This document shows, piece after piece, positions 1 through 64,000 of a DNA stretch of 64,000 nucleotides. The notes under the pieces were generated by a model, which worked only from the letters and a program-made list of their open reading frames with translations, did not search any database and was not told where the DNA came from. The stretch's first letter is position 1, and every line of letters begins with the position of its first letter. A program made the position numbers and the translations under genes. Origin of the DNA: Candidatus Poribacteria bacterium (lineage in GTDB: Bacteria > Poribacteria > WGA-4E > WGA-3G); NCBI GenBank assembly GCA_965214095.1, contig OZ243938.1, forward strand, positions 2,432,001-2,496,000. Reading direction: 5' to 3'.

Positions 1-1118
1 TTTCCCTCTTCTGCGTCTGTTTCTGCGTCTAATGCCGCATAGAATCCACCTTCAGGTGATGTCATTTCGCGAGCAACAAAACTGAATATTTCCTCAGCCA
101 CACGTTTATACTGGGTTTTTTCAGTCAACTGATATGCTTGCAGATATATTCTTGCCAATTGTGCATTGTCATAAAGCATCTTTTCAAAGTGTGGGACAAG
201 CCACTTCTCATCAACAGAATATCTGTGAAATCCACCACCTATCTGGTCATACATGCCACCGTAAGCCATCATATCCAAAGTATGTGTTATCATCTTCAAT
301 AGCAATTCATTATCTGTGGGAGGGGTTTCTAATCCAGATTGCCTTTCATATTCTCTCAACAAAAACTCCAAATTCGCAGGACTTGGAAACTTCGGTGCAG
401 CGTCAAATCCACCGTTAAGGTGGTCATAAGTCTTCTTCAAGTGTTCCACAGCAGTTGTGATAGCAGAAGGTTTGAGTTCGTTTGCGTTGAGAACAGTAAA
501 CGCTTTGCTTGTTACCGCTTCAATAATCCTTGTAATTTCGTTTGCAGTGTCAATCACCTCATCCTCTCGTGTTATCCAAGCATCCTGCACTGCTTCCAAT
601 ATAGTAGGAAATCCAGGTCTATTCGGCATATCTGTAGGTGGAAAATACGTGCCAGCAAAGAAAGGTTTCAAATCAGGTGTCAGGAAAACAGAGTTGGGCC
701 ATCCACCGCGTTGCATCAATATTTGTGTTGCTGTCATATAGATTTCGTCAAGGTCTGGTCGTTCTTCCCTATCAATTTTGATATTGATAAAGTCCTTGTT
801 CATCTGTTTAGCGATGTCTGGATTGGAAAACACCTCTCGTTCCATCACATGGCACCAGTAGCATGTGGAATAACCAACAGAAAGGAAAATCAGTTTGTTT
901 TCCTTCTTAGCAAGTTCCAACGCTTCATCACCCCATGGATACCATTCCACTGGGTTGTGTGCATGAAGAAGCAGATAGGGACTCGTTTCGTCAATTAGAC
1001 GATTTGTCCACTTCCATGTTCCATCCTGATTTTTGAGTGCACTGTCATCCGCACTCCCTATCAAGGTGATACTGAGTAGAATTAGGCATAGGATTATGTT
1101 CCGTATTATATTCTTCAT
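1..1118 (-). CDS. Thioredoxin-domain protein of the YyaL/SPATA20 (DUF255) family with signal peptide; runs off the window edge
   Basis: Not in the ORF track because it is truncated. Manual translation from ATG 1118: [25 protein letters not shown]...[30 protein letters not shown]...[16 protein letters not shown]...DREERPDLD...[11 protein letters not shown]. The start overlaps the upstream stop (TAATG). Confidence 0.9.
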
Positions 1119-1723
1119 TAGTCGTCCTTTTTCTCGTCAGGAAATGTGACACGCTCATAAATTTCCTGAAGCGGTAATTCACACTGAATAGAAGTAATCG
1201 GTAGAACATCATCAATTTCACGAAAGGAAGTATAACCCCACTCATCCTGTTTTCGGAGATACCGTTCCACATATACCCTATCTTGTGATACAAGGATGTA
1301 TTCTTTTAAAGATCCAAGTTGTTGGTAGTGTGAAAGTTTTTCTCCTCTATCATAAACTTCGGTACTTGGTGAGAGTACCTCTACGATAATGATTGGGTTC
1401 AAGAGTGTGTCAAAAACATCGTCCTCAAAACGAGGTTCATCACATACGACAACTACATCTGGATAGAAATAGGAGGAAGTACTGGGTGTGCCTACACGCA
1501 TTTTGCTCGTATAAGCTTCGCATGCACTGCCTTTTAATCGATTACGAAGTTCACCAGAGATGTTGAATAAAATGAGATTGTGTGCGCGGCTTGCCCCGGA
1601 CATAGCGACAATTTTCCCATTGACGTATTCGCTTCTTACAGTGTCATAGGTAGGGATCGCTTTACGTTCTAAAGTTATATATTCTTCTGGACTTAGGTAT
1701 GTTTGTACTGCACTTATTGCCAT
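1118..1723 (-). CDS. Uma2 (DUF820) family PD-(D/E)XK endonuclease-like protein
   Basis: [48 protein letters not shown] motifs; GGAG RBS. Confidence 0.9.
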
Positions 1724-1753
1724 GTTTTTCTCCGTTTGTGTATTGATAATTTC

Positions 1754-1782
1754 ATTATAACGCAGGCAAGTAGCAGAGTCAA
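1754..1782 (-). promoter_or_regulatory. sigma70-type promoter for the Uma2-YyaL operon
   Basis: TTGACT (1782-1777), 17 bp, TATAAT (1759-1754) on the minus strand. Confidence 0.65.
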
Positions 1783-1857
1783 GTTGATTAGGAAGTTTAC
1801 AGGTTTATTTCGTTTTAAGAAATTATCAACATTAGGATTTACTGACAATTAATACAC

Positions 1858-2088
1858 AAAGCGGTAGGTTCGGTTTCCTAACCGATCCATAGGCGTCAAT
1901 TTAGTGTAAATTAGGCGTTTTCCCCAGGACGGTAGGTGCGGTTTCCTAACCGCACGGAACCTATGCGAGAACCTCTATAAAGGTATTTGGCACAAAGCCG
2001 GTTCGGTTAGGAAACCGAACCTACCGGTACTTGGAAGGATGCTAAATTGACGCTTATGGTTCGGTTTCCTAACCGATCCTACCGCTTT
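1858..2088. mobile_element. REP-like palindrome interrupted by a 169-bp miniature TIR element (1889-2057) with a 22-bp direct duplication
   Basis: GGTTCGGTTTCCTAACCGATCC at 1867-1888 and 2058-2079; TIRs ATAGGCGTCAATTTAG / CTAAATTGACGCTTAT (15/16); two internal GTAG-footed hairpins in inverted orientation. Confidence 0.75.
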
Positions 2089-2189
2089 AGCATTTAGTAA
2101 GAGTTAAGAAAATCATAAAACTAAATAACCCTAGAAAATTTATCCTCAAATTGAAAGTTATGGGTATAGGATAACCTAACCTCCGATTA

Positions 2190-2750
2190 TTAGGTATCAC
2201 CATTTATACGAACTGTACCATCTAATTCGCTAATTGTAAATGTCTTTCTATAATCATTCACAACGATAGTGTATTCACCCGGTACGCAGAATCCAATAAA
2301 AATGGCTTGCTGCCAATCATATAGATCATCTGTGCAAAAGAAACTCCCATCAGGTATTGGTTCACTCTCTGTCACCTCTATTTTGATAGTATCACCAGAA
2401 ACCCATGTCCACGGAAAATCACCTCTCCAACTTATTAAACCATCCTTAATCTCAATTTCGTTTGAGTTTCTGAACAGACGTGTGTGTTCGTATCCACGAC
2501 ATCCTCCTAAACTACTACGGACTAAAACGGTGACAACATAATACTTGGGGTCAATATCTACAAGATCTTCCTCGGATAATTCTAATTCTTCATATAACAT
2601 ATTGAGTTTATATATTTCTTTGTCAATCTCTGCCGCGTGTATTTGAACGTTTTCAATAGGCATAGGTGAGATTACCACACCTCTGTCACGGTCACAACCA
2701 AAGATGATTACGACGCATGTGAAGAGACAGAAAAACGTCAATGGTTTCAT
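2190..2750 (-). CDS. Hypothetical lipoprotein
   Basis: Hydrophobic N-terminus ending in IIFG-C lipobox; GGAGG RBS. Confidence 0.7.
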   Translation of the reverse strand: MKPLTFFCLFTCVVIIFGCDRDRGVVISPMPIENVQIHAAEIDKEIYKLNMLYEELELSEEDLVDIDPKYYVVTVLVRSSLGGCRGYEHTRLFRNSNEIEIKDGLISWRGDFPWTWVSGDTIKIEVTESEPIPDGSFFCTDDLYDWQQAIFIGFCVPGEYTIVVNDYRKTFTISELDGTVRINGDT

Positions 2751-2852
2751 ATTACCCTCCTTTGTGTAGGTGCTTTGTATATGTATTTTAGTTGAAGTAT
2801 GTCTATAGAATCTTCACATTTGAAATCGAGGACTTTTGATATTACAGTAAGG

Positions 2853-3971
2853 TTATTGCACAAGTGCTTTCTGTGCTATCGCGCGACCTCGGTCCGTCAA
2901 CATCAGCTGGACCGACTCTTGCGAAACATACCGATTGTTTAGCGCGTATTTTACGACGCGTGAGGCAAATGTCGGTTCCCACCGTAGGTGTTCGTGGAGG
3001 TGTGCAATCTCAGATTCCTTTTGTGCTTCGGGAAGTCCTTCGTGATTAAAGAGGTGAATGACCAGCATTGTTTGTGCAAACTCCCACTTTTGACGGATAT
3101 GTCTACGGGCAATTGCAATGAGACCGCGATTTGGGACAATCATAAAAATAAGGACAAAAGCAAGTAATGTAACCGACGCGATCGTCCCCGCAATTGAGAC
3201 ATTGGTAATGTAAGCGAGCCAATAACCAACCATTGCGTTAACACTCCCTATGACAACACTATAGATGAGCATCCGTGTGAGACTATCTGTCATCAGATAA
3301 GCAGTAACGGGTGGACCAGCAATTAGTGCGACAACTAAAATAGAACCGACTGCATCAAACGCTCCCACCGTTGTCATGGAAACTAAAGTCATCAATCCAT
3401 AATGGATCAGTGTTGGTGCGAAACCTAAGGTGGCCGCTAAACTTGCATCAAACGTTGCTAACTTCAATTCCTTATAGAATGTTAGAATAAAGGCAAGATT
3501 CAACACCAACATAACACCCATAACATATAGCGATACGGGACCCAGTTTATATCCGAAAATCTCTAAGTGATTGAGGGTTGCATAGCCAATTTCACCGAGA
3601 AGGACAGCATCTGTATCCAAATGCACATTACTTGCGAACCGCGCAATCAGAATCACACCAATGCTGAACAAAGCTGGAAAAGTTAACCCAATCGCGGCAT
3701 CCTCTTTCACAAGTTTTGTTTTCTGTAGTAATTCAACGAAGACAACGGTTAGCACACCGGTTGCAGCGGCAGCAAAAATTAGCAAAGGTGATGAAACATT
3801 ATGTGTGAGAAAAAAGACGAGGACGATACCCGGAAGAATTGCGTGGCTGATAGCATCGCTCATCAACGTCATGCGACGCAGCACAAGGAATACGCCGGGT
3901 AATGCACACGCAGAAGCAGTGACAATTGCAATCAGTGTGGTAAATATGATGTCATAATATTCTTCAATCAT
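2853..3971 (-). CDS. troD: Mn/Zn/Fe ABC transporter permease (TroD/MntD-like) with C-terminal winged-helix-like extension
   Basis: LRRMTLMSDAISHAILPG ABC-3 permease motif; position in operon. Confidence 0.85.
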   Translation of the reverse strand: MIEEYYDIIFTTLIAIVTASACALPGVFLVLRRMTLMSDAISHAILPGIVLVFFLTHNVSSPLLIFAAAATGVLTVVFVELLQKTKLVKEDAAIGLTFPALFSIGVILIARFASNVHLDTDAVLLGEIGYATLNHLEIFGYKLGPVSLYVMGVMLVLNLAFILTFYKELKLATFDASLAATLGFAPTLIHYGLMTLVSMTTVGAFDAVGSILVVALIAGPPVTAYLMTDSLTRMLIYSVVIGSVNAMVGYWLAYITNVSIAGTIASVTLLAFVLIFMIVPNRGLIAIARRHIRQKWEFAQTMLVIHLFNHEGLPEAQKESEIAHLHEHLRWEPTFASRVVKYALNNRYVSQESVQLMLTDRGRAIAQKALVQ

Positions 3972-3973
3972 TG

Positions 3974-4912
3974 TTAATCCGTTTTCTGTTGTGGATGCTC
4001 AATCAATTTACCTGTCGGTAACTTCAGGTTACGTTTATTTCGACGTTGCCGTATACCATCCCAGATTAATCCGCGTTTCGGCGCGAAAGCGATTGAAATA
4101 CCAACGCAAAATGTCGCGCAGAGGATAATCATCGGTCCCGTAGGTATATGTGTCGCAGCACTGCTGATAATGGTACCACTCACACCTGCCAATGCACCGA
4201 ATCCTGCTGCAAGAATCACCATCAAACTAAGCTTGTTTGTCCATTGTCTTGCAGCTACAGCAGGTGCCACTATCATTGCACTCATAAGAACAGCACCAAC
4301 TGCCTGTAGACCGAGAACGATCGAAATAACAAGCAAGCTTGTTAACAATATATCAAGTGTGCGGGTAGGAAACCCGATGGATGCGGCAAAACCTTCATCA
4401 AAAATAAGCAATTTCAACTCTTTCCATAGGATAAAAACGATAAGAAGTGCTACACCACCGAGGATTCCGATTGTCAGGACATCTCGTTTCAATAGAGTTG
4501 CTGCTTGTCCGAAGATGAACGTATCCAATCCCGCCTGATTAGCATTGCCTGAACGTTGGATAAATGTAAGCAAAACCAAACCGAAACCGAAAAATGTGGA
4601 TAAAACAAGGGCAAGTGCACTATCATATTTGATTCGTGTCAGTCGGACAATACTCAATATTATCAATGTGCCAATCCAACCAGCGATAGCAGCACCAAGT
4701 ATCAAGATTAACGAAGTCTTGCTTCCTGTCAAGATAAATGCAAGTGCAATTCCCGGTAGTGCAGCATGTGAGATCGCATCACCGAGAAGACTTTGCCGTC
4801 TTAAAACAGCATAAGTTCCGAGTGCACCGCTGACTGCACCAAGTAATGCAGCACCAATTGAAACTACTATAAGCGTATAATAATTTTGAAATAGATAGGA
4901 TATAAATTGCAT
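3974..4912 (-). CDS. troC: Mn/Zn/Fe ABC transporter permease (TroC/MntC-like)
   Basis: LRRQSLLGDAISHAALPG motif; multiple TM helices. Confidence 0.88.
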   Translation of the reverse strand: MQFISYLFQNYYTLIVVSIGAALLGAVSGALGTYAVLRRQSLLGDAISHAALPGIALAFILTGSKTSLILILGAAIAGWIGTLIILSIVRLTRIKYDSALALVLSTFFGFGLVLLTFIQRSGNANQAGLDTFIFGQAATLLKRDVLTIGILGGVALLIVFILWKELKLLIFDEGFAASIGFPTRTLDILLTSLLVISIVLGLQAVGAVLMSAMIVAPAVAARQWTNKLSLMVILAAGFGALAGVSGTIISSAATHIPTGPMIILCATFCVGISIAFAPKRGLIWDGIRQRRNKRNLKLPTGKLIEHPQQKTD

Positions 4913-4954
4913 GATAGTTAGGATAGCAGACGTTATAGAGTGTGCTTACATCTT

Positions 4955-5707
4955 TTATCGATTCTTGATGAATGCTATCCGTCCGCCATAAGTCTCACGT
5001 AAGTTGTCTGATGTGAACGTATCTTCAACAGGTCCACTCGCGATTCGACGGATATTCAGTAATGTTACCCAATCGAAGTAATCAGTAACTGTTTGCAGGT
5101 CATGATGCACCACAACCACTGTTTTGCCACTTTCCCGAAGTTCCTGAAGCAAAGTCACGATTGCGCGTTCAGTCGTGGCGTCCACACCTTGAAAAGGTTC
5201 GTCCATCAAGTATATTGTTGCATCTTGAACGAGAGCACGAGCGAGGAAAACGCGCTGCTGCTGTCCACCAGAAAGTTGACTTATCTGTCGGGTTGTATAG
5301 TTCTGCATACCAACTTTTTCAAGGGCTTGCATAGCAAGTTCGCGATCATGTTTCCCAGGCCGCTTTATCCAACCGAGTGCTCCATATCTACCCATCATTA
5401 CAACATCAAGTACATTTGTCGGAAAATCCCAGTCAACACTTCCTCGTTGTGGCACATAACCAACAATTTTCCGTTGCACATCGTAAGGCTTATTATAAAT
5501 CAGAACATTGCCAGCAGCAGGACGCACTAAACCTAAAATTGCCTTAATTAACGTGGTTTTTCCTGCACCATTCGGTCCAACGATAGCTAATAGCACTCCC
5601 GGTGGCACATCAAGGTCTATGTCCCACAAGACAGGTGTCTCTTGATATGCGACAGTGAGGTCAGTTACTTCTATGGCTTTTGCATCCGGTGCTTTCAATT
5701 TATTCAT
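4955..5707 (-). CDS. troB: Metal ABC transporter ATP-binding protein (TroB/MntB)
   Basis: GPNGAGKTT Walker A; [13 protein letters not shown]; LSGGQQQR; MDEPF; VVHHDL. Confidence 0.92.
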
Positions 5708-6650
5708 CCTCTGAAGGAGTAACTTCTCCGATCAATGCCTTTACAATAGTATCAATATTGTGTTTTACCATACCGATATAAGTGCCTTCAGGTGTTCCCT
5801 CATTTCCCATTGCGTCAGAAAAGAGTTCACCACCAATTTGCACATCAAATCCTTTTGATTTCACTGCGGCTTTCACTGCCTCAAGACTACGTGATGGAAC
5901 AGATGATTCCACAAAAATTGCAGGAATCTGTCGTTCTGCGATAAAGGTGGCTAATTCCCGAACATCGGAGATGGCTGCCTCCGATACAGTGCTAATTCCT
6001 TGCAACCCGCGCACTTCAAACCCATACGCCTGTCCAAAGTAGTTGAAAGCGTCGTGTGCTGTAACGAGAACGCGTTGTTCAGGTGGTACACGTTCTGCTT
6101 GGGTCTTAACGTATTGATGCAGTTCAGTGAGTTTCGTAAGATAACGTTCCGCATTGTCTTGATATGTACCCTCATTATCTATATCTACTTCAATTAGAGT
6201 GTCCCGAACCTTTTCAACCACTTTCATCCATAGGGTTACATCAAACCATAAGTGCGGATCATATTGTCTGTCAAATTCTGGTGGTGATAGAAGATGTGTT
6301 TTATCTATTCCATCTGTTACAGCAACGGATTTGGTATCACCTGACATCTTGGCAAGAACATCTCCTAATTTAGCTTCAAGATGTAATCCATTATAAAAGA
6401 TGATTTGTGCGGAATTCAAACGTTGAATATCCTTAGCAGACGGTTTATAAAGGTGCGGGTCCACACCGGGGCCCATCATCCCGACTACCTCTACATCTTC
6501 ACCACCAACATTTTTGACGACATCGGTAATCATACCTATCGTAGCAACAACGCGAACTTTTCTGTCCGTCAATGTATCTGGAGCTTTTTTATCGCAACCG
6601 AGAATTACAAGTATACAAATTGTGAATATAATAATTGAGAATCTATACAT
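5700..6650 (-). CDS. troA: Metal ABC transporter substrate-binding lipoprotein (TroA/MntA)
   Basis: ILG-C lipobox; [28 protein letters not shown] metal ligands. Start may be 6650 (MYRF) or 6665. Confidence 0.92.
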
Positions 6651-6654
6651 GCTT

Positions 6655-7794
6655 TTAATTTCCAATGTAAAAGTGTCTTAAGATTTCACCTACAAGGTAA
6701 CCGGCACCAGCTACACCGAGACCGACTGCAAACATATCAATACCACTTCGAATTAGCCCCCGTCCCGTGAATAGACTCCGCGCGGCACCAACAGCAAAGT
6801 GGGAAAACATTGCCAACGTAAAAGAAATCCATATCGCTGCAAGACCTGTGGTAAACAGAAAAGGTGCAACAGGAATAAAGGCACCCACAGCAGTAGCAGA
6901 TCCCGTAATCCATCCTTCTTTAAATGGTGTCGTATGTGTTTTTCCAATCTTAAGTTCAGATTGAATCTTTTCTTCTAATGCCCTTTCTGGATCACTCATC
7001 ACTTCTTGTGCAAGGAGGCGTGCATGTTCTTTTGGGACTCCACGGGCAGAATATATGAGTGTAAGTTCATCTTCCTCTAAATCTGGCATATATCGGATTT
7101 CATCTTTTTCTACCTCAATTTCGTGTTCGTACACTTCTTGTTCACTCTTCGCCGCGAGGTAACCCGATGCCCCCATAGAGAGTGAATCTGCTACTGTCCC
7201 GATAATGCCTGATATCAAGACAGTGGATGGACCTTCTGTGGCGGCTATTACACCAGCAAGTAAACCGAAGTTCGCCGTTAAGCCATCGTTAAAACCGTAA
7301 ACTATGTTCCCAAGCGTTCCCCCGGATTCGGTCTTATGCCACGGTTCATCACTTGAACCAGTGAGAACTTGGAGACTTTCTGTATGCAAAGCGGATTCTT
7401 TTGCAAGCACAAGCGCAGTTTCTTTAGCATCTTCAAGAGTGCTATTCTTGTGTAGTGTCAGGTAATCTCTTACTTCACTCGCTTCTTCGTCAAGCATCCG
7501 TGCAAGTGGGAATGCACTCCCAAACTTCCGGGCATACCATGCCCAGAACCTTGCCTTGAATGTCGGACGTTGTTTTTTTGTCTCTACATCATAAGATGAT
7601 AACATCTCCTCCCAACGTTCCACATGACGACTTTCCACAACGGCAAGCTCAAGTAATATATCTTTCCGATCAGGGTCTGGTTCAAGATCTGCGAATTCAC
7701 TGTAGAGGAAACTCGCATCCACTTCATCTTGTAGATGGTGTTTCCAGGTTTTTATTGTACTGCTGTCCGGTTTAGCTTTATTTTCTTTTTCCAT
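6655..7794 (-). CDS. VIT1/CCC1 family metal transporter with N-terminal ferritin-like (rubrerythrin) domain (MbfA-like architecture)
   Basis: N-terminal DE..ESRH..EE..ESALH di-iron-type motifs; C-terminal VYGFNDGL, SLSMGASGYLAAKSE VIT1 motifs. Confidence 0.85.
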   Translation of the reverse strand: MEKENKAKPDSSTIKTWKHHLQDEVDASFLYSEFADLEPDPDRKDILLELAVVESRHVERWEEMLSSYDVETKKQRPTFKARFWAWYARKFGSAFPLARMLDEEASEVRDYLTLHKNSTLEDAKETALVLAKESALHTESLQVLTGSSDEPWHKTESGGTLGNIVYGFNDGLTANFGLLAGVIAATEGPSTVLISGIIGTVADSLSMGASGYLAAKSEQEVYEHEIEVEKDEIRYMPDLEEDELTLIYSARGVPKEHARLLAQEVMSDPERALEEKIQSELKIGKTHTTPFKEGWITGSATAVGAFIPVAPFLFTTGLAAIWISFTLAMFSHFAVGAARSLFTGRGLIRSGIDMFAVGLGVAGAGYLVGEILRHFYIGN

Positions 7795-7835
7795 TTGTTC
7801 CCCTCATCGGTAATATGCGCGCCTTCAAAGCGCGC

Positions 7836-8507
7836 TTATACATTATCTGTTTCTTCTACATTATTTACGAATATATGCTTTGCAACCTCACGTCCAATTA
7901 CCGCTTGCTGGCCTGCAATATCAATAGTGAAAGGACCTTCAAATGGCGCAACTTCAATTACTCGGAACGCTGTACCGGGATAAAGATTGAAACTGCCAAG
8001 ATGACGAAGCAACGCAGAATCATCATCACTCACTTCCGCAACTACGCAAGATTGACCATTATTTAAGTCGGTCATCGGGACAGAAGGTGTTTTCAGGACA
8101 ACGCCGTTTTTATCAGGTATAGGGGAACCGTGTGGGTCTTCGGTTGGATATCCGAGAAACGCATCCATCCGATCTTCTACATCTTCTGAAATCACGTGCT
8201 CTAATTTCTCAGCTTCTTCGTGAACACCATCCCACGGTACACCAAGTGCCTTAAAAAGATAAAGCTCCAACAACCTATGATGCCGAATTATTTCAAGCGC
8301 AATTGCTTTGCCAGCATCAGTAAGTGTTACACCTTGATAACGTTCGTGAATCACAAGTTTCATTGTCTTTAGTTTTTTGATCATACCCGTTACAGATGCA
8401 GGTTTAACATCAAGGTATTCTGCCAGAATACCTGTTGAAACTTTACCACCTTTTTCTTGTAACTTGTAGATTGACTTGAGGTAATCCTCAGCCGCCTGTG
8501 TAAGCAT
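7836..8507 (-). CDS. mntR: DtxR/MntR family metal-dependent repressor with C-terminal FeoA domain
   Basis: EDYLKSIYKL, RHHRLLELYL, HEEAEKLEH, DPHGSPIP. Confidence 0.9.
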   Translation of the reverse strand: MLTQAAEDYLKSIYKLQEKGGKVSTGILAEYLDVKPASVTGMIKKLKTMKLVIHERYQGVTLTDAGKAIALEIIRHHRLLELYLFKALGVPWDGVHEEAEKLEHVISEDVEDRMDAFLGYPTEDPHGSPIPDKNGVVLKTPSVPMTDLNNGQSCVVAEVSDDDSALLRHLGSFNLYPGTAFRVIEVAPFEGPFTIDIAGQQAVIGREVAKHIFVNNVEETDNV

Positions 8508-8627
8508 TTGTCTTTCCTATCCGCAAGAAACACATAAAACGTGTAATCCTATCGTGCGGTGAACGGTAGGTCTAACCTACCAATGTTTAGTTGATATATG
8601 CAACAAAAGTTAAATCTATCAAGAAAT

Positions 8628-8674
8628 TAATTTAGGCATGGCTAAATTATATAGAATTGTTGAATTAACGTCAA
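8628..8674 (-). promoter_or_regulatory. sigma70 promoter of the mntR-troABCD operon overlapped by a DtxR/MntR-type operator
   Basis: -35 TTGACG (8674-8669), 17 bp, -10 TATAAT (8651-8646); palindrome TAATTTAG-GCATGG-CTAAATTA (8628-8649) overlaps the -10 and start site. Confidence 0.75.
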
Positions 8675-8723
8675 GAACTTTTTATTTCCATAGACAATCA
8701 TTGTCTTTAGCATCTGTTTAACC

Positions 8724-8752
8724 TTGACATTTAGAGGGTAAACAGATATAAT
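8724..8752 (+). promoter_or_regulatory. Perfect consensus sigma70 promoter, probably leaderless
   Basis: TTGACA (8724-8729), 17 bp, TATAAT (8747-8752); ATG at 8759. Confidence 0.7.
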
Positions 8753-8758
8753 TCCTTT

Positions 8759-9157
8759 ATGGCGCAAGAATGTGTCAATACTGTGTATGCGACAACTGTT
8801 GATCAGCAGGCACGAGGTGATTTACTCTGTGCTATCTCTCTTTTCGGCAGTATTGTCCATGACGTAGAACTATTCAAACGAATTATTTCGGAGGAACTCA
8901 TGCAAGAATCTAAATATTATCAACTTCTACGTGAAGAATTCATTGCTCAAGGTCTTGAACAAGGTCTTGAACAAGGCACAAGAGAAACTACAATTAAAAA
9001 CACCTTAGCATTGCTAAATGAAAAATTTGCTGCCAACGCTGTTAATGACCTTATCCCTGTCCTGCAACGTATTACCGATCTGCAGCAACTTGAACAGTTA
9101 CATCTCGCTGCTGCACAGGTGCAAAGTCTTAATGCCTTCAAACTAATGCTAGACTAA
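8759..9157 (+). CDS. C-terminal portion of an Rpn/YhgA-like (DUF4351-type) protein, lacking the nuclease domain; internal RBS+ATG at 8900
   Basis: ISEELMQESKYYQ..QGLEQGLEQG..LEQL motif typical of Rpn C-termini; GGAGG at 8890-8894. Confidence 0.65.
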   Translation: MAQECVNTVYATTVDQQARGDLLCAISLFGSIVHDVELFKRIISEELMQESKYYQLLREEFIAQGLEQGLEQGTRETTIKNTLALLNEKFAANAVNDLIPVLQRITDLQQLEQLHLAAAQVQSLNAFKLMLD

Positions 9158-9327
9158 TAACATAAATTACTCTCTGTTATCTTGCGCTTTTCTGGTATCG
9201 CTTCAAGTTTTATAGGTTCTGGATATATAAAATCCATGTCACCAAGAGTATTATAGGCGGCATGGAGCAGAACAACATCATACTTACACACATTCAAAAT
9301 ATAAAAAATACATAAGAAGGTTTTCAA

Positions 9328-10656
9328 ATGCAAAATAAAACAACTCACACCACTCTTTTACTCATTTTCATAGCAATGATTAGTTCTTGTGCTTCACCTA
9401 CCCTTCAAGCACAGCAACCCGCAGACTTTGACATATTAAGCTCTTTTGAAAATGCCATTACTACAATCGTTGAACAAAGTAAGCCAGCTATTGTCAGTAT
9501 TTCAGTTACAAAAAAAGAACTTAAAGATAATAAACCTGTCAAAACATCAGGTGGAGGTTCTGGTTTTTTTATCCGAAATGACGGTTATATTCTAACCAAT
9601 GAACATGTCGTGCGTGGCGCGGAAAAGATCACTGTCAGTTTGGCAAATGGCAGCAAACATGACGCGAGATTGGTTGGAGGCGATCAGAACACTGACATAG
9701 CCGTAATGAAAATAGACGGAGATAAAGAATTTCCTGTCCTCAAAATGGCGGATTCATCAAAAGTTAAAGTAGGACAATTTGCTATCGCAATCGGTGATCC
9801 AATCGGATATAAGTATACAGTGACTGCTGGAATCGTCGGTGGAATGAATCGTTGTTTTCACGAGAAGAACAATCTCTATCAATATCACCGTAATTACATC
9901 CAAACTGATGCCTGGATTAATCCCGGCAGTAGTGGTGGTCCCTTGTTAAATATACAAGGGGAAGTCATCGGTATCACTGCCTTAAACCCGGGGGAAGGTT
10001 CAACCTTAGCAGTAAATTGTGGTCTTGCCCAAGAAATTAGTGAGCAACTCATTGCTTATGGCAGAATTATTCGTGGACACCTCAATGCTGATATGCAAAG
10101 TGTTGCACAAGGCATTAGAATAGCAAGTGTAAAACAGAACACATCTGCATCACAATGTGGTTTAAAACGAAATGATATTATCGTTGAATTTGATGGAGAA
10201 TCAGTGCCTGGTGTCTCCGATTTTGAATTGCAGATTATGGAATGCCAGATCGGACAACAATACCCTATTAAGGTCTTACGACAAGAACAGGAAATCATAC
10301 TTAATTTGACTATTGATGAGATGCCAATTGAATTAGTTGGACGTTCTGTTAATGCTGAGTCTGTTTCTTGGAAAACACTCGGGTTAGCCGTGCGAATGTT
10401 AGAGAACGATAACCATCAAAGATATGCATATTTAAATGAACATGATCGTGGTGTTTTGGTTGAAAAGATCAAGAGGAATTCACCCAGTGCCACTGCTAAA
10501 GTTCCACGTGGTGCTCTCGTAATTGCTATCAATGGACAAGAAATCATGGACGTTCAAACCCTTGAAACTTTCCTTGAAAATAATTCAGACCTATCCGAAT
10601 ATATTCTTGATATAAAAAGTATCCAAGGCACAGAAAAAGTAAGTTTGATTAAATAA
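9328..10656 (+). CDS. HtrA/DegQ-family serine protease lipoprotein, 2 PDZ
   Basis: ISS-C lipobox; GSGF, TNEHV, TDIAV, IQTDAWINPGSSGGPL. Confidence 0.9.
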   Translation: MQNKTTHTTLLLIFIAMISSCASPTLQAQQPADFDILSSFENAITTIVEQSKPAIVSISVTKKELKDNKPVKTSGGGSGFFIRNDGYILTNEHVVRGAEKITVSLANGSKHDARLVGGDQNTDIAVMKIDGDKEFPVLKMADSSKVKVGQFAIAIGDPIGYKYTVTAGIVGGMNRCFHEKNNLYQYHRNYIQTDAWINPGSSGGPLLNIQGEVIGITALNPGEGSTLAVNCGLAQEISEQLIAYGRIIRGHLNADMQSVAQGIRIASVKQNTSASQCGLKRNDIIVEFDGESVPGVSDFELQIMECQIGQQYPIKVLRQEQEIILNLTIDEMPIELVGRSVNAESVSWKTLGLAVRMLENDNHQRYAYLNEHDRGVLVEKIKRNSPSATAKVPRGALVIAINGQEIMDVQTLETFLENNSDLSEYILDIKSIQGTEKVSLIK

Positions 10657-10666
10657 GTTAAGAGAA

Positions 10667-10706
10667 TTGGTAGGTAAGGTGAAAAAAGGAACACCTTTCC
10701 TACCAA
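10667..10706. repeat. GTAG-containing palindrome (REP-like or terminator) between the htrA paralogues
   Basis: TTGGTAGGTAAGGTG...CACCTTTCCTACCAA. Confidence 0.5.
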
Positions 10707-10778
10707 TTCCGCAATTATATACGTTGAAACGAAATACCTACACCCCAACTATCTGAAATCACTTAGAGAGGATTATCT

Positions 10779-12110
10779 ATGCGAAAACAGAGTTATCTGA
10801 TATGTATCCTTTTCATTCTTGTTACATTGCTCTCATCGTGTGCATTCCAAGCCAAACAGCCGAGTAATATAGAACTACTAAGCACAATTGAGAATGCATT
10901 TATTGATATCGCTTCCCAAAGCAAACCTGCTGTCGTTGGTATTTTTGTTAGACATTCAAATAGAGAATTAAGACGATGGGGATCAGGATTCTTTTTTCGT
11001 GAAGACGGTTATATTATGACAAATGACCACATCGTTCACGGTGGACAACGATTTGAAGTCAAGTTGTTAGACGGTAGCATAGTAGATGCGAAATTAGTTG
11101 GAACAGATGTCAACACAGATGTTGCAGTCCTAAAGGTTGAAGGAGACAAGGAATACCCTATTCTTCCATTAGCTAATTCTGAGAAAGTTCGGGTTGGACA
11201 ATTTGCTGTCGCAATTGGAAATCCTTTTCAACTTGACTATACAGTAACAACGGGTATTGTCAGCGGTAAAAGTCGTAATGTTCTGGGTGGGATGCGTGTC
11301 ATCAGATACCAAAACTTCATCCAAACAGACGCATGGATTAATACAGGTAGCAGCGGAGGTCCTCTCTTAAATATCTATGGAGAAGTAATCGGTATCAACG
11401 CTCTAATCCGAAAGGCAGAAAATACACCTGCAGCAGCAAGAGCAGGCGCGGGGTTTGCTATTCCCAGCAACCTCGCAAGTGTCATTGGGGACCAACTCAT
11501 CGCAAATGGAAAGATCATTCGCGGTTATCTCGGAATTAGTATGCGGGAGGTGGCACAAGGTGTTAGTGTGGAAAGAGTACTATTGGGAACACCCGCTGAC
11601 AAAGCCGGTTTACAATGGCGTGACATCATCTATGAATACAACGGAAAAAAGGTCAAAAACACTCTTCAATTTCAAATGCTCATAGCGGATTCTACTGTCG
11701 GTAAAAAGTCTGTCATCAAAGTAATACGACGTGGACAGAAGAAAACACTCAGTACAACAATTGTTGAAATGCCACCAGAATTGGCAGGATTGCCGTTTGA
11801 AGATAATTCTGTTTCTTGGAATACGCTCGGATTAGCAGTGAGACAGTTAGAAAAAGGGGATGCACAAAGATATACATATCTCACAAATGAAGATCGAGGT
11901 GTAATTGTTGAAAGAGTTAAGACAGATGCTCCTGGGTTCAATGCCAAGATCCCACGTGGAGCACTTATCACTGCAGTCAATGGGGAACAAGTATCTGATG
12001 TCCAAACGCTTGAAGCACTCCTACAAAGGCATAAAGAACTTGAAGAACTGATGCTTGAAATAAAAAGCAGCCACGGTAAAGAAAAACTAACTATACATTT
12101 AAAAAAATAA
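10779..12110 (+). CDS. HtrA/DegQ-family serine protease lipoprotein, 2 PDZ (paralogue of the upstream gene)
   Basis: LSS-C lipobox; GSGF, TNDHI, TDVAV, IQTDAWINTGSSGGPL. Confidence 0.9.
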   Translation: MRKQSYLICILFILVTLLSSCAFQAKQPSNIELLSTIENAFIDIASQSKPAVVGIFVRHSNRELRRWGSGFFFREDGYIMTNDHIVHGGQRFEVKLLDGSIVDAKLVGTDVNTDVAVLKVEGDKEYPILPLANSEKVRVGQFAVAIGNPFQLDYTVTTGIVSGKSRNVLGGMRVIRYQNFIQTDAWINTGSSGGPLLNIYGEVIGINALIRKAENTPAAARAGAGFAIPSNLASVIGDQLIANGKIIRGYLGISMREVAQGVSVERVLLGTPADKAGLQWRDIIYEYNGKKVKNTLQFQMLIADSTVGKKSVIKVIRRGQKKTLSTTIVEMPPELAGLPFEDNSVSWNTLGLAVRQLEKGDAQRYTYLTNEDRGVIVERVKTDAPGFNAKIPRGALITAVNGEQVSDVQTLEALLQRHKELEELMLEIKSSHGKEKLTIHLKK

Positions 12111-12126
12111 GGTTCTAAACATTCAA

Positions 12127-12238
12127 TACCATTTCTAATGGAAAACACCGCATTTTTGTAGCATAAACTGCCAGTTTGTGCCATCCTTCAAGGCATTCTT
12201 AACAAATGCTAATGGGATAAACATTTATAGAAATGGTA
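12127..12238. mobile_element. 112-bp MITE, family B copy 1
   Basis: TIR TACCATTTCTA...TAGAAATGGTA; internal GTAGCATAAACTGCCAGTTTGTGC hairpin; near-identical copies at 31635 and 58310. Confidence 0.8.
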
Positions 12239-12275
12239 TTACTACCATTTTTTGATAACGGTGTAAATAGGACAC

Positions 12276-14258
12276 ATGCCACAAAAACCGAAAACTCTCA
12301 CGTTGAAAGATATTTTTAGTCCGGGTGGTATCATTTCAGAACATCTATCGGGCTATGAGTACCGTGAAGAACAACTCCTTATGGCAAATGCTGTTGCCCG
12401 CGCATTTTCTGACGCTGAGCATCTGATTGTGGAAGCTGGAACAGGAGTTGGAAAAAGTTTTGCCTATCTTATTCCCGCTGTTTCACTTTCAGTCAAAACT
12501 AATCAGACCGTTGTTATTTCCACCAACACTATCAGTTTGCAGGAACAGTTGGTAACAAAGGATATACCGTTCCTGCATGATGTGTTACCGCGTGATTTCG
12601 AAGCAGTACTCGCTAAAGGACGGCGTAATTATCTTTCTCGTCGTAGGTTGAATAATTTGCTAACCTCTCAACGCGGACTGTTTGACACAATGGAAGAAGT
12701 AGATCAGGTCAAGCAGATAACTGAGTGGGTGGAAACAACAGAGGATGGTAGTCAAGCAGATCTACCGATACAACCAACATCTCTTGTATGGGACAAGGTA
12801 GTATCTGACCGAGATAATTGCCTCGGACGCAAATGTCCTACCTACGATGTCTGTTTCTATTTCAATGCACGCAACGAGATGTATAATGCAGACCTACTCA
12901 TCGTCAATCACCATCTTCTGTTCAGCGATTTGGCACTTCGCCAACTTGACCCTGCTGTCGGTATCCTCCCCGATTATGACTATCTTATTATTGATGAAGC
13001 ACATCATTTGGAATCCACCGCGACCAATCATACAAGCCTCAGAATAAACAATTCACAAGTCAAATGGCTTCTGGACTCCCTTCATATCGATGGAAAAGAA
13101 AGTGGTGCTGCAACCCAATTTGACTCGTCAGACCTGATGAAAGGTGTTGATGAAGCACGTGAACAGGCAAACCTATTTTTCAGTGCTGTTGGAGACTACT
13201 TTGCAAACGCAGATGGTTATACCACAACTAAGCGAATTGATGAGGATAATGTTGTTGAGGTGTTCAAAACTGGGAATATATTAGATGCTCCGATGTTGAA
13301 AATTGAAAAAACACTTAAACAACTACGTGATAACGCTGAAACTGATGATGATGAGGTGGAGCTATCTTCATACTACAACCAGTGCAGACGACTTAGAGAA
13401 GTATTAGACTTGATAGTACACCAACCTGATCCTGAATACATTTACTGGGCAGAATCTTCGTCAAGGGGACGAACACCGCGTGTCCTTCTGAATGCCACCC
13501 CTGTGAATATTAGTCAGATGTTAAAGGATTCTCTCTTTGATATAAAAGAGAGTGTTGTTATGACAAGCGCGACACTTTCCACATCCAATAACTTTGATTA
13601 TTTCAAAACACGAATAGGTATAGATGATTGTCGAGAACTGTTGGTGCAATCACCATTTAACTTCAAGGAACAGGTAAAAATACATATTCCACAGTCTATG
13701 CCAGATCCGAGAAGTGATGAATTTGTTACTGCAGCCATCCGTGAAATCAAACACTATCTCAAATTGACGCACGGTAAAGCTTTTGTTCTATTTACCAGTT
13801 ATAAAATGATGGATGAAGTCTATGAGGAAGTTGAACCTTTCCTCACAGAAATGGGTATTGATGTATACAAACAGGGAGGGGAACTCTCACGGACAGATAT
13901 GCTACAAGCGTTCCGTGAGGATACAGATTCAGTTTTGTTCGGTACTTCCAGTTTCTGGGAAGGTGTTGATGTGCGTGGCGAAGCATTGAGTAATGTCGTT
14001 ATCACGAAATTACCTTTTGAAGTGCCTACGCATCCGATAATGGAAGCACGGGTTAAACAGATTAAAGAACAGGGTGGAAATGAATTCTATGAATTCAGTT
14101 TACCTGAAGCTATATTGCGCCTCAAACAGGGGTTCGGAAGACTTATCCGCACACAAACTGACCAAGGTATAGTTGTAATTTTGGATTCACGTATTATAAC
14201 ACGTAGTTATGGCAAACTTTTTTTAGCATCACTCCCACCATGCGATATTATTGCCTAA
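12276..14258 (+). CDS. dinG: DinG/YoaA family Fe-S ATP-dependent helicase
   Basis: EAGTGVGKS, KGRRNY, C..C...C Fe-S ligands, DEAH, SATL, FWEGVD, QGFGRLIR. Confidence 0.9.
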   Translation: MPQKPKTLTLKDIFSPGGIISEHLSGYEYREEQLLMANAVARAFSDAEHLIVEAGTGVGKSFAYLIPAVSLSVKTNQTVVISTNTISLQEQLVTKDIPFLHDVLPRDFEAVLAKGRRNYLSRRRLNNLLTSQRGLFDTMEEVDQVKQITEWVETTEDGSQADLPIQPTSLVWDKVVSDRDNCLGRKCPTYDVCFYFNARNEMYNADLLIVNHHLLFSDLALRQLDPAVGILPDYDYLIIDEAHHLESTATNHTSLRINNSQVKWLLDSLHIDGKESGAATQFDSSDLMKGVDEAREQANLFFSAVGDYFANADGYTTTKRIDEDNVVEVFKTGNILDAPMLKIEKTLKQLRDNAETDDDEVELSSYYNQCRRLREVLDLIVHQPDPEYIYWAESSSRGRTPRVLLNATPVNISQMLKDSLFDIKESVVMTSATLSTSNNFDYFKTRIGIDDCRELLVQSPFNFKEQVKIHIPQSMPDPRSDEFVTAAIREIKHYLKLTHGKAFVLFTSYKMMDEVYEEVEPFLTEMGIDVYKQGGELSRTDMLQAFREDTDSVLFGTSSFWEGVDVRGEALSNVVITKLPFEVPTHPIMEARVKQIKEQGGNEFYEFSLPEAILRLKQGFGRLIRTQTDQGIVVILDSRIITRSYGKLFLASLPPCDIIA

Positions 14259-14313
14259 ATTGAAGTTTTGCCCCACTATACCTACAACTCTCAATTTGAG
14301 TTTTCTATCATAT

Positions 14314-14416
14314 TATAGTGAATTATAAATATAAGTTGACACTTTCGACACACGGTAGGCGAGGTTTCCTAACCTCGCCGATGCAGAGCGTTCAAGTAAT
14401 TTCAAAATCTACTATA
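14314..14416. mobile_element. 103-bp MITE, family A copy 1
   Basis: TATAGTGAATT...AATCTACTATA ends; internal GTAGGCGAGGTTTCCTAACCTCGCC hairpin; copies at 18246 and 55149. Confidence 0.8.
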
Positions 14417-14422
14417 TAAGTA

Positions 14423-14546
14423 TAATGGACAGACCAACACCACCATTCTTATTGTCGGACGGGGCTCTGTGTCTGTCGGTTGTCATGGATATATCTGACG
14501 GGAACAGACACCCACCTACAATCTGTGGATAAGTTTGTCCTCATTA
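14423..14546. mobile_element. Degenerate TA-ended miniature element with an inverted REP-like pair
   Basis: TAATGGACAGAC...GTTTGTCCTCATTA imperfect TIR; GTCGGACGGGGCTCTGTGTCTGTC and GACGGGAACAGACACCCACCTAC inside. Confidence 0.45.
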
Positions 14547-14548
14547 AC

Positions 14549-14587
14549 AAAAAAGAAGTTCAATGTGAAAATACATTGAACTTCTTT
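14549..14587 (-). terminator. Intrinsic (probably bidirectional) terminator
   Basis: AAAGAAGTTCAATGT-gaaaat-ACATTGAACTTCTTT perfect stem between convergent genes. Confidence 0.7.
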
Positions 14588-14613
14588 CAAAGATTGTTTT
14601 CTGAACTGCGATT

Positions 14614-15744
14614 TTAATAACGTTGTGGGGACGGCTGAGCAACCCGGATACTTCTGCTATGTGTGAATGGAAACTTGAACTCTAATGTCTGATAACGTTG
14701 TGTACCACCTCGAGGAGGAGATTTTTCAATTGGTAGAGTTACTAATAATTCAGTGGCATTGAGCTTTACCTGCCTGAACGGGATGAATCCTTCCACACTC
14801 TCTCCAGGGTTAACACCAACACGGTGAAAACCGACCTGTTTTTCCACTATTGGCATGCGTTTTTCAATTAGAATTTGCCGAGCTTTCTCCAAACCGTGTT
14901 TTACATAGAGACCAGAAGTACGCGACATATAGGCAAAACGTTCCTCTAAATCTTCAAGATTAAGACCAGGATAATAGTTTTCACCTTGATCAGTAACCTC
15001 ACATTTCTTTACATCAAAAAGAATATATTCTTCCCGATTATTCGTAATTTTTACGTAAAACACATCAGTTTTGTCCCCTTGACGGAGTGCTTCTGTTTCG
15101 TAAAAGGGTGAGTACGCGTTACCCCGATTATATTTTCTATCCAGATCGGTTCTGCGCCAATAACAGATAGAGACGGTGATGCCGTCCAGTGTTTTAGTGA
15201 GGAACGGTTGTCTTGCCTGTATATCAAATTCCTCTGGTAAGTCTGAGACGAATACAACATCAACTACTTTTCTATTTTCGTTCTCAGTGGGTAATTCTAT
15301 TTGAGGTTCAACCTCAACCCATTCTTTCAAAAATTGATTCCAATCATCAGGAGAAAATGCATAGTCTGGAGAAGCGAAAATATAGGTTAATGCTTTTGCA
15401 TTAGCATCTGGGACCGGAACTAACCGAAAACCGACTGTTTGTAGTCCATGCTTGTCAATAATCGGTTGTGCCAAATTTGCAGAAGGAATTGCAGGAACAA
15501 CCACATCTGAATTCGGGTTCTTTTCTCTTTCCATTTGCACGTCAACGATATTTTGCACTGGTTGGATGGGAGACATACTTTGTAAGGACTGACCGCCGCA
15601 ACCTAATATCATAAAGCCTAACAGAAGGAGTGTCCCTATATTTAATAATAAAAATGTTCGTGGCAGCCTCCCAAATCGTTTATTTCCGCATGACTCCCTC
15701 CCAAAATTCTGGCAAGATTTTGTTTGCTTAAAAAACCATTTCAT
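14614..15744 (-). CDS. Hypothetical lipoprotein
   Basis: Start moved to ATG 15744 (AAGGAGG RBS; TTGACG-17-TAACTT promoter at 15846-15818); ILG-C lipobox after a long N-region. Confidence 0.65.
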   Translation of the reverse strand: MKWFFKQTKSCQNFGRESCGNKRFGRLPRTFLLLNIGTLLLLGFMILGCGGQSLQSMSPIQPVQNIVDVQMEREKNPNSDVVVPAIPSANLAQPIIDKHGLQTVGFRLVPVPDANAKALTYIFASPDYAFSPDDWNQFLKEWVEVEPQIELPTENENRKVVDVVFVSDLPEEFDIQARQPFLTKTLDGITVSICYWRRTDLDRKYNRGNAYSPFYETEALRQGDKTDVFYVKITNNREEYILFDVKKCEVTDQGENYYPGLNLEDLEERFAYMSRTSGLYVKHGLEKARQILIEKRMPIVEKQVGFHRVGVNPGESVEGFIPFRQVKLNATELLVTLPIEKSPPRGGTQRYQTLEFKFPFTHSRSIRVAQPSPQRY

Positions 15745-16051
15745 GGATATAATTGCCTCCTTGTCTACCATTTGAGAATGGCAGCATTTTTTATGTTTGT
15801 CATTAGACCTAAGTGTTAAGTTACCACAACTGTACATTTTCGTCAACAACATAAATGTGTTTAATTTCGGCACAAATACAGAATTATTCTTCTTTTATAA
15901 ATCAAGTTCATATACTTGTTATCACACTCACGTTAAAATAACTGCGGTTTTTACTAAAAAAAGTTGACATCAATAACCGTTTGTGTCTATAATACAGAAT
16001 TATAATTTTATCAATCTAAGGGATATTTCCCATACAATCATCAGAAAGAAT

Positions 16052-17227
16052 ATGAAACATTTAGTAATTATATTTTTTGTTATGCTAATTTGTGTAATCA
16101 ATCCGTTATTTGGACAAGACACGGAACCCCAAACGGATCCACCTGCTCCATCACAAGATGAGGTGACATTGGTAGAAGAAGAGGAGGAGGAAGTGGAGAA
16201 TCAGCCGACGGAACCTGTTTCACCCTCCACACAGGAACAACCTTCTATCATCCAAGAACCACCTATCACTACACAAGAAGATCAGGAAAGGGACACTGAA
16301 GACGGATCTTCACCTACCACTCCTGAAGAACCCACCGTTGAAAACTACACGACTGAACCTCCAGTTGTCCCAAAGGAGACAGAAGTCGAAAAACCTGTTG
16401 AAGATCCTGTCCCGACACCACCCCAGTGGCAAGGAAGACGCAGAATGTTCAAAATCGTTAATGATTTCTTGTTAAAACCGGATGAAACTTTGACAACACT
16501 TGTGCTTATCGCGGGGGATGCCACCATACAAGGAACTGTAACAGGCAACGTTTTGGTAATCGGTGGAAACGTTGAACTTACAGAGGGAGCACAAGTGAAA
16601 GGTTTGCTCAAAGTGATCGGTGGTACAGTTGATGGAAACCTTGAATCTGTCCAAAATGTAAGGATCAACAATCAATGGCAAATGGTACCCGCTGTTGCAA
16701 ACTTGTTGATGCATCCACACACCATCTGGGATATTAAAAAGGAAAGAAATTTTCGGTTGACCATTCAAAAATTCGTAATTCTATTGATTACGTATCTACT
16801 GATTGCTGTGATATTTTCAAGACCGATAAATGCTGTCAGTTCAATGTTGTCAGAGAAACCGATCGGAAGCATTCTATTTAGTATCCTCATGTTTATTGTT
16901 ATTCCTGCAGTCGCAGTTGTTCTTATACTCTCTATAGTAGGATATCCGTTTCTGTTGTTATGTATATGTCTTTTGGTACCGGTAGCCTTATGTGGTAAAA
17001 CAGCGATCTTCCTTACACTTGGAAGTACTCTTCTCGCCGGTAAATTAAGACCGCTTGCTGTGGTGTTCGGATTTATTCCATACTTTATGGCAACAGAAAT
17101 CCCACATGTGGATTGGATTGCGTTCCTTACTTTTAATGGTGTCGGCATTGGAATCTGTATATTATCAGCATTAAATGAAATGTACCAGAATCAAACCAAT
17201 ATTAATTGGGCAGAAAGAGTGCGATAA
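16052..17227 (+). CDS. Membrane protein: signal peptide, Pro/Glu/Thr-rich linker, bactofilin-like beta-helix repeats, multi-TM C-terminus
   Basis: IAGDATIQGTVTGNVLVIGGNVEL..VKG.LKVIGG repeats; TTGACA-18-TATAAT promoter at 15964-15993 supports start 16052. Confidence 0.7.
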   Translation: MKHLVIIFFVMLICVINPLFGQDTEPQTDPPAPSQDEVTLVEEEEEEVENQPTEPVSPSTQEQPSIIQEPPITTQEDQERDTEDGSSPTTPEEPTVENYTTEPPVVPKETEVEKPVEDPVPTPPQWQGRRRMFKIVNDFLLKPDETLTTLVLIAGDATIQGTVTGNVLVIGGNVELTEGAQVKGLLKVIGGTVDGNLESVQNVRINNQWQMVPAVANLLMHPHTIWDIKKERNFRLTIQKFVILLITYLLIAVIFSRPINAVSSMLSEKPIGSILFSILMFIVIPAVAVVLILSIVGYPFLLLCICLLVPVALCGKTAIFLTLGSTLLAGKLRPLAVVFGFIPYFMATEIPHVDWIAFLTFNGVGIGICILSALNEMYQNQTNINWAERVR

Positions 17228-17229
17228 TA

Positions 17230-18231
17230 ATGGTTCTTGACTCTCCCATCTTTCTAATCTTGTTCCTCTTATTGCCGTTGTTCGCACTATTCATTTGGTG
17301 GCATCACAAACGCGGAGCATCTCCTACAATTCGTTTCACTGAACTTGAAGGTATCCGTCAAATGCCACGAACACTCTCTGTAAAACTATTACCGCTAATG
17401 AAGGTGATAAGGTTCATCGTTATAGCATTACTTATCTTTGCTCTTGCGCGTCCACAACTTCTCCAAAGCCAAGAACGACGTTTTGTTGAAGGCATTAATA
17501 TTTTCTTAGCACTTGATGTGTCTGACAGCATGCGAGCAGAAGATTTCAATGATACAAACCGGCTGCAAACAGCGAAATCGGTGATACGCGATTTTCTTAG
17601 GTTTCGGGACAGTGATCGCATAGGTCTGGTCGTATTTTCTGGGGAAAGTTATACGCTGTGTCCACTTACACTGGATTATTCAAACTTAACGGAATCACTT
17701 GATGGTGTAGAAGTTGAGATGGGAGACCAACTACGAGAAGGAACAGCAATCGGCGATGCAATTGCAATGACTACGCATCGCTTGAGAACATCTGATACGA
17801 AGACCAATATAGTCATTCTCCTGACAGATGGTGAAAACAATGAAGGAACGATTGACCCAGAAACAGCAGCAGCATTGGCAGAATCCTTAGATATACGGGT
17901 TTATACGATTGGTATGGGCAAAGAGGGTGGAACACGCATTCCCTTTGAAGATACTACATTTGGGAAACGTTATACCGATTTTATTACCTATCTGGATGAA
18001 GAAACGCTTCAAAATATTGCTGATACCACTGGTGGCAGATATTTCCGAGCGAAAGACCTGCAATCATTAAAACATGTGTATACGGAAATTGACAAACTTG
18101 AAAAGACAAAGTTCAAGGTTGTTCACTATACTGAACGTCAAGAAATAGCGGTCTACTTTCTTATTCCTGCAGCACTTCTTTTTGCTCTTGAAATGTTATT
18201 GAGCAATACAGTGCTACGTAAAATCCCATAA
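17230..18231 (+). CDS. batA: BatA-like VWA domain protein
   Basis: N-terminal TM with ALARP; DVSDSM MIDAS; DRIGLVVF, GTAIGDAI, LLTDGENN. Confidence 0.85.
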   Translation: MVLDSPIFLILFLLLPLFALFIWWHHKRGASPTIRFTELEGIRQMPRTLSVKLLPLMKVIRFIVIALLIFALARPQLLQSQERRFVEGINIFLALDVSDSMRAEDFNDTNRLQTAKSVIRDFLRFRDSDRIGLVVFSGESYTLCPLTLDYSNLTESLDGVEVEMGDQLREGTAIGDAIAMTTHRLRTSDTKTNIVILLTDGENNEGTIDPETAAALAESLDIRVYTIGMGKEGGTRIPFEDTTFGKRYTDFITYLDEETLQNIADTTGGRYFRAKDLQSLKHVYTEIDKLEKTKFKVVHYTERQEIAVYFLIPAALLFALEMLLSNTVLRKIP

Positions 18232-18245
18232 TCAAAGATTGACAT

Positions 18246-18348
18246 TATAGTGAATTATAAATATAAGTTGACACTTTCGACACACGGTAGGCGAGGTTTC
18301 CTAACCTCGCCGATGCAGAGTGTTCAAGTAATTTCAAAATCTACTATA
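18246..18348. mobile_element. 103-bp MITE, family A copy 2
   Basis: Near-identical to 14314-14416. Confidence 0.8.
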
Positions 18349-18366
18349 AACATATAGGAGATCAAC

Positions 18367-19128
18367 ATGAAAAATATAGTTGCATGTAATTTAGGTAGTT
18401 ATCGGCAGTTTGGTGCGAATGCTTATGCACACTTAGCAGAAATAGGTTTGACCAATGTTGAGATTGGCGTACCATCTGCTGATGGCGTTGACGCGCTACA
18501 ATCAGAATTAAAATCACACGGACTTACAGCAACAAGTCTACTCGGTAGGTGCGATGTACAGTCTGAGACAGTCGTTGAGGATTTTCAAACGACATTAAAC
18601 ATCGCAAATCAGATGGATGTCAAAGTCATTTTTGTTAGCGTACACGCTGGTGAAACAGACAAAAACAAGGTATATGACCGTCTACGCGCAATCGGTGAGA
18701 ATGCAGAACCATTGGATGTAAAGGTCTGTTTAGAGACACATCCAGATATGGCACACAACGGGGATATTGCTCTTGAAACGATGAAGGGTGTTAATCATCC
18801 GAATATCCGAGTCAATTTTGACACTGGTAATGTCTACTACTATAACCATGATGTTGATGCTGTCACAGAAGTTAAGAAGGTCGTGGACTACGTCGGGGCT
18901 GTTCATCTCAAGGACACAAACGGTGGTTATCGGACTTGGCATTTTCCCACCCTCGGAGAAGGTGTTGTTGATTATAAAACCGTTTTCCAAACATTAAACG
19001 ATACCGGTTTCTACGGTCCTTTCACAATGGAATTGGAAGGAATTGAAGGTGAAAACCTTGATGAAGCAGGCGTTAAAGCACGCGTAGCAGATTCACTGCA
19101 GCACCTGAAAGACATTGGAGTCATCTAA
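18367..19128 (+). CDS. Sugar phosphate isomerase/epimerase (xylose isomerase-like TIM barrel)
   Basis: LETH, NFDTGN, VHLKD, GEGVVD, ELE motifs; AGGAG RBS. Confidence 0.85.
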   Translation: MKNIVACNLGSYRQFGANAYAHLAEIGLTNVEIGVPSADGVDALQSELKSHGLTATSLLGRCDVQSETVVEDFQTTLNIANQMDVKVIFVSVHAGETDKNKVYDRLRAIGENAEPLDVKVCLETHPDMAHNGDIALETMKGVNHPNIRVNFDTGNVYYYNHDVDAVTEVKKVVDYVGAVHLKDTNGGYRTWHFPTLGEGVVDYKTVFQTLNDTGFYGPFTMELEGIEGENLDEAGVKARVADSLQHLKDIGVI

Positions 19129-19487
19129 TGGATACCGATCTCTGCATTATTCGTATCGGTGATGGAGAAAGGGTCAGTGACACATTAGGAAATGTGCTTG
19201 ATACACCAGATATGGCAACCATCGGAGCATTTGCTGTATCTAAGGATCGTCCAACTGAACTTCATTATCACGATTTCGATGAATATTGGTATTTCACTGA
19301 AGGCACAACGACGGTGACTCTACGTACTGCTGATGGACAAAGCGAATCCTACCGCATTGGTCCAGGGGATTTAGTTATCACACCGAAAGGTGTTGAGCAT
19401 GGACACATTCCAGATGATGTTGTCAAAGGTGTGCAGTGGGTGAGTCTGATTCATCCGGATGCACGCCGTGGGCATCTACACAGGTGA
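19128..19487 (+). CDS. Cupin domain protein
   Basis: LHYHDFDEYW and PGDLVITPKGVEH cupin motifs. Confidence 0.85.
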   Translation: MDTDLCIIRIGDGERVSDTLGNVLDTPDMATIGAFAVSKDRPTELHYHDFDEYWYFTEGTTTVTLRTADGQSESYRIGPGDLVITPKGVEHGHIPDDVVKGVQWVSLIHPDARRGHLHR

Positions 19488-19489
19488 AA

Positions 19490-19642
19490 ATGCCAACACA
19501 AACGATTCCACTATCCAAACGGAGATTGGGACGCACTGGTTTAGATGTTGCTTGCCTCAGTATGGGTGGTGCGCGTATCGGTGGTGATCATGTCACTGAC
19601 GATGAAGCAATTAAAGCAGTCCGACGTGCAATCACATTAGGG
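19490..19642 (+). pseudogene. N-terminal fragment of an aldo/keto reductase cut off by the IS607 element
   Basis: KRRLGRTGLDVACLSMGG...DEAIKAVRRAITLG, breaking just before the expected xNxxDT motif. Confidence 0.75.
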
Positions 19643-19709
19643 TTGAGCAACAGTATCTAAATACCTATATTTTTCTTGATATTTCTATGGATTTATAGTA
19701 TACTATTAT

Positions 19710-20297
19710 ATGGCTTATATATCAGCGCGTAAAGCAAGTGAACTGCTGGATTATACCCCCGACCATTTAAGGAAGTTGGCAAATGAAGGAAAGATTGAAT
19801 ATATCCGCACAGGAGGCGGACACAGACGCTATGATGTTGAAGGATACATCAAAAGCAAATCCCAATCAATTGCAACTGTTTGCTACTGCAGAGTATCCAG
19901 CACGAAGCAAAGAGATGATCTTGAACGACAAGTTGAATATATGCGAAGGATCTACCCCTCAGCAGAAGTTATCAGAGACATCGGGAGTGGTATCAACTTC
20001 AAAAGGAAAGGGCTTAGAACCTTATTGGAACGGCTTATGCAAGGTGATAAGCTCCAAGTTGTTATTGCCCATCGGGATAGGCTCGCCCGATTCGGTATCG
20101 AGCTTATACAATACCTCATTGAACAAAACGGTGGCGAACTCGTGGTTCTCGATCAAACAGAACACAGTCCGCAAGAAGAACTCACGCAGGATCTTCTCGC
20201 AATCCTGCACGTCTTCAGTAGCAGAATGCACGGGCTCAGAAGTTACCGTGACAAAATCAAAGAAGATAAGAGTTTATCCGACAACAGAACAACGTGA
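19710..20297 (+). CDS. tnpA: IS607 serine recombinase TnpA (MerR-type HTH + resolvase)
   Basis: RTGGGHRRY, YCRVSSTKQRDDLERQ, DIGSGINFKRKGL, HRDRLARFG. Confidence 0.95.
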   Translation: MAYISARKASELLDYTPDHLRKLANEGKIEYIRTGGGHRRYDVEGYIKSKSQSIATVCYCRVSSTKQRDDLERQVEYMRRIYPSAEVIRDIGSGINFKRKGLRTLLERLMQGDKLQVVIAHRDRLARFGIELIQYLIEQNGGELVVLDQTEHSPQEELTQDLLAILHVFSSRMHGLRSYRDKIKEDKSLSDNRTT

Positions 20298-21366
20298 AAC
20301 ACTGCGTCAGTGGTTTGGCACAGCACGTTTTACTTATAATAAAACGATTGCTTTGTTGAACGAAACAGACACAAAAGCGAATTGGAAAGCGATAAAAACA
20401 GGTATTCTTCACAATCTTCCTGAATGGAGTAAAGAAACACCGTATCAAGTGAAATCTGTTGCTATCCGAGATGCTTGTATAGCTGTCCGAGAAGCAAAGC
20501 GAAAATGTAAGAAAACAGGACAATATCAATCTGTTTTCTTCAAATCTAAACGTCGTCCATCAGATAGTATTTTCATTCCGAAGTCTTCCATAAAAAAACA
20601 AGGTGTTTACCACACCTTGCTGGGACACCTCAAAATGTCAGAGATGTTACCTGATAATATCTGTGACTCACGCCTCGTGAAAGAGAATGATAAATACTAT
20701 CTCTGTGTTTCCTATACTGTGACAACTCCGAAGCGAAAGCCAAACGGACGTGTTGTTGCTTTAGACCCTGGCGTGAGAACATTCCTCACATATTTTCATG
20801 AGCGTGGTTTCGGATGGCTTGGACACCATGCTATTAATCGGATTCAAAGACTCTGTTCATATCTCGATGACCTATTATCTCGTGCAGCTAAAGCAAATAG
20901 ACAATCACGCAAGAATATGAGACGCGCTGCAAACAGAATACGCACACGCATAAAAAATCTTGTAGATGAATTGCATCATAAAGTCGCACGATACCTTGTG
21001 GATACCTTTGATATTATCTTACTCCCAACGTTTGAGACTTCAGATATGGTAATGCGTGGAAAACGAAAACTACGAAAGAGGTCTGCCCGACAAATGTTGA
21101 CACTCTCTCACTACAGATTCAAACAGTTCCTAAAACATAAAGCGAAAGAAACTGGATTTATCGTCGTTGATGTCTGTGAAGCATACACATCAAAAACAGT
21201 TTCTTGGACTGGTGAGATGAGAAAATCACTCGGTGGACGCAAGATAATCAAAGATAGCACAGGACGCAAGATGAACAGAGACTTGAATGGCGCACGTGGG
21301 ATATTCCTGCGTGCTTTGGTAGATGAGCCCTGGTTACTCTCTATGAGTAACTTGCAAACCGTATAA
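19783..21366 (+). CDS. tnpB: IS607 TnpB RNA-guided nuclease, pro-Fanzor-like; N-terminus overlaps tnpA in the +1 frame (true start uncertain)
   Basis: KIRVYPT..Q..WFG.ARF.YN; ALDPG (RuvC-I); CEAYTSKT; RDLNGARGI (RuvC-III). Confidence 0.9.
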   Translation: MKERLNISAQEADTDAMMLKDTSKANPNQLQLFATAEYPARSKEMILNDKLNICEGSTPQQKLSETSGVVSTSKGKGLEPYWNGLCKVISSKLLLPIGIGSPDSVSSLYNTSLNKTVANSWFSIKQNTVRKKNSRRIFSQSCTSSVAECTGSEVTVTKSKKIRVYPTTEQRETLRQWFGTARFTYNKTIALLNETDTKANWKAIKTGILHNLPEWSKETPYQVKSVAIRDACIAVREAKRKCKKTGQYQSVFFKSKRRPSDSIFIPKSSIKKQGVYHTLLGHLKMSEMLPDNICDSRLVKENDKYYLCVSYTVTTPKRKPNGRVVALDPGVRTFLTYFHERGFGWLGHHAINRIQRLCSYLDDLLSRAAKANRQSRKNMRRAANRIRTRIKNLVDELHHKVARYLVDTFDIILLPTFETSDMVMRGKRKLRKRSARQMLTLSHYRFKQFLKHKAKETGFIVVDVCEAYTSKTVSWTGEMRKSLGGRKIIKDSTGRKMNRDLNGARGIFLRALVDEPWLLSMSNLQTV

Positions 21367-21416
21367 GATGTGAAATACATAGTATTACACGGATATATAC
21401 AGGTTAATATCATCGG

Positions 21417-21788
21417 TCGAGTAATTATCCCGAAGATGAACGCGATCGTGCAAAGGAACGCGGATTTGATGCCAGGGATTACCTCAGAAGTCTTGTTGAA
21501 CAATCCACGATTGATGATTTTCCTCTCACATTGGAAATTCGCAATCCAGACTTCGGTTCATACCCAAAACGAACGGTAGCCGATGTGTATCTTTACATCA
21601 ACGGAGAAAGAATTTCAGTTGCAGATAAACTCTTTGAAACTCGGCATGCAGTTCCGTTCTCGTTTGACTACGATTTTCAGTGGGGACAACCGGAACTTGA
21701 TTTTCAATCCTGGTATAGAATGCTTGGGATTGACGATCCTGTTACTCCTGATGTAGATGAAAGTATTCCCGATAATGAATTACCTTAG
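21417..21788 (+). pseudogene. C-terminal fragment of a thermonuclease (SNase)-like protein
   Basis: The open frame starts at the IS right end: SSNYPEDERDRAKERGFDARDYLRSLV...FGSYPKRTVADVY...VADKLFETRHAVPF; no start upstream in frame. Confidence 0.5.
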
Positions 21789-21864
21789 CAGACTGTATGG
21801 TATGTGAGTCTGATTATTCTTTGAATTGATATAAAATACGCTATGGAACATAGGAGAAGATTGA

Positions 21865-22617
21865 ATGAAATTTCAGGGTAAGGTCGCATTAGTAACAGGA
21901 GGTAGCCGCGGTATTGGCAAAGCAACTGCATTGAAACTTGCGAGTGAAGGCGCGACTGTTGCTGTGCATTATTCCCAATCATCTGCTAAAGCGGAAGATG
22001 TCTGTGCTGAAATCAAAAACGAACATCATCAGAAAGCATTACCTTTCCAAGCCGACATATCGGACAGAGAAGCAGTGAACAAGATGGTTGCCTCTGTCAC
22101 TAAAGAACTTGGAACAATTGATATCTTGGTGAATAATGCTGGTGATGTTGGTGATATGGTATTTGACGAACTTACACCTGAACATTGGGATAGGATCATT
22201 GCAATAAACTTGACTGGTCCCTTCAACGTGCTGTGGGCAGTCAAACCGGGGATGATCAAACAGCAGTTTGGTCGTATTGTAAATGTATCGTCTATCGCCG
22301 CGTTGGCAGTACGTCCGAACCAGCTGCCTTATGCTGCTGCGAAAGCCGGTATTATATCTCTCACAAAATCGTGTTGTGGTCCACTGGCAGCACATAATAT
22401 CCGTATCAATTCAGTAGCACCAGGGGCAATAGGAACGGATATGCTAAGTGAAGTTTCACCTGAAATGGTGGAGCAACTCCGAGCCACAACGCCACTTGGT
22501 AGGCTTGGTGAACCGGAAGAGATGGCAAACGTGATAGCGTTTCTTCTGAGCGAGGAATCCAGTTATATGACAGGTGCGACTGTGATTGCAAGTGGCGGCA
22601 GGATTCTTATACCGTAA
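21865..22617 (+). CDS. FabG-like short-chain dehydrogenase/reductase
   Basis: TGGSRGIG, NNAG, YAAAK, PLGRLG.PEE. Confidence 0.92.
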   Translation: MKFQGKVALVTGGSRGIGKATALKLASEGATVAVHYSQSSAKAEDVCAEIKNEHHQKALPFQADISDREAVNKMVASVTKELGTIDILVNNAGDVGDMVFDELTPEHWDRIIAINLTGPFNVLWAVKPGMIKQQFGRIVNVSSIAALAVRPNQLPYAAAKAGIISLTKSCCGPLAAHNIRINSVAPGAIGTDMLSEVSPEMVEQLRATTPLGRLGEPEEMANVIAFLLSEESSYMTGATVIASGGRILIP

Positions 22618-23887
22618 CCTCAAGTTCTGTTGTACCGATTTCCAGATCAAATGCAATGTATGTCTGTTTCCCTTCAACCAGAAATGTATCTGTTTGAAAA
22701 TCTCTACGCGAACGCACTTCGCGCAAGTCCCACCCGTTAACTTGAATACGACGTATAGGTACATCAATACTGATTGTAAAGTTGGCTGTTGGGAATTGCG
22801 TGGAGATATTGATCTGATGTTTATCCGATTGCACGATAATATCAGTGAATTCCCGTGCCATCCAATAATGTCCAATCTCTGAGTTTTTCATCCAACGTGT
22901 CTTTGTTCCATCCGGGTCGTAGTTATCCAGACGTTCTTTAACAGTTTTCAGGACATCAAATCCGAGTTTTTCTCCATTGAAATAGAAACCGGGCCAATGT
23001 CCAACGAGGACACATGGGAGTTCTTTTTCAAGGATAAGTGGCAAACGTCCGCCTTGTAAGTCCTCTGTGATGAACCGGTCAGCATTCCCTAAATCGTATC
23101 CTGTCCATCCACCAAACCAGTCCCCCGCACACGCAACAATACTTGCAATAGCAACTCCTTTTTCCTTTTCGACATGCCAGATAGGAACATCAGGCAGTTC
23201 ATCATGTTTGAGCCAAAGAAAATAGAAAGGACGTGGATCGTTGTTGACTTCTTGTGATGCGGTTAAGACCGCTTTTGAATATGCTGCCTCTTGACGTTTC
23301 CCGAATGCCCCAGGACTCGTTACCCCTTCACACGGAATACCGACGTTGTTTAATATTTCCATTGCAGTGATGATATAATCAGTTAATCTATTATCAACCG
23401 GTGGATTCACCCACTCAACCTGTTCCCATTCATCAGTAAGGGCAAATGTATTCAGATTGACGACAGCGGTGTGGGTTAACATCTCAGGTGTCAAATCAAA
23501 GTTCGGCCAGATTATTTCACGGTAAATCCGCATCCATGACTGATATTCATGTATCGGACTATTTTCTACAGCTTCGGAAGGAAATCCTTCGTCAACTCTG
23601 CCCATGCCAGCTGGATACGGAATGAGACTAAATTTTCCTTTAACACCGTTCTCCCAACACCATTCTGCCCACTCCCACGCAAAATCGGCTGGTATAGTAT
23701 TAGGCATGTTTTTGTGTTGTGCTGCATCCCCTTCCCAACGGTCTGGTGGCACATTCGGTTTATGTTTTGCTTTCCACCCATGCCTCTGCTGAATCCAATA
23801 GTAGGTAAGGTTAATCACTGGACACGAATCATCAACAATGAGGGACAGTGGGGTTCTGAGGAGTGGATTACAGATGCGAACTTTCAT
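22607..23887 (-). CDS. Hypothetical protein, possibly a polysaccharide deacetylase-like fold
   Basis: 426-aa ORF; LIVDD near the N-terminus, MLTH, GVTSPG, GHW. Confidence 0.6.
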   Translation of the reverse strand: MKVRICNPLLRTPLSLIVDDSCPVINLTYYWIQQRHGWKAKHKPNVPPDRWEGDAAQHKNMPNTIPADFAWEWAEWCWENGVKGKFSLIPYPAGMGRVDEGFPSEAVENSPIHEYQSWMRIYREIIWPNFDLTPEMLTHTAVVNLNTFALTDEWEQVEWVNPPVDNRLTDYIITAMEILNNVGIPCEGVTSPGAFGKRQEAAYSKAVLTASQEVNNDPRPFYFLWLKHDELPDVPIWHVEKEKGVAIASIVACAGDWFGGWTGYDLGNADRFITEDLQGGRLPLILEKELPCVLVGHWPGFYFNGEKLGFDVLKTVKERLDNYDPDGTKTRWMKNSEIGHYWMAREFTDIIVQSDKHQINISTQFPTANFTISIDVPIRRIQVNGWDLREVRSRRDFQTDTFLVEGKQTYIAFDLEIGTTELEVTV

Positions 23888-23893
23888 TACTTT

Positions 23894-24688
23894 CTAATCC
23901 TTTGACACAGGTTTATTCTTAATTCTCTCAATAGTCCTTTTGATGAACGGAACATCATCTACCCATAAACCTTCAATACCATTTTGCATTGTCCATTCAA
24001 CATCTTGTGTTGTTAGGATGAAGCCTGCATCAACAACAAATCCGTTTGACCGAAGTTCATCAACTTGTCGTGAGATAGAGTGTGTAATGGAGTTGTAGAG
24101 TTTAAAATGATTGAATTTGCTCCATCCAAAGATGACACGTTTTATATCTATCTTCGCAGCTGCCTTGATAAAGTTAGTCATGGGATTGAGGAAAATCGCG
24201 CTTGTTTGGAGACGTGGTTCTAAACGTTTGGCATCAATGAGTATCTGTTTCCGTATGTAAAATGTAAGAATATTCACAAGGTGAATAACATCAAAATGGT
24301 GTATCCTTTCAATAACGATCGGTAGCAGTTCAGGTGTGTCAGATTTCGGTTCAATAAAGCACGGCATCTGGTTTTCCTGTACAAATCTGAGTGCGTCATC
24401 AAGGTGTGCCACAGGTTCATCCGAATCTAGTACCTTTAGATTCTGCACTTCTTTCCATTTCATTTTATTGATGGGAGTGGTACATCCTGTCGCTGCGCGA
24501 ATATCGTTTCGATTGAAATCCACATGGATGAGGGCAGGCTGTTTATCTTGTGTAAGGTAGACATCACATTCAAAGGCATCGGCACCATCTGTAAATGCTT
24601 GTTTAAAGGAGATGAGTGTGTTTTCGGGGGCGCGTCCCATACCACCACGATGTGCAAAGAGTTGTATCTTCATATATGGTTTGTTCAA
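23894..24688 (-). CDS. Glycerophosphodiester phosphodiesterase family
   Basis: AHRG...PENT..SF..A, ECDVYLTQD, IH, IEPK. Confidence 0.88.
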   Translation of the reverse strand: MNKPYMKIQLFAHRGGMGRAPENTLISFKQAFTDGADAFECDVYLTQDKQPALIHVDFNRNDIRAATGCTTPINKMKWKEVQNLKVLDSDEPVAHLDDALRFVQENQMPCFIEPKSDTPELLPIVIERIHHFDVIHLVNILTFYIRKQILIDAKRLEPRLQTSAIFLNPMTNFIKAAAKIDIKRVIFGWSKFNHFKLYNSITHSISRQVDELRSNGFVVDAGFILTTQDVEWTMQNGIEGLWVDDVPFIKRTIERIKNKPVSKD

Positions 24689-25119
24689 CTAATCTGTGCT
24701 GGATGGTCTCCCAAACTCAGTAATGCTCTACGTAGATTAACTTGTTGTAGTAGATTCATATTTAATGCCTCAACTGTGGCTCTGCCTGTACGCGTGCGTC
24801 CAATTATATGTAGAAAATCTCTACTCCACATAAAATGTCTTTGCCACTGTTTTTCACGAGGATTGAAAAGAAATACGCGTAAACCTGTCTGTGGGTCAAC
24901 TGCGTGTGTTTTTGCATGCTTGTGGTTGTTACAACGCGGACATGCCCACGCTAAATTGTCTAATGAATTGGTTCCACCGATTTTTTGAGGAATTATATGT
25001 TCACAATGGAAAGAAGAGGTGGCGAAACTATCAGGTATTCTGCAATATTCGCAGAATCCTTTCGCACGTTCTTGTATTTGTCGACGTATACGAGCAGAAA
25101 TACGATTAGTGGACATCAT
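24685..25119 (-). CDS. HNH endonuclease
   Basis: CEYC, EHIIP..GG, NLAWACPRCNNHK, LFNPR..W..HF.W. Confidence 0.9.
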   Translation of the reverse strand: MMSTNRISARIRRQIQERAKGFCEYCRIPDSFATSSFHCEHIIPQKIGGTNSLDNLAWACPRCNNHKHAKTHAVDPQTGLRVFLFNPREKQWQRHFMWSRDFLHIIGRTRTGRATVEALNMNLLQQVNLRRALLSLGDHPAQIS

Positions 25120-25139
25120 CCTTTGCTATATTCCTGCCT

Positions 25140-25613
25140 TTAGTTTTCTGATTGATTTAGTTGCGAAATAGATTCATAGTAGTCAGGTGGTTCATGATGG
25201 GAAATTAGTAGACCATATTCTGATAGAATTTTGATTGCAGGTTTTTCCCAACGGTGTACTAAGATAGCGAGTGCCTCAATACGTTTAACATTCATCTTTC
25301 CCAACTTTGTTATAAAATTCTCATATTCAACTGATTCGTCATCGTTCAAATCTGTATCCTCTCGCTTAAGTCGCAATTCCCAATATCGTCGGTGCTCTTT
25401 TTTAAGTAAACGGGTGTTTTTCCGTATGAAGTCTAATACCTCGTCATCTGAAGCATTAGGGTCTAAATCTTCATCTGGTGAATGGTCCTGATGTTCTTGC
25501 CATTCAGTGAACTTTTGCCTAAATTCATCCAATTCTACGGGTGATAACTGTTTTACGCTATTTAACAGATGTTCTACTCTCAGTTCGGTCGGTATATCAA
25601 CGGTTGCCATCAT
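25140..25613 (-). CDS. Small helical protein upstream of HNH (putative antitoxin/partner)
   Basis: LLNSVKQLSPVELDEF, RYWEL..K, KRIEAL..L; GGAGGAAGG RBS. Confidence 0.65.
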   Translation of the reverse strand: MMATVDIPTELRVEHLLNSVKQLSPVELDEFRQKFTEWQEHQDHSPDEDLDPNASDDEVLDFIRKNTRLLKKEHRRYWELRLKREDTDLNDDESVEYENFITKLGKMNVKRIEALAILVHRWEKPAIKILSEYGLLISHHEPPDYYESISQLNQSEN

Positions 25614-25730
25614 CCTTCCTCCGATAATTTTGGTAATCAGATCTATGCAAATACAGTTTCCTTATCCAAAAGTATAACACATCTTTCTGTTTGTTGCTAT
25701 TTATTGTGGACGGATAGTATGTGGTATCAA

Positions 25731-26462
25731 TTATTCTTCTTTCTTCTTATGCCACATCCATTCAAAGTTGTCTTGCGGTTGAAATCCTAATATCCGTTTC
25801 GTTTTGGCATTTGAAAATTGCTGGTGTGGTAGATCGGCAAAGATGTTGAAGATCTCACACTTTGATGGTAATTCTTCAAGATCAATTTCTAACCCCAAAC
25901 GAAACGCCTCACCCGCATCCCGCCAACTAACTGAAAATGGGTTGAGATCGCTGCCTGCTCTCTCATAATTGATGTCTTGGAAACTAAGAAAAAGATAACA
26001 GAGGACATATATATCGTAATTTTCAGTAAAGACTTTGCAGATTTCTTGTCCAAGTCCCTTCGTTAATGGATATAATCCTGTACTTGTTTTAGGTGGAACA
26101 TCTGGATTTATCTCGTAATCCCAACTTGTATATGCATCTCCTTGGATAGTGAAGTGAGGCCCTGTATTTATAACACGTTGGATCCCGTGTTCAACAGCAG
26201 CACGCATTGTGTTGTATGCTCCACGTGTGCTAACATCAAATGCCAATTGCCGATCATGACGAAGCACGGAGCAATTGATGATTGTATCCATCCCTTCCGA
26301 TGCACGAAGGACTTGATCTAACGAACTAACATCAATATGTAGGGATTCATGTTTTGTGTCAATCTCGTTGATGTCTGTTACGCGCAAGCTGTAGTAGGGT
26401 TCTAATGCTTTGACTACGTGTGGTCCAAGATAGCCATTACCACCTAAAATGAGAACTTTCAT
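25731..26462 (-). CDS. NAD-dependent epimerase/dehydratase (uronate dehydrogenase-like)
   Basis: ILGGNGYLG, YPLTK. Confidence 0.85.
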   Translation of the reverse strand: MKVLILGGNGYLGPHVVKALEPYYSLRVTDINEIDTKHESLHIDVSSLDQVLRASEGMDTIINCSVLRHDRQLAFDVSTRGAYNTMRAAVEHGIQRVINTGPHFTIQGDAYTSWDYEINPDVPPKTSTGLYPLTKGLGQEICKVFTENYDIYVLCYLFLSFQDINYERAGSDLNPFSVSWRDAGEAFRLGLEIDLEELPSKCEIFNIFADLPHQQFSNAKTKRILGFQPQDNFEWMWHKKKEE

Positions 26463-26486
26463 GGAATCTCCTTATGTATATACTTG

Positions 26487-27194
26487 TTATTTTGTCGGTG
26501 GCACAAATTGTGGGTTGAATTTCAGGTGTCCCTTTGCCTTGCTGATGTCAAAACGGGAACTGGGGAACTCCGATTGAACGTGAAAGATACCCCATCCTGA
26601 TGGAGCATCAATTGCACCTTGGAAGGCAGTGACCGCATCGTTTATTTCAAGCCACATAGAGTTGAATTCTGATTTTGGAGCATCTTCTGTAGTGACGATT
26701 GCTCCCAGTCTCAGACATGTAACTTTGATTTTCCTTTCGAGCGCGAATTCTCGGCAAGTGAATTCACCGAGGTGTTTTGCAAGAACATCTCCCTCAGTGT
26801 GAGGACGTGGTCTCCAATTTTCTTTCACTGTCCAATCTTCTCCGTGTTGTTCAAACAAGCGGAGTGTGCTTGCATAGATGAAGTGTTTGACACCCTCTGC
26901 TGATGCAGCGATCAACAGGTTATAGGTGCAACGGGTTTGAAAATCAATCTCAAAGTTTTCTGGTTCGTTGGCTTGTGTCTTAAGTTCAGGTGGTGTATGT
27001 GCAATATGAACAATTGTATCTATGCCTTTCACTAAATCGTTAGTTGATTCATCATGTCCTAAGTCGCTTTGTATGAAGTCATAATTAGTATCAACATGTA
27101 GGAGTTCAGTTAGTCGGACTGTGTGTGAATCGGCGGCTGCGTCTGCTAATTTACGTGCTAATTCAGAACTTGCTGAAGTAATCAATATTTTCAT
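26487..27194 (-). CDS. Degenerate NAD-dependent epimerase/dehydratase paralogue
   Basis: KILITSASSELA (Gly-rich loop lost), IYAST, LAKHLGE, CLRLG. Confidence 0.75.
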   Translation of the reverse strand: MKILITSASSELARKLADAAADSHTVRLTELLHVDTNYDFIQSDLGHDESTNDLVKGIDTIVHIAHTPPELKTQANEPENFEIDFQTRCTYNLLIAASAEGVKHFIYASTLRLFEQHGEDWTVKENWRPRPHTEGDVLAKHLGEFTCREFALERKIKVTCLRLGAIVTTEDAPKSEFNSMWLEINDAVTAFQGAIDAPSGWGIFHVQSEFPSSRFDISKAKGHLKFNPQFVPPTK

Positions 27195-27229
27195 TGGTTT
27201 GCTCTAAAATTTGGGATGTTAGGTTTGGT

Positions 27230-27637
27230 CTATAAAGCCTTTTGAATTTTCGTAGCGATATTGTTAATTTCTTCTATGTCCCCTTCACTCGGTTTCCAAG
27301 GTAGTCGTAATGGGTCACCTTCCCATCTTGGGATTAGATGTAGATGGAAATGGAAGACTGTTTGGAATCCTGCTGCTTCGTTTGATTGGAATAGGTTGAG
27401 TCCATCTGGATTCAACGCTTTCCGTATTGCTGCAGCAAGAGGGACAGCGGTTTCCATTATTTTACTGCCGACTTCTGCAGGCATGTCAAAAATATTTCGG
27501 TAATGTTGTTTCGGTATAATAAGTAGATGTCCAGGATTTGCTGGGGCGATGTCCATAAAAGCGAAGACATGTTCGTCTTCGTATACTTGGCAAGATGGGA
27601 TTTTCCCTTCAACGATTGCACAAAAGATACATTCCAT
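27230..27637 (-). CDS. HIT family protein
   Basis: CIFC, QTVFHFHLHLIPR. Confidence 0.92.
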   Translation of the reverse strand: MECIFCAIVEGKIPSCQVYEDEHVFAFMDIAPANPGHLLIIPKQHYRNIFDMPAEVGSKIMETAVPLAAAIRKALNPDGLNLFQSNEAAGFQTVFHFHLHLIPRWEGDPLRLPWKPSEGDIEEINNIATKIQKAL

Positions 27638-27701
27638 CAATCTATTTCCTCATAAGAATTTTGTGATATTTTAGCAGGTTGAACATATAAATTCAATAAT
27701 A

Positions 27702-27838
27702 TACCATTTCTGAAAAATAACTTCTCATTAAAGAAAGGAACCGTTCGTAGTCGCGCAATTCATTGCGCCTCTTACATTCTCTATTTTAAAGTTAGAATTC
27801 ATACTCTTATAATGAGATATTCTCTACTAGAAATGGTA
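27702..27838. mobile_element. MITE with family B TIRs but a different interior
   Basis: TACCATTTCT...TAGAAATGGTA; internal GTAGTCGCGCAATTCATTGCGC hairpin. Confidence 0.65.
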
Positions 27839-28148
27839 ATATATATGACCTGTTAGGAATATTTGTTGAGTGTGGTTAGGAAATCGCTAAATCAAGAAAT
27901 CAACGGTATGAATACCTTTGACGAACACGCGCATGGTATTCGCCATGATTCCTCCTACGGGGTTCAAAGCAAATGAGAATTACCGCATTAACAAATTAAT
28001 CTTCATTAGGCACTCCCGGAGTGGCACTCTACATGATTTCCTTCAATCGGATCTTTGAACGTAATCTTTGGGGCAAAATGATGTCCATATACCTATTATC
28101 AAACTCACATTAATTCAGTTATCCTAATTTTTCCGCTCATTAATTACT

Positions 28149-28247
28149 AAACTTTAATGGGGTGAGTTGCGTCAAAATCGTTATACACCATACCATAATA
28201 TCTCACTTAAAATTGTTCAGAACTTTTTGAAATTGGTTATTGTCAAA
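28149..28247 (+). promoter_or_regulatory. Two putative ECF-sigma promoters for the TolC operon
   Basis: AAACTT-N16-GTCAAA (28149-28176); GAACTT-N16-GTCAAA (28220-28247). Confidence 0.5.
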
Positions 28248-28319
28248 ACTTAGTAAAACTAAATACTTATAATCACAATCTTCAGCAGGAATAGTTTATG
28301 TTGTTTTAAGGAGACGCTA

Positions 28320-29654
28320 ATGCTTCGATGGAATATAAAGTTAACATTAATTTTGGTCATAATTCAATGTGTTGTATTGCTTCGTGTAGACGCACAAGAA
28401 CCACAGGAAATTGACCTTTCGCAACCACTAACCCTTGAACAGTGTATTCAGTTGGGATTGGAAAAGTCAACAAGTATGCGAAATTCCCGATTGAGCCTCG
28501 CTATTCAGGAACTCCGTCTGAAAAATGCTCGGGCAGATTATTTTCCAATTATCACCTCCTCTGGAAACTACAACTTTAATGATCGTCTTGACTTCGGGTT
28601 TGAACCTGAGAACTACGGTTTAGGGTTGACAGGACGGTATACACTCTGGGATAATGGACAACGTGAAGTGGGTCTTGCACAAGCGAAAGAAGGATTAAAA
28701 GCCACAACCAACAGGAATGAAGGGATAAAACAGAACGTAATTTTACAAATCACACAAGCATATTATAATGTACTTAAAGATACTGACCTTGTTAAAGTTA
28801 GCGAAGATGTGTTAGCACGTTCAATGGAGGACACCGAGCAAACAATTGCTCTGAAAGAAGCGGGTGTACTTATTCCTGCTGATGTCGCAACTGCAAGAGT
28901 TCGTCAAGCAAATAACGAATTGTCATTGGTAAACAATCAAAATGCACTGCAAATCTCACAAGCAACTTTGCCACGCCTCATGGGGTTAGACCCAGGATTG
29001 CTAATTACCGTAGCAGTTGACGAATCCTTTCAACTCTATCTGGATAGAGGAACTATTGAAAAAATACAAATTACTGTGGAAGAAGCCATACAAACAGCAT
29101 TTGATAATCGTCCTGAATTTAAGGAAACTGAAGCATCACTTAAACAGCAGGAATGGAGTTTAACACTATCAAAATTACAACGTTGGCCCCGATTGAGTGC
29201 AAATGCAAACTATAATGTAGACCTGGATGCTTATCTTCGCGAACGGGTAAATTTCTCAGATTTTCGGAGTTGGAGTGTCGGAGCCTCTATAAACTTTACA
29301 CTTTATGATGGTGGTGTATTAGGCAATGTTGTTAAGGAACGGAGTATGCAGTTAGAACAGGCACGTGAAAATGCAAGCGATTTGGAGCGGTCAGTTGCCC
29401 TTGATGTTCGACAAAGTTATCTAAATCTGAAACGCAGTGAAACCGTTGTAGAAATCTCTAACACACAGGTAATAAACGCACAACTGAGTTTAGATGTCAT
29501 TCAAGGAAGGTATAGAGTGGGGAAAGCCATTCTGCTTGAAGTGCTTGATGCACAAACAAGTTATGCACAGTCATTGACAAATCAGGTAAATGCGTTCTAC
29601 GATTACAAAATTGCATTCGCACGATTGCAGGATGCAATGGGAGTCTTACAGTAA
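28320..29654 (+). CDS. TolC family outer membrane efflux protein
   Basis: Signal peptide; LTLEQCIQLGL, QAYYNVL, NRPE, LEVLDAQ, LQDAMG; AAGGAG RBS. Confidence 0.88.
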   Translation: MLRWNIKLTLILVIIQCVVLLRVDAQEPQEIDLSQPLTLEQCIQLGLEKSTSMRNSRLSLAIQELRLKNARADYFPIITSSGNYNFNDRLDFGFEPENYGLGLTGRYTLWDNGQREVGLAQAKEGLKATTNRNEGIKQNVILQITQAYYNVLKDTDLVKVSEDVLARSMEDTEQTIALKEAGVLIPADVATARVRQANNELSLVNNQNALQISQATLPRLMGLDPGLLITVAVDESFQLYLDRGTIEKIQITVEEAIQTAFDNRPEFKETEASLKQQEWSLTLSKLQRWPRLSANANYNVDLDAYLRERVNFSDFRSWSVGASINFTLYDGGVLGNVVKERSMQLEQARENASDLERSVALDVRQSYLNLKRSETVVEISNTQVINAQLSLDVIQGRYRVGKAILLEVLDAQTSYAQSLTNQVNAFYDYKIAFARLQDAMGVLQ

Positions 29655-29656
29655 TC

Positions 29657-31612
29657 ATGAAGATTGGCAGAAAGTGGTTCATATTCGGTTCCATCGGTAT
29701 AGTAGCAATAGTGATTGGAGTGATAGGTGCGACTCAAATTAAATTTGGAAATAATAATAATGATGAAGAGGACAAGCGAGAAGTTGTCCGCCGTGGTGAA
29801 TTCCTTGTAAAAGTTCAAGAGTCTGGCAGACTTCGTTCCCTTGTTGAGGTAGATGTCCGTTCAAACGTAGAAGGCGAAATCCTTGAGATTTTCGTTGAAG
29901 AATCCGAACTTGTTCAAGAGGGTGCCCCACTCCTTAAAATTGACGATGAACAGATTATAGAGGATATGAATCAGGCAAAAGCCTATCGGGATGCGCGAAA
30001 AGCTGAATTAGATCAATCTGAACTCCGTATACAGATAGCAGAAAAACGCGAAACAAGCGGTCTTCTTCAGGCAAAAAATGCTGTTGCCAAATCTAAGGCA
30101 TCTCTCGTTTCTTTTGCTGCAAACAAACAACAACGTATCACCGAGGCAGAGACTCTTGTTGCAACGACACAAAATCTGCTCAACCGAGATAAAATCTCTC
30201 TAAAGCAGGATGAGATTTCTCTAACACAGGCAAAACTAACGCTTGATCGCGCCAATGTAAATGTCCAATCTGCAAAGATTACACTTGAAACAACTCAAGC
30301 AGAACATAAACGGAATGAAGAATTATACAAACAGGAATTAATATCAAAGCAGGCATTAGAGCAATCACAAAAACAACTCGTCCTGAATACATCGCAATAT
30401 GAGACTGCCCAGAAAGAGGTTGAGTCTCAAAAGGAAACCATTAAATCTCGAGAAGAAAATATCAATGCGATGAAGGAGGCGATTCAGAGTAGAGAGTCAA
30501 CGATTGCCCTACATAAAAAGAATGTTCAAACAATTATAGAGACGCAAAATGCATTGGAAGAACAGCTAAAAGCAGATTTAGAAAATACACAAACTCGACT
30601 AAAACAAACTGAAGAGACGACTGAGGAAGAAAAGGATCTGACAAAACATTCCAAAGTCAGCGCACAAGCTAACCTCCTTCAAGCTGATAGTCGGTTGAAA
30701 TCTCAGCAGGAAAGGTACGCTTGGACAACGGTTAAAGCACCGATGTCTGGGACAATTACTCGCATATCTGTGGAAGAGGGTGAGATTATCACCTCTGGAC
30801 GTTCAGCATTCTCACGAGGTGAAGCTATCATGCGTATCGCCGACCTTACGAAGATGATAGTCATAACGCAAATTAATCAGGTGGAAATCGGTAAAATAGA
30901 TGAGGATCAGCGCGTAGAAATCCGTGTTGATAGTTATCGAAATAAGGTATTTAATGGTAGAGTGAGTGAAATATCTCCCAGTTCCACTCATCGTCCACAA
31001 GGTGGCGGCGGCGTAATTACCTTTGAGATAGAAATTGAAGTAGATATATCAGATGAAGAATACCAACTATTGCCGGGTATGTCTGCTGATGTGGATATCA
31101 TAGTCTTTGAAAAATCGGATATCCTTCAAATACCAATAGCAGCAGTTTTAAGCCCGGAGGTTTTTACAGTTAAAGCGACAGTAAATCCGGATATGCTTGG
31201 ACAGTTTCAACAAGGACAGCGGCTCAAAGTCCAAAATCTTATAGGTGATCAGTTTGCTGGACAAGTTAGTAAGACCTCACCATCCGAAACTCGCGGCAAT
31301 CTTGAAATCTTGTTTGACGAACCGCCAAAAGGTATGCGTCCAGGTCCTACAGAAATTGCGATTGTAATATCTGAAAATAATCGGTTGTCTAATATTGAAG
31401 CAGAAATCAGGAGTGAACGTCAGCATTTTGTCAAACTTGACACAGGGGAACCATCAAAGAAGAACGGTGAAAAAGGTGTAAAAACGCATATTAAAGTCGG
31501 TAGACGTAACAAGACACACTTTGAAATCGTACACGGACTTAAAGAGGGTGATCGCGTCTTTGTACCTTCCATGATGGAATTAACAAAAGGTGAGAAAAAT
31601 AAGGATAAATAA
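29657..31612 (+). CDS. MacA/HlyD-type periplasmic adaptor with a very long coiled coil
   Basis: VRSNVEGEI..I.V.E lipoyl half, ~280-aa coiled coil, VKAPMSGTI, LLPGMSADV, GLKEGDRV. Confidence 0.85.
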   Translation: MKIGRKWFIFGSIGIVAIVIGVIGATQIKFGNNNNDEEDKREVVRRGEFLVKVQESGRLRSLVEVDVRSNVEGEILEIFVEESELVQEGAPLLKIDDEQIIEDMNQAKAYRDARKAELDQSELRIQIAEKRETSGLLQAKNAVAKSKASLVSFAANKQQRITEAETLVATTQNLLNRDKISLKQDEISLTQAKLTLDRANVNVQSAKITLETTQAEHKRNEELYKQELISKQALEQSQKQLVLNTSQYETAQKEVESQKETIKSREENINAMKEAIQSRESTIALHKKNVQTIIETQNALEEQLKADLENTQTRLKQTEETTEEEKDLTKHSKVSAQANLLQADSRLKSQQERYAWTTVKAPMSGTITRISVEEGEIITSGRSAFSRGEAIMRIADLTKMIVITQINQVEIGKIDEDQRVEIRVDSYRNKVFNGRVSEISPSSTHRPQGGGGVITFEIEIEVDISDEEYQLLPGMSADVDIIVFEKSDILQIPIAAVLSPEVFTVKATVNPDMLGQFQQGQRLKVQNLIGDQFAGQVSKTSPSETRGNLEILFDEPPKGMRPGPTEIAIVISENNRLSNIEAEIRSERQHFVKLDTGEPSKKNGEKGVKTHIKVGRRNKTHFEIVHGLKEGDRVFVPSMMELTKGEKNKDK

Positions 31613-31634
31613 ATCCAAGAAATTAGTTCAATAA

Positions 31635-31746
31635 TACCATTTCTAATTGAAAACACCGCATTTTTGTAGCACAAACTGCCAGTTTGTGCAGTCCTTCAAG
31701 ACATTCTTAACAAATGTTAATGGGATAAACATTTATAGAAATGGTA
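31635..31746. mobile_element. 112-bp MITE, family B copy 2
   Basis: Near-identical to 12127-12238. Confidence 0.8.
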
Positions 31747-31807
31747 CAACAATACACTCCTGATGTAACACTTTCAACACATGGACAAAGGAGGAAAATA
31801 ACGCAAA

Positions 31808-32488
31808 ATGTTAATTGATGTCAAAGACATAACAAAAGTATATGAGATGGGTGATGTGCAGGTGCATGCATTACGAGGCGTTACCTTCACTGTAGAACCC
31901 GGTGAATTTATTGCCATTATGGGACCTTCAGGTTCTGGTAAATCTACTATGATGGATATCTTGGGATGCCTTGCCACTCCGACAGCAGGTGAATATTTCC
32001 TTGAAGGTGAAGAGGTCGGGAAACTCTCTGATAATAGGTTAGCTGATATACGAAATAAAAAAATCGGCTTTGTATTTCAATCCTTCAATCTTCTGCCACG
32101 GACGAGTGCGCTCCACAACGTTGAATTGCCGCTTATCTATTCAGGTTTAGGTAGAAAAGAACGCAAACGTAGAGCCTTTGAATCTTTGGAGGCGGTTGGA
32201 TTAGCCGACCGTGTTGACCACAAATCAACTGAACTTTCTGGTGGACAGGTTCAACGTGTTGCGATTGCACGTGCACTTGTAAACAAACCATCAATGATCT
32301 TTGCAGATGAACCGACAGGAAACTTGGATACGCGTTCTGGTGCCGAAATCCTTGCGATCTTTGACCGCCTAAATGATGATGGTAATACGATTATCATGGT
32401 GACACATGAACCAGAGGTGGCAGAACATGCACGACGTGTCCTCCACATACGGGATGGACTCATTGAGCAAGATGAAAGGCGAGACTAA
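31808..32488 (+). CDS. MacB/LolD-type ABC transporter ATP-binding protein
   Basis: GPSGSGKST, IGFVFQSFNLL, LSGGQVQR, ADEPTGNLD. Confidence 0.92.
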   Translation: MLIDVKDITKVYEMGDVQVHALRGVTFTVEPGEFIAIMGPSGSGKSTMMDILGCLATPTAGEYFLEGEEVGKLSDNRLADIRNKKIGFVFQSFNLLPRTSALHNVELPLIYSGLGRKERKRRAFESLEAVGLADRVDHKSTELSGGQVQRVAIARALVNKPSMIFADEPTGNLDTRSGAEILAIFDRLNDDGNTIIMVTHEPEVAEHARRVLHIRDGLIEQDERRD

Positions 32489-33458
32489 AACTGCAATCAA
32501 AGAAGTCAGAATTACCACTCCCTCCAGACTTCATTTTTCATTGATAGATTTGAACGGTCAACTCGGACGGATTGATGGCGGGTTCGGGTTAACCATCAAT
32601 GAACCGAACTTCCAAATTGTTGCTGAACCATCAACTGAAATCCTAGTTGAGTCTGATACATATCATGATCGGGCATGTGAGATTCTCACACGACTACAAA
32701 AATCCTATCAGTTTCCAGGTATCAATCTGAAATTGACCTCTGAAATACCAACACATAGTGGCTTCGGTTCAGGAACCCAACTCTCTCTCGGTATCGCTTC
32801 TGCCGTGAACACCCTTTACAATTTGAATTTAGATGTCTTGGAATTAGCCGAGGCAGTTGGACGTGGTGGCACATCTGGTATCGGTGTCGCGGCGTATGAA
32901 ACTGGCGGTTTCATTGTAGATGGTGGACATCGATATCCTGAGCAGAAGTCCTCCTTTCTACCATCCGCCGCTGCAGATAATATTTCTCCTCCGCCGATTT
33001 TATCCCGACATACATTTCCTGAATGGCAACTCCTCATTGTGCTACCCAATTGTTCTCGTATTTACGGTGAGGAGGAATTAGACCTGTTCCGGACGCTCTG
33101 TCCTCAACCCGCATCTGTTGCACCGAAGTTGTCCCATCTTCTGCTTTTTAAAATATTGCCAGCAATTCTTGAAAATGATATGAACAGTTTTGGTGAAGCT
33201 TTAAACGAGATTCAAACATTCGGTTGGAAAAAGGTGGAAATTGATGCACAAGGTCCAGAATTGCAGCAAACACTTGAATTTTTACAAACCAACGGAGCGT
33301 TGGGGGCAGGTGTTAGCAGTTGGGGACCGGCTATCTGTGCTGTGAGCGAGGATATTGAAGGGTTGAAACGGAAAACAGAAATATTCTTGGGAGAGTTACC
33401 GAGTGGTGGGACTTGCTTTGTCACAACTGCGAATAACAGAGGCGCGTACATAAAATAG
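32472..33458 (+). CDS. mptG: beta-ribofuranosylaminobenzene 5'-phosphate (beta-RFAP) synthase, GHMP kinase family
   Basis: TPSRLHFSLIDLNG..GRIDGGFG, PTHSGFGSGTQL, GRGGTSGIG, GGFIVDGGH, SSWGP. Confidence 0.85.
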   Translation: MKGETKTAIKEVRITTPSRLHFSLIDLNGQLGRIDGGFGLTINEPNFQIVAEPSTEILVESDTYHDRACEILTRLQKSYQFPGINLKLTSEIPTHSGFGSGTQLSLGIASAVNTLYNLNLDVLELAEAVGRGGTSGIGVAAYETGGFIVDGGHRYPEQKSSFLPSAAADNISPPPILSRHTFPEWQLLIVLPNCSRIYGEEELDLFRTLCPQPASVAPKLSHLLLFKILPAILENDMNSFGEALNEIQTFGWKKVEIDAQGPELQQTLEFLQTNGALGAGVSSWGPAICAVSEDIEGLKRKTEIFLGELPSGGTCFVTTANNRGAYIK

Positions 33459-33495
33459 TTGGCTAAAGCATGAATGCTCCAACCAACTATCCTAC
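33455..33495 (-). repeat. GTAG-footed REP-like hairpin between convergent genes
   Basis: Minus strand: GTAGGATAGTTGG...CCAACTAT. Confidence 0.5.
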
Positions 33496-33568
33496 AATCA
33501 ACAATTGAAATCTAACAATATGCAGTCTACTTTCTGCTATATTTCATAAGTGCGTTTGAACGCCAAGT

Positions 33569-33793
33569 TTACATACGCTCGAATTCTGAAAGCGTATTTT
33601 GTTTGACTCCTAACTCAGCCTGAAGATTACCAATGCTATTTTCCAAGTCTGCAATACTCTTCTGCTTATTTACAAAATCCTGCTCAAGTTGAGAGAAAAG
33701 TGTTTCAACCTCGAATAAATTGTTTTGTCTACCTCTTAGTCCATCCTCAAAATTTGTGATAATTTCTTGCAGGTTGGTTATACATTCTTTCAA
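33569..33793 (-). CDS. Small coiled-coil protein
   Basis: Heptad pattern; TTG start overlapping the upstream stop. Confidence 0.55.
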   Translation of the reverse strand: MKECITNLQEIITNFEDGLRGRQNNLFEVETLFSQLEQDFVNKQKSIADLENSIGNLQAELGVKQNTLSEFERM

Positions 33794-34077
33794 CCATGCT
33801 TTTTTTCATCTGAAGTTGTATCATGCATTTGACTTTGGAGCAGCTCTTGTTCCGATTTTTTTTCATCTATTACGTCTTGAATTTGATTGATGGAGTTTTG
33901 AAACTTGGTTTCCATTTCAGTTCTTTTCTTTATTTTTTCCTCTTGAAACGTCGTGTTCAATTCTTCCAACTTTAATTTCATCGCAGTTTTTTCAGCTATT
34001 GCGATTCGAATCTGGTAGATGGATTCTTCTAATTCAGCAATATGCTGAGTCATCTGCATATCTTTTTCAGTTGCCAT
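33790..34077 (-). CDS. Small coiled-coil protein
   Basis: GGAG RBS before MATEK; E/K-rich heptads. Confidence 0.6.
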   Translation of the reverse strand: MATEKDMQMTQHIAELEESIYQIRIAIAEKTAMKLKLEELNTTFQEEKIKKRTEMETKFQNSINQIQDVIDEKKSEQELLQSQMHDTTSDEKKHG

Positions 34078-34124
34078 CGTCTCATCTCCATTGAAATGAT
34101 ATGCATACTGAAGCAAGAGATAAC

Positions 34125-34760
34125 CTATCCTTCCGCAGAAGCATAATAAGGATTAGTTCCTGATGCATGGTCGGTAGTATCAATGACCTGTGTGATCTCA
34201 GGAAACACTTCCTGTATCATCGCTTCAATACCATGTTTGAGCGTCGCATTCGCCATTCCACAACCTTGGCATCCACCACCCATGTGTATATAGATTGCAT
34301 CATCTTCAACGTTTAGCAATTCAATTTGTCCACCGTGCGCTGCAACTGCCGGGTTAATTCTTTCATCAATGAGTTCTTGAATCTTTTGTGCCTTTGGATT
34401 GTCCCAAGTTGGCTTATTCGGATTTTCTATCTTAAAGCCGCTGGAATTGAGATCTTCTACATAGTCAATAACTGCACCTTTAAGATCTGGGGCACTTTTT
34501 GCATCAACTAAGACCTTAAAAGCATCCATTTCAATAACAATGTCGTCCTCCTCGGTATCCGTTGCCAAACCGAGGCTATATTGGAAATCGGAAGCACTGC
34601 GACCTTCAATACCGATCCGCAGTCCCTCCACTTCCACTTCTTCTGCATCAATAACTTCTTGAATCTTATCTTGCGCGGTTTTTGTTACCGCCAACAAAGA
34701 GGCTTCAGACCCCGCAAGTTTTTTAAATAGATTCTTCATAAGTTTCCTTTGGGTTTCCAA
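34125..34760 (-). CDS. nfuA: NfuA-like Fe-S carrier (degenerate A-type domain + NifU-C)
   Basis: INPAVAAHGG, GGCQGC, DTTDHASGTNPYY. Confidence 0.9.
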   Translation of the reverse strand: METQRKLMKNLFKKLAGSEASLLAVTKTAQDKIQEVIDAEEVEVEGLRIGIEGRSASDFQYSLGLATDTEEDDIVIEMDAFKVLVDAKSAPDLKGAVIDYVEDLNSSGFKIENPNKPTWDNPKAQKIQELIDERINPAVAAHGGQIELLNVEDDAIYIHMGGGCQGCGMANATLKHGIEAMIQEVFPEITQVIDTTDHASGTNPYYASAEG

Positions 34761-34762
34761 AT

Positions 34763-35731
34763 TTAAGCTGCTGTTTTGTCAGCATTATAATCTGTTCGGA
34801 ATTCACCCATTTCGTTGTAAAGGTTGCTTAATTGCGAAATTGCATAGATTTCTAACTGCCGAATTCGTTCCCGTGTGACATCAAGGGCATCTCCGATTTC
34901 ACGTAACGTTTTACGTTCTCCATCTTCAAGCCCAAAACGCATTTTAAGAACTTGTTGTTCACGTTCAGACAATTTGCTGAGGAACTGTTGTACCAAATCA
35001 TGTGTGATCAATTGAGCAATCGCACCATCTTCTGAAGTTGTTGAGGGGTCTTCAATCAAATCCCCCAGTGTAGCTGAACTTCGGGATGAACGTTCATCAC
35101 CCAATGGTAAATCCATTGAAATGGTATCAGCATTAAAAGTAAGAATTTCTTCTACTTGTTGTACAGTTAGGTCAAGTGCTTCAGCGATTTCAGCACGGGT
35201 CGGTTCTCGCTGAAGTTCTTGGCATAGTGCAGCATAAGTTGCATCAAACTTGTTCATCTTCGCAACGATATACGCCGGTAAGCGAATAGAGCGTGCAAAG
35301 TTATCAAGTGTCCGCATAATTGATTGTTTAATCCACCAGATTGCGTAGGTGCTAAACTTAAAGCCTTTCCGATAATCAAATTTAGTCGCAGCCTTAATTA
35401 AGCCGATATTTCCTTCTTGAATTAGATCTTCAAGCGGGACTTTGTTTCCTTGATACCTGACCGCAATCGAAATGACGAGACGCAGATTAGCCTGAACCAA
35501 CTCGTCGCGCGCAGCTGTATCACCAGCTTCAATCCGTTTTGCTAATTCAACTTCTTCTTCGCGGGTTAATAATCGATGTCCCGCAACACTCCGTAACCAA
35601 CTCGTTAGTGCACTTCTGTCGCTACCTTTGTAGTCATTTGCATATTCTGTTTCTTCCGAAGGATACACCTCATCTATTAATGTGTCAACACCTTGGATAT
35701 CTTCTGTTTCACCGAAGAACTCGGTTTCCAT
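34763..35731 (-). CDS. RpoD/RpoS-family sigma70 factor lacking region 1.1
   Basis: LLTREEE, NLRLVISIA, DLIQEGNIGL, FSTYAIWWIKQ, VTRERIRQLE. Confidence 0.92.
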   Translation of the reverse strand: METEFFGETEDIQGVDTLIDEVYPSEETEYANDYKGSDRSALTSWLRSVAGHRLLTREEEVELAKRIEAGDTAARDELVQANLRLVISIAVRYQGNKVPLEDLIQEGNIGLIKAATKFDYRKGFKFSTYAIWWIKQSIMRTLDNFARSIRLPAYIVAKMNKFDATYAALCQELQREPTRAEIAEALDLTVQQVEEILTFNADTISMDLPLGDERSSRSSATLGDLIEDPSTTSEDGAIAQLITHDLVQQFLSKLSEREQQVLKMRFGLEDGERKTLREIGDALDVTRERIRQLEIYAISQLSNLYNEMGEFRTDYNADKTAA

Positions 35732-35902
35732 TCTTCTCCTCTCCTTATATAAAATTAAAAAATAAAATCTGCCAAAAAATTATATTACAATATACTATAA
35801 CGTTTTGTCAAGCAAATTGTTTAAAAAAAATGACTATATTTGTCAAAATTTGACGGGAAACACTTGAAAACACCATTTTTCACTACTTTTTTCACAAATT
35901 GC

Positions 35903-36288
35903 GAACTTAAACAAGGTTCTTTAGTCTAAATAGAAAATTGGATTTTGTGATCTCACTAAACTTTAATCGACCTGAGATATGTTGCATTTATAGGTGGATG
36001 TTATCCGAATAAATCCAATTTCAGTTATTTTACCTTAAAATGGGTTATATTGTGGGGAAATTAAACTATTTGGCATTCCATATCGTCTATAATAGATAAA
36101 TTCAAGAGATAATATATACAGATATCCATTCCGAAACTTAATTGAGAAGTTTCTTCAATCCCCACATGATACTACATTTCTTCGTGATAAACCACACCCG
36201 TGGCAATATAGATAATACATCGGTTAGACCAGCAGCTATGTATAGCGTGACTTGTTGATTTAAACTTATTAGGTTTTCCTGCGTCAAA
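35903..36288 (+). promoter_or_regulatory. Three putative ECF-sigma promoters upstream of gspE
   Basis: GAACTT-N15-GTCTAA (35903-35929); AAACTA-N16-GTCTAT (36063-36090); AAACTT-N15-GTCAAA (36262-36288). Confidence 0.5.
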
Positions 36289-36328
36289 AAACACTGATAA
36301 TCAGCAAACCAATGAGGAAGAATAAATT

Positions 36329-38206
36329 ATGTATGGCACTCCAGTTAAGAAATCGCTCGTAGAAGTGTTACGTGAAGCAAATCTGATTTCAGATCAGGAT
36401 TATCAAGAAATTCATGAAAAAATACTTGAAGGTTGGGTGAGTAAGCCGGTCCAATCGGATGTTGATGTGAATGATGATGATCAGGCGGGATTGCAAAGTT
36501 ACCACCAAATTCTTGATGAAATAGAAAAGGCTGGCGAATCTGAGGAGTTAATTATATCCGAATACGTGTCCCCGAAAATTATTGAACTTGCCAAAAAAGG
36601 ACGCGAATTCGGAACGGCTATAACTCATTTGAATGATATCAATCCAGAAAAGGAAGTTCTTGACAAGGTACAACCCAGTTTCGCTAATCGCAATAAAGTT
36701 TTTCCAATACACCTTGAAGACAATGTCCTTACTTTAGCAGTAGCAGATGTTCAAGATGTGATGCTAATTGACCAAATTCGGTATTTCACCGAGTGTGAAC
36801 TGAATCTTCTGCTTGCCGATGAAGACGAAATTACAGATGCTATCGTTCGGTTTTATGGCAAAGACGCTGCATCAATCTTAAGTGCAGGTATCAAAGGCCC
36901 GGTTGGTGCTGCTGCTGCAATTGAACGTGCCAGTATTGATGACTTTGGTATTGATGAAAAGGATCTCAGCGAAGACCCAACAGTTGTTGACGCTGTTTAT
37001 CAGATGATAATTGACGCAGTACGTGCGGGGGCAAGTGACATCCATATAGAACCCTATCCGAGTGAACTTAAGATACGTTATCGTGTTGACGGTGTATTGG
37101 AAGATCAACCACAACCACCCGCGTATCTCCAGTCTGCAATTACCTCTCGTATCAAGATTCTTGCGGAGATGGATGTGTCAGAACGTCGTCGTCCACAAGA
37201 TGGCAAAATCAGTATGGAGATCGCTAGTCTTGGTGGTCGTCAGATTGACCTTCGTGTGTCTACAGTGCCTACTGTTGCCACACAACATAGTGAAAGTGTT
37301 GTGCTCCGTATTCTTGACCGTCAATCTATTGAATTTGGATTAGCGCAACTCGGTCTTACACACAATAATTTTGATCTTTTCCAACGTATGATACATAAGC
37401 CGCACGGCATTATTCTCGCAACTGGTCCTACTGGTAGTGGAAAAACCACATCACTTTATGCGTGTTTGAAAGAGATTAACACGCCACATGTTAAAATCAT
37501 AACACTTGAAGACCCTGTTGAATATGAATTGGAAGGGATCAACCAAGTTCAGGTTAATCCTGAGATCGGTTTTTCATTTGCCAATGGTTTACGACATATT
37601 TTACGGCAAGACCCTGACAAGGTATTGGTCGGTGAAATTCGTGATGAAGAAACAGCTGAAATGGCAATTCATACATCGCTTACAGGTCACCTTGTCTTTA
37701 GTACACTACATACAAACGATGCACCTGGTGCTATCACACGTCTGATTGATATGGGGGTTGAACCGTATTTGGTTGCGTCAACATTAGAAGGTATCATAGC
37801 CCAACGTTTGGCAAGACGGGTTTGTCATTCATGCTGTGAAATGTATAAGCCAAGTGAAGAGGAAATTTCTGGTTTCTTTAGCAGCAATGATGTCAATGTG
37901 TCAACAGACCTTGAAATCCCACTGGCTAACGATGATGGTTGTAATGAATGTCGTGGTAGAGGGTATAGAGGTAGGATCGGTATTTTTGAAGTTATTTATA
38001 TGTCTGAGGAATTACGGACACTCGCCCTTGAACGTCCCTCAACAAGTGAACTACGTCAACTCGCGATGAAAACGGGGATGAGGAGTCTACGCGATGATGG
38101 ATGGCAAAAGATCACCGATGGACAAACTACCATTGCAGAAGTGGCTCGCCTTACACAAGAAGATGTTTACGATTTTGAAGAGGATGATACATCCAACCCT
38201 GAATAG
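36329..38206 (+). CDS. gspE: Type II secretion ATPase GspE
   Basis: ASDIHIEP, GPTGSGKTT, LEDPVE, LRQDPD..VGEIRD, TLHTN, CxxC..CxxC. Confidence 0.92.
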   Translation: MYGTPVKKSLVEVLREANLISDQDYQEIHEKILEGWVSKPVQSDVDVNDDDQAGLQSYHQILDEIEKAGESEELIISEYVSPKIIELAKKGREFGTAITHLNDINPEKEVLDKVQPSFANRNKVFPIHLEDNVLTLAVADVQDVMLIDQIRYFTECELNLLLADEDEITDAIVRFYGKDAASILSAGIKGPVGAAAAIERASIDDFGIDEKDLSEDPTVVDAVYQMIIDAVRAGASDIHIEPYPSELKIRYRVDGVLEDQPQPPAYLQSAITSRIKILAEMDVSERRRPQDGKISMEIASLGGRQIDLRVSTVPTVATQHSESVVLRILDRQSIEFGLAQLGLTHNNFDLFQRMIHKPHGIILATGPTGSGKTTSLYACLKEINTPHVKIITLEDPVEYELEGINQVQVNPEIGFSFANGLRHILRQDPDKVLVGEIRDEETAEMAIHTSLTGHLVFSTLHTNDAPGAITRLIDMGVEPYLVASTLEGIIAQRLARRVCHSCCEMYKPSEEEISGFFSSNDVNVSTDLEIPLANDDGCNECRGRGYRGRIGIFEVIYMSEELRTLALERPSTSELRQLAMKTGMRSLRDDGWQKITDGQTTIAEVARLTQEDVYDFEEDDTSNPE

Positions 38207-38252
38207 GATTGTAAGTATCAACTTATGAAATCATTTTGATGAGAGATAAACA

Positions 38253-39473
38253 ATGCCAAGATTTCAATATGAAGCTATGACCAGTGGCGGACAAACGGTC
38301 AACAACACCTTAGAAGCAGATTCCAGAGGAGAGTGTATTTCCCTACTGCAACAGATGGGATACTTTCCCACGAAAGTTGAAGAAGAGGGAGAGGTGCTTG
38401 AAGCCAAAGCAAAACGGTTATTTAGCATCGGTACTGCGAAAATCAAGCCGGCTGAAGTTGAGTTCTTCACATACCAATTGGCAGCCTTAGTGAATGCTCA
38501 CGTTGCACTTCCGCGTGCAATAGAGGTGACATTAGAACAGATTTCAAATCCAGAGTTAAACCGCGTTGTCTCCCAGGTCAAATACGATGTTGAACACGGC
38601 GCAACTTTTAACGATGCATTGCAAGAACATCCCAAAGTCTTTTCTGAACTCTATGTTAACATGGTAAAAGCGGGAGAAGCAGGGGGTGTATTAGGAGAGG
38701 TATTAGAACGTTTGGCAGAATTCGCTGAAAAGCAGCGAATTCTCAAAAACCAGGTCGTTTCGGCTCTGTTTTATCCGGCTATTCTCTTCGGACTTATGAT
38801 GTTATCCGTTGCTGTTTTGATGATCTTTGTCATTCCGAAGTTCACGATGATGTTTGATGACCTTGGTGGTGAATTGCCACTTCCAACTCTTATCCTTATC
38901 GGTATTTCAGATACATTGGCAAGTTATTGGTGGATAGGGATTTTAGTCGCTGCGCCTATTTTTATATTACTCAGAAATTATTTGCAGACAGATAACGGCA
39001 GAATGCAATTTGATAAATTAAAGACAAAGTTACCACTTGTAGGTGAAATATTTAGCACCTTTGCTATCGTCCGATTTACGCGTACATTAGCAACGCTTTT
39101 GGAAAACGGTGTCCGCATGCTTCCTGCCCTAAATGTTGTTAAAGATACAATCGGTAACAAGTTTTACAGTAATATTATTGCTGAAACAGAAATAGAAGTG
39201 GAACAAGGATCAACACTTTCACGCGAACTTGAGCAACGAGAAGACTTTCCTACACTCGTCACACACATGATCGCTGTCGGTGAGGAATCTGGTGAACCTG
39301 TTACAATGTTAACAAAATTGTCTGATTACTACGACATGGAGATCAAGAAAAGTCTTGAACGGGTGACGGGTTCAATCGGTCCTTTAGTTATTCTGATAAT
39401 GGGTTTACTCATCGGATTTATCGCTGTAGCAATGATTCTACCTATATTTGAGGTAAACAAGTTGATAGAATAG
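38253..39473 (+). CDS. gspF: T2SS inner membrane platform protein GspF
   Basis: AGEAGG.L..VL.RLA, SALFYP, GEESG, AMILPIF. Confidence 0.92.
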   Translation: MPRFQYEAMTSGGQTVNNTLEADSRGECISLLQQMGYFPTKVEEEGEVLEAKAKRLFSIGTAKIKPAEVEFFTYQLAALVNAHVALPRAIEVTLEQISNPELNRVVSQVKYDVEHGATFNDALQEHPKVFSELYVNMVKAGEAGGVLGEVLERLAEFAEKQRILKNQVVSALFYPAILFGLMMLSVAVLMIFVIPKFTMMFDDLGGELPLPTLILIGISDTLASYWWIGILVAAPIFILLRNYLQTDNGRMQFDKLKTKLPLVGEIFSTFAIVRFTRTLATLLENGVRMLPALNVVKDTIGNKFYSNIIAETEIEVEQGSTLSRELEQREDFPTLVTHMIAVGEESGEPVTMLTKLSDYYDMEIKKSLERVTGSIGPLVILIMGLLIGFIAVAMILPIFEVNKLIE

Positions 39474-39509
39474 TCCGACAGATGTTACGGTTTTCAAGGT
39501 TAATTATCT

Positions 39510-39536
39510 AAACTATCACAGTAAATATGTGTCTAA
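39510..39536 (+). promoter_or_regulatory. Putative internal ECF-sigma promoter for gspG
   Basis: AAACTA-N15-GTCTAA. Confidence 0.45.
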
Positions 39537-39598
39537 ACACAGACAAGTTTTACAAATAACCTAAATACAAGAATGTGTGCACTGCACAAACATAAGGA

Positions 39599-40066
39599 GT
39601 GAGTTACATGTTTAAAAAACTTAGAACAGACGAATCAGGACTAACACTGATTGAACTAACGATCGTAATAGCGATCTTAGGTATTTTGGCTGCATTTATA
39701 GCACCGCGGGTAATAACTGCAATTGACGACGCTAAGGTCGGAAAAGCACGCACAGAAATTGCTAATCTCAGAGTATCTTTATCTAAATTTTCAGTAGATG
39801 TTGGTAGATATCCATCATCTGAAGAGGGATTGGATGCATTGTGGCGTTCTCCGAGCCAAGAACTTACAAGTTGGAGAGGACCTTACGTGGAAGACCCAAT
39901 ATCCGTTGATCCATGGAACAACGAATACATCTATAGGTTCCCTGGAACACACTATGGATATGATTACGACCTGATGTCTTACGGTCGAGATGGTAAACTT
40001 GGAGGTGAAGATCTTGATAAAGATATCACCAACTGGGTTGAAGAACAGGAAGCTGGCACCCAGTAG
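39599..40066 (+). CDS. gspG: T2SS major pseudopilin GspG
   Basis: G|LTLIE prepilin site; GRYPSSEEGLDAL, WRGPY, DPWNNEY, SYGRDG.GG...DI.NW. Start may be ATG 39608. Confidence 0.92.
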   Translation: MSYMFKKLRTDESGLTLIELTIVIAILGILAAFIAPRVITAIDDAKVGKARTEIANLRVSLSKFSVDVGRYPSSEEGLDALWRSPSQELTSWRGPYVEDPISVDPWNNEYIYRFPGTHYGYDYDLMSYGRDGKLGGEDLDKDITNWVEEQEAGTQ

Positions 40067-40097
40067 ACCTTTGTTTTTAAATATAATAAATCCACAC

Positions 40098-40727
40098 ATG
40101 ATGAAAGGTTCTCTGAGACGAACCTCCTATAATACTGAAGGTGGTTTTAGTCTTATGGAAATCATGGTGGTATTGGCGATTATTGCCGTATTGTCCTCAA
40201 TATCTGCACCTGCTTTACGAGGGTTTGCCGCAACACGTCGTTTAAAGACCGCTGCAGAGGCTGTTGCTGATACACTCACATTCGCTCGTGACATGGCAAT
40301 AACTGAACGCAATACACACCTGGTTGTTTTTGATATGGATGCAAATAGATATTGGTTAGCATCCAGTGAAACTTTTGACATACAAAATCCAGCAGCTTCA
40401 GCGGGAAGAACCATAGAAACTAATCAAGCAAATGGTCAACAAATGATGGTCTCACGGACTGATGGAGTCATGGGAATCCCAAGACCTCTAAATCGAGGTG
40501 TTTCCATTTCGTCTTTCGTTACAACACATAACGGCGTGAGCCAGCAGATTATTTCTGGTGTGGACTACGTTTATTTTACGCCGACAGCAACATCGGTAGA
40601 TGCTGTTGTGTATTTACAAAACCTTAATGATGTTGTCATTGCAATTACTGTGGAGGCAGCCACTGGACGATCCAGTATAGAGGAACTGTCACCGCAACAA
40701 ATTCAAACCTTGGGATTAGGAAACTAA
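40098..40727 (+). CDS. gspH: Minor pseudopilin GspH/FimT-like
   Basis: G|FSLMEIMVVLAII; L.FAR..AI. Confidence 0.8.
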   Translation: MMKGSLRRTSYNTEGGFSLMEIMVVLAIIAVLSSISAPALRGFAATRRLKTAAEAVADTLTFARDMAITERNTHLVVFDMDANRYWLASSETFDIQNPAASAGRTIETNQANGQQMMVSRTDGVMGIPRPLNRGVSISSFVTTHNGVSQQIISGVDYVYFTPTATSVDAVVYLQNLNDVVIAITVEAATGRSSIEELSPQQIQTLGLGN

Positions 40728-40734
40728 ATGTATC

Positions 40735-41142
40735 ATGTCTAAACAACATGCTTACTCTCGTGAAGAGGGTTATACACTCGCAGAAATACTTGTAACCATA
40801 GCAATTATGGCTGCTATCTTGCCGGCACTGTTAAAGGTCTTTAGTGACACCTCAAGCAACATCGGCAGATCTGATCACCGTATCACTGCTCTCTATCTGC
40901 TCCAATCTAAGATGGCAGAGATTGAAGCAAACGGTTTCCCAGAAGTCGGTCCAGAGAATGATGTGTTTGGTGGCACCTCTATTTTTGAATGGCAATCTGT
41001 CGTATCAGATATAGAAACTGAGGAAATGTTGCCACTGCGAAAGGTTGAATTAACTGTTTCTTGGGAACATTTGAACAAGGTGGATTCAATTAGTGTGTTT
41101 ACCTATATGGCAGACCGAGCAGCTCAACAACAGGAACAATAA
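40735..41142 (+). CDS. gspI: Minor pseudopilin GspI-like
   Basis: G|YTLAEILVTIAI; LRKVELTVSW. Confidence 0.8.
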   Translation: MSKQHAYSREEGYTLAEILVTIAIMAAILPALLKVFSDTSSNIGRSDHRITALYLLQSKMAEIEANGFPEVGPENDVFGGTSIFEWQSVVSDIETEEMLPLRKVELTVSWEHLNKVDSISVFTYMADRAAQQQEQ

Positions 41143-41189
41143 ATAAAGTGTCTGTAGCAATACAAGACTGTTACTGTGGTAAAAGTATT

Positions 41190-42062
41190 ATGAGAAACCT
41201 GCTAAAGAAGTGCGAAAGTGGACTTACACTCGTTGAGATGCTGACAGCAGTTAGTGTCATTATAATTATGGGTGGTGCCTCTTACGCCGTCTTCAATACA
41301 GCAATTGATACATATCATCTTGCAGAGTCTAAATTAATTCAGGCACAACGTGTCCGTTTCGCCTTAGACAAGATAACTAAAGACTTAAGCCAGATACAAG
41401 CAGATACATCAGATGAAATGTTAGCAATCTTTTCCCAAGACTCGCCTACTGCTGCAGGTGATACGGATATACTTAGTGTTGTCACATTGGTTAAAACAGA
41501 CCCGGAATTGTTTGCCGAACAGATACGCGTTAGGAGAGACTCAACACAGAAACCGACTTTGAGCGATGTTAGACGTGTGGTGTATTATGTAGGGACGAAG
41601 ATACCTATAGAGATGAGACAAAATGAGTCATATATTCCGCCCCCTTATACGGCTTCTCAAGTAACCGGACAAAACGCCTCTGCACCAGACTCACTAACAC
41701 TTTACCGTATCGTAACGACTGCATTAGACCCTGAATTAGTTGTTGACGCATTTATGAATTCTGGAACGATCCCACAAGTTGATGAAAGTGGTGCACCGCT
41801 TCACTTTGAAGTAACACCAATAGTTAATGGTATCGTTAACTTTGATCTTAAGTATTATGATGCAGAAGCTCCTTATGATATGTGGGAACAGACAGATGCG
41901 ATACCTCTTATCGTTCAAATATTCATCAGCGTGATTGATGAAGAAGCGAGACAAACTGCACAAACACAAACTCTTGTTCAAACTCCAGGAGAAATACCAT
42001 CAGACGCGTTAACTCAATCAATTATGGTGCATCTGCCGCCAAGCGCAAATGCTTCTGAGTAA
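41190..42062 (+). CDS. gspJ: Minor pseudopilin GspJ-like
   Basis: G|LTLVEML; LDKITKDL; FDLKYYD..W...IP..VQI. Start 41148 or 41190. Confidence 0.8.
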   Translation: MRNLLKKCESGLTLVEMLTAVSVIIIMGGASYAVFNTAIDTYHLAESKLIQAQRVRFALDKITKDLSQIQADTSDEMLAIFSQDSPTAAGDTDILSVVTLVKTDPELFAEQIRVRRDSTQKPTLSDVRRVVYYVGTKIPIEMRQNESYIPPPYTASQVTGQNASAPDSLTLYRIVTTALDPELVVDAFMNSGTIPQVDESGAPLHFEVTPIVNGIVNFDLKYYDAEAPYDMWEQTDAIPLIVQIFISVIDEEARQTAQTQTLVQTPGEIPSDALTQSIMVHLPPSANASE

Positions 42063-42074
42063 CAAAAGGATAGG

Positions 42075-43673
42075 ATGCATAAATTAACTTCTCGTCCTCA
42101 GTTTGAATATTCCAATTTCGGGTTGACCTGTTTACGAAATACGAATGGGTTATCGCTGATTTCAACACTATGGATTCTGACCGTCCTTTCTGTTTTGGCG
42201 ATGCAGATGTTGTATTCTTACGAGCTTGAGAATAAAGCACAACGGAACTTTTTTGACAGAGTTAAACATCATTATGCAGCAAAGACAGGTTTTGAGTTGG
42301 GTGTTGCAAAATTAGCCGTAGATGAAACCAATTTTGACTCAACCGGAGAATCGTGGGCTGAACCGATCCAACAGCAAATTGAGGATGGTATACAACTTGG
42401 TGGATTCATTAACTATCAGGTGAACATTACAGATGAAGGGACAAAGATTAATCTCAATGCGGCTGAAGAAGATCAGATCCGCAATCTAATCTCGTTTTTA
42501 GGAGCACAACCAGAAATCAATGAATTAGGCGACCTTGCAACACGAATTATTGAGGGACGACCCTACCGTACTATCCGAGATGTAGCACGTGTACAAGGAA
42601 TGACAGACGAAATACTTTACGGATTACAACAACAAGCTGCAGCGGAAGAAGCGACAAGTGGGACCGCATCTATGCCAAGTGGATCCGCAACCCTAACAAA
42701 TACTCCCGATACTGTACTTCCACCAACGTTAACAATGACAAGTGCCGGTGGTCTTGTGAATGTTGCGACCGTCAGTTCCGTTGACACGAACACAGATGCA
42801 AATGGGGAACAACGCGTAAATATCAATTCAGCAAATGCAAATCAGATACAGCAGATTCAATCTAATAACAATCAGAATGTTTTTTCACAAGGTGAGGCAA
42901 ATGCAATTATTCAGAGTCGTAATCACAGCGGGATTTCTGCTTTGTTAGATGTCCAAGTTGTATCTGACAATGTATTTAATAACATTCAGAACCAAATTTC
43001 TGTTCAAGATACTGCCAGTAGTAATGATTTTGGTTTTGGTGGTGGAGATGATTTTGGTTTTGGTGGTGGAAGAAATAACAATAACTTTGAAGAAAATAGT
43101 GGAAATTCAAATGTTAATATCAATACCGCAAGTTCACAAGACCTTCAGGAACTTAATGGCATTGATAGTGGCATCGCTGACAGGATTATTGCCCACCGAA
43201 ACTCTCAAGGTAATTTCCAAAACATAGATGCAATTAAACAGGTAAGGTTACTAACTGTTCGTGAACTCGCAAATATCGCTGATAAAGTAACAACAAGAGA
43301 CGGAGATACGGTAAATGGATTAATCAATATAAATACCGCACCTGTTGAAATATTGCAACTTTTACCGGGAATGGATCAGACGAAAGCACAAGCAATTGTT
43401 GCTCGACGTGAAGAAGAAAACCCAGAAATACAAGAGCAATATGAAGGAACAGTTAAAGGTAACCCGTTCAGTGACATTGCCCAACTATTGGATATTGATG
43501 AAATTGATGATCAAACCTTCCGAGAAGTGGTGGATTGGGTTACATATCGTTCACACGGATATCGTATTGTATCCTCTGGGATTGATGCAAGTGGGAAAGT
43601 AGTAGCAACATGTGTAGGAATCGTTGTGCGAAATGGGGACCAATTAACTATTCCATATTGGCGGCAAGACTAA
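42075..43673 (+). CDS. gspK: Minor pseudopilin GspK with expanded HhH/SAM-like repeats
   Basis: G|LSLISTLWIL (no E5), ESWA, ITDEGTKINLN, four IN(I/L)N.A repeats, YWRQD C-terminus. Confidence 0.85.
   Translation: MHKLTSRPQFEYSNFGLTCLRNTNGLSLISTLWILTVLSVLAMQMLYSYELENKAQRNFFDRVKHHYAAKTGFELGVAKLAVDETNFDSTGESWAEPIQQQIEDGIQLGGFINYQVNITDEGTKINLNAAEEDQIRNLISFLGAQPEINELGDLATRIIEGRPYRTIRDVARVQGMTDEILYGLQQQAAAEEATSGTASMPSGSATLTNTPDTVLPPTLTMTSAGGLVNVATVSSVDTNTDANGEQRVNINSANANQIQQIQSNNNQNVFSQGEANAIIQSRNHSGISALLDVQVVSDNVFNNIQNQISVQDTASSNDFGFGGGDDFGFGGGRNNNNFEENSGNSNVNINTASSQDLQELNGIDSGIADRIIAHRNSQGNFQNIDAIKQVRLLTVRELANIADKVTTRDGDTVNGLININTAPVEILQLLPGMDQTKAQAIVARREEENPEIQEQYEGTVKGNPFSDIAQLLDIDEIDDQTFREVVDWVTYRSHGYRIVSSGIDASGKVVATCVGIVVRNGDQLTIPYWRQD
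43024..43071 (+). repeat. 24-bp tandem duplication in gspK (DFGFGGG x2)
   Basis: ATGATTTTGGTTTTGGTGGTGGA(G/A) twice. Confidence 0.85.
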
Positions 43674-43714
43674 CAACCAATATTCATTATTGTTCATAAT
43701 AGAGGCAATCATAA

Positions 43715-45469
43715 ATGGCAAAAAATCAGGTTGTAGCAATAGACATCGGTAATACAAACGTAAAAATACTCTACATTGAGAAAACACCTGAAGGATTACG
43801 TTTGGCTGGGGCAGGTGTTTCTTCTATCACGAACCCTGAAAACATAGAACAAACAGCTGCTACCATCAAAGAATTATGGAACCGTCTCGGTATTAAGCAA
43901 AACATATTCAACAAGCATAGAATGGAAGTTGCAATTTCTCTACCCAGAGGTTCTGTAGTTACGAAACGTTTACCTAATTTACCCGCTTCAACAACAGATG
44001 CTCAGTTGCCTTCAATAATTGAAATGGCTGCTGAAACAGAACTTCCTTTTCAGCCAGATGAGTCTGTCTTTACATACCACGATGTTCAACGTTCAACAGA
44101 AAGTGTCTCTGTTGAATTGGTTTCAACGCGGCGCGATACAGTAACACGGTATACAGAAACAATCGCAGCAACTGGTAATACTCCCTCAGCAATTATTCCT
44201 TCCATGTTAGCCATCGGAACAGTTGCCCGTGATGCATTAACTAATCCAGAAGCGCGAACAATTATCGTAGACGTTGGGGCAGGACATACAGACTTCTGTT
44301 TAATGAATGGTAATACACTGCAATTTTCACGCGGATTTTCTGTCAGTGGTAACCATCTGACACGAACCCTTATGACAGAACTCCAGGTTGACGCAGAAAC
44401 GGCTGAACAAGAAAAACAAAACATTCCAGCTAATCAACTGCCTACCCGAACCTGGACGAGAAATTTCATCGCAGAAATAGAACGTTCCATCGCTGCAGCG
44501 CAACGCGAAATAAACGATGAGCAATTTGGTGAAATTGATGAAGTATGGTTATGTGGTGGTGGGGCAAGAGTACCAGAATTAGTCGAAACATGTCAGGAAC
44601 AACTCCAAATACCAACAAGACGCTGGAATCCCCTGCAAGCGGGTGTTCTGGATACAAGTAGCATCGATTCATCAATACTTGAAACCTATGGTGACACACT
44701 GGCAATACCATTAGGGATTGGACTACATGTATTAGAAACTGAAAAACCTATATCACTGTTGCCAACAGAGGTAGGTGCAAAACGCGCAGAATCTACCCGA
44801 AAACACCAACAACTTATCGCTGCCGGAATTACTGGCTTTGTTATTCTCGTGTTAGTACTTAGCGGAATTACATTTAGCAGATCACAAAAATCCAAAGAAG
44901 ACTTTTTAGATCAACGGATAGCCACTTATACAATGCTTCAAAATGATGCAAGCAGGCAACTTGCACGTGAACTAATATTAGTAGACAAATTGACACATCA
45001 AATTTCACCGATAGATGTATTACATGCACTCAGCACACTCTTTAATGATAGAACGAAAGTCGCATGGAAAACATTTGAAATAAGCAATTTAGATGACCTA
45101 GAAAAAGCAAGGATTTCATTTAGTCTACAAGCAAATTCACACGATGCAATTAACTCTATGCCAGAAATCCTAAATCGGACAAATCTGTTTAGCAATATTG
45201 AGACTGGTGAAGTTACGACAACGGGGGATGAAAGGAGACCAACGTTTGAAGTTAAAATCACATGTCGATTGACAAATGAAGCGATCCAATTGTTTGCACA
45301 GAAACGGCATCCGAAACCTGTTATTGAATTCAATGAGGTAATTCCAGAAGACATTAATGAGGAGGTTCCAGATGACATTGATATATCTCCGCCTTCTGAT
45401 CAAATTGAACCGACAGATGAACCTGATGATACGACAACTGATGAAGGAAACGAAGCAGAGGAAGAATAA
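43715..45469 (+). CDS. pilM: PilM-like actin-fold protein fused to a TM and PilN-like domain (GspL equivalent)
   Basis: AIDIGNTNVK, IVDVGAGHT, LCGGGARVP, ISLLP then TM and ferredoxin-like domain. Confidence 0.8.
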   Translation: MAKNQVVAIDIGNTNVKILYIEKTPEGLRLAGAGVSSITNPENIEQTAATIKELWNRLGIKQNIFNKHRMEVAISLPRGSVVTKRLPNLPASTTDAQLPSIIEMAAETELPFQPDESVFTYHDVQRSTESVSVELVSTRRDTVTRYTETIAATGNTPSAIIPSMLAIGTVARDALTNPEARTIIVDVGAGHTDFCLMNGNTLQFSRGFSVSGNHLTRTLMTELQVDAETAEQEKQNIPANQLPTRTWTRNFIAEIERSIAAAQREINDEQFGEIDEVWLCGGGARVPELVETCQEQLQIPTRRWNPLQAGVLDTSSIDSSILETYGDTLAIPLGIGLHVLETEKPISLLPTEVGAKRAESTRKHQQLIAAGITGFVILVLVLSGITFSRSQKSKEDFLDQRIATYTMLQNDASRQLARELILVDKLTHQISPIDVLHALSTLFNDRTKVAWKTFEISNLDDLEKARISFSLQANSHDAINSMPEILNRTNLFSNIETGEVTTTGDERRPTFEVKITCRLTNEAIQLFAQKRHPKPVIEFNEVIPEDINEEVPDDIDISPPSDQIEPTDEPDDTTTDEGNEAEEE

Positions 45470-45528
45470 CAGACAAATTCGCACTTCGTTGCACAAACCA
45501 ACCTACACAAGTAGGTGAGGATATAATC

Positions 45529-46878
45529 GTGAAATTTGATTTTGAACTTACAAACCAAACGAAATTATTGCTCGGAATTCTGTTAGTTGCACTGATAGCA
45601 GCAATAGCAACACAATGGGGACCAGGCATCTATAAACTTGTCTCAAATCCCGCGATGAAAACTAAGAGAGAAACTCTTAAAACATCTAAAGATTTAGTAG
45701 ATGCATCTAAAATACTGAAACCTATTGAGGCAGGGCTGTACCAAAAAACTGGGCTTGCAGATGAGGGAGAAGCTGTCACAATATTTGATGGGAATTACCC
45801 CGCATCAGTCGTGCGTAAGAAAATAGATGGAATCGTAAAAAATGCTGGAATACCTGCAAATTACCAAATAAATTATGAAGTTGTTCCCGGTAAGAAATCT
45901 GAGAGAATCTCTCCTCAGGCACGCGGAAATCTTGCTGTGTTTGCATATCGGCAAAAATTGGAAGCAGAAAAGGTTGACCTCAATGCCGAAATTGCTGCAT
46001 TTGAAGCTGAACTTCAAGCACAATCCGATGCTGATATGGATGTTGAAAGTGATGCCATGGATATGTTTCTTGATGCATGGTTAGATGAGGCAGATGTGGA
46101 ATCCGAAGAATCTAAAGAAACGGAAAAGTCTGAAGATAAAGTTTATGATGAAAAAGAGAAAACCACAGAAACAACTGATGAACAAAAACAGGAAACACCA
46201 GAAAAACCGTCTGATGTTGAGGATGATGTGTCTGATACCGAAAATGATAAGGAAGAAACTCCAGAACCATCTGAAGAATCAGACAAAAATCAAAATGATG
46301 TTGATCTCTTAGCAGATGATAATGTTGAATGGAAATTTGAATCATTACCCGATTCCATGCCAATTTCAATTAGGATTGAACTTATTGATCTCATTTTACC
46401 AATGATAGAACAACATCTCGTTGGAGCTGAGAAAACACTTTTTGAAAAACATTACTTTAAAACTCAAACGAGAACGTCCTCCGGGTTCTTTGGTATCGGT
46501 GCTAAGGAAGCTACGAATGAGATTAGTTTTCGTCCGAATAGCGATGTTCTTGCCAAACTTACAAATCTCATTGATACTTATGGGGAAGAATTAAATAAAC
46601 AACAACTTAGAATTGATTTCCTTGAATATATGGATAGGATTCAATCTCAAATTGAGGAACTCACCCAGAAGTTACAATTGGCACCTACTGTCTATACGCC
46701 AGAAAGTTATTCTGTAAAAATGAAATTTAAAGCGGAAATCGATAAACTCGTTAACTTAAACAAGATAATCGAAACCACAAGCAAATGGTTGATGGTCCGA
46801 GATTTACAAATTTCCACAGATAACAAAGATAATAAGATTAATGTAGAAGTTCTAATGATTGCGAGGGTTTACCAATAA
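45529..46878 (+). CDS. PilO/GspM-like protein with a large acidic insertion
   Basis: N-terminal TM, coiled coil, C-terminal VKMKF...WLMVRDLQI..INVEV; position between pilM/N and secretin. Confidence 0.55.
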   Translation: MKFDFELTNQTKLLLGILLVALIAAIATQWGPGIYKLVSNPAMKTKRETLKTSKDLVDASKILKPIEAGLYQKTGLADEGEAVTIFDGNYPASVVRKKIDGIVKNAGIPANYQINYEVVPGKKSERISPQARGNLAVFAYRQKLEAEKVDLNAEIAAFEAELQAQSDADMDVESDAMDMFLDAWLDEADVESEESKETEKSEDKVYDEKEKTTETTDEQKQETPEKPSDVEDDVSDTENDKEETPEPSEESDKNQNDVDLLADDNVEWKFESLPDSMPISIRIELIDLILPMIEQHLVGAEKTLFEKHYFKTQTRTSSGFFGIGAKEATNEISFRPNSDVLAKLTNLIDTYGEELNKQQLRIDFLEYMDRIQSQIEELTQKLQLAPTVYTPESYSVKMKFKAEIDKLVNLNKIIETTSKWLMVRDLQISTDNKDNKINVEVLMIARVYQ

Positions 46879-49874
46879 TGAAAATGTGCAGAAACGTTGT
46901 TTGTTCAAAGTGGATACATAAACTGAATACTTACATGGTTATTCTGGTGTGTTTAGGTACATTCCTCCTTATTCCGGGAGACCTATTCGCACAACGGGGT
47001 GGTCAGAGTACAATGGAAGTTGCTGAACGGGATGAGGAAACTGGTGAACCCTTAACGTTTAACTTCAACTTCACCAGTGATGAACTCAAAAATGTGTTTG
47101 AATGGCTTTCACGAGAAACCGACCTTACGATTATCGCAAGTGAAAACGATATTCAAGGGAAAAAATTCGCATTAATTAACCTCAGAAACGTCACGCTTGA
47201 TGAAGTCATAGAACATGTCAAAACGATTCTCGCTCAATATAACTTAACATTTGTTAAATCCAATAGCACCCTCATTGTGACTACTTTTGAAAAAGCTACT
47301 GTGATGAATGTACCGGTGAAAGTTATACAGGCAGATCCAGAACAAGTAGAAATGACTGATGAAATACAGACTTACATTATCCAATTGGAAAATGCCGCCG
47401 CAACAGAACAAGCCGGGGTTTTGAAACCTTTATTAAATAGACAGGCAAACATCTTTGCAGATTCAATGACAAACGCACTTGTCATCACAGATGTGTCATC
47501 TAACGTTCACAGAATCGTTTCAATTTTGCAATTCGCAGATGAAGGTGACCCTTCTCCATTAAAAATAGCTTTAATCCCACTTGCTTACGCGGACGCTGAA
47601 TCTCTAAAACAAACATTTGACAAAGTATTTGATGATAGCAATGAAGATGACACTCCCCCAGGAAGACAGGTTGCTATGAGTCCCGAGGAAATTAGGCAAG
47701 CTATTGAAGATGGCATTGGAATACCATTAGTTGAGGGAATGGTCAAGGTGGAGGCAGATAGCAGTTCAAATACGCTTATTATCAAAGCAGCTGAAGAAAA
47801 TATAACACTACTTAAAGAAATAATTCTTCATCTTGATAAAGCACCAACCCTTTCAACAGATATTCGCACATTTCGTCTCGAATATGCAATAGCAGAAGAT
47901 GTTGCCACAACACTTGAAGAGATAATCACTGGAGATAATATACAAGGTGGTGGGAGAAGAAGTTTTGACAGAGAAGATATTTTAGAAATGATGACATATC
48001 GCAGAAACCAAGGTAACACAAGTGATATTTTTCAAGGTATTGTTGGCTTGGTAAACATCTCTTATGACGAACGGTTGAACATCGTTATTATCTCTTCTGA
48101 TCCCCGCAATTTCACCATTATTGAGAAAATCATTGAAGTACTTGATCAACAGCAGACAGAAAATGAGTTCAAGATGTATCTGCTTGAATTTGCAGATGCT
48201 GTAACCCTAAAGGAGAACCTAACCCAACTGTTTGAAGGTGAGGATACAGGCGGTGGTAGCAGCCGAAGTTGGTGGGATTGGGATAGAAGGTCATCATCCA
48301 ACCAAGATACCGGTTTTGGGGTACAAGGCACTGTTCACATGGTTGAAGATATTAGACTGAATGCATTGCTCATTTCTACTTCTGCTCAGAATTTTGCAAT
48401 GATTGATGATCTGATCAAAAAACTTGATGTCAACCTACCTGACCAAGAATGGGGGTCAAAGATCTTTTATCTCAAATATGCTGATGCTGAAAATATCGCA
48501 AATCTAATAAACACACATTATCAAGGAAACCAAGACGATTTTAGTGGTGGAGATAGTTACTATTATTACAGATATACTCTGCCGCAACGTCAATCAACCC
48601 CGCAAGCACAAGGCTCACTCGCAGGTAATGTCGCAGCACAACCTTTAGCGAGTCACAATGCACTCATTGTTTCAACAGGAACAAAACGAAACTTTGAGAT
48701 GGTAGAAAGCTTTATTAAACAACTGGATATACCGACACCTCCGCCGATGGCTGAAGTTACTCAAATCATTCGTCTTGAATACGCAACGGCGGATGCACTT
48801 GTTCAGGTGCTTGAACAAGTGTGGCAAGAAGTGCAATCTGAGGATGAAGGTTCTGGTTTTCGAAGGTTTTTCAGTTCAAGATTTGGTGAGGAAGAACCGA
48901 CTGATATAAATTCACTCTTCGGTAAAGTCACTATTTATGCCGATCCAGATACAAACTCACTTGTTGTCACCACCCGCCGTCGTTATCTTGATCAGGTGAA
49001 AGCACTTATAAAAAGACTTGATTTCGTTAGAGGACAAGTGCGGATTGATATTAAAATCCTTGAAGTTACCCTTGATGAAACGACAAAACTCGGTATTGAA
49101 ATGGCTGCTAATGAAAAGAAACTTGGTGGTCTTGAACTCAGTCCGATTAACCCACTTATTGGGGATGCAAATGCTGAACTTGGACTTGCACAAGAAATTT
49201 CTGGTTTCAATTATAGTTTGGTTACCAAAGAATATATGGCACTGCTTCACACACTTATCCGTGAAAATAAAGTCAAAACACTTTCTACACCAACGATCAC
49301 GACACGCGATAGCCATGCTGCTACATGGAGCAGTGGACGCAGAATCCCATATCTCCAAAGCGTTGATACCAATAGTATCCTTGGAGATACCGCTACACAA
49401 CCGCTTTTCAACTACGATTTTATCGATCCACCTGTCGGTATTAACATATCACTCATACCTTATATCGCAAGATCACAAGCAGATGAAAATGGAAAACGAA
49501 CAATCGGATTAGATATTACAAATATCAGTGCCAGTAACTTTATTGAATTCACAGATTTTAATGCCCCAATAACAGATGATAACTCACTCAGTGTCTATAT
49601 TGACGTTGAAGATGGACAACAACTTATCGTCGGTGGTATTATTCGCAAGAAACAGAAACAGGTGGAAAACAAAGTGCCTATACTTGGCGATATTCCTTTA
49701 CTCGGAAGGCTCTTCAAAAGCACAGAAACCGAAGTTCAAGATACTGAGATTGTGTTCATTATTACACCGCACATCATAGATATAAAGAACCCTGCTGACC
49801 TTGAAAAACTGAAGCAGAAAGAGGCAGAGTGGCGAAAAAATGGACAGATTGATTTAGAGGAATCAACGAAATAG
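46878..49874 (+). CDS. gspD: Secretin GspD, copy 1 (998 aa)
   Basis: N0 plus repeated L.YA.A..L / D...N.L N-domains; QVRIDIKILEV; KVPILGDIPLLGRLFKS. Confidence 0.9.
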   Translation: MKMCRNVVCSKWIHKLNTYMVILVCLGTFLLIPGDLFAQRGGQSTMEVAERDEETGEPLTFNFNFTSDELKNVFEWLSRETDLTIIASENDIQGKKFALINLRNVTLDEVIEHVKTILAQYNLTFVKSNSTLIVTTFEKATVMNVPVKVIQADPEQVEMTDEIQTYIIQLENAAATEQAGVLKPLLNRQANIFADSMTNALVITDVSSNVHRIVSILQFADEGDPSPLKIALIPLAYADAESLKQTFDKVFDDSNEDDTPPGRQVAMSPEEIRQAIEDGIGIPLVEGMVKVEADSSSNTLIIKAAEENITLLKEIILHLDKAPTLSTDIRTFRLEYAIAEDVATTLEEIITGDNIQGGGRRSFDREDILEMMTYRRNQGNTSDIFQGIVGLVNISYDERLNIVIISSDPRNFTIIEKIIEVLDQQQTENEFKMYLLEFADAVTLKENLTQLFEGEDTGGGSSRSWWDWDRRSSSNQDTGFGVQGTVHMVEDIRLNALLISTSAQNFAMIDDLIKKLDVNLPDQEWGSKIFYLKYADAENIANLINTHYQGNQDDFSGGDSYYYYRYTLPQRQSTPQAQGSLAGNVAAQPLASHNALIVSTGTKRNFEMVESFIKQLDIPTPPPMAEVTQIIRLEYATADALVQVLEQVWQEVQSEDEGSGFRRFFSSRFGEEEPTDINSLFGKVTIYADPDTNSLVVTTRRRYLDQVKALIKRLDFVRGQVRIDIKILEVTLDETTKLGIEMAANEKKLGGLELSPINPLIGDANAELGLAQEISGFNYSLVTKEYMALLHTLIRENKVKTLSTPTITTRDSHAATWSSGRRIPYLQSVDTNSILGDTATQPLFNYDFIDPPVGINISLIPYIARSQADENGKRTIGLDITNISASNFIEFTDFNAPITDDNSLSVYIDVEDGQQLIVGGIIRKKQKQVENKVPILGDIPLLGRLFKSTETEVQDTEIVFIITPHIIDIKNPADLEKLKQKEAEWRKNGQIDLEESTK

Positions 49875-50001
49875 GTGTTGATTTCATTTAAATCAAGCCT
49901 TGAAAGCAGACTGTTTTAAATAATGCTAACGCAACCTGACATGCTAAGATTTATCAAAACTATATCAATTTTTAAGTTCGAATAATTACGAGGAACTATT
50001 A

Positions 50002-52992
50002 ATGACATTGAAATTGCCTAAATTCTTGAATGCCTTACCTAAACAAAACCGCATATTAAGCATCTTTGTTCTGGTGTGCATCGGGTTATTCGTCCTTATA
50101 CCAGGGGATCTGTTTGCACAACGTGGTCAGGGAACAATGGAAGTTGCTGAACGGGATGAGGAAACTGGTGAACCCTTAACGTTTAACTTCAACTTCACCA
50201 GTGATGAACTCAAAAATGTGTTTGAATGGCTTTCAAGAGAAACTGACCTTACGATTATCGCAAGTGAAAACGATATTCAAGGGAAAAAATTCGCATTAAT
50301 TAACCTCAGAAACGTTACGCTTGATGAAGTCATAGAGCATGTCAAAACAATACTCGCTCAATACAACTTAACTTTTGTTAGATCCAATAGCACCCTCATT
50401 GTGACAACTTTTGAGAAAGCAAAAGTAATGAATGTACCTGTCAAAATCATAGAGGCTAATCCTGATCTGGTTGAAATGACCGATGAAATACAAACATATA
50501 TCATCCAATTAGTAAATGCATCAGCATCGGAACAAGTAGACAAATTGAAACCTTTATTGAATAGACAGGCAAACATCTTCGCTGACTCAACGACCAACGC
50601 ACTTATTATTACAGATGTGTCATCAAACATCCGTAGAATCGTCTCAATTTTGCAATTTGCAGATGAAGGCGACCCTTCTCCATTAAAGATAGCTTTAGTT
50701 CCACTCGCATACGCGGACGCTGAATCTCTACAACAAACACTTGAACAAGTATTTGAGGATAACGATGAAGATGACATACAACCAAGAGGTCAAGTCGGTA
50801 TGACCCCTGAGGAGATTAAACAAGCTATTGAACAAGGTTTAGGTGTGCCATTGGTTAAGGGAATGGTTAAAGTGGAGGCAGATAGCAGTTCAAATACCAT
50901 TATTCTTAAAGCCGCCGAAGACAATCTAATAATCCTTAAAGAAATAATTCTGCATCTTGATAAATCTCAAGGACTTCAGACAGAAATTCGCACTTATAGA
51001 CTACAGTATGCAATCGCAGAGGATGTCGCCACAATACTTGATCAGATTATTGTTGGTGAAAGCGATGCAGGTGATAGAGCAAGATTTGACAGAGAGGATA
51101 TGTTTAGATTACGCAGAGAACGCAGAGAACGAGGTCTATCAGTTGACCTTTTCCAAGGGATTATCGGACTTGTAAATATCACCAGTGATGATCGGTTGAA
51201 CATTGTAATTGTCTCTACTGACCCGCGGAATTATACTATCATTGAGAAAATTATTGAAGTGCTTGATCAAAAACAAACAGAAAATGAATTCAAGATGTAT
51301 CTACTTGAATTTGCTGATGCTACAACTCTCAAAGAACAATTAACCGCCCTGTTTGAAGGTGAGGATACGGGTGGTAGCGAACGGAATTGGTGGGATTGGG
51401 ATAGTAGATCATCATCAAATCAAGATACCGGTTTCGGTGTACAAGGAACTGTTCACATTGTAGAAAATATTAGACTCAATGCTTTGCTCATTTCTACTTC
51501 TGCTAACAATTTTCCGATGATAGATGATTTAATTGAGAAACTTGATGTTACCCTTCCCGACCAAGAGTGGGGGTCAAGAATCTTTTATCTCAAATATGCT
51601 GATGCTGAAAATATCGCAAATCTGATAAATACACATTACCAAGGTAACCAAGACGATTTTAGTGGCGGTAGTAGTTACTCCTACTACAGATATTATCTGC
51701 CACAACGTCAATCAACCCCACAAGCACAAGGTTCACTCGCAGGTAATGTCGCTGCTCAACCTTTAGCAAGTCATAATGCACTCATCGTATCTACAGGAAC
51801 AAAACGAAACTTTGAGATGGTAGAAAGTTTTATTGAGCAGCTTGATATACCCACGCCTGAAGAACAGGTAGAAGTCACCGATATAATTCGCCTTGAATAT
51901 GCAACTGCGGATTCTATTGCACAGTTGCTATCACAAGTTTGGCAGGACCAACAAGCTGAGGATGATGGGTTTGGTTTCTTTTTCTTTTATGACGATGATA
52001 ATCGCAATCAGGATGAATCGAGTGACATTAATTCACTTTATGGTAAGGTGACAGTCTATGCTGACCCAAATACGAACTCGCTTGTTGTTACGACTCGCCG
52101 CCGCTATCTTGAGCAGGTGAGAGCACTCATTAAACAACTTGATTTCGTCCGAGGGCAAGTGCGCATTGATATTAAGATCCTTGAAGTCACCCTTGATGAG
52201 ACAACAAAACTCGGTATTGAAGCAGCTGCCACTGAGAAGAGACTCGGTGGTCTTGAACTTAGTCCAATTAACCCACTCATCGGTGATGCCAATGCAAACC
52301 TTGGACTCGCGCAAGAAATTTCAGGTTTCAATTATAGTTTGGCTACGAAAGAATATATGGCACTACTTTATACACTCATCCGTGAAAATAAAGTCAAGAC
52401 GCTTTCAACACCGACAATCACAACGCGTGATAGTCGTCCGGCAACATGGAGTAGTGGACGCCGCATTCCATACCTACAAAGTGTAGATACCAATAGCATC
52501 CTTGGAGATACCGCCACACAACCGCTTTTCAACTACGATTTTATTGATCCACCAGTTGGTATTAATATTGCACTTACACCTCATATTGCAAAATCACTGG
52601 CTGGAGAAGACGGCAAACGGACAATCGGTTTAAATATAACAAATATCAGTGCAAGTAACTTCATTGAATTTACAGAGTTCAATGCGCCGATAACAGACGA
52701 CAATGCACTAAGTGCGTACGTTGATGTTGAAGATGGACAACAACTAATTGTAGGTGGTATCATTCGTAAAAAGCAGAAACAGGTAGAAAATAAAGTGCCT
52801 ATACTCGGAGATATTCCATTACTCGGACGGCTTTTCAAAAGCACAGAAACCGTCGCTGAAGATACAGAGATCGTCTTTATAATAACACCCCATATAATAG
52901 ACATCAAGAATCCAGAGGATATAAAAAAGTTGAGACAGACTGAGGATGATTGGCGAAAAAATGGAATGAACGAATTTGAGTACTCTGAATAA
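50002..52992 (+). CDS. gspD: Secretin GspD, copy 2 (996 aa)
   Basis: Colinear paralogue of copy 1; GAGG RBS. Confidence 0.9.
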   Translation: MTLKLPKFLNALPKQNRILSIFVLVCIGLFVLIPGDLFAQRGQGTMEVAERDEETGEPLTFNFNFTSDELKNVFEWLSRETDLTIIASENDIQGKKFALINLRNVTLDEVIEHVKTILAQYNLTFVRSNSTLIVTTFEKAKVMNVPVKIIEANPDLVEMTDEIQTYIIQLVNASASEQVDKLKPLLNRQANIFADSTTNALIITDVSSNIRRIVSILQFADEGDPSPLKIALVPLAYADAESLQQTLEQVFEDNDEDDIQPRGQVGMTPEEIKQAIEQGLGVPLVKGMVKVEADSSSNTIILKAAEDNLIILKEIILHLDKSQGLQTEIRTYRLQYAIAEDVATILDQIIVGESDAGDRARFDREDMFRLRRERRERGLSVDLFQGIIGLVNITSDDRLNIVIVSTDPRNYTIIEKIIEVLDQKQTENEFKMYLLEFADATTLKEQLTALFEGEDTGGSERNWWDWDSRSSSNQDTGFGVQGTVHIVENIRLNALLISTSANNFPMIDDLIEKLDVTLPDQEWGSRIFYLKYADAENIANLINTHYQGNQDDFSGGSSYSYYRYYLPQRQSTPQAQGSLAGNVAAQPLASHNALIVSTGTKRNFEMVESFIEQLDIPTPEEQVEVTDIIRLEYATADSIAQLLSQVWQDQQAEDDGFGFFFFYDDDNRNQDESSDINSLYGKVTVYADPNTNSLVVTTRRRYLEQVRALIKQLDFVRGQVRIDIKILEVTLDETTKLGIEAAATEKRLGGLELSPINPLIGDANANLGLAQEISGFNYSLATKEYMALLYTLIRENKVKTLSTPTITTRDSRPATWSSGRRIPYLQSVDTNSILGDTATQPLFNYDFIDPPVGINIALTPHIAKSLAGEDGKRTIGLNITNISASNFIEFTEFNAPITDDNALSAYVDVEDGQQLIVGGIIRKKQKQVENKVPILGDIPLLGRLFKSTETVAEDTEIVFIITPHIIDIKNPEDIKKLRQTEDDWRKNGMNEFEYSE

Positions 52993-53030
52993 TAAATAAT
53001 AAAATGTAGACATTGATTTATCCTTAGATA

Positions 53031-53060
53031 TGGGACGGGTGCTTAACTCGTCCCAATTTT
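53031..53060 (+). terminator. Intrinsic terminator after the T2SS operon
   Basis: TGGGACGGGT-gctta-ACTCGTCCCA followed by ATTTT. Confidence 0.6.
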
Positions 53061-53064
53061 CATT

Positions 53065-53260
53065 TGTAGTAAAAACCATAATTATTTACACACGACGGTA
53101 GGTTCGGTTTCCTAACCGAACCTTATGCGTCAATTTAGCGTCCTTCCAAGTGCCGGTAGGTTCGGTTTCCTAACCGAACCGGTGTTTGTTCAGTATCATA
53201 GATGCGGTTAGGAAACCGCATCTACCGAGGAGTGTGCACCTATTTTTGCATTTCACTATA
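53065..53260. mobile_element. Composite miniature element with three REP hairpins; contains half of the 1889-2057 element
   Basis: TGTAGT...ACTATA ends; 53123-53182 is the near reverse complement of 1998-2057. Confidence 0.65.
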
Positions 53261-53281
53261 TAATGTAGAAATAATTATTTC

Positions 53282-53310
53282 TTGACAAATTTTATCACAC
53301 TTGCTATACT
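53282..53310 (+). promoter_or_regulatory. sigma70 promoter with extended -10
   Basis: TTGACA-17-TATACT with TGn. Confidence 0.7.
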
Positions 53311-53537
53311 ACTGACTTGCATTGCTTGATATAGGATTTACTTGCCTCAGAAAATCAAGCAATTCCCATAATGAAATCGCGGCTACTCAATAAAATGCTT
53401 GTAATAGTCGCATTTTCCAATTAATACATTTTTACTATGGGATATCCATAAATAAAACTTCGATTTTCCATAGAAAAAACATTGAAATTTTATAGGTTTG
53501 ACACCTATATGCTATTTTTAAAGGAGATCTGATTTAA

Positions 53538-54410
53538 ATGAAAAGTTATATTGGTATTGTCATTGTTGTGCTTATGTTAAGTGCGACAATAGTTACAGCA
53601 AACGATCTTGCTATCTATTCTGGTCCCACAAATCCTGATTGGATTTCTGCTGGTGCTGTTGAGGAAAATACTGAAACAGTTATGACCGACGCTGGTGTAA
53701 AAGCACTCTTTAATAAGATTGAAAACTTTGGCGATGGTGACGAAATGGGTGATGACTCTCCACTTGGACAGTGGTGTGTTGAACACACAGGAAATGGACA
53801 GCAGGATGTTATTCTCCTTGCATGTGGTACATCTCCGAGTGCGCTATATCCGTTTCCCAATCTCAAACCAGATGGGTCAAACGTAGAGAACTTTATTGAA
53901 GCAGGAAACGTCGTTATCAACGTCGCTGACTGGATCTTCTACATGAGTTATGAAGGTGGTGTCCGCAGTGCAGATAACGCGGCAGCTGGTGCTGCAAATG
54001 TCTTTGACATCCCAGGATTAGATTTTGGTGAACGCGGTCAAGGAACTTTCGCTATGAAACCCACCGATTTAGGTGAAAAGTATATCCCTTCCCTGGCAAA
54101 TTTTAGTTCTAATCGACCATGGCATGTTGAACAGTTTGCCAATACAGACTGGGATTTAGTTATTTTTGCCGAAGCAGATGCAAATAACGCGGATCCCGCG
54201 GTTGCTATTAGCAAAGAATCTGGTGAAGATGGAACTGGTATGATTGCTGCGATGTGGCAGGCTGCAATACCGGTTTGGCAGGGGACAGACCCGCGTGGTA
54301 TCGGTGTAGTAGAATTCATCACGAATTGGTTATCTGAAAATGCGACATTGGATGTGCATGCAAATAATAAGTTGTCTACAACTTGGGGACACATCAAACA
54401 AGGTCGGTAA
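53538..54410 (+). CDS. Secreted hypothetical protein with C-terminal TTWG.IK tail
   Basis: Signal peptide; ends LDVHANNKLSTTWGHIKQGR; AAGGAG RBS. Confidence 0.8.
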   Translation: MKSYIGIVIVVLMLSATIVTANDLAIYSGPTNPDWISAGAVEENTETVMTDAGVKALFNKIENFGDGDEMGDDSPLGQWCVEHTGNGQQDVILLACGTSPSALYPFPNLKPDGSNVENFIEAGNVVINVADWIFYMSYEGGVRSADNAAAGAANVFDIPGLDFGERGQGTFAMKPTDLGEKYIPSLANFSSNRPWHVEQFANTDWDLVIFAEADANNADPAVAISKESGEDGTGMIAAMWQAAIPVWQGTDPRGIGVVEFITNWLSENATLDVHANNKLSTTWGHIKQGR

Positions 54411-54425
54411 ACTGATTCATCTTAT

Positions 54426-54459
54426 GCGGGGACAGTGGTTGAACTGTTCCCGCTTTTTT
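54426..54459 (+). terminator. Intrinsic terminator
   Basis: GCGGGGACAGT-ggttga-ACTGTTCCCGC-TTTTTT. Confidence 0.8.
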
Positions 54460-54464
54460 AATTC

Positions 54465-55136
54465 CTAACGTATATTCCGATATAGTTTCGCAAGTCTATC
54501 CAATGAGAACCCTATAGAATAAAGAAAGGTGATTAGCCAATTTTTTGCTGTTGTGTTGATAATACCGTTTCTTTCCCATCTGCGTGCAGAGATATGAATA
54601 TGCGGTTTCACCATTTTTGTCTTTCCTAACCTTCGCAACTCTTTAGAAAAACCCATCTCCTCCATAATCGGGACATCTGGAAATCCACCAATTTTTTGAA
54701 AGTCTGTTCGCCGGACGAAAATGCCGCTATCTCCGTAGAAAATCTTTAGATACTTACCACGCATGTTTGCAGATAACTCAATGAGACGATATAGTAAACT
54801 TTTCCCATCAATCTTTTGAAGAAATCCCCCACCAATGTACCCCGATGACAACGCTGCTTCTACTGCATTGAATGCTCCTTTTTCAAGCCAAACATCTGCG
54901 TGTAGGAAGATGAGGATATCGCCATTTGCTGCGTTTACGCCTGCATTTAATTGTTTTGCGCGTCCGCGTTCGGATTTGATTACTTTCCCATATTTTTCAG
55001 CAATTTGGACAGAATTGTCTGTGCTTCCACCATCAACAACAATGAGTTCATGTCCTTCCAATTCTGGTTGAAGTTGAGATAACGTTTTATCTAAAATCTT
55101 TGCTTCATTCAGGACGGGTATAATAACTGAAATCAT
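54465..55136 (-). CDS. GT2 glycosyltransferase (TIGR04283-like family)
   Basis: SVIIPVLNE, VVDGGSTD, GRAKQLNAG, FLHAD, YGD.GIF, SARRW. Confidence 0.88.
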   Translation of the reverse strand: MISVIIPVLNEAKILDKTLSQLQPELEGHELIVVDGGSTDNSVQIAEKYGKVIKSERGRAKQLNAGVNAANGDILIFLHADVWLEKGAFNAVEAALSSGYIGGGFLQKIDGKSLLYRLIELSANMRGKYLKIFYGDSGIFVRRTDFQKIGGFPDVPIMEEMGFSKELRRLGKTKMVKPHIHISARRWERNGIINTTAKNWLITFLYSIGFSLDRLAKLYRNIR

Positions 55137-55148
55137 TTTTCAACACTA

Positions 55149-55251
55149 TATAGTGAATTATAAATATAAGTTGACACTTTCGACCCACGGTAGGCGAGGT
55201 TTCCTAACCTCGCCGATGCAGAGTGTTCAAGTAATTTCAAAATCTACTATA
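55149..55251. mobile_element. 103-bp MITE, family A copy 3
   Basis: Near-identical to 14314-14416; its end overlaps the cyclase stop codon. Confidence 0.8.
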
Positions 55252-56965
55252 TCACGGCATTATTGATATATTGATTCAGTGCCAATATTGGAAAAACAGA
55301 AGCGTAGATTGGATCACCGTATCCCCCGATTACTTCCCAATAAATACCGACACAACTTTCTTGCCATGAACCTTCTTCTCGCTGTTGTTCAAGGAGAAAC
55401 TGAATGCCTTTTTGGGCTGCAGAACTATTTGCATCAACAAGTAACAATGCATAGGAACACCATGCGGTTTGCTCAACTGTGGTTCCAATCGGATTGCCAA
55501 ACATATCTTCTCCCCAACCACCGTCCTCATTTTGGGTTAGTTTTAGCCACTGCACCGCTCGTGTAATTTCAGGTGCGTCTTTGCATCCTGCTTTTACAAG
55601 TGCTGCAAGCGCGCATGCTGTCCCGTAGGTTCGCTTTGCTAACCAAAGGTCATCCCAATAGCCATCCTTATGTATGTTAGACCGAAGCCATTTTATTCCG
55701 TTGTCAACATAAACCTGACTTTCACCATGCACGAGTAACGCTTCAATGGCATGTGCTGTGATACTCACACATCCGACATCACCTTGTCCAGGTTGATATG
55801 TACTCCAACTTCCGTCTGTGCCTTGGTTCTGTTTTAGCCATTCGATTCCACGTTGAACAGCACTTTTAGCATCATCGGATTGTAGGTTTGCTCGTATGAT
55901 AGCGAGGGTAGCTAAGGCTGTGTCGTCTGCATCGCTTGGAAGTGTACTGTCGCGCATCCCAGAAAATGCCCATCCGCCGTTGTCATTTTGATGGTCAACA
56001 AGCCACTGTGCTCCTTTCTGGATTACTTCTGGATTGCCGTTATATCTTGTGTCTGCCTCCGTCAAAGCGATAATGCTCAAGCCTGTATCCCATACATTAA
56101 GGTTCAGTGCCTCTCGACAACCACCATCGGGATTCTTAGTATTCTGTAGCCATTCAATTCCCTTTTCAATCAATGCGGAAATATCGGAGTCTACATCCAT
56201 TTTTTTGCTGAGTTCAATGAGTGCTAAAACAGATAATGCGGTGATATAATTGACACGAAACCAACTGCCATCACTGAGAACCCGTTCTTTTAGCCAAGCC
56301 ACTAAAGCATTGATTATATCGGAACGTTCTGTGGTGTTTAGTTCTATCAGGATAAAAACCGGCACTAAGGTGTGTTGCTCAGCAATAAATAACTCATCAA
56401 ATAGTGATGTGTTGAACATGTCTACGGGTGGTAGTTTGTTTCGGGGCGGTTTCAGGACAGCACGCAATGCGGGGATCCGTGTAAGAAACTTAACAAATTT
56501 CATCAATGGCAATGCATTTTTTGAAACGGTCAATTTCTCCCAGTCATAACGATTGAATGCTGCATAGGCGAGTTTGACTAAAGCGAGATCAAGTGGATAA
56601 ATCGGTATACGTGATATACATTTCTCAAGCTGTGGTGTAGATTCGTTTTCACTGACCTGTTCCAAGATCAATCGGGAAAACAACGTAGCTTCAGAGTTCG
56701 TCTGATTTGCAGCATCCAATCCCCATGAACCGTGTTCGTTTTGGTTTTTTATGAACCAGTCAACTAATGTCGGTTCTGGCATTTCACCTTGGGCAAGTTG
56801 GATCCATGCATACGCACAAGATGGGAACGTGCTTGAGGAAAGTTGTCCTTCAAAGTTTCCATTCGGCTGCTGTTGTGTGAGCAAAAAGTCAATACTGCGT
56901 GTTAATGCAGATGTTGCTTGTTGGTTTATATCTGAGTTGGGTTGTGGTTTCTGTTCTTGATGCAT
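55247..56965 (-). CDS. Squalene-hopene cyclase-like class II terpene cyclase
   Basis: DADDTA catalytic motif; VWDT; QW repeats (QNEHGSW, QNDNGGW, QGTDGSW, QNEDGGWGE, QREEGSW). Start 56965 preferred over 57007. Confidence 0.85.
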   Translation of the reverse strand: MHQEQKPQPNSDINQQATSALTRSIDFLLTQQQPNGNFEGQLSSSTFPSCAYAWIQLAQGEMPEPTLVDWFIKNQNEHGSWGLDAANQTNSEATLFSRLILEQVSENESTPQLEKCISRIPIYPLDLALVKLAYAAFNRYDWEKLTVSKNALPLMKFVKFLTRIPALRAVLKPPRNKLPPVDMFNTSLFDELFIAEQHTLVPVFILIELNTTERSDIINALVAWLKERVLSDGSWFRVNYITALSVLALIELSKKMDVDSDISALIEKGIEWLQNTKNPDGGCREALNLNVWDTGLSIIALTEADTRYNGNPEVIQKGAQWLVDHQNDNGGWAFSGMRDSTLPSDADDTALATLAIIRANLQSDDAKSAVQRGIEWLKQNQGTDGSWSTYQPGQGDVGCVSITAHAIEALLVHGESQVYVDNGIKWLRSNIHKDGYWDDLWLAKRTYGTACALAALVKAGCKDAPEITRAVQWLKLTQNEDGGWGEDMFGNPIGTTVEQTAWCSYALLLVDANSSAAQKGIQFLLEQQREEGSWQESCVGIYWEVIGGYGDPIYASVFPILALNQYINNAVI

Positions 56966-57119
56966 TTCTTGATATTCTAAAAATAAAATCTGTGTGAAGT
57001 ATATCATATATGGTTGAGATAGACAACTTTATTCTCTAAGTAACCCTAACAACAATTTTGAAATACTTGTCAAGCAACAGAATATGTGGTATGATTTTAT
57101 CTATGAAAGGAGTCATAAA

Positions 57120-64000: not shown

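Follow-up and report, generated by a model that had tools for sequence, protein, structure and literature searches.

The window analysed here is a 64,000-nt stretch of the genome of Candidatus Poribacteria bacterium, a member of the sponge-symbiont Poribacteria. Near its beginning, at positions 1858 to 2088, one hairpin-forming 20-mer of the REP type is present twice in direct orientation, with a short element ending in inverted repeats between the two copies. The locus therefore raises the question of what this element is and how the hairpin on its flanks came to be doubled. We conclude, with a probability of roughly 90%, that window positions 1888-2058 are a MITE mobilised by an IS231-like insertion sequence (IS) of the IS4 family, and that the REP hairpin was duplicated through a target stagger of about 20 bp.

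A MITE between two copies of a REP hairpin

The element is located in a 466-bp spacer, with minus-strand ORFs (1118-1723 and 2190-2750) on either side. The parts of the locus are as follows.

1858-1867, plus strand: left outer stem of the target REP, AAAGCGGTAG, which includes the GTAG signature and pairs with 2079-2088
1868-1887, plus strand: first copy of the target-site duplication, the inner hairpin of the REP (8-bp stem, 4-nt loop), GTTCGGTTTCCTAACCGATC
1888-2058, plus strand: 171-bp MITE, probable non-autonomous partner of a 1488-bp IS4-family element
1888-1904, plus strand: left terminal inverted repeat of the MITE, CATAGGCGTCAATTTAG, with the same sequence as the right IS end
1936-1955, plus strand: internal REP core 1 of the MITE, with CGGTAG just before it
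2001-2020, plus strand: internal REP core 2 of the MITE, inverted, with CTACCG just after it
2042-2058, minus strand: right terminal inverted repeat of the MITE, CATAAGCGTCAATTTAG on the minus strand
2059-2078, plus strand: second copy of the target-site duplication, again GTTCGGTTTCCTAACCGATC
2079-2088, plus strand: right outer stem of the target REP, CTACCGCTTT

An initial annotation of this DNA, made from its sequence without database searches, had described a miniature element with terminal inverted repeats inserted into a REP hairpin, and the locus bears this out. The 17-nt terminal inverted repeats (CATAGGCGTCAATTTAG compared with reverse-complemented CATAAGCGTCAATTTAG) match at 16 of 17 positions, and the outer stems at 1858-1867 and 2079-2088 pair around the duplicated core. 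The two additional REP-type hairpins that had been placed inside the insert are also present, as the cores at 1936-1955 and 2001-2020, and together they make up a REPIN-like doublet. The exact 22-bp target duplication that had been proposed was right about the exact doubling of the hairpin but not about its length, which is 20 bp, as the terminal C and G belong to the element. This boundary was placed at the CA..TG termini of the element, and copies in unique DNA (described below) fix the length at 20 bp.

The core that flanks the MITE is a variant, with GATC where the rest of the family has GAAC. It occurs exactly twice in the 5.2-Mb genome, at 1868-1887 and 2059-2078, and the reversed pattern, counted as a control, has no occurrence genome-wide. 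Because the variant is private to these flanks, the two 20-mers derive from one another rather than from two separate REPs. The 12-mer GCGTCAATTTAG is found three times in the window versus 0.37 expected (one of 100 shuffles reached three), and it has 162 matches across the genome when up to one mismatch is allowed.

The ends belong to an IS4-family insertion sequence

A census of the end motif over the whole genome gave 183 matches to the 17-mer at up to three mismatches. Among the elements found in this census are 13 intact ISs of 1487-1488 bp that have the same ends as the MITE, and these supply the autonomous element for which a genome search had been suggested. One of the 13 copies begins 91 bp past the end of the window. 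Each IS consists of a single ORF of 439 aa, open in 13/13 copies, between ends of 17 nt. The copies are so alike (0-26 differences per 1488 nt, median 3, five identical) that the IS family must have expanded recently.

The 439-aa transposase matches the NCBIfam model for IS4 family transposases (NF033592) at 195.9 bits, where the cut-off is 115, and Pfam DDE_Tnp_1 (PF01609) at 80.5 bits, where the cut-off is 23. A sequence search of solved structures returned no match at E <= 1, and therefore a fold search was needed. For the structure model, built on 44 homologues (pLDDT 85.1, pTM 0.84), the five top-ranked structures are all Tn5 transposase (1muh_A, E 5e-9). Residues D119, D191 and E324 are invariant in 44/44 members of the clade to which the enzyme belongs, and their spacings of 72 and 133 fall within the D(60-110)D(100-150)E pattern of the IS4 family. 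The single ORF and the short terminal inverted repeats are likewise typical of that family. From the YREK motif, R320, E324 and K331 are also invariant in 44/44 clade members, but the complete Y(2)R(3)E(6)K is lacking: the tyrosine position, 317, holds A in 26 members, V in 13, Y in 3, T in 1 and I in 1. It is A in the transposase of the study genome and L in the Herpetosiphon protein discussed below.

These assignments bear on two known kinds of system to which the duplication of an entire palindromic unit had initially been likened. One is Cas1/casposase-type integration; casposons make long duplications. The resemblance is confined to the doubling of a whole palindrome, whereas the autonomous element with these ends carries one ORF only, for a DDE transposase of the IS4 family with a Tn5 fold. 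Cas1 itself is represented in the genome by a single match, a fragment of 116 aa that covers positions 160-258 of the 283 in the profile, and no terminal-repeat match from the 17-mer census lies near it. We regard integration of this type as practically out of the question.

The other is an IS1634/IS1549-like element. IS1634 and IS1549 are relatives of the IS4 family with long direct repeats, for which the family survey gives lengths of 8-514 bp that vary between copies (PMC2266710), and the transposase does give a weak match to the IS1634 model. However, that match reaches 29.2 bits against a cut-off of 100, compared to 195.9 bits for the IS4 model. Furthermore, the duplication is near-constant, with 20 bp in 13/13 IS copies, and the ends fit the IS231 signature (see below). 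An IS1634-like origin is thus very improbable.

Insertion duplicates 20 bp

Exact 20-bp direct repeats flank 13/13 IS copies, ten of which are inserted in REP cores and three in unique DNA. The genome-wide scoring of flanks for 20-25-bp repeats of REP hairpins, which the initial annotation had put forward as a check, accordingly found such repeats at 10/13 IS copies. For the 31 complete MITE copies in the genome (169-173 bp), the duplication is an exact 20 bp in 11 cases, 20 bp with one or two mismatches in 7, 19 bp in 2 and 21 bp in 1; that is, 3 of 21 duplications measure 19 or 21 bp. A clean duplication is missing from the other 10 complete MITEs, of which three are degenerate; the rest lie in tandem-arm arrays or have hybrid flanks. 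As a control for the caller, we took an IS231C copy annotated on a plasmid of Bacillus thuringiensis, and the result was 11 bp.

Empty sites carry the 20-mer once. For the IS at C1:4400707, a unique site, three genomes of the same genus (G015, G009 and G007) could be aligned, and their flanks are contiguous around one 20-mer; this orthologous empty site sits within a conserved coding region. The matches to the two flanks overlap by exactly 20 nt in G009, G007 and two G011 contigs, and by 23 nt in G015 and G039. A 20-mer that was already doubled at the empty orthologous site was looked for at this one IS copy, and the site was not of that kind. For a MITE in unique DNA at C1:5144650, two genomes (G042 and G044) lack the MITE and show its left flank next to a single 20-mer.

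Paralogous empty sites point the same way. When the sites were restored in silico, 13 of 33 had an uninterrupted paralogue that was at least 93% identical over the junction; three further matches that overlapped the queried locus were left out of this count. For the IS that lies just beyond the window, the restored site and an uninterrupted paralogue agree at 99% over 108/110 nt.

Empty-site alleles, another of the proposed checks, therefore exist for the IS at C1:4400707 and the MITE at C1:5144650 but were not found for the window copy, either in relatives or in short-read contigs. A search of 31 related genomes returned no exact empty allele of the copy at 1888-2058. The neighbouring genes of the relatives are ~83% identical to those of the window, and the intergenic regions have diverged. 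The orthologous intergenic region of one genome (G014) holds a different single hairpin, and two others (G001 and G006) have other neighbours at this locus. In short-read contigs from three runs of the same organism, both filled junctions are present without difference; no joint that skips 1888-2078 was seen in these contigs, which break inside the repeat. One low-depth contig from a diverged strain has 32 other letters in place of the whole 370-bp intergenic stretch (1801-2170). Because the empty allele of this particular copy was not found, the case for the window copy rests on the private variant shared by its flanks and on the behaviour of the family.

REP hairpins are a preferred target

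The REPs of this genome have the classical layout of GTAG followed by an 8-bp stem with a 4-nt loop, and there are 514 REP cores at up to two substitutions, 358 of them exact. On contig C1, 241 cores have just the left outer stem and 235 just the right one. Cores are arranged there as inverted doublets that resemble REPINs or BIMEs, of which 60 have a 22-bp spacer and 81 a spacer of 45-48 bp. The layout of the restored window site, which is an uninterrupted core with both outer stems, occurs just once in this survey of contig C1, at C1:4555722.

Target choice was assessed with the 31 insertions (13 IS, 18 MITE) that have a 20-bp duplication at up to two mismatches. Nineteen of these are in REP-like cores, and all 19 share one register, in which the cut falls directly after GTAG and the duplicated segment is exactly the inner hairpin. 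The preference for REPs is strong, because the cores (514 x 20 bp) make up only ~0.2% of the genome, and the survival of neutral intergenic insertions also contributes to it. The 12 insertions outside REPs, with both strands pooled, have G as the flanking base in 14/24 ends, G at position 1 in 20/24, T at position 2 in 13/24 and G or T at position 3 in 22/24, which gives a symmetric G-G-T-K end consensus. The 20-mers duplicated at these non-REP sites are more palindromic than random ones (3.8 versus 2.5 pairs of 10, resampling P ~0.0015). [quoted passage not shown]

It had initially been proposed that a REP-targeting system copies the REP at each insertion and in this way amplifies REPs. Both the targeting and the amplification are real, but the latter is modest and non-REP sites are duplicated too. 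An element end adjoins 78 of the 514 REP cores, which would correspond to roughly 39 extra cores from duplication, and every complete MITE brings two cores of its own. The number of REPs is thus raised by the IS/MITE pair, yet the pair is not their main source, and REPs of the GTAG-plus-hairpin type exist independently of the element.

The abundance of REPs lends some appeal to an explanation without any duplication, in which the element lies between two REPs that were already there or the arrangement was built by a RAYT. Most of the 514 cores are indeed paired, and a truncated RAYT-like gene is present in the genome. However, natural pairs are inverted, with spacers of 22 or 45-48 bp, whereas the window flanks are direct repeats that share a variant found nowhere else in the genome, and the empty orthologous and paralogous sites carry one copy. 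Examination of five Y1-type transposase genes in the study genome uncovered no RAYT partner for the GTTCGG...CCGAAC REP. Four of them belong to copies of a 1.83-kb IS200/IS605-like element without these REPs, and the fifth, the truncated RAYT-like gene, is located beside a second REP family (GTAG-GTCGGGT...ACCCGAC). Moreover, RAYT/IS200-type transposition to our knowledge makes no duplication. There is very little chance that the flanks of the window MITE arose in either of these ways.

The IS lineage of the study genome targets the GTTCGG...CCGAAC REP in register, and a more distant Poribacteria lineage targets the GTCGGGT...ACCCGAC REP. Different IS sublineages thus use different REP families.

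An IS231-like lineage with a changed duplication length

According to the survey of the IS4 family, members are marked by a YREK motif that is complete and by the duplication of roughly one helix turn, which amounts to 7-13 bp when all subgroups are taken together (PMC2266710). Table 1 of the survey lists the end signature CAT-------AA--TAA--- and a duplication of 10-12 bp for the IS231 subgroup, and 10-13 bp for IS4 (PMC2266710). The left end of the Poribacteria IS, CATAGGCGTCAATTTAAGGA, agrees with the IS231 signature at all 8 fixed positions. Its duplication, with 20 bp in 13/13 IS copies, lies outside the 7-13 bp of the family.

When plasmids were searched with the transposase, Herpetosiphon aurantiacus pHAU01 gave the best match, to an element of the IS4 family (34.8% identity). 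Among named elements IS231C ranks first (27.8% identity, E 8e-35), ISBth4 comes next, and E. coli IS421 is far weaker. Members of the IS231 subgroup cluster with many pairs at >50% identity, and the 27.8% identity to IS231C places the Poribacteria transposase outside this cluster. Likewise, the subgroup duplicates 10-12 bp at GGG-N5-CCC; the Poribacteria element has kept the symmetric G-rich/C-rich ends, but at a spacing that is ~9 bp longer.

We used the same caller to determine duplication lengths in relatives. Two Clostridiaceae-type relatives and one from Prolixibacteraceae have 11 bp each (GGGTCAGACCC, GGGTTAGACCC and GATGATTATCC), a further Clostridiaceae copy (L057) has 9 bp, and a Sarcina relative has an ambiguous duplication of 7 bp. 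The Herpetosiphon pHAU01 element has 19-21 bp, a range from the only full copy on that plasmid. At 41 loci in other Poribacteria MAGs (47-90% identity), the duplication measures 20 bp at 10 loci, 19 bp at 11, 18 bp at 7 and 17 bp at 2, and none was detected at 11, where both ends were found in 8 cases and not in 3. In OZ244616, one IS has 19-bp duplications at REPs with a shorter loop and 20-bp duplications where the loop is 1 nt longer, and the cut position in the stem is unchanged.

A maximum-likelihood tree was computed from 19 transposases, with IS421 as a long-branched outgroup and the partial ORF L054 (217 aa) left out. A branch with 99/99 support splits the nine long-duplication rows from the four 11-bp rows, and the long-duplication clade forms a separate 99/99 branch beside the IS231C/ISBth4/clostridial group. 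The element is thereby placed beside IS231 by its ends, its target motif and the tree, and it is an IS4-family lineage whose target stagger roughly doubled. The survey split off IS701, ISH3 and IS1634 because their YREK motif is incomplete and their duplication length deviates (PMC2266710), and by this logic the long-duplication clade would be at least a new subgroup.

Two features of the transposase vary with duplication length. In the alignment, position 317 is Y in 5/5 relatives that do not belong to the long-duplication clade, namely four with 11-bp duplications and Sarcina with its ambiguous 7 bp. In addition, the clade is without a stretch of 17 aa that Firmicutes members have after the second D, and the Poribacteria transposase is ~40 residues shorter than IS231 transposases. 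The 17-aa stretch is an imperfect correlate of duplication length, because the Prolixibacteraceae member with 11 bp has only 4 of its residues. Judging from these alignments, the lost YREK tyrosine and the missing stretch between the second D and E are candidate determinants of the longer stagger.

Our literature search found no report of an IS4-family duplication of ~20 bp, and an ISfinder entry with a long duplication may exist; a search for descriptions of insertion sequences in Poribacteria also found none.

How the stagger might be set

By analogy with Tn5 and IS231, the transposase would act as a dimer on the CATAGGCGTCAATTTA ends. Both 3' ends would be joined to target phosphates ~20 bp apart, and gap repair would then duplicate those 20 bp. 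The preferred target ends are symmetric, G|G-T-(G/T) ... (A/C)-A-C|C. Each subunit would read one G-G-T/K end, and a REP hairpin would present a perfect, symmetric and suitably spaced pair of such half-sites. In this genome the GTAG-type hairpin (8-bp stem, 4-nt loop) best supplies the preferred ends, so that the whole inner hairpin is duplicated whenever a REP is hit. Since the attack points would be ~9 bp, or nearly one helical turn, wider apart than in IS231, they would lie on roughly the same face of the helix. Sister lineages with about two turns versus about one, but with similar ends and a similar target motif, are therefore comparable with respect to strand-transfer spacing in Tn5-type transpososomes. 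Both the setting of the stagger by a dimer with two half-sites and the protein change that would have lengthened it are inferences.

Alternatively, and with respect to the stagger-setting step only, the spacing may be set by DNA structure: the transposase would act on a REP in extruded form, as hairpin or cruciform, and cut its stem at a constant position, so that the part of the hairpin above the cuts is what becomes duplicated. In OZ244616, the difference between 19 and 20 bp tracks loop length while the same stem position is cut, the exact register is shared by 19/19 REP insertions, and the non-REP 20-mers exceed random ones in palindromy (3.8 versus 2.5 of 10, P ~0.0015). This excess, however, is supplied in part by degenerate REPs in the non-REP set, and a variation of 1 bp in either direction is normal for the family, where the survey gives 10-12 bp for IS231 and 10-13 bp for IS4 (PMC2266710). 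Moreover, exactly 20 bp are also duplicated where three ISs and several MITEs are inserted in unique DNA of weak palindromy, and one unique-site copy has a confirmed empty site inside a gene. We therefore consider a stagger set by structure to be unlikely, although it deserves to be kept in view. The flexibility between 19, 20 and 21 bp fits half-site recognition with a tolerance of 1 bp either way and also fits the recognition of an extruded hairpin, whereas the exact 20 bp at weakly palindromic unique sites favours recognition on duplex DNA.

If an extruded hairpin or cruciform were recognised, DDE integration would be guided by structure and would copy an entire foldable REP with every jump, and IS/MITE activity would be tied to how REP families grow and diversify in sponge symbionts. 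A broader proposal holds that the lineage re-tuned its target capture from one to two helical turns, with the REP hairpin as its landing pad, the duplication tracking loop length and IS sublineages matched to the REP families of their hosts. We find this combination doubtful as a whole.

Comparison with known systems

The preferred reading, in which an IS231-like transposase duplicates ~20 bp, is best judged against elements that share part of this behaviour. The IS231 subgroup, with IS231A and IS231C of Bacillus thuringiensis, has a single-ORF DDE transposase, ends with CAT at positions 1-3, AA at 11-12 and TAA at 15-17 (the end of the IS231C copy is CATGCCCATCAACTTAAGAA), symmetric G-rich/C-rich target ends and a preference for palindromic or repeat targets, all of which resemble the Poribacteria element. 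A tabulated example for IS231A is a duplication of 11 bp at GGGNNNNNCCC (PMC2577343, Table 1, citing Hallet 1994). The two differ in duplication length (20 bp in the study genome and 17-21 bp in the clade versus 10-12 bp in IS231), in hosts (Poribacteria and Herpetosiphon versus the Bacillus cereus group) and in the YREK tyrosine, which is lost in 41/44 members of the long-duplication clade.

ISs that target REPs are described from five families, and those named are IS1397, ISKpn1, ISPsy8, ISPa11, ISPpu9/10 and the IS4-family ISRm22 (PMC1525189). As in our case, all or nearly all of their copies are reported at one fixed position within the REP (PMC1525189). However, the direct repeats given for them are 0, 2, 3 or 6 bp long and the REP is split (PMC1525189), whereas the Poribacteria element duplicates the whole 20-bp inner hairpin and leaves both copies foldable, with 12/31 insertions outside REPs.

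A precedent for a jump in duplication length within one family is provided by the IS1202 family of ~1.5-kb DDE elements, where one subgroup is described with 16-28 bp and a sister subgroup with 3-5 bp (PMC10132070). The IS1202 elements have an unrelated, TnsB-like transposase and TGT..ACA ends, and no target sequence was found for the long-duplication subgroup (PMC10132070); the Poribacteria transposase matches the IS4 model and not the IS1202 family. The IS4-family lineage with ~20-bp duplications is a known kind of element with a changed stagger.

Duplication length is used as a defining and mechanistically meaningful trait of transposon families, and here REP hairpins are seen to be copied by an element of the cut-and-paste type. 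Software for finding ISs and MITEs would probably overlook such elements, or misplace their boundaries, if it allows duplications of no more than ~15 bp.

A MITE made of REPs, and its probable remnants

The similarity between MITE and IS is limited to the first 17-19 nt, and identities beyond this point are within the range of shuffled sequences. An origin of the MITE as an internal-deletion derivative of the IS was considered and rejected, as there is no similarity past those nucleotides. The body of the MITE is a REP doublet plus two short linkers, and for this reason the element is better called a REP doublet capped by IS ends than a deleted IS. It nevertheless has the properties expected of a MITE of this IS, namely the same terminal repeats, duplication length and target, no coding capacity and an autonomous partner in the genome. 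MIC231 elements are described as non-autonomous IS231 derivatives that have only the ends in common and are moved in trans (PMC6199540). The Poribacteria MITE is likewise probably mobilised in trans by the 1488-bp IS; since the two share just 17-19 nt, this reading draws on ends, duplication length and target.

As the MITE carries its own preferred target, nested insertions are to be expected. A second small repeat in the window is relevant in this respect.

53102-53121, plus strand: first copy of a REP core, in a REP doublet of the family with 22-bp spacers
53122-53159, plus strand: solo 38-bp MITE arm, comprising the terminal repeat CTTATGCGTCAATTTAG, linker and CGGTAG, with no complete element
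53160-53179, plus strand: second copy of the REP core, which runs on into the host repeat

The initial annotation had noted that the same terminal repeat follows the same hairpin near 53101. This is the case at 53102-53179, although what lies between the two cores is the solo arm and not a complete element. The arm at 53122-53159 would be what was left of an inserted MITE once a deletion had occurred between the direct REP cores. The 58-bp unit of arm and core seen at 53122-53179 is repeated in tandem at C1:2057224-2057398, and a second tandem array of arm and core is present at C1:4990821-4990957 with a period of 66-70 bp. These arrays and the solo arm fit a course of nested insertion followed by deletion between direct repeats, by which IS/MITE activity would explain odd repeat arrays in Poribacteria genomes.

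Insertion sites and associated repeats

A full copy of the IS4-family element is located just beyond the end of the window.

Window coordinate 64091 onward (main chromosome contig C1, 2496091-2497578): complete IS4-family element, 1488 bp

This copy lies in a REP core (the 20-bp inner hairpin after GTAG) and is flanked by an exact 20-bp duplication, and its restored site has an uninterrupted paralogue that is 99% identical (108/110 nt). A diverged strain carries 32 different nucleotides in place of the 370 bp of intergenic DNA at window positions 1801-2170, as seen in one low-depth contig (depth of ~5) from X1, a sequencing run labelled as a viral metagenome.

The window also carries a member of a second small repeat family, in which IS and MITE insertions are frequent. 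Approximately 60 copies of this family, counted by the 22-bp spacer, are present in the whole genome.

Window 53066-53250: REP doublet with a 22-bp spacer and ends of the TAGTAAAAACC...-type

Elsewhere on the main chromosome, single MITE arms and one REP core form tandem arrays.

C1 2057224-2057398: tandem array, 58-bp period
C1 4990821-4991128: tandem array, 66- to 70-bp period

When inspected by eye, the outermost ends of the array at 4990821-4991128 resemble a degenerate duplication of ~20 bp. We infer that such arrays arose by nested insertion followed by deletion, which is the sole explanation that we offer. MITE orientation in this genome is divided 6 versus 3, and a weak orientation preference is possible across the 13 IS copies.

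Other transposition- and integration-related genes

The following additional genes and elements were located on the main chromosome.

C1 3183350-3183700 (locus L099, 1453-1803): lone Cas1 fragment, 116 aa
C1 2666075-2666299 (locus L075): RAYT-like Y1 transposase gene, N-terminally truncated, 115-aa frame
C1 81623, 2170036, 2385609 and 4230081 (loci L071-L074): four copies of an IS200/IS605-like element

The Cas1 fragment spans one third of the profile and adjoins a nucleotidyltransferase/HepT-like gene. After the RAYT-like gene comes an inverted doublet that belongs to another REP family (GTAG-GTCGGGTAGAGGCACGA..CCCGAC), which is the target of related IS elements in other Poribacteria. The IS200/IS605-like copies share 98% identity over ~1.83 kb and carry a Y1 transposase frame of 141 aa, and their flanks lack REPs of the type studied here.

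Base composition of a small contig

The main chromosome has a G+C content of 41% and the two smallest contigs have 38-40%, but contig C2 of the same assembly (32,066 bp) has 64%. This contig may represent foreign DNA or a binning contaminant.
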